IMG/VR virus record: IMGVR_UViG_3300028883_000045
Reading direction: 5' to 3' (one strand)
DNA length: 20,000 nucleotides
From: an uncultured virus (IMG/VR IMGVR_UViG_3300028883_000045)
Lineage: Duplodnaviria > Heunggongvirae > Uroviricota > Caudoviricetes
This document shows, one piece after another, positions 1 to 20,000 of this stretch. Numbering within the stretch: the stretch's first letter is position 1; each line of letters starts with the position of its first letter. The notes under the pieces are model-generated. The model was not told where the DNA came from. It searched no databases and saw only the letters and a program-made list of their open reading frames with translations. The position numbers and the translations under genes were made by a program.

Positions 1-1343
1 AGGTAGCCGATCTGGTTGGGCTCGATGATCAACCGGTCGCCGGCCCGCAGGTCCTCGTACCTGACCACCAGGTCGAAGTTCTGTGGGTTTCCCCAGAAGT
101 GGTGGTTGGAAATTCCGGAGGACAGCGCGAAGGCCTTGAATCGCCCAAGCTGGCTGATGCAGTCGGGGCTGGACTTCCAGGACCTCACTGCCGGCAGGTC
201 GGAGGGGTTGATCTCGCTGCCGGAGAAGTCGGTCACCGGGGTTCCGTGCAGCCCGTTGTGGTGCCCGAGCGGATGATGCGGCGGGTAGAAGGCCACGTGC
301 CGGCAGGTTCGGGGTTCGCCGTCTACCATGGTCATGACCTTGGCAGTGAAGTCCATCGTGAAGTCGCTGACTCGCGCGAACTCGCCGTCCTTCTCCATGA
401 CGTAGTACCCGTTGTAGCGTCTCTCGACTCTTCGGCTCAGGTAGGCCCGGTCCATGTGCCGGCTGACTACCCGCTGGGCCTCTTCGTTCAGGCTGCGGAG
501 GTACTCCAGCCAGGTCCTTTTGCTGGCGACCACGGACTGGAACGCCTCGACGGTGTATCCTTGCCCCAGCGCGCCGTCGATATCGATCTTCCCGTTCACC
601 CGCCAGGCGTCGGGCAGCGGGCATATCGAGACGTCGTTGAACAGGCCGGACTCCTGGAGCTTGCGGGTCATGAGGATGGCGTAGAGCGGGGTGTCCCACC
701 TGACGACCTCGTTGACCTTGTATCCCGGCAGCTCCGGGTCGTTCTTGATCTCGTTGTCGAAGATGATCCGGATGTCGGTGATCCCCTCTCCGGTCATCAG
801 GGAGCAGAGCTTGTCGAAGTGCTTCCTGTAACACGACTGGATTCCGGGGATCCCCACCGCGGAGTATCCATACTGGTACGCGGCGACCGCCTTGTAGGCG
901 CTCTCGGTCAGTATGGCCAGCGAGTGGTTGACGATCCCCGTGGCGCTGTAGCTGCCGGTGCCGATCAGGTACGGTTCGATCCCCTGTCCTTTGAATCCGG
1001 ACTCCTTGTGAATCTGGATGAAGTAGACCTCGCCGTGCTGGTTGAGGTGCGGGATCAGCTGCAGGGAGTCGTCCAGGAGAGGTGCGTAGGTCCTGAACCC
1101 GGACAGGTCCTTGCGAGGAACGATGACCCCGTGCGAAACCAGTAGCTCCGATCCGTATTGCTGCTGCAAATCGGCGACCACCTGTTCCATGTGCGGCCCG
1201 CACGAGCGGAAGCGGCAGGCGTCGATGATGTCGGGGCTGAATCCCCGTTCGGTCATGAGCTTTTCGCGGTGAGTTGCGGTCAGGATACAGGAGTCGTGAT
1301 TGATCAGGCTGTTGTAAACGTTGATGATTGCAGGTGGGACCAC
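1..1343 (-). CDS. Toprim-domain DNA primase (DUF3854-like), probably a primase-helicase; partial, runs off the left edge
   Basis: Absent from the ORF track because there is no stop in the window. Manual translation from GTG at 1343 (GGAAGGAA upstream): MVPPAIINVYNSLINHDSCILTATHREKLMTERGFSPDIIDACRFRS...LAILTESAYKAVAAYQYGYSAVGIPGI...IRIIFDNE...LPDAWRVNGKIDIDGAL. TE-x-x-x-KA...G-x-PG, hhhFD-x-E and K-x-D-x-D match the Toprim primase pattern; sits next to SSB and helicase genes. Confidence 0.75.
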   Translation of the reverse strand, partial: MVPPAIINVYNSLINHDSCILTATHREKLMTERGFSPDIIDACRFRSCGPHMEQVVADLQQQYGSELLVSHGVIVPRKDLSGFRTYAPLLDDSLQLIPHLNQHGEVYFIQIHKESGFKGQGIEPYLIGTGSYSATGIVNHSLAILTESAYKAVAAYQYGYSAVGIPGIQSCYRKHFDKLCSLMTGEGITDIRIIFDNEIKNDPELPGYKVNEVVRWDTPLYAILMTRKLQESGLFNDVSICPLPDAWRVNGKIDIDGALGQGYTVEAFQSVVASKRTWLEYLRSLNEEAQRVVSRHMDRAYLSRRVERRYNGYYVMEKDGEFARVSDFTMDFTAKVMTMVDGEPRTCRHVAFYPPHHPLGHHNGLHGTPVTDFSGSEINPSDLPAVRSWKSSPDCISQLGRFKAFALSSGISNHHFWGNPQNFDLVVRYEDLRAGDRLIIEPNQIGY

Positions 1344-1374
1344 GGGCCGGTTCCTTCCTACTCCCCCGAGGTAA

Positions 1375-1506
1375 ACAGAGGGCGCCCGTCGTGGACCCCG
1401 CGCGGGGAGGGATGAACGACGCGGATGGCCCCGCAATTCATGCAGGGCCCACGAAACGGGCGCCCTCTGTCAGAGGCTATGAGTATTTGTCTATGCCGTT
1501 CATCCC
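1375..1506 (-). promoter_or_regulatory. Structured 5' leader of the primase gene with alternative pairings
   Basis: Perfect 15-bp inverted repeat 1375-1389/1456-1470, extended by CGTGG/CCACG. A second 12-bp inverted repeat 1409-1420/1495-1506 (one G-U on the minus strand) crosses it. Confidence 0.6.
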
Positions 1507-1513
1507 AGCGAGA

Positions 1514-1542
1514 CTTCTACCAAGACAGGTCGCACCGGTCAA
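1514..1542 (-). promoter_or_regulatory. Possible sigma70-type promoter for the primase leader
   Basis: Minus strand TTGACC-17 nt-TAGAAG with TG upstream of the -10; the -10 lacks the final T. Confidence 0.35.
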
Positions 1543-1545
1543 GAC

Positions 1546-2385
1546 TTAAAAGGGGATTTCCTCCTCGTCGGCCTTGGGCTGGGGCTGGGCTGCCGGCCGG
1601 TTCGCAGCGGGCTGCGAGCTGGTCTGGACGTGGCTGTAATCCTCCTGCTGCGCGAAGCCCTTGGAGTACTGCGAGATGAGCTCCTTGAGCTTGAGCTGGT
1701 CCTCGCGCGGCAGGCGCTGGCGGGGATCGGCCTTCATGATCAGCCTGCTGTAGACCTCCTTGGGGTTCTTGGCGATCTTCTCGAGGCTGAAGTGCGTGAT
1801 CACGGTCTGGTACGGAATGCCCTTGCCCGTGAGGTCCGTGAAGAACGCATCCTTCTCGCCGAGGCTGGTGGGCGGCATGCTCATGCGATACGGGACGGCC
1901 GACATCATGTCGCCCTCGATGGCCAGCACGAACAGCGTGTGGCCCTCCTTGCAGGCCTTGCCGCGGCCCCCCTTCAGGTCCGAACCCCAGGCGTTCATCG
2001 GGCAGGCGTCGCAGAAGAGCGCCTGTCCGTAGCGCTTCTCGCACTCGCGGCGCATCTGGGGCGGCATCGGGCACTTCTCGGGATAGTCGGGGGATGCCCA
2101 GTAGCCGTTGTCGCTCTTGCAGTCGGGGCGGTTCCCGGTCGCATCGGGGTTTTCCCAGTAGGCGCGGTTCCCGTGGTGATGCAGGATCACGCCCCGGAAG
2201 TTCTGGACCGGCAGGTCCCCCGGGAACATGAAGATGCCGTCCTTGCTCATCTTCACGTCGGGAATCTTGGCGGTGACCCCCTCCATGTTCTCGGTCACGG
2301 CGAACACCTCGTCCTCGGACGTGGCGCCGAAGTTGGTGATCAGTTCGGGCAGCAGGCTCTCGTACTTCTGGATTTCGTTCGTCAC
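1546..2385 (-). CDS. Phage single-stranded DNA-binding/annealing-type protein
   Basis: 279 aa; Q/P/A-rich linker and acidic tail ending DEEEIPF (SSB-type C-terminus); Cys motif CDACPMNAWGS...GKACK; lies in the replication module. Confidence 0.65.
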   Translation of the reverse strand: MTNEIQKYESLLPELITNFGATSEDEVFAVTENMEGVTAKIPDVKMSKDGIFMFPGDLPVQNFRGVILHHHGNRAYWENPDATGNRPDCKSDNGYWASPDYPEKCPMPPQMRRECEKRYGQALFCDACPMNAWGSDLKGGRGKACKEGHTLFVLAIEGDMMSAVPYRMSMPPTSLGEKDAFFTDLTGKGIPYQTVITHFSLEKIAKNPKEVYSRLIMKADPRQRLPREDQLKLKELISQYSKGFAQQEDYSHVQTSSQPAANRPAAQPQPKADEEEIPF

Positions 2386-2666
2386 TTCGCGTTCTCCTTT
2401 TTCTTCGTGCTTTTAAGGATGTTTGCCAGTTCGTCGAACGGCTCGACGATCCTGGCGATCAGGTCCTCGACGGGGATTCCTACCGTGTCGGCGTAGGTGC
2501 AGAGCACCCGCACCGTCACCGAGTTGTACTTCCCGCGCTCGATGCGCGCGAGAAATTCGGCGTCGTAGCCGGCCAGTTCGCAGAACGTCACGGGGTCGAG
2601 GCCCGCCGCTTCCCGTAGGCGGGCCAGTGCGGCTCCCACGTGCTCCTGAGCCTCAGTAACGTTCAC
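2382..2666 (-). CDS. XRE/Cro-C1 family helix-turn-helix regulator
   Basis: VGAALARLREAAGLD...FCELAGYDAEFLARIERGKYNSVTVRVLCTYADTVGIPVEDL is a typical HTH_3 pattern; GTG start at 2666 with AAAGGGG RBS. Confidence 0.85.
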   Translation of the reverse strand: MNVTEAQEHVGAALARLREAAGLDPVTFCELAGYDAEFLARIERGKYNSVTVRVLCTYADTVGIPVEDLIARIVEPFDELANILKSTKKKENAK

Positions 2667-3000
2667 CGAGCGGCGCCCCTTTCGCATCGACCAGGGGGGT
2701 AATGCGCGAGCTGGGGTTCTCCGGCAGGGGCTTTGACTTGGGTTCCGGCCGGTCGATGTTCCCCGAGAGCAGCCGGTCGCCGACCTCCCGGACCATGTTC
2801 TTGCGGCACGTCATGCAGAGGTCCAGGGGTTTCTGGTGAGTGCCGTGGTCCAGCATCGGGATCAGGTTGACCCGGGAGAACACGCACATCCCGGGCCGGT
2901 GACCCTTGATGCGTATCGAGAGAAAAACGTCCCTTGTGATGCGGCTGTCCAGGTCGTTGAGGTAGAAGTCGCCGCAGACGTCGCACTGCCTAGCCTCCAT
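2653..3000 (-). CDS. Hypothetical protein with CxxC...CxxC zinc-binding motifs
   Basis: CDVC near the N-terminus and DLCMTC later; AAGGAGGG RBS; overlaps neighbours in operon fashion. Confidence 0.7.
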   Translation of the reverse strand: MEARQCDVCGDFYLNDLDSRITRDVFLSIRIKGHRPGMCVFSRVNLIPMLDHGTHQKPLDLCMTCRKNMVREVGDRLLSGNIDRPEPKSKPLPENPSSRITPLVDAKGAPLGERY

Positions 3001-3460
3001 CGTCGCCCTCCTTTCTCGAAATCACATTCTTGTTGCGGACCTGCACCCCGACCTTCTCGAAGCGGCGCAGGTACCCGGGCAGCTCCTGTTCGTTGGCGGA
3101 CCGGTCCTTGAGGATCTTCTTTATGGTCTGGGCCGGGATGCGGGCAAGCGACCAGTAGCCCTTGTCCTTGAGCCAGCCCTCGAACTCTTCGCCGTGCTCG
3201 CTCGGGCAGCTCAGGTACCGTTCTACGGTCCGCATGACCATGAGCCCGTCCTCGAACTTCACGCTGCTCTGCCCGAGCTCGGAGAGCTTGCGCGCGAGGT
3301 TCTGGGCGACCTCGTCCTTCTGTCGCTTGTAGCCCTTGCTTTTCTTGTCAGCCTCCTGGGCCTTGCGTTCGAGGCGCACGATCTCCTCGACGAGGCCCCG
3401 GAGCATGACCTGTATCCCCGGGTTCTGGGGTTGCTCCAGCTCGAAAACCTCTTCAGTCAC
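2990..3460 (-). CDS. Phage coiled-coil protein of a type commonly found beside SSB genes; function unknown
   Basis: 156 aa; N-terminal coiled coil then SVKFEDG...WLKDKG...ELPGY; GGTGGTGG RBS. Confidence 0.65.
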   Translation of the reverse strand: MTEEVFELEQPQNPGIQVMLRGLVEEIVRLERKAQEADKKSKGYKRQKDEVAQNLARKLSELGQSSVKFEDGLMVMRTVERYLSCPSEHGEEFEGWLKDKGYWSLARIPAQTIKKILKDRSANEQELPGYLRRFEKVGVQVRNKNVISRKEGDDGG

Positions 3461-3734
3461 CTTCCACCACCTTTCGCACGTCGTTCACGCTTCGGGCTAT
3501 CAAGTAAACGCCTCCTTTCTGTTCGATCTTTCGTTTCCAGTGCAGCTGCAGTTTGGACGACTTGCCGTTGGGGGCCTTGACCTCGATGCCCATGAACCGG
3601 CCGCCCCTCAGGCACGCCACCAGGTCCGGCGCTCCGCGCCGGCCGTAGACGCTCGCGGGGATCGGGAACCACGGGATCCCCTTCCGCGTCAGGTACTGGG
3701 TGATTCCGCTTCTAACGCTTCTTTCGCTGACCAC
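3453..3734 (-). CDS. VRR-NUC domain (PD-(D/E)XK) nuclease
   Basis: SE...GAPDL...FMGIEVKAPNGKSSKLQ...GGVYLIARSVNDV is the classic VRR-NUC signature. Start uncertain: GTG 3734 preferred, ORF is open to 3800. Confidence 0.9.
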   Translation of the reverse strand: MVSERSVRSGITQYLTRKGIPWFPIPASVYGRRGAPDLVACLRGGRFMGIEVKAPNGKSSKLQLHWKRKIEQKGGVYLIARSVNDVRKVVEGD

Positions 3735-3909
3735 GGGCGTACTCGTTCTGGCACTTCTTGCACCAGCTGCTCCAGGCATTGCGCGCCCGGTTCCAGACAA
3801 AACATGCCAGGTCGTGAACCTCGTCGCAGCGCGAGCACCGTTTGGTCCCTTGTGAGGTCTTGGGCTTCCGGCCTCTACGTCGCGGTCTTGAGGTATTCGA
3901 GGGCCGCAT
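3712..3909 (-). CDS. Small basic zinc-finger protein
   Basis: KRCSRC...F...SWCKKC, a zinc-ribbon of the kind seen N-terminal to phage endonucleases, here stand-alone; ATG at 3909 with AAGGAA upstream. Confidence 0.55.
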   Translation of the reverse strand: MRPSNTSRPRRRGRKPKTSQGTKRCSRCDEVHDLACFVWNRARNAWSSWCKKCQNEYARGQRKKR

Positions 3910-5230
3910 GAGACATGGTTTCCTTTCGGTTAAGAGCCCGGTAGATAGTTTCGTCGATGCTGTTTTCGGCCAGCAGGGAGACATAGGTACACTTGTTCGT
4001 GGTGCCGATCCGGTGGATCCGGTCCTGACTCTGCTTCCAGTGCTCCAGGTTGTAGCTGAGCGAGTAGTAGACGCAGTAGGAACAGTTGGTCCAGGTCACC
4101 CCGTGCGCGATGGTCGCGGGGTGGGCCACCACGTACTGGACCTCCCCCTGCGAGAACTTCCTGATGTTCTCCTGCAGCTCCTTCGGGTTCATCCCGCCGA
4201 TGATCTTGAGGGCTCCGAGCCGGTGGGCCAGCTGCTGCGCGTCGTGCCGGAACTGGACCCAGATGATCGCCTGCTGGTTGCCGATCTCCTCGAGGACTTC
4301 GTCCAGCAGCTCAGCCTTGCTCTGGTCGAAAACGTAATGGTTCTTGAGGGTGTCGTAGGTCCACCCGGAGGTCAATTGCCGGAGCTTCATGATTTCCGCC
4401 AGGGTGTTCGACCCGATCGCCTCGCGGTCCTCGACGAGCGGCAGGATCTTGTCCTTGACCATCGTGTCATAGGCATCCCGCAGGGGCTTGGGCATTACGT
4501 ACTTGCGGGTCACGAAGACCTTCTCCGGCAGGTCGAGGCAGTCCTTCTTGGCCAGGAACGTGGCGTGAGGCTTGACGAGGTTCATGATCTCTTCTTCGGC
4601 CCCCGCGCGCGGGCGGTAGTCGAACTTGTGTCCCTGCCGGTTCTGGCCGTGGGCGATGAACCACCGGCCGCGGTACTGCCAGAAGTCCACCCCCAGGATC
4701 CCCGGCTTCACTACGTCCACCTGGTTGAACAGGTCCAGGTAGCCGTTCGGCATCACGGTGCCGCTCATGGGGTAGACGTACGGGATGGAGCGCGCGAACT
4801 TCACGATCACGCGCGCGGTTTTCACCTGGTTCTTGATCCGGGTGGACTCGTCCAGGATCAGGTTGTCGAAGTCCTGCTCATTCAGCCACCTCTCGATCAG
4901 CTTGAAGCTCTCGTAGTTGATGAGACAGACGTCCGCGTCCGCGGCCGCCTCGCACTTCTTCCTGCGCGCAGCCGCGTTGCGGCCCCACAAGTTGGAGACC
5001 TTGAGCTCCGGGCAGAACTTCTGCGCGTCGGACATCCAGGCCGCCTCCAGAAGAGGCAGCGGCGCGACCACCAGCGTCTTTCCGGAGCGCGTGGGGTTGG
5101 CTGCCCGGCGCTCGGCGATGGCCAGGCCCGCATAGGTCTTGCCTGTCCCGCACTCGGCCCCGACCAGATGGCTCGCGGGGAGCATCCGGTCGAACAGGAC
5201 CTTCTGGTGCTGGTACGGGGGGAACTTCAA
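3875..5230 (-). CDS. SNF2-family (DEAD/DEAH superfamily 2) helicase
   Basis: PYQHQ Q-motif, ECGTGKT Walker A, LILDEST motif II, MSGTVMPN motif III, HGVTW motif V, QSQDRIHRIG motif VI. TTG start at 5230 preferred; ORF is open to 5275. Confidence 0.93.
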   Translation of the reverse strand: MKFPPYQHQKVLFDRMLPASHLVGAECGTGKTYAGLAIAERRAANPTRSGKTLVVAPLPLLEAAWMSDAQKFCPELKVSNLWGRNAAARRKKCEAAADADVCLINYESFKLIERWLNEQDFDNLILDESTRIKNQVKTARVIVKFARSIPYVYPMSGTVMPNGYLDLFNQVDVVKPGILGVDFWQYRGRWFIAHGQNRQGHKFDYRPRAGAEEEIMNLVKPHATFLAKKDCLDLPEKVFVTRKYVMPKPLRDAYDTMVKDKILPLVEDREAIGSNTLAEIMKLRQLTSGWTYDTLKNHYVFDQSKAELLDEVLEEIGNQQAIIWVQFRHDAQQLAHRLGALKIIGGMNPKELQENIRKFSQGEVQYVVAHPATIAHGVTWTNCSYCVYYSLSYNLEHWKQSQDRIHRIGTTNKCTYVSLLAENSIDETIYRALNRKETMSHAALEYLKTAT

Positions 5231-5232
5231 GC

Positions 5233-5829
5233 TTACCCGCCTGCCTTCGGCACCGGCAGCTTGCCGGCCCCCCACATGGCGGTGATCTTCTCGACCTCGA
5301 TCACCACGAGGTCCACGCCGGCCGGCGTCTTGGCTTCCGGCCGGTAGTCGCCGATGAAGTCCACCTGACCGTCGACCTCGAGGTCCAGGATCACCGATTC
5401 CTGACTCAGGATGACCGCCAGCGCGCCGCAGAGGACCCGCATGTTGAACCCGAAGTCATCTTCGAACCACTCCGGATAGTTGCCCTCGGGGAAGACCACC
5501 ACCTGCACCGATTTCTCGAGGCCGTGGTACCGGTCTCCCTCCCAGTCCGTGAAGAACCCCTGCTGCGCGATGAAGTTGGCCCCGCCCGGGTGCCCGTGCT
5601 TCAGCTGGTAGGTGCGAATCGCGGAGACCGCATCGATCACCTCGCGCATCGTTACCGGTTCGCCCTTGCTCCCGAAAGCGTTGTCGATGCCCCTCGTGAG
5701 CCCGACCCAGAGCCGGGCCCACGAGCGGCGGTTGCTCCACTTGTTGAGCTTGCCGGGGTTAGAGCACCATCCGGTGCCAGAGGCCTTCCAGGTGTTGCCT
5801 TCGACTTCGTAGTCCAGCGGGAAATGCAT
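5233..5829 (-). CDS. Candidate S-adenosylmethionine lyase (T3 SAMase / DUF3574-like fold)
   Basis: QGFF...EKSVQVVV...LAVILSQESVIL mirrors the G-x-aromatic...E-K-[ST]-V...Q-[ED]-[SC]-V-[IL] pattern of phage SAM lyases. Confidence 0.55.
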   Translation of the reverse strand: MHFPLDYEVEGNTWKASGTGWCSNPGKLNKWSNRRSWARLWVGLTRGIDNAFGSKGEPVTMREVIDAVSAIRTYQLKHGHPGGANFIAQQGFFTDWEGDRYHGLEKSVQVVVFPEGNYPEWFEDDFGFNMRVLCGALAVILSQESVILDLEVDGQVDFIGDYRPEAKTPAGVDLVVIEVEKITAMWGAGKLPVPKAGG

Positions 5830-5834
5830 GTTGT

Positions 5835-6332
5835 CTATCTCCTGACAGCGGCCAGTATCGCGGGGGTGTCCAGGTAGGTGAACTTCACCTGCCCCAGCGA
5901 GCCGTTCACCCGGTCGGCGCGGAACTTGAGACCGTGGGTGAGTTCGGCGGTGAACTCCCGGGGGTGCTTCTTGATCAGCGCTTCGAGCTCTTCATCGGAA
6001 ACAGCGAGGGCCTCGGTCTTCCCGGGCAGGCAGACGCACTTCCGGCTCGGGGCGTTCGGGATCGGGGTTCCGTGCGTCCAGGAGACCAGCAGCTTCATCC
6101 AGTCCCTGTTCCAGTTCTCGCAGAGCCGGCCCAGCTCGGCCGCGTCTGCCGACCACAGGGTGACGGACATGGTGGGCCTGCTCATGACGGTGATCCCGCC
6201 AACCTGGCAGATGACCTTCAGGTTTCCGTGCAGGGTGCTCAGGCAGTATCCGTCCAGCAGGGTCCTGCGCTCTACGTGAACGCTCGAGAGGGGGACCTCT
6301 CGGTCGTACAGGCGCCGGTAGGGGTCATTCAC
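5835..6332 (-). CDS. Hypothetical protein
   Basis: 165 aa ORF, GGGAGGTG RBS, start overlaps upstream stop (GTGA). Confidence 0.7.
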   Translation of the reverse strand: MNDPYRRLYDREVPLSSVHVERRTLLDGYCLSTLHGNLKVICQVGGITVMSRPTMSVTLWSADAAELGRLCENWNRDWMKLLVSWTHGTPIPNAPSRKCVCLPGKTEALAVSDEELEALIKKHPREFTAELTHGLKFRADRVNGSLGQVKFTYLDTPAILAAVRR

Positions 6333-6544
6333 GTGTCACCTCCCTTGTGATAGCTTACGGTGAACTTGCCGTTCTGTTTGTTGTACCTGACGATCTTGCT
6401 GATTTGCGCGCCGTCGATGTCGACGCACATCCGGACGATCTTCCCGGGTTTGTTCTTGAGGCCCTCCCGAAGCGCCATTTTTAGAGACTGCATCACGGTC
6501 ATGATCGATTTTGCGATCAGCCGCTCCCGTTCCTCAGGCGACAT
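6329..6544 (-). CDS. Hypothetical basic protein
   Basis: 71 aa ORF tightly packed between neighbours. Confidence 0.6.
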   Translation of the reverse strand: MSPEERERLIAKSIMTVMQSLKMALREGLKNKPGKIVRMCVDIDGAQISKIVRYNKQNGKFTVSYHKGGDT

Positions 6545-7208
6545 CCACCGTTACTTTCGTGCTGAACGCTCGCGCGAGCTCTCGCGCCCGATCCCCGGAC
6601 CACTTCTCGAACATCTTCGAGCCCAGAACCTGGGCGTCGAGCATGCTGTTCCAGTTGACCACCCGCAGCGTGTTGTCGCGAAGGCTCACGATCAGCCCGA
6701 GAGCGCGGCGCAGGTAGATCCAGTTCTCCAGCGCGTCCAGGTCGCCTTCCTCTATCGGGTCGTGGAAGATGAAGGTCGCGATCTGGAGCGGCGGGTTGCG
6801 CTGGAAGACCTCGCCGCGCAGCAGCGCGTCCACGGACATGACCTCTTCCAGGTTGCGCCGGTGATCGATCACGCGGATGCGTTCCCCGCGGTCGGCAAGG
6901 CCGGTGCTCCTTATGGCCTCGTCGATGCGGAAGAGCGCATCGTCGGTCATGCGCCACACGTCGAAGGTCGGCGACATGCCCGGCGCCCTTCGGAACCGGA
7001 TCCAGCCGCGAACCAGCGCGCGCTTGATCAGGCGCTCCCGGTTCATTGCTGGGCCCTTCGGGCCGGCGGCCCGCTCTTCGGGCGTGAACATGATGTCCTC
7101 GATGGTCAGCCCGAACACGTCGGGGTGCTTCTTCATGTAGTTCAGGTGCTCGTAGATCTCGATGGCCTCGCCCGTTGGCGACAGCCAGTATCCGGTTCCC
7201 TGGGGCAC
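6534..7208 (-). CDS. Hypothetical phage protein
   Basis: 224 aa; GYWLSPTG...H...P..FGL...GWIRFR motif; AAGGAGGT RBS directly after a strong promoter. Confidence 0.75.
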   Translation of the reverse strand: MPQGTGYWLSPTGEAIEIYEHLNYMKKHPDVFGLTIEDIMFTPEERAAGPKGPAMNRERLIKRALVRGWIRFRRAPGMSPTFDVWRMTDDALFRIDEAIRSTGLADRGERIRVIDHRRNLEEVMSVDALLRGEVFQRNPPLQIATFIFHDPIEEGDLDALENWIYLRRALGLIVSLRDNTLRVVNWNSMLDAQVLGSKMFEKWSGDRARELARAFSTKVTVDVA

Positions 7209-7234
7209 TTGGGACCTCCTTTCGGCGGGGTCGT

Positions 7235-7263
7235 ATTGTACCTCCGCAGAAGTCAGAATTCAA
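7235..7263 (-). promoter_or_regulatory. Sigma70-type promoter
   Basis: TTGAAT (7263-7258), 17 nt, TACAAT (7240-7235): near-consensus in a GC-rich background. Confidence 0.75.
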
Positions 7264-7445
7264 GAATTCTGCAGGCGTTTCTCGGCCTTGGCCCACTGTG
7301 CCTGGGCGTGGCGAACCTCCAGCTCGAGTTCCTGTATCCGGCGGCACGCCGGAGAGCGTTCTCTCCGGTAGACCGATCCGCACTCGAAACCCTTCTTGCC
7401 CAGGGGCAGTTTGACCTCGGGCATTCCGCAGTAGGGGCAGTTCAT
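7260..7445 (-). CDS. Small Cys-rich (zinc-binding) coiled-coil protein
   Basis: MNCPYCG...FECGS...SPAC then heptad-like tail; ATG at 7445 with AAAGGAGA RBS. The longer track ORF reads through the guide array. Confidence 0.7.
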   Translation of the reverse strand: MNCPYCGMPEVKLPLGKKGFECGSVYRRERSPACRRIQELELEVRHAQAQWAKAEKRLQNS

Positions 7446-7470
7446 CGCAGGATCTCCTTTCAAGGGTTGG

Positions 7471-7711
7471 TGGAGGGCAACACAATTATGGGCTTCATTG
7501 ATATCCCGGCCCTCCAGAAAAGCTGAAGGGGGCACAGCGGTCCTGGGCTTCAGTGTATCTATGGCCCCCTTCTCAAAATCAACGGGATGGGCAACGCACT
7601 CTTGGGCTTCATCGGTGTTCTGGCCCACCCCAAAAACATCTCCCTCAAGACGCGGCTTCGGAGGAACGAGCAGGGATCCCTTGGTGCTCACAGTAGTCTT
7701 GGCTCTTCCTC
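7471..7711 (-). ncRNA. TIGR (tandem interspaced guide RNA) stem-loop array, downstream block, 4 units
   Basis: Units 7471-7516, 7525-7572, 7584-7631, 7661-7711. Each reads (minus) stem-GCC[A/G]-9 nt-TGAAGCCCA (TGAGCACCA in the 7661 unit)-9 nt-TG-stem, with complementary flanks; all spacers exactly 9 nt and different. Confidence 0.9.
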
Positions 7712-8499
7712 GCTTCCACCCACAGTTCTCTCAGGAGCCTCTTGGCCACGTAACGGTGCGCCCGCTTGTGGGCGTGGCCGTTTGTGATCTCCGGGTTCTT
7801 TTCCTTCTCGTAGGCCTTGCGTTCATCGTACAAAGCCTTGTACTCCGGATTGCCGCATCGGAGAGCTCCGACGTCCACAATGCTGAATATCTCTGCCCGG
7901 CGGTGCTTGACGTTGGAGATTTCTGCCCACTCCTGGGCATCCGGGTTGTGGTTCCTCCAGCTCGGACAGGTGTACGTGGAGGGAGCCTGACCCTTGTGGA
8001 CGTGCAGGGCGAAACGCTTCCACAGCTTCCCGGGGTTGGAGTATCCCAGAAGATCGCCGGACTCTCCCACGATGCGGGCCAGGCCCATGGCGGTGAAACC
8101 TTTCTTGGACGCGAACCAGGAGTAGTAGGGAAGAGTCTTGGCCAGCGTTTCCATCCGGGATTCGATCCCTGCTCGATAGACGTCGTAGCCTATCCGGGCC
8201 TGCTGCGTTTGCTTTATGAAGGCTATCACGTCATCCGGGTTTGCCCGGAAGTCTTCGGGGAAGGGGGCCGGCTTGTTCTCCTCCACGGCCTTGATCACCT
8301 TCCCGGCGGCAACCCAGACCTTCTTGCGGCTTTTCTCGTCCATGGTGGTCTGGTAGCCGAAGAACCGGGCGACGAGAGCCTGACAGCCGTTGTTCATCTT
8401 GATCTGCATCTTGATGGAGCTCTTGCGCAGACTCTGAAGTTCTTTGAGAGTCTGAAAGACATCACTCGTTTGGAATTCAGCACCGCGTTGGTCTTTCAT
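7645..8499 (-). CDS. tasA: TIGR-associated Nop-domain protein without a nuclease domain (TasA-like; IS110 C-terminal-domain relative)
   Basis: 284 aa: N-terminal coiled coil, then KGFTAMGLARIVGESGDLLGYSNPGKLWKRFAL and YKALYDERKAYE...GHAHKRAHRYVAKRLLRELW (IS110 Transposase_20/Nop-like). No DEDD RuvC or HNH domain seen; flanked on both sides by dual-spacer arrays. Confidence 0.85.
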   Translation of the reverse strand: MKDQRGAEFQTSDVFQTLKELQSLRKSSIKMQIKMNNGCQALVARFFGYQTTMDEKSRKKVWVAAGKVIKAVEENKPAPFPEDFRANPDDVIAFIKQTQQARIGYDVYRAGIESRMETLAKTLPYYSWFASKKGFTAMGLARIVGESGDLLGYSNPGKLWKRFALHVHKGQAPSTYTCPSWRNHNPDAQEWAEISNVKHRRAEIFSIVDVGALRCGNPEYKALYDERKAYEKEKNPEITNGHAHKRAHRYVAKRLLRELWVEARKSQDYCEHQGIPARSSEAAS

Positions 8500-8522
8500 C
8501 GTTTTCTCCTTTCAAGGGTTGG

Positions 8523-8758
8523 TGGAGGGCATCGGTCCCTTGGGCTTCAGTGCGTCTCTGGCTCCTTCTCAAAATCAACGGGATGGGCACCGCAATGGTG
8601 GGTTTCAGCTAAGGAATGGCCCATCCCAAAACCTCCTATGCCGGAAAAGCTAAAGGGGGCACGGCCATTTTGGGCTTCAACGCAATTGTGGCTCCCTTCT
8701 CAAAATCAACGGGATGGGCACCTCAATGTTGGGTTTCACGGACTCTTCGGCCCATCCC
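8523..8758 (-). ncRNA. TIGR stem-loop array, upstream block, 4 units
   Basis: Units 8523-8568, 8580-8627, 8653-8698, 8711-8758; same architecture with loop repeat TGAA[G/A]CCCA, 9+9 nt spacers and U-rich linkers (GTTGATTTTGA). Confidence 0.9.
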
Positions 8759-8766
8759 AAAACCTC

Positions 8767-9276
8767 CTATGCCGGGGGAGCTGTCCGGGCCAGCTTGGTC
8801 TTGATCCGGTCCAGGACCCCTTCCAGCTTCTTGTCGGTGAATACCTGGTCCACCCGCTTCTTGCCTGCTTTCCGGCCCACCGCAGTATAGAAGTCCCGGT
8901 TGAGCTGCTGCCCCAGCATGTCCGTGTGAGCCTTTTTCGCCATTGCCAGCACTTCTTCGCCGGTCATGTCCCCGAACCGGCTGCCATTGACCACCATCTC
9001 CAGCAGGCTGTGTTTCTGGGATGCATCCCGGGCTTCCGAGGCGGCCGCAGCCGCCACGGCCAGCCCCCCGGTTCCCCTCCTGCAGAGAGTGGCCTTGCCT
9101 TTGGCCTGTCTTCGGATGCTCTGCCGGTACTTGTAGAGGACGGCAGAAGCCCCGTGCCACTTGATTTCTTTTATGGCGATGGGGTTGCCCGTGGCCTTCT
9201 TGAGGATGTGCTTCACGGCCTCCTCGGTGTCGGTGCAGAGCTCGCTGGCTTCTTGAACGATTTCGGACAGGGTCAC
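8767..9276 (-). CDS. Hypothetical helical protein immediately upstream of the TIGR array
   Basis: About 169 aa from GTG 9276 (AAAGGAGAAG RBS); its stop lies 8 nt before the first guide unit. Confidence 0.75.
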   Translation of the reverse strand: MTLSEIVQEASELCTDTEEAVKHILKKATGNPIAIKEIKWHGASAVLYKYRQSIRRQAKGKATLCRRGTGGLAVAAAAASEARDASQKHSLLEMVVNGSRFGDMTGEEVLAMAKKAHTDMLGQQLNRDFYTAVGRKAGKKRVDQVFTDKKLEGVLDRIKTKLARTAPPA

Positions 9277-9307
9277 TGCTGCTTCTCCTTTCTGAGCCAC
9301 GTGCGGC

Positions 9308-9547
9308 TCATGTCAACGCTTCCGGTAGCTGGCCCGCGAGAGCCAGCGGCTTTTCGAAGTGTTCCCTGACGCTCATCTTCTTGCGCCCCTTGCAGACCGG
9401 GCAAAGGCAGCGCGAGGGGTCCCAGCCCAGAGACCGCGCGTAATTGTCCATGTGCTCTCTCCGCCTGATGCCCGAGTCGCTGTAGGCGTAGCACCCGCAG
9501 CCGTTGCACTGCATGTGCCAGCTGTCGTTGCGCCAGAAGAGGCTCAT
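9308..9547 (-). CDS. Small zinc-finger protein
   Basis: CNGC...GW...LCPVC; ATGA overlap with the upstream stop. Confidence 0.65.
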   Translation of the reverse strand: MSLFWRNDSWHMQCNGCGCYAYSDSGIRRREHMDNYARSLGWDPSRCLCPVCKGRKKMSVREHFEKPLALAGQLPEALT

Positions 9548-9879
9548 GACGAATGCTTCTCCTCCCACAGCGCTCGGCACTTCGGGCACCGTGCATGCAG
9601 CAGCTTGCGCGCCGCCTCGACGTCCACCCGGGCGTTCAGGTGCTCGGGCGGCAGGTACGAGAAGTCGGGCTGCTCGATGGGCGTCTTGTGTCCCGCGAAC
9701 GTCGCGGCCAACTCGTCATGCCGGCGCTTGTAGGCCAGGGGTTCTATGGCGTTGCCGGCCACGCGGCCGGCGATACTGTGTCGCTTGCGCCAGTTGTGCT
9801 CGTGCTTGTGATACTCGTTGTGCTCGCCTGACCGGTGCTGCAGGCACATTTCATCCACCGGCTGCATCCACATTCGCAT
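9544..9879 (-). CDS. Pyrimidine-dimer DNA glycosylase / endonuclease V-like protein
   Basis: MRMW...MC.QH..GEH.E.H N-terminus and RHDEL...H.TP, plus C-terminal RCPKC; resembles the Pyr_excise family. Confidence 0.7.
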   Translation of the reverse strand: MRMWMQPVDEMCLQHRSGEHNEYHKHEHNWRKRHSIAGRVAGNAIEPLAYKRRHDELAATFAGHKTPIEQPDFSYLPPEHLNARVDVEAARKLLHARCPKCRALWEEKHSS

Positions 9880-10693
9880 GACGCGCGCCTCCCTTCTCGG
9901 CTTCTCGCAGGACCTTGCCGTGTACCCGTGCGTTGAACTGGGCCAGCAGGTCCTCCCGCTTGATCCAGATATGCATGGTCCCCTTCTTGAACCACCGGCA
10001 GCGGAGATATTCGTTCTCGCACTCCCAGCGCTTCTCCTTGATCGCCGTCTTGATCTGCGTCGGGAGGTCCTCCGGGTGGCGTGCCGGCCCCGCGCCGTCC
10101 AGCAGCTTGAAGACAGAGTGCAGGCTGCGCAGGTACTTCTCCGCGTCGTAGCGGATCCCGACCAGCCCCCACTTGATGCTGGACGCGTCGACCACCCACT
10201 CCTTGATGATCTTCGGGCCGATCTCGAAGGTGGCGTTCTTCCGGTTGGTCTTGTAGTCTGCCGACCACGTCCCCGGCCGCAGCCACTCGAGGACCTCCTT
10301 GCAGGCCTCGCGGAACATGTCCGGCAGCTCTTGCGTGAAGGACCGCAGCAATGCCGCCACGTTCTCCTCGGTGAAGTCCGGGATGTCTCCGGATTCGATC
10401 TGGTCCTCGATCCCCTTCCACCGGGTGGCGCTGCAGACCTCTTCGACCTGCGTGCGCCTGACGAGTTTCCGCCACGCGTCCTTGAGCGCTTCGGCCAGCG
10501 TTAACTCAAGGTTGAAGTCCAGGTGCTCCCGGTGCCCCGCGTACCTGTAGACCGGGAGACAGTCTGCACTGATCTCCGCGAGCATTTCGCGCAGCTTCTT
10601 GTAGCGCGCAACCGCGTCCTGGTACTGGGCGACCTGGTCTGCGATGGTTTCGGGAGTTGCCAGCTCTCTGCGGTCGCTGTCGTAATAGCCCAC
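9851..10693 (-). CDS. DUF4942 domain protein (stand-alone)
   Basis: PDFTEENV...YKTN...FEIGPKII...LLDG...ENEYLRCRWFKKGTMHIWIKREDLLAQFN typical of DUF4942; GGAGGACG RBS. Confidence 0.8.
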   Translation of the reverse strand: MGYYDSDRRELATPETIADQVAQYQDAVARYKKLREMLAEISADCLPVYRYAGHREHLDFNLELTLAEALKDAWRKLVRRTQVEEVCSATRWKGIEDQIESGDIPDFTEENVAALLRSFTQELPDMFREACKEVLEWLRPGTWSADYKTNRKNATFEIGPKIIKEWVVDASSIKWGLVGIRYDAEKYLRSLHSVFKLLDGAGPARHPEDLPTQIKTAIKEKRWECENEYLRCRWFKKGTMHIWIKREDLLAQFNARVHGKVLREAEKGGARHANVDAAGG

Positions 10694-10902
10694 TATTCGT
10701 CCTCCTCTCTCAGAATCTCGGTAAGCACGTTGATGAGTGCCTGCAGGCCGTCCCTGTCGTTTGTCCCGAAATCAATGCCCTCTCCGTCCGCGTTGGCAAA
10801 AGAGACCATGTAGTCGTCACCTGTGCGAGTGGCAGAGATCTTCATGCCGGATGGACTCTTCTCACGGACAATGCGCACGCGGCGCTTCGCGCTCTCAGAC
10901 AA
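10693..10902 (-). CDS. Hypothetical protein
   Basis: 69 aa, TTG start with AGGAGGT RBS. Confidence 0.65.
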   Translation of the reverse strand: MSESAKRRVRIVREKSPSGMKISATRTGDDYMVSFANADGEGIDFGTNDRDGLQALINVLTEILREEDE

Positions 10903-10911
10903 TGCGACCTC

Positions 10912-11502
10912 CTATTCCGGAAGGCTGCGTGCGAAGTTTTCGAACTCCGCGATGGCCCGCACGCGCCCCAGCCACTCGCAACGCGCGATGGCGTTCATCT
11001 TGTCGAACTTCATCCGCTCTCGCTCGTAGACGGCGAGCGCGGCCTCGTGTTCTCGTCGCGCCAGCTCCCGGGCATGGCCCCGCACTTCGATCCACTTCTT
11101 GCGGGCGAACTTTGTATTCAGGCGCTTGCGGGGGAACGCGCGCTTGAAGTCGCGCTTGAAGATCTCGCTGGCGTGCTTGTGCAGGAGCTCTTCGGTCAGT
11201 TCGGCGGGCTCGCTCAGGTGCCAGGGAACGCGGCGCTCGGGCTCGGGCGGGGGCTCCGCGCCTTCGGCGGCCTTTTGGATCGCCCTCCGGATGCTGGCCC
11301 AGGTGTGATCCCGCGCCCAGAACATGGCATTGTGAATTCCGCCGTGGAAGCGCGCCAGGTCTTCAGCCCCGACCACCGCGCGCAGCCCGGCCCAGTTCCG
11401 GTAGTAGGGTATGGCGTCCGGACAGTCGTCGGGTAAGGGGGTGAACGCTTCCCATGCCTGCAGAAAACGCGCGCCGGACTCGGTAAGGGTTGCAGTAGTC
11501 AA
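10912..11502 (-). CDS. Hypothetical protein
   Basis: 196 aa, TTG start with GGAGGACG RBS. Confidence 0.7.
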   Translation of the reverse strand: MTTATLTESGARFLQAWEAFTPLPDDCPDAIPYYRNWAGLRAVVGAEDLARFHGGIHNAMFWARDHTWASIRRAIQKAAEGAEPPPEPERRVPWHLSEPAELTEELLHKHASEIFKRDFKRAFPRKRLNTKFARKKWIEVRGHARELARREHEAALAVYERERMKFDKMNAIARCEWLGRVRAIAEFENFARSLPE

Positions 11503-11514
11503 GATTCGTCCTCC

Positions 11515-11868
11515 TCAGTCCAGTATCGGATGCGAAAACGGGCCCAGCTTCTTCGACCGCTTGAGCCCCCGGCCCTCCAGGTCCCGGAGGAACTCTTCGG
11601 CCGCCTCGATGTGCTCCTTCGTGAACTCCGCGCGCTGCTTTTCGTCCAGGTCCTGCATGGAGTAGAGCACCAGTCCGATTGCGACCGGGAGGTTGACATC
11701 AACCTTGTCCCGGATGTCTTCTTTCTCGCGCAGCACCTTCGTGATCTGCGCCTTGGTGAGCAGCTTGGTGTCGATCATGAAGTCGAAACAGGTGGCGCGC
11801 AGCACGATATCCGTCAGGACCTCGGTGCATTCGTGGTCGGCCACGTTGTCCAGGGCTTCGTTCGTCAC
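11515..11868 (-). CDS. Hypothetical protein
   Basis: 117 aa, GTGA overlap with the upstream stop, GAGGAAG RBS. Confidence 0.7.
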   Translation of the reverse strand: MTNEALDNVADHECTEVLTDIVLRATCFDFMIDTKLLTKAQITKVLREKEDIRDKVDVNLPVAIGLVLYSMQDLDEKQRAEFTKEHIEAAEEFLRDLEGRGLKRSKKLGPFSHPILD

Positions 11869-12173
11869 GATCTCTTCCTCCGTCGCCTCTCTTTTGCGCG
11901 GCGCTCGATTGCCGCGCGCTGTTTTCTGGAGGTTCTCGGCCCGGAGTTCAGCCGCACGTTGCGGCTGGCCGGGTCAAGCTCTCCGTTCTCGAGGATCCCG
12001 GTCTTCATGACCGGGTCCAGGTCCCGCAGTCGGCCGCGTTCCTCGGGCTTGGGTCCGTTGGCGTAGACGTATCGCTGCCACCCGTCCCGTGCGTGGCCGG
12101 TGTGCCTCTGCGGCGTGCGGCCCCAGGGGTCCGGACGCGCGGGCGGGAGCTTGGGCTTGACGTAAACCCTCAC
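11865..12173 (-). CDS. Hypothetical basic protein
   Basis: About 102 aa from GTG 12173 (overlaps upstream stop, GGAG RBS); Arg-rich C-terminus. Confidence 0.55.
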   Translation of the reverse strand: MRVYVKPKLPPARPDPWGRTPQRHTGHARDGWQRYVYANGPKPEERGRLRDLDPVMKTGILENGELDPASRNVRLNSGPRTSRKQRAAIERRAKERRRRKRS

Positions 12174-12337
12174 GTCAGGCTCCAGACGGCCAGCCCCAGG
12201 ACCAGAAGCCCGCAGGTCCACGCGCCGCACGCGTCGGCATGCGGCCAGGAGTCCCGCTCCCCGGTTCGGTAGAGTCTGGCGAGAATCGCGAATACGAGGA
12301 AGGTCCCGCACCACAGAATCAGCCGCCGTTCGAACAC
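12170..12337 (-). CDS. Small membrane protein with two hydrophobic segments
   Basis: 55 aa from GTG 12337 with AAGGAGGG RBS; LILWCGTFLVFAILA and AWTCGLLVLGLAVWSL. Confidence 0.6.
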   Translation of the reverse strand: MFERRLILWCGTFLVFAILARLYRTGERDSWPHADACGAWTCGLLVLGLAVWSLT

Positions 12338-12435
12338 TGATAGCCCTCCTTGAAAAGTTTTGCCTCGGTCGGCACAACCGGTCCAAATTTGAGAAAGCCG
12401 CGCCACGGGGCATCCACGGCCCGGCAATCGCGTAA

Positions 12436-12477
12436 CAGAATCGTAACGGGAACCCGGAGGACCCCGTTACGATTCTG
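12436..12477 (-). terminator. Strong hairpin after the AAA module (terminator or RNA processing site)
   Basis: Perfect 15-bp inverted repeat CAGAATCGTAACGGG (12436-12450)/CCCGTTACGATTCTG (12463-12477) 9 nt after the stop at 12487; U-tract is weak. Confidence 0.5.
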
Positions 12478-12486
12478 GAACGCCAG

Positions 12487-12738
12487 CTACTTGGGGATCG
12501 GTATGTCGTGCTCTTCCAGCCACTTGACCTCGGCGGCCAGGGCTTCAGCTCTCAGGGGATAGGGTCCCATCACGGAGGGCCCGCCCACGGGGGACAGGTC
12601 CACATTCCAGCCGCCGCCGGGCGCCGGCTCAACCCGGCTCGCGCGCGCAACCCGGGCCTCGCCCTCTTCCAGGAGGGGGGCGAGTTCGTCCTTGTAGATC
12701 GCTCGCAAGGTCCCGTTCGGGTCGATGATGATCTCCAC
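12487..12738 (-). CDS. Conserved small protein associated with DUF1257/DUF2997 operons
   Basis: IIIDPNG...IY...RASRVEP...W..DLSPVGGP..GP...R.EAL.AEV.WL. Confidence 0.75.
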   Translation of the reverse strand: MEIIIDPNGTLRAIYKDELAPLLEEGEARVARASRVEPAPGGGWNVDLSPVGGPSVMGPYPLRAEALAAEVKWLEEHDIPIPK

Positions 12739-12739
12739 C

Positions 12740-12931
12740 TTAACCCCCTCTCTGCTGCAGCCTTGTGTTCTGCGGGCGCTCTCTGTATTCGTTGGTATGC
12801 TTGCGCTCGGCGACCTTCCCGAGGGCTTCTTCGAGGTCTTTGGTCATGGCCTCGTAGCCCTTGCCCTTTACTCCATTGACCTTGATGGAGGTCGATCCGT
12901 CGGGCTCGATGGTGATTTCGATCTTGGGCAT
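12740..12931 (-). CDS. DUF2997 domain protein
   Basis: IEITIEPDG...V.GVKG..YE..TK.LEEALG.V......EY. Confidence 0.85.
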   Translation of the reverse strand: MPKIEITIEPDGSTSIKVNGVKGKGYEAMTKDLEEALGKVAERKHTNEYRERPQNTRLQQRGG

Positions 12932-12943
12932 ATGCGCTCCCTC

Positions 12944-13387
12944 CTACTTGGTGCAGGTCAGCTTGATCTGACCGGTCGCGGTGACCGACTTCTTGATCCG
13001 GTAGCCCTCGCGCTGGAGCTTCTTGAGCTTCTTGCGCGCGACCTGCTCGGCGTACCCCTGCACGAGGTGCTGGCCGCCCGGGCCCATGACGCCCTCCAGG
13101 CTCCGGCCGTGCGAGCCCCAGAAGTCGTAAAGCAGCTGGTAGCCGTCCTCGACGCGGACCACCCCGCACTCGTAGGCCAGCGGATCGCCGGCGACCGCCA
13201 GGGCGTGATCGCACTTGCCCATGTCCTCGGTCGTGAACCCCTCCGGGATCGGATAGTCGCCCACGTGACGGCCGTACCACCGGTACCGTTTCTGGTTGAG
13301 CCGGACCTCCATCCCGAGTTCTTGGGCCGCCCGAAAGAGGCAGTCCAGGTCTTTGATCTTGAGTTCGAGCGAGACAACGTGAGACAT
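12944..13387 (-). CDS. DUF1257 (Ycf35-like) protein
   Basis: MSHVVSLELKIKDLDCL..A..ELG...GY.L.YDFW...L.Q.YA...GY; next to DUF2997 and a Ycf46-type ATPase. Confidence 0.85.
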   Translation of the reverse strand: MSHVVSLELKIKDLDCLFRAAQELGMEVRLNQKRYRWYGRHVGDYPIPEGFTTEDMGKCDHALAVAGDPLAYECGVVRVEDGYQLLYDFWGSHGRSLEGVMGPGGQHLVQGYAEQVARKKLKKLQREGYRIKKSVTATGQIKLTCTK

Positions 13388-13401
13388 GGTCCACCCCTTT
13401 C

Positions 13402-14343
13402 CTAAAGGCTCATTCTGCGGGCACCGCGGCCGGCCATTCGGTCCGCGGCGGCCTGCATCGCGTCCGCGGCGCTCTGGGCGAGCTCATCCCGGAGAGGCTG
13501 CAGCCCGGCGACCAGTATCTCGCCCTGCTCTTTCTGCTGGTCGGTTTCGAAGTTCGCCGCCCGATCGATAACCTGGCGCATCTTGTTGATCGCCTCGGAG
13601 AGCTTCTTGTCCCCGAAGATGTTCAGGGACTCGATCTTGTCGCAGACTGACTTGGCACTGTTGTAAGTCTTCTGCGTGAGCTTGCCGCCCTTGGCGACCA
13701 GGGTCAGGACGTCGGTCATTTTCTCGTCGACCTCGGCCCGCAGCCGGTTGACCATGCTTTCGAGGCACTCTTCGACCGCGTTGGACTCCCCGTCGGCCAG
13801 CGTCCCGTCCTGCGGCGGGGAGATGCTGAACCACTTCCACCGCAGACTGAACTTCGAATGGGCCCCCGCCACGCTCGGGTACTGGGCCTCGATCCGCTGC
13901 ATGGCGCTGTTGACCGCGTCCGTGTTGCGCGCGGCTTGGGAGAGGGCTTCGCGGATCTTGACGAGCATCTCCTTCTTGTGGGCCTCGTACCCCTCGCAGA
14001 ATTTCTGGACCTCGGCGGAAAACTGACCGCTGAGCTTCTGCAGCTGCTTGTCGATCTGGTCCCTCTTGGCCTTGGGGATGTACCGCGAGCCCTGCACCAG
14101 GGGGAAGGGGATGGAGTTTTCGTCCAGGAGCTTGCGGGCCTCGTGCGCTACAGTGCGGATCGGCTTCAGGTAGTCCTTGGACACGAGTCGCTCGTGTCCG
14201 AACGTGAGGGCCGCGCGGATCGCTTCGCTCCGCGTGATGCCGAGATCTTCGGGCCGGGTCCTCGTGAGCCCGGCGAACTCGGAGATATCCAGGTCGCAGA
14301 GACTCCCCTGTGAGAACAGGTCTGCGAAAGTCAGTTTTGCCAT
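13402..14343 (-). CDS. DUF3150-like helical protein
   Basis: 313 aa; LDIS...EDLG...G..RL...AR..L...S.PF....RYIP...F...YE...YP......KF...LN.FGD..L; position in the module fits. Confidence 0.6.
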   Translation of the reverse strand: MAKLTFADLFSQGSLCDLDISEFAGLTRTRPEDLGITRSEAIRAALTFGHERLVSKDYLKPIRTVAHEARKLLDENSIPFPLVQGSRYIPKAKRDQIDKQLQKLSGQFSAEVQKFCEGYEAHKKEMLVKIREALSQAARNTDAVNSAMQRIEAQYPSVAGAHSKFSLRWKWFSISPPQDGTLADGESNAVEECLESMVNRLRAEVDEKMTDVLTLVAKGGKLTQKTYNSAKSVCDKIESLNIFGDKKLSEAINKMRQVIDRAANFETDQQKEQGEILVAGLQPLRDELAQSAADAMQAAADRMAGRGARRMSL

Positions 14344-14357
14344 TGTCTCGTCCTCCT

Positions 14358-15947
14358 TCAGAGTCCCATCCGGCGGGTTTCCCGCCGGAACTTCTCACCC
14401 ATGCACTTGGGGAGGGTGCTCGCCGGGCGGCAGCGCTCTTCGCCGAAGCGCTGGATCCGCTCGATCTGCTCGGCCATGGTGCGGGAGAGCGGTACGGAAA
14501 CCCGGGCCGCGCCCACGAGGTCCTTGGTCTTGACCTCCCGGTCCTCGTAGAAGGCCGCGAACATGCCGTCATGCACGCAGGCCTCGATCTCCGCGCCCAC
14601 GAATCCGTCCGTCGCCTTGGAGATTTTCTTGAGGTCGAACTTCTCGGGATCGCGCCCGGCCGCACGCAGGTGCACGGCCGCGATTTCGGCGCGCTCGGCA
14701 TCGGTCGGCATGCCGAGATAGAAGAGCTCGGACCAGCGCCCCTTGCGCAGGAACGGGGCCGGCAGGTGCCAGGGTTCGTTGCTCGTGGCCAGCAGGAACA
14801 CGTCCGACTTGTGTTCCTGGCTCCAGGTCAGAAGCGAACCCATGAGCCGCGCGCCTACGCCGGAGTCATGCGCGCCCCCGCCGGAGGTTCCGGCCAGGGC
14901 CCGCTCGACCTCGTCCAGCCACAGGATGCAGGGCGCAATCGCATCCGCCAGCGCCAGGGCCTGCCGGGTGCGGGCTTCGGTCTCGCCCACAAGCGAACCC
15001 ATGAGCGCGCCGATATCGAGCCGCAGGGTCGGGACGTTGAAGAGCGCGCCGGCACACTTGGCCGCGAGCGACTTCCCGGTGCCCGGCACTCCGCAGAGGA
15101 ACACGCCCTTGAGGCTCGGCAGCCCGTACTCGCGGGCCTTGCGACTGTAGCACTTCGACCGCGAACCGAACCAGTCTTTCAGGCAGTCCAGCCCGCCGAT
15201 CGCTTCCATGCCGCGCGGGTCGGGTTCAATGACCTCCATGAGTCCGGAGCGCTTGACCGCGGCGGCCTTCTCTTCGTAGACCGTGCGGGCGCTCATGGTC
15301 CGCGTCTTGCCCTCGCCCTCGCCGACGATGATCGCGAGCCCGTAGGCGTTGCGGGCTTCGGGCTCGGTGAGTCCGGTTGCCGCGCGGACCAGGTCCTCCC
15401 GGTGACCGTTTTCCAGCTTGGTAAGCTCGATCCCGTTCTCGGGCGCGTCTGCCTCGATCTTCCCGAGGATCGCCGTCAGCTGGTCGTAGTCCGGAAGCGA
15501 GAAATCGACCACCGACACGTAGCGCTCGAAACTCGCCGGGATCTGGAACTCGACGCCCAGGAAAATCACGGTCAGCCTGTGCTTCTCGGCGGCCATGCAC
15601 AGCTCTTTCAGGCGGCGCTCGTCGTAGGGCGACAGGTCCTTGACCCATGCGTGAAAGTCGGCCATGATCAGCAGGCCGGCGTCGTCGCCGCAGCGCTTCA
15701 TGCCGGCCAGGAACGCCTCGGCGCAGCCGGAGGGATGCTTGGCTTCCTCGACGTCCTTGATCTCAGCTTTGAAATCGTTCACCGCGCGGCCTTGCGTGAT
15801 GCCGGTGGTTGCGGTCCACTCGAAGAAGTTCAGGTCCCCCTCTTCGGCTACGTCCAGGAGCACTCCGAAGGCGCGTGACTCTTCGACGGTCCGGATCGCC
15901 ACGGCGGGATATCCGGCCTTACTGTAGTTCAGGATTTTCTGGTGCAT
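14358..15947 (-). CDS. AAA+ ATPase, Ycf46-like
   Basis: GYP...T.EE.R N-terminus, IGGLD.LK.W, Walker A GVPGTGKS, Walker B ILWLDE, SRH ATSN...LRKGRWSELF, GFVGAEIE, VPLSRTM.EQI. Confidence 0.93.
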   Translation of the reverse strand: MHQKILNYSKAGYPAVAIRTVEESRAFGVLLDVAEEGDLNFFEWTATTGITQGRAVNDFKAEIKDVEEAKHPSGCAEAFLAGMKRCGDDAGLLIMADFHAWVKDLSPYDERRLKELCMAAEKHRLTVIFLGVEFQIPASFERYVSVVDFSLPDYDQLTAILGKIEADAPENGIELTKLENGHREDLVRAATGLTEPEARNAYGLAIIVGEGEGKTRTMSARTVYEEKAAAVKRSGLMEVIEPDPRGMEAIGGLDCLKDWFGSRSKCYSRKAREYGLPSLKGVFLCGVPGTGKSLAAKCAGALFNVPTLRLDIGALMGSLVGETEARTRQALALADAIAPCILWLDEVERALAGTSGGGAHDSGVGARLMGSLLTWSQEHKSDVFLLATSNEPWHLPAPFLRKGRWSELFYLGMPTDAERAEIAAVHLRAAGRDPEKFDLKKISKATDGFVGAEIEACVHDGMFAAFYEDREVKTKDLVGAARVSVPLSRTMAEQIERIQRFGEERCRPASTLPKCMGEKFRRETRRMGL

Positions 15948-16170
15948 TTCCGTCCTCCCCTGTTACCTGCTTGGTAAACCTGATCGGGGCTTCCTCGGAT
16001 TTGAGGCCCCCCGTGAACCGCAGGACGTGCTCGGACATGCCCTTGAAGGCGCGCTTGCCCATGGAGCATGCTTGATCCCGGGCCCGGCGCCGGGCTTCCT
16101 TCTCGTCTTCGCTGCACGAGTAGGTTACGATGCGGCCGCGCTTGTCGGTCCAGTGAACCGAAACAATCAC
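15919..16170 (-). CDS. Hypothetical protein
   Basis: 83 aa, GTGA overlap with the upstream stop. Confidence 0.55.
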   Translation of the reverse strand: MIVSVHWTDKRGRIVTYSCSEDEKEARRRARDQACSMGKRAFKGMSEHVLRFTGGLKSEEAPIRFTKQVTGEDGNAPENPELQ

Positions 16171-16400
16171 GGGGTCTGGTCCTCGGCATCGTCCTGCAGG
16201 GCCTGGTAGTACTCCTGAACGTCCGGGGGCGCCTCACGTGCGTCGAGCACGCGCGCGATGCTCCCGTCTTCGTCGGACAGGGACTCGCTGCCGCACATCC
16301 CCCGCGCCCAGTTTTCGCGGGCCGCGTCTTCGTCCTCGGCCTCGATCCACCAGTTCTGTTCGATTGCGCGCAGCACCTTAACCTTGTAGAGCTTCGGCAT
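16167..16400 (-). CDS. Small acidic protein (YKVKV...IEAEDEDAA motif; DpnD/PcfM-like)
   Basis: 77 aa from ATG 16400 with AGGAGA RBS. Confidence 0.65.
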   Translation of the reverse strand: MPKLYKVKVLRAIEQNWWIEAEDEDAARENWARGMCGSESLSDEDGSIARVLDAREAPPDVQEYYQALQDDAEDQTP

Positions 16401-16414
16401 GATCTTTTCTCCTG

Positions 16415-16603
16415 TCACGGGCGCCGGCGAGTCCGGCGCCGCCTCTTGGAAGAACTCCAGCGCGCCCGGTCGGCGCGCGACGCGTAACTCCAGGACTCGG
16501 CCCGCCGCGCGGCCCACAGGTCCGGCAGCATTCGCGCGGCCTCGCGCGGGTGGCAGTAGGCCCGGGCGGCGATTTTCTGAGAGAGCTTTCTGGTCTCGAT
16601 CAT
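16415..16603 (-). CDS. Hypothetical protein; 3' part doubtful
   Basis: GGAGGACG RBS and ATGA overlap support the start; the Arg-rich tail looks out of frame. Confidence 0.4.
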   Translation of the reverse strand: MIETRKLSQKIAARAYCHPREAARMLPDLWAARRAESWSYASRADRARWSSSKRRRRTRRRP

Positions 16604-17214
16604 TTCCCGTCCTCCCCCTGCATGAACTCCAGTCCGAAATCTTCGCGATTCACCATGGCCGTCATGACGACCGCCGTCGCGCCGGACTCCCCCTTGATCA
16701 ACAAGGGTCGTGTGTCACATTCTTGGCAGGCGCGGAACCCCAGCCCCTCGAATATTTCCAGCGCCGCGGACAAGTACGAGTGATCGAAGATTGGGAATTT
16801 CTCACGGTCCATGTTAATACGCTTGGAGTAGCGGAGGGTCAGGGCGGCCGCGAGGGCTTCAGGCAAGTGGCAGCGCGCGACCTCGATCCCCATCGACTCC
16901 GGCGGGATCACCGTGCGCCAGTCGGGATACTTCAGCGTGCCCTCGGTGTTCTTCTCCAGCCATAGCACCGTCTTGGTACGCTTGCGGACTTTCCACAGGG
17001 CGGTTTTTCTGAGGGACTCGGGGACCTTGTCAGCCGGAAGCTCGTAGGAGTGCAGGCGCCGCGCGTCGCACCCGACAACGTGTAGCTTCTTGCGCTTGAG
17101 CTCGGTGCGCAGATTTGACAGGGGGTCGCCCCGGGAGTCTCCCTCGCGCACGGCCCCGGATACCCACCGTAGGGCTTCGAACGCAGCGCAGGTTTTGCGG
17201 GTAATCTCGATCAT
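16600..17214 (-). CDS. DNA polymerase III beta-clamp-like protein (short, about two domains)
   Basis: 204 aa from ATG 17214; DSR..L..L...VVGCDARRL, KYPDWRTVIP, FDHSYL..AL, PLLI...AVVM correspond to DnaN motifs (ATDGHRL, G.YP.Y..VIP, FN..YL.D.L, vvMP). Confidence 0.7.
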   Translation of the reverse strand: MIEITRKTCAAFEALRWVSGAVREGDSRGDPLSNLRTELKRKKLHVVGCDARRLHSYELPADKVPESLRKTALWKVRKRTKTVLWLEKNTEGTLKYPDWRTVIPPESMGIEVARCHLPEALAAALTLRYSKRINMDREKFPIFDHSYLSAALEIFEGLGFRACQECDTRPLLIKGESGATAVVMTAMVNREDFGLEFMQGEDGK

Positions 17215-17444
17215 TTCTCGTCCTCCATCTTGGCCATGATTGCGCGGGCTTGTGTCATTTCGTCGCTGTAGTCGATCAGCGTCTTCTCGAGGCACTTGAG
17301 CAAAACCTTGCAGGTTGTCAGCAACTTGTTGCGTTGCCTTTTGACCTTGCACAACTTGCAGACCTCGACCTCGTCGCGGTCGAGCACGATCGAACAGTCG
17401 GTGCAGTAGCGCGAGCTACTGACATATACGTCCTTTGGATTCAC
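17211..17444 (-). CDS. Small zinc-finger/helical protein
   Basis: CTDC...CKLC then LL..CK.LL...ARAIMAK; GTG 17444 with GGAGGACG RBS. Confidence 0.65.
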   Translation of the reverse strand: MNPKDVYVSSSRYCTDCSIVLDRDEVEVCKLCKVKRQRNKLLTTCKVLLKCLEKTLIDYSDEMTQARAIMAKMEDEK

Positions 17445-17497
17445 CTCTCGTCCTCCATCTTGGCGGCCTTGGGCCGCGTCCATCTTCCGGCGTATTA

Positions 17498-17944
17498 CTA
17501 CTCGCCCTTAACTCGGTTCATAACCGCGTGCGTCGTTTCCATTTCGGGATAGACCGCGCGCTCCGCGTCGCCCTCGATCGCCAGGGCATGCTCGCGGGGG
17601 AAATTCGGGTTCAGCTGGCCAGCGTCGATCCACGTGCGGACCTCTGCGGGGGTCCCAAGAAAATTGTAGCAGGCATTCCCGCGCATGACTCCGGTGCGCT
17701 GGTCCGTGTCGGCCAGCACAGGCTGGTCCCATCCCGCGAAAACCGCATCCCGGAAGGGCTTGACCGGCGCGCTGGCGTAGTCCCGGGACTGCAGCCTCAG
17801 GAGGTAGCGCTTGCGCTTGCCCCGAAGGGAGTAAATCGGATTTCCCTCCGGGTCGAAGTCCTTGACAGTGATTTCGCTCCGGCGGGTCATTGCCATCATG
17901 GAATCAATCCGGTAAATCGTGTAGCGCTCGCCAGCCTTGAACAT
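17498..17944 (-). CDS. Hypothetical protein
   Basis: 148 aa, GGAGGACG RBS. Confidence 0.75.
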   Translation of the reverse strand: MFKAGERYTIYRIDSMMAMTRRSEITVKDFDPEGNPIYSLRGKRKRYLLRLQSRDYASAPVKPFRDAVFAGWDQPVLADTDQRTGVMRGNACYNFLGTPAEVRTWIDAGQLNPNFPREHALAIEGDAERAVYPEMETTHAVMNRVKGE

Positions 17945-17946
17945 GT

Positions 17947-18595
17947 TCTCGTCCTCCTTCTGGGCCCCGGAGGGCCTGCCGTTCTTGGGTTCCGCGTGTT
18001 ACGCCACCCGTCCGTCTTCCACAAGCTCGCACATGTCCGCATCGACGGCCGCGCGCGCCTGGGACAACATGTCTTCGCGACCGTAGAAGCCCCAACACGA
18101 ATCTATATCTCGCCCCCGGTGCGTGACCACGTAACCCCACACGTCTCCCCGCAGATACTGGTCGAACGCCTCGACTTCGGAGACCAGACACTTGCGGGCG
18201 GCCTCTTCGTCGTCCCCGAATTCCTTCTTGACCGTCTCGCGGTCCGCGTAGATCCAGCCGACTTGTCCCGAGTCCCAGGGGCAGCGAAAACCGGTTATGT
18301 TCATAGTCAGCCCCGAGTGGTCGTAGAGGTAGAGGGGCAGGACAACCAGGTCGTGCTCCCGGCGGTACTCTTCGAACTCTCCGGGGGAACTGAACTCGTG
18401 TTCGTCTCCCAGCCTATAACGCGAGTGGAAGCAGACCATGGTGCCGAACGTGTCCCACTCTCTGGGCGACTCTCCGCAATCGTCTCGCTCGATGGAAATC
18501 TTGTAGCCGTTATAGTCAATGACGTCCTGCATCTCTCGTCCTCCATCTTGGCCCCGGAGGGCCTGCCGTTCTTGGGTTCCGCGCGTTACGCCACC
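17947..18595. repeat. 62-bp direct repeat pair (17947-18008 and 18534-18595) flanking one gene
   Basis: 3 mismatches in 62 bp; each copy ends in the RBS of the downstream gene. Confidence 0.9.
17999..18532 (-). CDS. Conserved uncharacterised phage/ICE early protein
   Basis: 177 aa from ATG 18532; SPREWD..G, LPLYLYDHSG, WDSGQVGWIY, DQYLRGDVWGY, DSCWGFYG motifs. Confidence 0.8.
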   Translation of the reverse strand: MQDVIDYNGYKISIERDDCGESPREWDTFGTMVCFHSRYRLGDEHEFSSPGEFEEYRREHDLVVLPLYLYDHSGLTMNITGFRCPWDSGQVGWIYADRETVKKEFGDDEEAARKCLVSEVEAFDQYLRGDVWGYVVTHRGRDIDSCWGFYGREDMLSQARAAVDADMCELVEDGRVA

Positions 18596-18644
18596 TGCCC
18601 GGGGCATTACATCCCCGCCGAGGCGGGGGCGGCTCTGCCGGGGC
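18551..18644 (-). ncRNA. Degenerate twister-like RNA (copy 1)
   Basis: GCCCCG-GCA-GAG-CC-[P1 hairpin]-UAA-UGC...CGGCAGGC...CGGGGC; P4 is poor. Confidence 0.3.
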
Positions 18645-18902
18645 TCAGGCCAGTTGATAGTACATCGGCAGGCCCATCGCATCACAGTGGCCCTCTACTG
18701 CCTCGCCGTCGGCCACCATCGCCCGCAGGATCGACTCCTCGGCCTCACTCTCGGGATAGAGCGCATGACTGGCTCCCTCGCCGGTGAGTGCTAGCCGCTC
18801 GACCATGCCGCGGATCTCTGCCGCAGTCGTGCACGGCGCGTGGTGCTCATAGGGCCCGCTGATGTAGCTGGTCATGCTCATGATGCTAGTTTCAAGTTTC
18901 AT
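18645..18902 (-). CDS. Hypothetical 85-aa early protein, copy A
   Basis: ATG 18902 with GGGAGG RBS; 7 aa differences from copy B. Confidence 0.75.
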   Translation of the reverse strand: MKLETSIMSMTSYISGPYEHHAPCTTAAEIRGMVERLALTGEGASHALYPESEAEESILRAMVADGEAVEGHCDAMGLPMYYQLA

Positions 18903-18934
18903 GGTCTCTGCCTCCCTCTCTCTCTGCGGACCAT

Positions 18935-18988
18935 TCCGCGACCCGGGCCGCGTGCCCGGGTTTCGCCGTTTACGGCTCGTCAGACGGA
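18935..18988 (-). ncRNA. Hammerhead ribozyme, type I
   Basis: UCCGU-CUGACGA-GCCG UAAA CGGC-GAAA-CCCGGGC ACGCG GCCCGGG-UC-GCGGA: complete core, three stems, GUC triplet; predicted cut between 18940 and 18939. Confidence 0.9.
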
Positions 18989-19267
18989 CTTGACCGCTTC
19001 GGACTGGAGCTTGGCCGCCCTTGAGGCTATTTCGGCCCTGAGACCGTCCCAGCCGCCGAAATGGCTGCAAATGGCCAGGAGCTCGCGCTTGGCTTCGGCG
19101 AGGGACCGGCCCTTGGAGACGCCGCACCCGCTCGCCTCGTGCGTGATGATGTAAATTCCCCGCTCGTCCCTGCGGTACCAAAGACCGACCCTGCCATTGT
19201 CAAACTTGCGCAACCTGTGCCCCTCGACTTGTGTTTGCCCTTCCGGTGCGGTGATTGTGAATTTCAT
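18980..19267 (-). CDS. Hypothetical early protein
   Basis: 95 aa, AAAGGAG RBS; its UGA stop is part of the hammerhead CUGA. Confidence 0.7.
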   Translation of the reverse strand: MKFTITAPEGQTQVEGHRLRKFDNGRVGLWYRRDERGIYIITHEASGCGVSKGRSLAEAKRELLAICSHFGGWDGLRAEIASRAAKLQSEAVKSV

Positions 19268-19273
19268 GGCGTG

Positions 19274-19324
19274 CTCCTTTCGTCCTCGTTTGGGCTCGTC
19301 AGTGCGGGGACATCCCGCAGAGGG
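19274..19324 (-). ncRNA. Hammerhead ribozyme-like motif, type III topology, degenerate
   Basis: CCCUC-UGCGGG AUGUC CCCGCA-CUGACGA-GCCC AAACGA GGAC-GAAA-GGAG; core intact, stem II has one C-A mismatch, stem III is very short. Confidence 0.5.
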
Positions 19325-19348
19325 TGGGGGATTGCTCCCCCGGTGGTG

Positions 19349-19468
19349 CTAGTCGGTGGCTTTGGCGATGGCTGCCTCGGCTTGCCGTAGGGCATTCTCG
19401 CAACCGGGTCCGATCACAGTCTCATCCAATGCCTGCCACGGTTCCGGCGTGTGCGTGTGCTTGCTCAT
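19349..19468 (-). pseudogene. 39-aa mini-gene, apparently an internally deleted member of the HTPGPW...AAIAKA phage family
   Basis: MSKHTHTPEPW start and AEAAIAKA end without the usual middle section; GGGAGG RBS. Confidence 0.45.
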
Positions 19469-19514
19469 GGTCTCTGCCTCCCTCTCTCCGCCCGGGGCCC
19501 ATCCCCGGACTGCG

Positions 19515-19580
19515 CCCGCCGTGACTTGCCGCACGGCCGGGGCATTACACCCCCGCCGGAGCGGGGGCGGCTCTGCCGGG
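19515..19580 (-). ncRNA. Twister ribozyme-like RNA, P5-type permutation (copy 2)
   Basis: CCCG-GCA-GAG-CC-GCCCCCGC UCCG GCGGGGGU-G-UAA-UGC-CCCGG-CCGUG CGGCAAGU CACGG-CGGG: P1, P2, P4, P5 and the T1 pseudoknot (CGGC/GCCG) pair; T2 is imperfect. Confidence 0.55.
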
Positions 19581-19582
19581 GC

Positions 19583-19840
19583 TCAGGCCAGTTGATAGTA
19601 CATCGGCAGGCCCATCGCATCACAGTGGCCCTCGACTGCCTCGCCGTCGGCCACCATCGCCCGCAGGATAGCCTCCTCGGCCTCACTCTCGGGATAGAGC
19701 GCATGACTGGCTCCCTCGCCGGTGAGTGCTAGCTGCTCGACCATGCCGCGGAGCTCTGCCGCAGTCCTGCACGGCGCGGAGTGCTCATAGGGCCCGCTGA
19801 TGTAGCTGGTCTGACTCATGATGCTGGTTTCGATTTTCAT
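19583..19840 (-). CDS. Hypothetical 85-aa early protein, copy B (first gene after the promoter)
   Basis: ATG 19840 with GAGGGAG RBS. Confidence 0.75.
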   Translation of the reverse strand: MKIETSIMSQTSYISGPYEHSAPCRTAAELRGMVEQLALTGEGASHALYPESEAEEAILRAMVADGEAVEGHCDAMGLPMYYQLA

Positions 19841-19899
19841 TTTGTGCTCCCTCTCTCTCCCTCTCTGCTCTCCTGGGACCGCGCGGTCCCACCATGGAC

Positions 19900-19927
19900 A
19901 GTCTATCACGTGTCCAGGCTGAGTCAA
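19900..19927 (-). promoter_or_regulatory. Sigma70-type early promoter
   Basis: TTGACT (19927-19922), 16 nt, TG-n-TAGACT (19905-19900); AT-rich UP-like tract upstream; hairpin TGGGACCGCGCGGTCCCA (19874-19891) at the predicted transcript 5' end. Confidence 0.7.
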
Positions 19928-20000
19928 GGCCCCTATTGAGATTTTTTGAGAACATTTGACACTCGGAGCCCGTAGAGGCGCCCAAAGCACCGGGCGGGCC

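Follow-up and report, generated by a model that had tools for sequence, protein, structure and literature searches.

The stretch of 20,000 nucleotides analysed here (the window) contains an optional two-gene cassette of the stem-loop TIGR-TasA type, which most likely silences foreign DNA through RNA-guided binding (at a probability of about 0.7). This reading starts from what the analysis established directly, namely the anatomy of the locus, the fold of its TasA protein and the nuclease that this protein is missing, the linkage of tasA to a second gene and the spacer differences between alleles. The features of the cassette are collected in Table 1.

Table 1. Features of the TIGR-TasA cassette and its borders (positions are those of the window)
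Feature	Position	Strand	Basis
Upstream-border ATGA, contains the stop of ORF 9308-9589	9308..9311	-	
Whole optional cassette: partner, arrays, tasA, new ribosome-binding site	7442..9307	-	1,866 bp skipped in one independent-sample contig
Possible 12-codon bridge ORF; begins at the border ATG, its stop overlaps the partner GTG	9273..9311	-	read from sequence
169-aa basic, predicted helical partner protein, unnamed family	8767..9276	-	HMM made without the window
Guide unit U1, stem type 1	8709..8760, core 8719-8750	-	pattern + covariance model
Guide unit U2, stem type 2	8650..8701, core 8660-8691	-	pattern + covariance model
Guide unit U3, stem type 1	8578..8629, core 8588-8619	-	pattern + covariance model
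Guide unit U4, weak stem, type 2 left arm, type 3 right arm	8520..8571, core 8530-8561	-	
27-nt repeat with ribosome-binding site before tasA, identical to 7453-7479	8505..8531	-	repeat search
tasA, 284 aa: coiled coil + Nop RNA-binding domain, no nuclease domain	7645..8499	-	ORF, sequence match, structure model
Guide unit U5, inside tasA	8450..8501, core 8460-8491	-	pattern + covariance model
Guide unit U6, inside tasA	7661..7712, core 7671-7702	-	pattern + covariance model
Guide unit U7, stem type 1	7582..7633, core 7592-7623	-	pattern + covariance model
Guide unit U8, stem type 2	7523..7574, core 7533-7564	-	pattern, folding energy, covariance model
Guide unit U9, stem type 3	7468..7519, core 7478-7509	-	pattern + covariance model
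27-nt repeat copy 2, gives a ribosome-binding site to the post-cassette host-operon gene	7453..7479	-	repeat search
Downstream-border ATGA, start of ORF 7260-7445	7442..7445	-	

The 284-aa protein is a nuclease-free Nop-domain TasA. Its sole significant sequence match in the PDB was TaTasR (9MTY, E 3.8e-6). The structure model, built with 108 sequences, reached a pLDDT of 93.5; its first helix starts at residue 11, so that no room is left for a nuclease, and its last helix is followed by just 12 low-confidence residues. A Foldseek search with this model returned nine matches under E 0.001, all of them TasR or TasH. In a wide structural search, TasR 9MTY (Z 16.5, rmsd 2.7, 188 aligned), TasH (Z 15.6) and the IS110 protein ISCro4 (Z 13.2) stood far above the remaining matches, with Nop5 or Prp31 at Z 7.5. 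No Pfam match to RuvC or HNH was observed in the protein or in its 108 aligned relatives, among which Transposase_20 was the only Pfam family detected (20 of 108), and the protein matched a PHROG 'transposase' at E 3.4e-11. When the sequence was aligned with 9MTY, F205 fell on TaTasR Y238, which is the unwinding aromatic according to the available portion of a preprint (Guan et al. 2026, bioRxiv 10.64898/2026.08.11.744272). The original prediction had proposed a TIGR-TasA system whose protein has no RuvC or HNH domain, with a structural comparison to Tas, IS110 and Nop proteins as a check. This comparison revealed a Nop fold with TasR and TasH closest, above IS110 and Nop5, and together with the 9MTY sequence match and the stem-loop box C/D units it upholds the TIGR/TasA identity; the missing nuclease is likewise confirmed by the lack of a Pfam match and by a model core that begins at residue 11.

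The protein belongs to a large clade, since 2,351 cluster representatives matched it at E 0.001. Neither TasA nor two neighbouring genes revealed a close relative in the viral collection, GenBank phages gave no DNA-level match, and PADLOC gave zero matches. In the closest other TasA loci (64% identity), the stop of tasA is overlapped by an independent gene of the RuvC family (L001 956-1489, plus strand, and likewise in L002); the L001 gene matched Pfam RuvC at E 1.3e-4 (22.3 bits vs a cut-off of 22.2), and could be either a usual phage resolvase or a nuclease provided in trans. An IS110/IS1111 bridge recombinase was also considered as the identity of the window protein, and is largely refuted by the absence of the N-terminal DEDD RuvC-like catalytic domain.

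We then analyzed the guide array. A pattern search of the window detected nine exact CC[A/G]-N9-TGA-N3-CCA-N9-TG matches on the minus strand, from 7478 to 8750, while shuffled sequence contained a mean of 0.70 and at most 3 matches even when one mismatch was allowed (200 shuffles). Four units are located upstream of tasA, two inside the gene and three downstream. The pattern and the strand had been predicted correctly, but the count of eight units, four on each side of the gene, was wrong: U5, with the loop TGAATTCCA, had been overlooked, and both U5 and the supposed first downstream unit, U6, sit within tasA (codons 3-14 and 266-277, respectively). Both lie outside the core common to relatives, which spans approximately residues 11-265 in most of the 150 matches listed, and tasA residues 1-9, which overlap U5, have a pLDDT below 50. 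As had also been claimed, every one of the 18 spacers is 9 nt long and all are distinct, although three pairs are identical at 7 of 9 letters (0.24 pairs expected).

The flanking stems form 6-7 of 7 pairs in eight of the nine units, and 3 of 7 in U4, against a background mean of 2.5 pairs, with six or more at 1.1% of sites. Across the nine units 87.7% of the stem cells are paired, compared with 72.4% in shuffles (0 of 500 shuffles were as high), seven of the nine stem pairs show both-sided change, and covariation was 0.58 vs 0.27 when shuffled, values to be read with the caveat that the units are paralogues and that the structure was read from the same units. When single units were folded, U8 alone stood out (z -3.64), the other eight ranging from -1.52 to +0.51. 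A covariance model made from the nine units detected no tenth unit in the window, and the Rfam search gave zero matches. The units are spaced 55-72 nt apart and have three stem types; the alternating edge and loop repeats with a 36-nt period of dual-repeat TIGR arrays were not found. By eye, the CUU motif described for the stem base (Xu et al. 2026, bioRxiv 10.64898/2026.09.09.750476) was seen after U2, U5 and U8 and at a greater distance after U4 and U9, and was absent after U1, U3, U6 and U7. No sigma-70 promoter or terminator was identified inside the cassette, and counts were at chance level. The blocks on the two sides of tasA are duplicates, 77% identical over 122 nt. In a wider survey with a relaxed finder, intragenic guides were detected in 51 of 88 loci, a possible overcount given that the ORF starts were set mechanically. 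Among the TasA relatives (loci L003-L082), many long 'disordered' N-terminal extensions correspond to guide units translated in frame, and the real start codons of such proteins may be further down.

The locus combines a nuclease-free coiled coil and Nop protein with two-spacer box C/D units and variable palindromic stems, and is a stem-loop TIGR-TasA. With PlTasA, BlTasA and MbTasA it shares the Nop-only protein, the arrays on both sides of the gene, the guides within coding sequence, and the palindrome-flanked units with two 9-nt spacers, CCA and UG boxes and a 9-nt loop. Much of this is already published. In the available text of Faure et al. (2025, PMC12045711), TasA was defined together with the stem-loop arrays, of which one locus has three subarrays, and TasA is said to lack 'clear associations with other proteins'. 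A later preprint (Xu et al. 2026, bioRxiv 10.64898/2026.09.09.750476) described 2,559 stem-loop arrays, flanking both sides of tas and inside it, and reported that MbTasA binds and represses targets, natural function aside: targets and spacer acquisition are described there as still unknown. The structure of PlTasA on DNA has been solved, according to the portion of Guan et al. 2026 (bioRxiv 10.64898/2026.08.11.744272) at hand, and spacer-dependent binding or repression of an 18-bp target is on record for MbTasA and PlTasA. Hence TasA and the array are on their own ordinary for the family, stem-loop TasA, split arrays, intragenic guides and repression being already in print, and a programmable, non-cutting binder or repressor, now demonstrated for other stem-loop TasA proteins and by analogy suggested here, is less open and less new than had been assumed. 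The closest solved folds, TaTasR (PDB 9MTY) and SpTasH (9W03, 9W04, 21KL), share the coiled coil, the Nop core and the box motifs, but they have RuvC or HNH nucleases and dual-repeat 36-nt guides, and the window TasA has neither. The IS110 bridge recombinases (IS621, ISCro4) and the Nop5 of box C/D sRNPs contain a homologous RNA-binding domain; unlike IS110, the window TasA has no recombinase domain and no two-loop bridge RNA, and the fibrillarin and L7Ae partners of a box C/D sRNP gave no match among the 33 window ORFs scanned, nor did Rfam. The locus departs from the described kind in having a conserved second gene, in its tentative borders as a cassette and in the visible turnover of its spacers; the conserved upstream partner, the empty-site allele and the strain-level replacement of spacers are not described for stem-loop TasA in the parts of the literature available to us. 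The nearest parallel is the TasA-TasParB operon, in which, according to the available text of Faure et al. 2025 (PMC12045711), a nuclease-free TasA is likewise accompanied by a conserved second gene, with the array sometimes between them. Those operons have dual-repeat arrays and a ParB-like partner, whereas the partner family of the window has neither a ParB nor any other Pfam match (63 members).

The linkage of the partner gene to tasA was analyzed in 80 viral TasA loci, the best of 175 that had been confirmed, with an HMM iterated without the window. The HMM matched one ORF in 72 of the 80 loci, in each case immediately upstream of tasA and on the strand of tasA, with no match elsewhere in these loci, and it matched the window ORF at E 1e-12, whereas the best reversed-ORF control reached 0.011. 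As for the eight loci that gave no match, four have less than 1.5 kb upstream, and three of the four others show a weak match at the same place. After clustering the tas genes at 70% identity, the partner was present in 52 of the 56 clusters that could be evaluated. In the two metagenome loci the sequence stops too near tas for the partner to be assessed. Conversely, tasA was immediately downstream in 14 of 14 loci fetched by the partner, four of them on new contigs, with the proviso that the HMM was grown from TasA loci and that this reciprocal test covers one partner subclade. The partner was also found at both genome loci and in the Rhizobium phage RHph_X2_25 (E 3.4e-17), and two distant partner subclades could be aligned by profile with 96.6% probability. 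In 30 of the 72 loci the partner stop is at most 14 nt from the first in-frame tas start. Furthermore, the distances of partner and TasA are correlated (Spearman 0.41, permutation maximum 0.15), as shared ancestry alone would also produce. In the window, the bridge ORF at the upstream border is a candidate for translational coupling with the partner, to judge from the sequence.

The partner proteins are basic (pI 9.7 in the window, median 9.2 in the family) and highly divergent, with a median identity of 18% and just 3% of the pairs reaching 50%. No family name was obtained from Pfam, PHROG, NCBIfam or the PDB, no known catalytic fold or family was found, and the 63 members share no invariant column; ParB was absent, at the sequence level, from the Pfam matches of these members and from the PDB profile search. 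A weak search among longer proteins gave no partner-TasA fusion, and tblastn with one member retrieved nothing from GenBank phages or plasmids. Word and atlas searches with the partner of the window returned only the protein itself or nothing, but the protein gave weak matches in the fetched loci, just upstream of tas. A typical member gave unnamed viral clusters (0.82 and 0.79) that serve as leads only. The single-sequence model of the partner was poor (pLDDT 47.7). Guide-like units were present inside the coding sequence of 11 of 73 partner ORFs (L013, L014, L016, L020, L041, L048, L051, L057, L073, L007 and L081), and not in that of the window. No mention of such a partner was found in the portion of the TIGR literature covered, the figures and supplements of which may show one. 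In the available text of Faure et al. 2025 (PMC12045711) neighbours were clustered at 50% identity and the ParB partner of dual-repeat loci was the only one found; the partner could have been overlooked because its pairs rarely reach this level. The conserved partner fits with a remark in the original prediction that the system might recruit another effector.

The stretch was present in three marine sediment runs, two of which match the window without any difference and may be where it comes from, the third being from another study. A putative empty site was observed in one contig from the run that also carries a sister TasA allele: there, 7441 is joined to 9308, at a depth of 25, with four letters (ATGA) fitting both sides. 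This empty allele is one contig joint, the short side of which has 26 letters, below the 30-letter caution of the tool. When the cassette is absent, the flanking genes overlap stop-on-start at the ATGA. Depths in this run were 42-45 for the flanks, 9-15 for the cassette and 25 for the joint, in accord with a mixed population, under the tool's caution that depth is not a share of cells. The GC content of the cassette is 58%, compared with 63% in both flanks. Insertion would be favoured over deletion as the direction of change, since the stop/start overlap is intact when the cassette is absent, and since the cassette has a lower GC content and a downstream ribosome-binding site of its own; a deletion at the 4-letter match is the alternative. 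All nine guides had 7-10 mismatches of 18 with the empty site or with a circle junction, and self-guided mobility is therefore unsupported. Two further spots near the cassette appear to vary. At about 7275, right after the small post-cassette ORF, a flanking contig of run X3 has approximately 350 extra letters, which may mark a second variable spot adjoining a promoter-like site (7263-7235); and contigs of two runs (X1 and X2) break or branch at 9517-9607, which suggests another polymorphic site just upstream of the cassette.

The sister allele of the third run encodes a TasA that is 95% identical to that of the window (P0003). Over 7576-8531 the two differ at 27 letters. Of these, 25 lie in tasA, one of them in the U5 loop, and the other two are in U7, where they alter spacer A but not spacer B; U5 and U6 have the same spacers in both alleles. 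Upstream of the sister tasA, a type-2 unit is followed by a type-3 unit, both with other spacers, in the same order as U8 and U9 downstream in the window. The window holds the single unit U4 where the sister has two, and U4 is probably a deletion chimera of two units. The scaffolds are kept in the sister allele and the intergenic spacers are changed; the unchanged intragenic spacers may be fixed by protein coding. In two near-identical loci of the 64% relative, two letters differ in one spacer. Arrays thus seem to evolve as blocks are duplicated, units are lost, and spacers are either edited at a few letters or changed wholesale. In addition, 22 of the 25 tasA differences and 12 of the 15 amino-acid changes are within 7777-7977 (codons 175-241), which could be a recombined patch or reflect diversifying selection near DNA-contacting loops.

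As to the genomic context, the long ORFs on the minus strand encode, among others, an SNF2 helicase, a VRR-NUC nuclease, a Pam3 gp33-like protein, an HTH protein and a DUF4942 protein, and an AAA/DUF3150/DUF2997 block is on the same strand. Such genes would be at home in the early, replication-related part of a phage genome or of a similar element. A phage origin, as originally proposed, is thus likely from the replication-type genes, but is left unproven by the window, which contains no virion gene. A 300-nt duplication (94%) of a small gene is present at 18590-18889 and 19528-19827, and further intergenic blocks are repeated at 17212-18601, before short ORFs; together, these repeats look like a recombining early-gene cassette array. 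In the cultured Rhizobium phage RHph_X2_25 (L097, MW960032 23652-25718), the partner, tasA and at least six degenerate units were found; both genes are annotated as hypothetical and are divergent from an annotated repressor gene.

In order to search for targets, each was taken as spacer A plus the reverse complement of spacer B (18 bp), a geometry read from the available text of Faure et al. 2025 (PMC12045711). The best window matches of the nine guides had 3-6 mismatches, and no site with two or fewer mismatches to any of them was found in the 20 kb covered, which belong to a 76-kb contig. U7 matched position 16951 (minus strand) with three mismatches, two at third codon positions and one amino-acid change, and U8 matched the duplicated gene with four, three at third positions; shuffling placed both at chance level (P 0.12 and 0.13). 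Extended to 292 distinct units from 57 of 88 loci, the search gave no site with 0-1 mismatch, and the true orientation was no better than three controls; it covered approximately 20 kb per locus and, for six guides, the complete 68.8-kb RHph_X2_25 genome. No third-position bias was detected with 293 guides (56/187 in the true orientation vs 68/189, 64/189 and 48/155 in the controls). The targets are probably outside the neighbourhood. By estimate, an 18-bp target would give approximately 17 exact matches per guide by chance in 596 billion bases.

These results would be accommodated by a model in which the cassette sits in an early/replication operon of a phage-like element and read-through transcription leads to hairpin guides. 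A TasA dimer would take one guide, whose spacers A and B would each base-pair with a different strand of an 18-bp DNA target, and the nuclease-free complex would stay on the DNA and block transcription of non-self DNA, be it a competing phage or element, or the host. Processing, the dimer, the target geometry and repression are carried over from papers on other TasA proteins. That the targets may be non-self is suggested by the lack of matches within approximately 20 kb per locus and in one complete phage genome. The upstream protein would be a dedicated helper co-made with TasA, and probably dispensable for binding itself; in E. coli, the Tas gene and a guide suffice for MbTasA to repress (Xu et al. 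2026, bioRxiv 10.64898/2026.09.09.750476), and repression there thus needs no partner.

Several other explanations have to be weighed against silencing of foreign DNA. Guides could be directed against close kin, namely alleles of the element's own genes, with mismatches shielding self and the cassette acting as a weapon against cassette-free siblings. The U7 and U8 matches, in which most mismatches are at third codon positions, and a cassette-free sibling that seems to co-occur with the carrier in the same sample are in its favour, but these matches are at chance level and third-position mismatches are no commoner than in the controls, which makes it a rather unlikely reading. Control of the element's own life cycle, by repression of its own promoters, is very unlikely: the divergent partner-tasA pair of RHph_X2_25 lies beside an annotated repressor gene, and the intragenic spacers are unchanged in the sister allele, but the guides find no close site in the 20 kb of the window, in the approximately 20 kb covered per locus or, for six guides, in the complete RHph_X2_25 genome, the cassette seems dispensable, and the constancy of these spacers may come from protein coding. 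An IS110-family element with a bridge RNA, intact or decayed, is hardly credible. It would explain the 'transposase' matches and the presence/absence with a 4-letter shared border; however, there is no N-terminal recombinase domain, the RNA units are nine separate single hairpins, Tas structures outrank IS110 and the guides do not match the junctions.

The partner might also be an effector or maintenance subunit that gives the TasA complex a second activity, such as guide maturation, spacer rewriting or cassette movement. The partner occupies the place where TasR and TasH carry their N-terminal nuclease, it is included within the cassette borders, and its near-fixed reciprocal linkage, often with stop/start coupling, persists despite the median identity of 18%; the correlated distances also point this way, though common descent would suffice for them. 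Moreover, the known processing loop is missing from stem-loop Tas proteins, and there is no known machinery for acquisition (Xu et al. 2026, bioRxiv 10.64898/2026.09.09.750476). Against this stand the lack of a known catalytic fold or of an invariant column, guides at least seven mismatches away from the empty site or circle junction, and the partner-free activity of TasA in E. coli, and we regard it as improbable. A broader proposal, that of a two-protein system in which the partner matures guides, rewrites spacers or lends an effector in trans, and in which the cassette spreads non-polarly into phage stop/start overlaps, is doubtful too, if somewhat less so. Silencing of foreign DNA by the TasA complex, with the partner as a helper, is the reading that we prefer.

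The TIGR papers, in the portions available (Faure et al. 2025, PMC12045711; Xu et al. 2026, bioRxiv 10.64898/2026.09.09.750476), leave three questions: by which route stem-loop guides mature, how arrays gain spacers and what the natural role of these systems is. The locus bears on all three through a candidate component, an allele comparison and tentative natural borders. The candidate component, overlooked so far, would escape the clustering of neighbours at 50% identity, and the close alleles present the same scaffolds with different spacers. Since the cultured phage RHph_X2_25 carries the partner, tasA and guide units, knock-outs would be possible in its native host.

Follow-up and report, generated by a model that had tools for sequence, protein, structure and literature searches.

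The window considered here, a single stretch of 20,000 nucleotides from an uncultured virus, carries on its minus strand a compact cassette in which a gene for a 169-aa protein, referred to below as the partner, lies upstream of tasA, with units of paired 9-nt spacers placed on both sides of tasA and within it. The features are given below in window coordinates, the spacers (A and B) being written 5' to 3' on the minus strand.

7442-9307, minus strand: whole cassette (partner, upstream array, tasA, downstream array), 1,866 bp, with a 4-bp ATGA stop/start overlap at both ends
8767-9276, minus strand: partner gene, 169 aa, GTG start, AAAGGAG ribosome site, no named family
8711-8758, minus strand: unit 1 (u1), core 8719-8750; A 8747-8739, B 8729-8721; 9-bp stem
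8652-8699, minus strand: unit 2 (u2), core 8660-8691; A 8688-8680, B 8670-8662
8580-8627, minus strand: unit 3 (u3), core 8588-8619; A 8616-8608, B 8598-8590; frame shared with u1
8522-8569, minus strand: unit 4 (u4), core 8530-8561; A 8558-8550, B 8540-8532; stem poor
8505-8531, minus strand: 27-bp block with ribosome site, identical to 7453-7479
7645-8499, minus strand: tasA, 284 aa, coiled coil and Nop domain, without nuclease domain
8452-8499, minus strand: unit 5 (u5), core 8460-8491; A 8488-8480, B 8470-8462; 7-bp stem; inside the disordered N-terminus of tasA
7663-7710, minus strand: unit 6 (u6), core 7671-7702; A 7699-7691, B 7681-7673; inside the C-terminal tail of tasA
7584-7631, minus strand: unit 7 (u7), core 7592-7623; A 7620-7612, B 7602-7594; spacer A differs in sediment run X3 (see below)
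7525-7572, minus strand: unit 8 (u8), core 7533-7564; A 7561-7553, B 7543-7535
7470-7517, minus strand: unit 9 (u9), core 7478-7509; A 7506-7498, B 7488-7480; AT-rich pair

A stem-loop TIGR array and a nuclease-free TasA

The units follow the motif CC[AG]-N9-TG-N4-CC[AG]-N9-TG, in which box C is CC[A/G], box D is TG and the spacers lie between box C and box D. A motif scan of the 20-kb window finds it nine times, always on the minus strand and always within 7478-8750, against a chance rate of 0.235 per 20 kb, with a maximum of 2, in 200 Markov resamples. All 16 spacers listed in the original prediction are recovered on this strand, in the order given and between box C and box D, and the eight pairs into which they were grouped had been read correctly; the true count is nine, the unit at 8460-8491 (codons 3-14 of tasA) having been overlooked. 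This unit, u5, has the spacers A = ACGCGGTGC and B = AACGAGTGA and a stem of 7 bp, and the single amino-acid change of the stretch in the relative P0001 (residue 9) hits the loop and no spacer.

Palindromic arms flank the units, with 7-9 consecutive pairs in 6/9 and one mismatch or bulge in a further two; a stem is thus present in 8/9 units, that of u4 being poor. The 5' arm of u4, in the frame of u2 and u8, is joined to a 3' arm in the frame of u9, so this unit is probably a recombinant, and in X3 two intact units stand in its place. As the flanks are palindromic stems, the array is of the stem-loop type of TIGR and not of the dual-repeat type; the units are spaced 55-72 nt apart in three different frames, and the constant edge repeats and 36-nt period of dual-repeat TIGR are not found. 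Folding of whole units strongly beats shuffles in only one of the eight units folded, u5 being outside this set. Amongst 64 related loci, 35 have at least three stem-flanked units on the sense strand and one has them on the other strand. By eye, U runs precede most stems of the window array, with CUU in some; actinophage arrays have a clear CUU motif. One copy of the 27-bp block precedes tasA and the other a 61-aa gene at 7260-7445.

The 284-aa protein matches TasR (PDB 9MTY) with an E-value of 3.8e-6 in phmmer and the NCBIfam model TIGR_Tas_endo with an E-value of 1e-16 (61.6 bits, below the cut-off of 100), and the ten best rows of a Foldseek search are TasR and TasH (PDB 9MTY and 9W04) at TM 0.50-0.58. 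The predicted model (pLDDT 88) is all-helical, with helix 1 starting at residue 11 and low confidence at both ends. Pfam gave no match, a nuclease domain is absent, and the N-terminal DEDD/RuvC domain of IS110 is missing from both model and alignment. Because it is without a nuclease domain, the protein is TasA in its nuclease-free form. The identity of the system as TIGR, assumed from the outset, is supported by the occurrence together of a Nop-domain protein with a coiled coil and an array of paired 9-nt spacers.

A contig of 76 kb encodes a protein identical to this TasA. Genes of phage replication (SNF2 helicase, VRR-NUC, gp33-like, AAA ATPase) flank tasA, and a search of IMG/VR found no near relative of tasA or of the neighbouring helicase. 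Of the tasA relatives with known context, the closest (64% identical; L001, 960-1430, from a contig of 43% G+C) is directly followed by what we take from its motif to be a RuvC-type resolvase-like gene. Elsewhere in the window, the sole sigma-70-like site within 7200-9700 lies just 3' of the cassette (7235-7263) and is directed at the gene 6534-7208, and an AAA ATPase, a DUF3150 protein and three small genes form a module on the minus strand at 12487-15947. Within 18500-20000 a stretch occurs twice, some 940 bp apart; the small proteins encoded by the two copies (18840-19079 and the corresponding portion of 19583-19990) are nearly identical, and the patch of the window richest in A+T (19825-19960) lies beside it.

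The partner gene and the cassette as a block

The partner has no significant match in Pfam, PHROGs, NCBIfam or the sequences of the PDB. Its predicted model (pLDDT 88, pTM 0.55) has two helical domains with a flexible linker and no recognisable active site; no clear match was found amongst PDB folds, the best reaching Z 6.3 over one helical hairpin, which is not proof of a new fold. The ParB family is neither amongst the Pfam matches of 38 partner members nor amongst the folds listed, and the model is all-helical. A fold search of viral models returned a 166-aa protein of phage Omega at E 0.35, which we infer from its equal length to be the product of the gene upstream of Omega tasA, and the Atlas returned only unnamed viral clusters. 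The family is large, with 5,317 relatives or clusters at 50% identity (a count of the family, genomic context apart); its members are 12-24% identical to the window copy, and in the best 150 clusters the median length is 173 aa and a core resembling L-G-G-x-x-L-G-D-A is conserved.

It is the position of this gene that is constant. At one related locus (L028) a homolog, 28% identical over 144 aa, lies just upstream of the array, and a profile iterated from this homolog and the window copy finds the partner in 52 of the 64 related tasA loci (E < 0.001, values which are inflated since these same loci went into the profile, and loci which include near-duplicates; position is unaffected), always on the same strand and, counted from the tasA match, at most ~1 kb upstream. 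The same profile finds nothing elsewhere amongst 12,102 ORFs and has 0 matches in the reversed ORFs. Eleven of the 64 loci are without any partner match, three of them with less than 200 nt and two with less than 1 kb of upstream DNA, and the partner is not detectable at six tasA loci with ample upstream DNA or at two loci of cultured phages. Amongst cultured-phage loci outside the profile it occurs in 7/9, twice weakly; the partners of Omega and Peregrin were missed by the whole-record profile search and appear in a local search at E 0.002 and 0.016. Searching from the partner side, both new loci have tasA and an array, and four genomes have one partner copy each, while tblastn with two single partners returned nothing in cultured phages. 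We found no longer, fused form of the partner, which is weak evidence. At five loci (L025, L026, L030, L031 and L052) partner and tasA occur with no units that fit the motif, and the boxes there may differ. Taken from this linkage, the partner is most likely a dedicated second component of the system.

The cassette also behaves as a block. Three marine sediment runs contain most of the window, and two of them may be where it comes from. In one of the three, X3 (compared at 80% likeness), one contig joins 7441 to 9308 and skips 1,866 bp, which are precisely the arrays, tasA and the partner gene, and the join restores the ATGA stop/start overlap of the flanking genes. Depth in this single sample is 9-15 inside the gap, 42-45 outside it and 25 at the joint, the shorter side of which has only 26 nt and falls under the caution line of the method. 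Part of the X3 population lacks the cassette as a whole, and 7442-9307 contains no integrase or transposase.

About 80 cultured mycobacteriophage records have the system, and their spacers are hypervariable. The genes of cluster A1 mycobacteriophages labelled 'transposase' or 'hypothetical' are TasA together with the partner (6014-7518 of L086, NC_023726.1 gp70-gp71, and L117-L125), and the A1 arrays are hypervariable stem-loop arrays with CG as box D, one unit of which has a hairpin in its loop. In Omega (L090, NC_004688.1 gp21-gp22) the cassette lies on the opposite strand amid head genes, with units on either side of the two genes.

Spacer turnover and the search for targets

The two units before tasA have other spacer pairs in X3, and spacer A of u7 is changed there at 2 positions, the loops being unchanged amongst the rows listed. 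Compared with the A1 phage Euphoria, the array region of 79 mycobacteriophage records is at least 99% identical in 5, 80-90% in 12 and 60-80% in 62. Spacers A and B stay together in inheritance (19 pairs from 19 A and 19 B), and some pairs are related at 12-17/18 letters, which argues that spacer change is in part stepwise. These observations support the view that the spacers behave as variable guides within frames that are fixed between strains. The window spacers are also more alike than shuffles, 8/153 pairs being identical at 6/9 or more against 1.8 expected (p 0.0008), and 6 against 1.6 when u3 is left out; the likeness in the window is the strongest amongst 23 arrays and is absent in most of the 22 related ones. 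It may come from copying inside the array or from a family of related sites. Four spacers, one A and three B (8508-8747 and 7480-7602), share ATTG-N-G at the same positions, and u1 and u2 resemble A/B-swapped relatives (11/18). Apparent resemblances between spacers and CRISPR repeats, rRNA, sigma-54 sites or restriction sites were set aside as probably due to chance.

The targets had been predicted as spacer A followed by the reverse complement of spacer B, the two spacers reading opposite strands of one 18-bp site, and this geometry fits the published TIGR structures as derived from two papers. In the passages covered of PMC12045711 cleavage follows a C-5 rule and leaves 8-nt 3' overhangs; with A plus the reverse complement of B as the top strand, a cut placed 5' of the base that pairs with spacer position 5 yields such overhangs, and the reverse order yields 5' overhangs. 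The part covered of the PlTasA structure report places the first base of each spacer at the outer unwinding junction (10.64898/2026.08.11.744272), from which the same order follows. One sentence of the PMC12045711 passages gives the cut side the other way round, and these passages also state that gaps of 1-2 bp in the target are tolerated.

The predicted sites had moreover been described as AT-rich and promoter-like. The first description holds for the last site, that of u9, which has 5/18 G+C, a value as low as that of 0.15% of the 18-mers in the window; the other eight have 9-12/18. The second finds no support, as it could concern one site of nine, a site with no match in the window and 11 scattered matches in IMG/VR.

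Throughout our searches the control was the crossed pair, in which A and B come from different units. The earlier report of no full self-target in the window stands: the best match, over gaps of 0-2 and four geometries, has 3 mismatches, and 5/72 crossed pairs reach the same. More generally, when paired matches were compared with crossed pairs, as had been proposed, no test run gave an enrichment, the window representing 20 of ~76 kb of the element. Against 1.06 Mb of related loci the nine targets give one match with 2 mismatches. IMG/VR was scanned for exact matches to three of the nine targets, and those of u7 (with its X3 variant) and of u5 gave 0. The u9 target occurs there in 11 stretches from 7 unrelated groups of 31-46% G+C, four at gap 0, five at gap 1 and two at gap 2; these matches are chance-like, and gap 0 is not preferred.

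The related arrays extend this picture. When 114 units of 23 arrays, the window included, are compared with their own loci, 1/114 match at 2 mismatches or fewer against 1/317 crossed pairs; at 3 or fewer the true pairs (10/114) stand slightly above the crossed ones (16/317), and wrong geometries give 9, 8 and 5 of 114. Thirty-four units compared with five complete genomes of their own phages give one match at 2 mismatches or fewer, crossed pairs 5/228. For 24 distinct A1 pairs in ten complete genomes of A1 mycobacteriophages the figures are 1/24 against 12/355 at 2 mismatches or fewer, and 6/24 against 142/355 at 3 or fewer, from a parser that caught 32 units, which is below roughly five per phage. 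One A1 target is found with 1 mismatch in 2/151 Mycobacterium genomes, where chance is estimated at ~1.4 and the reversed control gives 0. One A1 target also occurs in 7 IMG/VR stretches, all at gap 1 and six from one family; judged from sequence their context is unlike that of a mycobacteriophage, and we take them as chance.

Since the units of relatives match their own genomes no better than crossed pairs do, self-targeting in this clade is unlikely. This bears most directly on the reading in which the guides aim at sites in the remaining 56 kb of the element and TasA is a programmable repressor of the phage's own genes. Repression of transcription by TasA is described in the part covered of 10.64898/2026.09.09.750476, the window is only 20 of ~76 kb, and the mutual likeness of the spacers is what a family of related operators would produce; yet in 15 cultured phages with the system, searched over their complete genomes, self matches are not above crossed pairs, hypervariable spacers in near-identical phages do not suit fixed self sites, and most of the 22 related arrays are without the internal likeness. 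We regard this reading as highly unlikely.

The guides could instead match relatives' alleles of the phage's own genes, which would differ from self mostly at silent positions. The match of u7 to the gene 16600-17352 at 16951 is of this form, spacer A being perfect and the 3 mismatches comprising 2 silent and 1 non-silent change, and one sample (X3) also contains a relative without the cassette. However, 2/72 crossed pairs equal or beat the u7 match, spacer A of u7 is altered in X3, and across 10 kin genomes, each of which bears the cassette, the 24 A1 pairs are not enriched, so that targeting of kin appears unlikely.

It might also be that no DNA target is maintained, that the spacers drift and that the cassette is selfish or addiction-like, with a toxic partner neutralised by TasA-RNA, or that the guides act on RNA in the manner of box C/D RNAs. 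The empty target searches, the point-by-point change of spacers in place, a likeness amongst spacers that fits copying, the apparently recombinant u4 and the strict linkage of a small gene of unassigned function would all agree with this. Spacer length and boxes are nevertheless exactly kept and A and B pass on as pairs; in the passages covered, stem-loop TasA binds dsDNA via both spacers (10.64898/2026.09.09.750476; 10.64898/2026.08.11.744272) and TasR is inactive on RNA (PMC12045711). This explanation we hold to be very unlikely.

By exclusion, foreign targets are left, and on balance we favour an accessory phage cassette of partner, stem-loop TIGR array and nuclease-free TasA that acts on foreign or host targets. 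A single transcript would be cut to hairpin guides of ~50 nt, one guide would be loaded per TasA dimer, and its spacers A and B would each pair with a different strand of the 18-bp site. The complex of TasA and guide may then block transcription or replication without cutting, by analogy with other stem-loop TasA, for which repression and DNA binding are described in the passages covered of 10.64898/2026.09.09.750476 and 10.64898/2026.08.11.744272. The spacers would change in place to keep pace with fast-changing foreign DNA in the same host. Our first choice for the targets is competing phages or plasmids, to which we give close to an even chance; host genes are a second choice with a distinctly smaller one. 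The partner, to go by its linkage, would most likely be helical and serve as cofactor or effector, working either alongside TasA on the DNA or on the precursor of the guides. A further suggestion, tentative and rather doubtful, is that the clade is a two-protein system in which the partner, found only next to tasA wherever its context is known, writes or diversifies the paired spacers, turnover being seen in the cluster A1 phages of Mycobacterium smegmatis, a system open to culture, or is the effector that gives nuclease-free TasA its output.

Relation to known systems

In the passages covered of PMC12045711 and 10.64898/2026.09.09.750476 the natural targets of TIGR and the origin of its spacers are stated as open, with no adaptation protein known, and our literature search, which covered its sources in part, found no paper on the upstream partner or on natural TIGR targets; preprint supplements and the unreleased TIGRSafari may contain one. 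What the natural targets are is not settled by reading 18-bp sites from a single metagenomic array, because such sites arise by chance in large collections.

The closest known systems are the stem-loop TIGR-TasA systems PlTasA, BlTasA and MbTasA (PMC12045711; 10.64898/2026.09.09.750476; 10.64898/2026.08.11.744272). As far as the passages covered describe them, they share with the present system a solo Nop-domain protein, two 9-nt spacers between boxes C and D with a 9-nt loop and palindromic arms, and units on either side of the gene and within it; intragenic guides and repression are likewise already described in those parts of the literature (PMC12045711; 10.64898/2026.09.09.750476; 10.64898/2026.08.11.744272; 10.64898/2026.07.30.739390; PMC12385481). 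The present system differs from them in its conserved upstream gene of no named family, of which these passages make no mention, in a cassette that is both present and absent in one population, and in stems preceded mostly by U runs, the CUU motif not being clear.

The sole partner named for TasA in the part covered of PMC12045711 is a ParB-like gene, TasParB, which like the partner described here forms an operon with tasA. That gene occurs with dual-repeat arrays, whereas our partner, which has no Pfam or PDB match, occurs with stem-loop arrays. The survey that reported TasParB grouped neighbours at 50% identity (PMC12045711, passages covered), and the partner family, only 12-24% identical to the window copy, would escape a survey of this kind.

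Dual-repeat TIGR-TasR and TasH (PDB 9MTY, 9W04) have the same Nop fold and coiled coil, but here there is no RuvC or HNH domain and hairpin units replace the edge repeats. The IS110 recombinases show a weak likeness in the Nop part, and relatives of TasA are labelled 'transposase' in GenBank; TasA differs in having no DEDD domain, in its many-guide array and in a score of 19.6 bits against a cut-off of 140.

The original prediction was a correct reading of a known system, to which the analysis adds a partner gene, a cassette both present and absent in one population, and a model that can be grown. A dedicated partner may be what supplies the missing function. Because many cultured phages of a laboratory host carry this cassette, with spacers that are hypervariable, the targets and the origin of the spacers can both be tested by ordinary phage genetics.

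Follow-up and report, generated by a model that had tools for sequence, protein, structure and literature searches.

Hammerhead ribozymes carry out a Mg-dependent, site-specific self-cleavage that leaves 2′,3′-cyclic phosphate and 5′-OH ends, and the sequence CUGA is present in every one of them without variation. Twister ribozymes are said to lie near hammerheads, as Roth et al. in 2014 and Weinberg et al. in 2015 reportedly described. Among the described systems, the phage and prophage hammerheads of Perreault 2011 (PMC3088659) are the most similar to the one analysed here. According to the available text of that paper, they have the full consensus core, lie between small genes of phage operons, have other ribozyme motifs nearby and are proposed to process a long transcript into gene-length mRNAs; all of these points are shared by our locus. 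That such ribozymes process polycistronic phage mRNA is the prevailing hypothesis in the available portions of both PMC3088659 and PMC6765202, and the latter still terms the role of bacterial and phage hammerheads hypothetical. A phage or prophage hammerhead beside single genes is an arrangement known since 2011, and the present locus is a further example of it. There are also differences. The same part of Perreault 2011 (PMC3088659) stresses type II hammerheads in bacteria, whereas our element is of type I. Unlike the cases presented there, our element belongs to a high-GC uncultured marine-sediment host element, contains a stop codon inside its CUGA and has a wobble pair at the innermost position of stem I.

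A second comparison is offered by HHphage of the haloviruses HF1 and HF2. A transcript 5′ end was mapped no more than 3 nt from its cleavage site (available text of PMC3088659), so it provides a precedent for in vivo cutting that makes an mRNA 5′ end. From the same description, HHphage is a variant hammerhead of an archaeal virus situated at a transcript start, whereas our element has a standard core, is internal to an operon and is known from sequence alone. Lastly, the Rfam family Hammerhead type I (RF00163, clan CL00010) has the same topology and core as our element, but our element scores below its gathering threshold.

The stretch of DNA that was analysed, called the window below, comprises 20,000 nt from an uncultured virus. 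It contains phage-type replication genes (SNF2 helicase, VRR-NUC, AAA ATPase (phrog_8638), DUF3854, DUF4942 and an HTH protein), and the DNA runs that bear the locus are labelled marine sediment metagenome; among the sequencing runs listed for it, none was of RNA. All genes near the hammerhead are on the minus strand. As read from the sequence, the hammerhead belongs to an early transcript of a phage-like element; this transcript is polycistronic, is headed by a promoter and is laid out as follows.

19927-19900, minus strand: sigma-70-like promoter TTGACT-16-TAGACT with a TG extension; it heads the operon and is the only promoter-like site in 16000-20000.
19840-19583, minus strand: first 85-aa gene, after the promoter; paralogue of 18902-18645.
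19577-19520, minus strand: twister-like RNA (type P5-like), found with Rfam Twister-P5.
Between the twister-like RNA and the next motif, minus strand: 41-aa ORF, placed by gene order.
19327-19273, minus strand: weak type III hammerhead-like motif (19.5 bits).
19267-18980, minus strand: 95-aa ORF with the ribosome-binding site (RBS) AAAGGAG.
18997-18926, minus strand: type I hammerhead, including a distal extension of stem I (GCGG 18997-18994 with CCGC 18929-18926); supported by the sequence, the MFE fold and the class model R1 described below.
18902-18645, minus strand: downstream 85-aa gene, with SD GGGAGG at 18916-18911 and AUG at 18902; paralogue of 19840-19583.
18639-18583, minus strand: shortened copy of the 5′ half of the twister, joined to a 5′-UTR module that has been duplicated (10.9 bits); probably inactive.
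After 18583 in minus-strand order: 177-aa gene (phrog_6186), then a 148-aa gene, placed by gene order.

No terminator-like site was found on the minus strand within 16000-20000. The 95-aa ORF has GC contents of 0.57, 0.50 and 0.77 at the first, second and third codon positions. These values resemble those of the neighbouring real genes, so it is probably a real gene as well. Its protein matched no homologue but itself and no Pfam or PHROG family. Searches of the viral contigs with the 95-aa and 85-aa proteins gave no related loci, and blastn of 18300-20000 against phages gave no match. With the 177-aa and AAA-ATPase proteins, tblastn found distant phages only (<45% identity), which are of no use for synteny. 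A metagenome scan with an alignment of the 85-aa proteins gave four loci, none of which extended to the hammerhead; one (L009) was identical to the window and the other three had a different downstream layout. The segment 18904-19388 was identical, without any variation, in contigs of two other runs, and a third DNA run (X1) had no cover over about 19018-19350.

The RNA at 19577-19520 is probably a twister ribozyme. It scored 26.1 bits with Twister-P5 against a gathering threshold of 37.6 (E 0.0016 in a 391-nt search), and both UAAUGC and CAAG are present. In our reading of the alignment, the two partners of the T2 pseudoknot are both altered relative to the consensus, GCC facing GGC. In contigs of other runs, the P4 stem has another sequence and retains its pairing, if the substitutions are grouped as we suppose. 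The reported association of twisters with hammerheads would thus be repeated here, with a probable twister about 530 nt upstream in the same operon, but the score is below gathering and the second copy is incomplete. The motif at 19327-19273 was also considered as a hammerhead ribozyme and was set aside as probably not one. It has a 3-bp stem III and a C·A mismatch in stem II, and its MFE fold lacks the junction. In addition, the GAAAGGAG of this motif is an RBS module, and two other loci (L007 and L008) have it with no core.

The minus strand of 18997-18926 (72 nt) contains a complete type I hammerhead with a 5-bp stem I, a 4-bp stem II and an 8-bp stem III, and reads GCGG-UC-AAG-UCCGU-CUGACGA-GCCG-UAAA-CGGC-GAAA-CCCGGGC-ACGCG-GCCCGGG-U-C-GCGGA-AUGG-UCCGC. 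Its parts are the following.

18991-18989 and 18988-18984, minus strand: AAG and the 5′ strand of stem I, UCCGU; they also code for the terminal Lys-Ser-Val.
18983-18977, minus strand: core box CUGACGA, whose UGA (18982-18980) also terminates the 95-aa ORF.
18976-18965, minus strand: stem II, GCCG/CGGC, with loop UAAA; it covaries in relatives.
18964-18961, minus strand: GAAA.
18961-18941, minus strand: stem III, ACCCGGGC-ACGCG-GCCCGGGU, 8 bp with loop ACGCG, from A15.1 (18961) to U16.1 (18941), as seen in the sequence and the fold.
18940-18939, minus strand: predicted cleavage site, after C17 (18940) and before G1.1 (18939), placed from the hammerhead consensus.
18939-18926, minus strand: 3′ strand of stem I, GCGGA (18939-18935), then AUGG (18934-18931) and UCCGC (18930-18926); these can pair otherwise, as a 5-bp hairpin with which the predicted 3′ product would begin.

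All 13 conserved core positions agreed with the consensus (C3-A9 at 18983-18977, G12-A14 at 18964-18962, the pair A15.1 (18961)-U16.1 (18941) and C17 at 18940). The positions used, C3 U4 G5 A6 N7 G8 A9, G12 A13 A14, A15.1-U16.1 and H17, are those of the methods section of Perreault 2011 (PMC3088659). Stem II is closed by the pair G10.1-C11.1 (G18976-C18965), and three helices surround the core. The topology is that of type I: stem I is open to the flanks, stems II and III are capped by loops and the cleavage site is 3′ of stem III. The MFE fold of the 72 nt (-35.8 kcal/mol, z -1.94) was identical to the three-way hammerhead junction, with an internal loop and the distal GCGG/CCGC helix lengthening stem I. 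According to the first-pass annotation, the coding strand carries a type I hammerhead with all its parts, and with the core, the GAAA and all three stems present and the MFE fold equal to the junction, that description holds. It had also called the ribozyme intact. This is right for the core consensus and for the three stems, and the pairs 10.1-11.1 and 15.1-16.1 are Watson-Crick, but the innermost pair of stem I (2.1-1.1) is a U18984·G18939 wobble. By comparison with the relatives described below, the AAG and AU flanks of the 5-bp stem I and the UAAA loop on the 4-bp stem II are candidate elements for a tertiary contact between stems I and II. The refolding of the 3′ product, also foreseen in the first-pass annotation, was borne out in prediction: GCGGA and UCCGC formed a 5-bp hairpin ahead of the next RBS (centroid -7.7 kcal/mol), followed by an unpaired purine-rich leader that contains GGGAGG and then by the AUG.

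A strict scan found this single hammerhead in the 20-kb window. When a relaxed type I descriptor (stem I of at least 4 bp, stem II of at least 3, stem III of at least 4) was applied to 3000 random 20-kb sequences with the first-order composition of the window, one match was obtained. As very many windows were scanned, this frequency alone does not exclude a chance match, and relatives were sought for that reason. The 24-nt core plus stem II of the window occurred exactly in six viral contigs, and a degenerate 23-nt pattern, CTGANGAGNNGTAAACNNCGAAA, gave 44 viral-contig loci. Forty of the 44 passed a loose type I test, or 39 once L015, where the long-range pairing was spurious, had been removed. 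After removal of duplicates, 26 distinct viral-contig sequences were aligned. RNAalifold recovered stems I and II and the base of stem III from them, the 13 consensus pairs were all unbroken in all 26 sequences, and compensatory double changes were seen at nine pairs. In stem II, CG changed to UA or AU at two of the four pairs.

Several features of the aligned sequences lie outside the search pattern: a near-invariant A followed by A or G directly before a 5-bp stem I, AU directly after it, and GAAAC...GUH. The window shares these features, having AAG at 18991-18989, AU at 18934-18933, C18960/G18942 (C15.2-G16.2) and a 5-bp stem I. Its one departure from the 26-sequence alignment is a compensated U-A for the usual C-G at the outer pair of stem I. 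Like the hammerhead of the window, the relatives are placed between a stop codon and the next RBS. Judged from these alignments, there is a widespread natural class of hammerheads whose 5-bp stem I is flanked by AG (5′) and AU (3′), whose 4-bp stem II is capped by UAAA and which contain GAAAC...GUH.

From the 26 sequences, with the window left out, we built a covariance model, R1. It gave the window 52.6 bits (E about 5e-13, a rough value), a score that is partly circular in that the seed sequences had been found through the window's own core and stem II pattern. The next match in the 20 kb scored 10.0 bits. The model aligned the window from end to end (positions 1-69) and ranked it 8th among 89 matches. 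Core-only controls without the stems (L015, L023, L031 and L051) scored 16.3-22.1 bits, and an imperfect hammerhead (L041) scored 45.8 bits. By comparison with the core-only controls, about 30 bits of the window's score come from parts outside the search pattern. On this alignment evidence, we consider the membership of the window hammerhead in the AG/AU-UAAA phage class, as defined here by alignment, to be established.

A covariance search with hammerhead models, which the first-pass annotation had put forward as a check, was thus positive with the class model but negative with Rfam, which returned no match in the window at gathering thresholds. The best Rfam score there was 22 bits with Hammerhead_3 (gathering 48.5), from a forced type III alignment that was the sole survivor of clan competition. 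Clear relatives fail in the same way: L001, L004, L005, L145 and L129 are all below Rfam gathering. Hammerhead_1 gave 18.5 bits for L001 and L005 against a gathering threshold of 34, and it gave nothing for L145 and L129, yet these two scored 80 and 76 bits with R1. The failure of Rfam on the window therefore reflects the coverage of its models more than the nature of the element, and RF00163 evidently covers the AG/AU-UAAA phage class poorly. The family name RAGATH-1-hammerhead turned up in the Rfam search of the relatives.

The 95-aa ORF stops at the UGA that forms U4-G5-A6 of the core, as the first-pass annotation had stated, and its coding-like composition agrees with its being a gene. The annotation had further singled out the use of a stop codon as the catalytic core, and here we came to a different view. 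CUGA is invariant, so any ORF that enters in that frame must stop there. More generally, the hammerhead holds stop codons in two of the three frames (the core UGA and the UAA of the stem II loop), and an ORF running into it is terminated. The relatives mostly have their stops earlier: of the 26 distinct relatives, 21 have an ORF (23 codons or more) whose end lies 8-16 nt upstream of CUGA, in many cases at U-A-A/G immediately before stem I. In one lineage, examined with 1.5-kb flanks, all 11 loci have a conserved upstream protein whose end is at -9 instead of the core UGA. A frame of 26-50 codons that ends at the core UGA was also found in five relatives, and clear use of the core UGA as a stop was seen in none of the 26. 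The 95-aa ORF reaches three codons further into stem I than most ORFs of the relatives. From these comparisons, its stop in CUGA looks like an incidental packing variant and not a separate device. A search of the available literature turned up no description of a phage hammerhead with a stop codon in its core; the alignment supplement of Perreault 2011 is not text-searchable.

We also searched CTGANGAGNNGTAAACNNCGAAA in one genome per prokaryote species and obtained 91 loci, 69 of them in MAGs labelled Saccharibacteria. At 74 of the 91 loci the hammerhead was of type III, with a capped stem I again of 5 bp. Among these 74 type III relatives, AU followed the 5′ strand of stem I in 68 and AG preceded the 3′ strand in 61. 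Seven Firmicutes-type matches were of type I and scored 55-80 bits with R1. The type III hammerheads of Saccharibacteria share with the window the 5-bp stem I, the AU and AG flanks, the 4-bp stem II with UAAA and even the U-A as outermost stem I pair. They differ from it in being a circular permutation, with a capped stem I and an open stem III, and in lying on chromosomes of ultrasmall bacteria, whereas the window element is of type I and phage-like. Type III relatives have no need of a stop codon at this place and still retain AG and AU, which indicates an RNA-structural role of these nucleotides; presumably it is a contact with the UAAA loop. Open reading frames on the opposite strand run across the hammerheads of Saccharibacteria, and they look like low-complexity artefacts of the stop-to-stop definition of an ORF. 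No paper on hammerheads in Saccharibacteria was found in a search of the available literature.

Taking these results together, we judge it probable that the element is a genuine type I hammerhead in a promoter-led, phage-like early transcript, that it most likely cuts itself between C18940 and G18939, and that it would split the message into unlinked units. We infer the cleavage and the fates of the products from hammerhead chemistry and from the processing hypothesis (Perreault 2011, Weinberg 2019). In the nascent RNA, stems II and III would form first, and stem I would follow once GCGGA has emerged. After cleavage behind C18940 and before G18939, GCGGA would exchange its partner for the downstream UCCGC and form a 5′-terminal hairpin. 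The downstream fragment would then consist of a 5′-OH, the GCGGA-AUGG-UCCGC hairpin, the unstructured purine-rich leader, the SD and the AUG of the 85-aa gene. The first-pass annotation had supposed that this released mRNA would be stabilised, which it may be. The upstream fragment would carry the whole 95-aa ORF with its stop codon and would have at its end stems II and III, the GC-rich body of the ribozyme, with a 2′,3′-cyclic phosphate. In sum, a single message would become separate units that are independent of each other in stability and translation. Cutting of polycistronic mRNA is the likely role of the hammerhead in this scheme.

Another explanation would be that the element descends from a hammerhead but has become slow or inactive, so that most transcripts stay uncut and the RNA acts as a structured spacer or as a 3′-end protector of the 95-aa mRNA. 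We regard this as unlikely, although several observations point towards it. The wobble at 2.1-1.1 occurs in none of 102 distinct relatives (30 of type I and 72 of type III), and according to the available part of PMC8495972 the rate is affected most, and lowered, by a mismatch in the innermost pair of stem I or stem III; a wobble, however, is not a mismatch. In contexts of 111 and 181 nt, the 3′ hairpin was the preferred conformer, being about 1 kcal/mol better than stem I, and the predicted pair probability of stem I was 0.05-0.21, but these values come from an energy model that lacks the loop-loop tertiary contact favouring the active fold. Decay is already present in the operon, in the shortened twister copy and in the weak hammerhead-like motif, and slow or non-functional phage hammerheads are noted in the available text of Perreault 2011 (PMC3088659). 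On the other hand, 13 of 13 core positions are at consensus and the three stems are intact, and the identical sequence in the contigs of two more runs rules out an assembly error. With the U·G wobble and the competing hairpin in the models, the element could be a slowed or regulated ribozyme.

The same two near-isoenergetic conformers would fit a gate operated by translation, as the first-pass annotation had suggested, in which a ribosome at the core UGA unwinds stem I and covers the core, GCGGA goes to the 3′ hairpin and the RNA is cut only when the 95-aa ORF is not translated. The geometry agrees with this, in that stem I coincides with the final three codons and U4-G5-A6 with the stop. In the relatives, the stops lie at most 16 nt from the core (21 of 26, and at -9 in 11 of 11), so a terminating ribosome would overlap the ribozyme throughout the class. 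However, compact phage genomes give such close abutment anyway, the AG and AU flanks are kept in type III hammerheads, where the loop is closed, so their conservation is structural and independent of a stop codon, and the 26 relatives lack a clear stop at the core UGA. We therefore find the gate rather improbable as an explanation of this locus. Interference between translation and cleavage at the stop is geometrically plausible, and it would hold equally for relatives whose stop is 8-16 nt upstream. If the gate were real, the ribozyme would be a sensor of upstream translation: on loss of translation the hammerhead would fold and sever the downstream gene. Processing of the mRNA would then depend on the state of translation with no protein as mediator, and the whole class of stop-abutting phage hammerheads might work in this way. 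Two further explanations seemed to us very improbable. One is that the twister (predicted cut near 19547|19546) and the hammerhead (18940|18939), two ribozyme classes that flank the 41-aa and 95-aa ORFs, excise a two-gene RNA of about 600 nt, which a host RtcB-type ligase could circularise. Spliced or circular products are raised as a possibility in the available text of Perreault 2011 (PMC3088659), but the same text reports that they were sought and that none were found; no joints were seen in the contigs examined here, which are DNA contigs only, and the proposal is purely inferential. The other is that GC-rich coding and intergenic DNA without ribozyme ancestry happens to match the hammerhead descriptor. 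With very many windows scanned and one match per 3000 random windows, chance matches must arise somewhere, and the Rfam gathering scores were not reached. Nevertheless, chance would hardly account for an R1 score about 30 bits over the core-only controls, for the agreement in class features that were never searched for, for the exact placement between a stop codon and an RBS as in the relatives, or for a probable twister in the same operon.

The locus is a compact test case for interference between translation and self-cleavage, with one promoter, small genes, a stem I that is coding and a stop codon in the core. The same message also carries a competing hairpin and a probable twister. The relatives imply, in addition, that the Rfam thresholds miss a large natural class of hammerheads, which comprises type I as well as type III forms and has many copies in Saccharibacteria; among six type III hammerheads of Saccharibacteria that were tested, two scored with Rfam Hammerhead_3, at 42.6-45.7 bits.

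The hammerhead between the 95-aa ORF and the second 85-aa gene lies among several other small elements and motifs of the operon, which are listed below.

19520-19577, minus strand: probable twister ribozyme, directly 3′ of the first 85-aa gene
18583-18639, minus strand: 5′ half only of a twister, after the second 85-aa paralogue (10.9 bits)
17945-18009, minus strand: second copy of a hairpin and Shine-Dalgarno module, upstream of the 148-aa gene
18900-18940, 19475-19520 and 19841-19890, minus strand: shared 5′-UTR regions with a hairpin and leader layout
19273-19327, minus strand: second CUGACGA...GAAA motif, with a weak alignment to type III hammerheads (19.5 bits)

The element after the first 85-aa gene was matched by the Rfam model Twister-P5 with 26.1 bits, which is below the gathering score of 37.6. 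It contains UAAUGC and CAAG, both of which are conserved in twister, and both sides of its pseudoknot are altered. In contigs of other sediment runs, the P4 stem has another sequence with the pairing preserved. The element is probably a twister ribozyme. After the second 85-aa paralogue, the 5′ half-twister is joined to a module of about 60 nt, comprising the hairpin GGCCC-UCCG-GGGCC and a Shine-Dalgarno sequence. The copy of this module before the 148-aa gene takes in the final codons of the 177-aa gene. The fusion looks like the scar of a duplication and recombination that would have left this twister dead.

One 5′-UTR plan is common to three genes of the operon, in which a short GC hairpin is followed by an AG-rich leader that reads AGAGAGAGGGAGGCAGAGACC-AUG or close to it. 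An AUGG loop caps two of the three hairpins, and the leader 3′ of the twister is nearly identical to that 3′ of the hammerhead.

A predicted fold of 181 nt pairs GCCUC at 19023-19027 (minus strand), which lies within the coding sequence for the 95-aa protein, to GAGGC at 18910-18914 (minus strand), which belongs to the downstream Shine-Dalgarno sequence. This predicted helix, of 5 bp only, closes around the hammerhead domain. The Shine-Dalgarno sequence would be released from it by cleavage or by translation upstream.

The second hammerhead-like motif is probably a chance occurrence or a relic. Its stem III has only 3 bp, its stem II contains a mismatch, and the 95-aa gene uses its GAAA within the Shine-Dalgarno sequence.

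The matching loci on genome contigs (L055-L145) show that Saccharibacteria/Patescibacteria MAGs hold many type III ribozymes built on the hammerhead module whose stem II is GNNG-UAAA-CNNC. Type III architecture was found in 74 of the 91 matches, and 69 of the 91 carry a Saccharibacteria label, as read from the record titles. Some of these MAGs have several hammerhead copies in one genome. Two of six loci tested with Hammerhead_3 (Rfam) scored just under gathering (42.6 and 45.7 vs 48.5). In the literature searched, no paper that mentions both hammerheads and Saccharibacteria bears on this occurrence. In large phage contigs of a single lineage (viral-contig loci L146-L156), the gene that precedes the hammerhead encodes a conserved protein of 109-163 aa with the C-terminus ...DLDVSD[FY]PD[DE]GE...W. 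UAA and UGA alternate as its stop codon, at one fixed position just before stem I.
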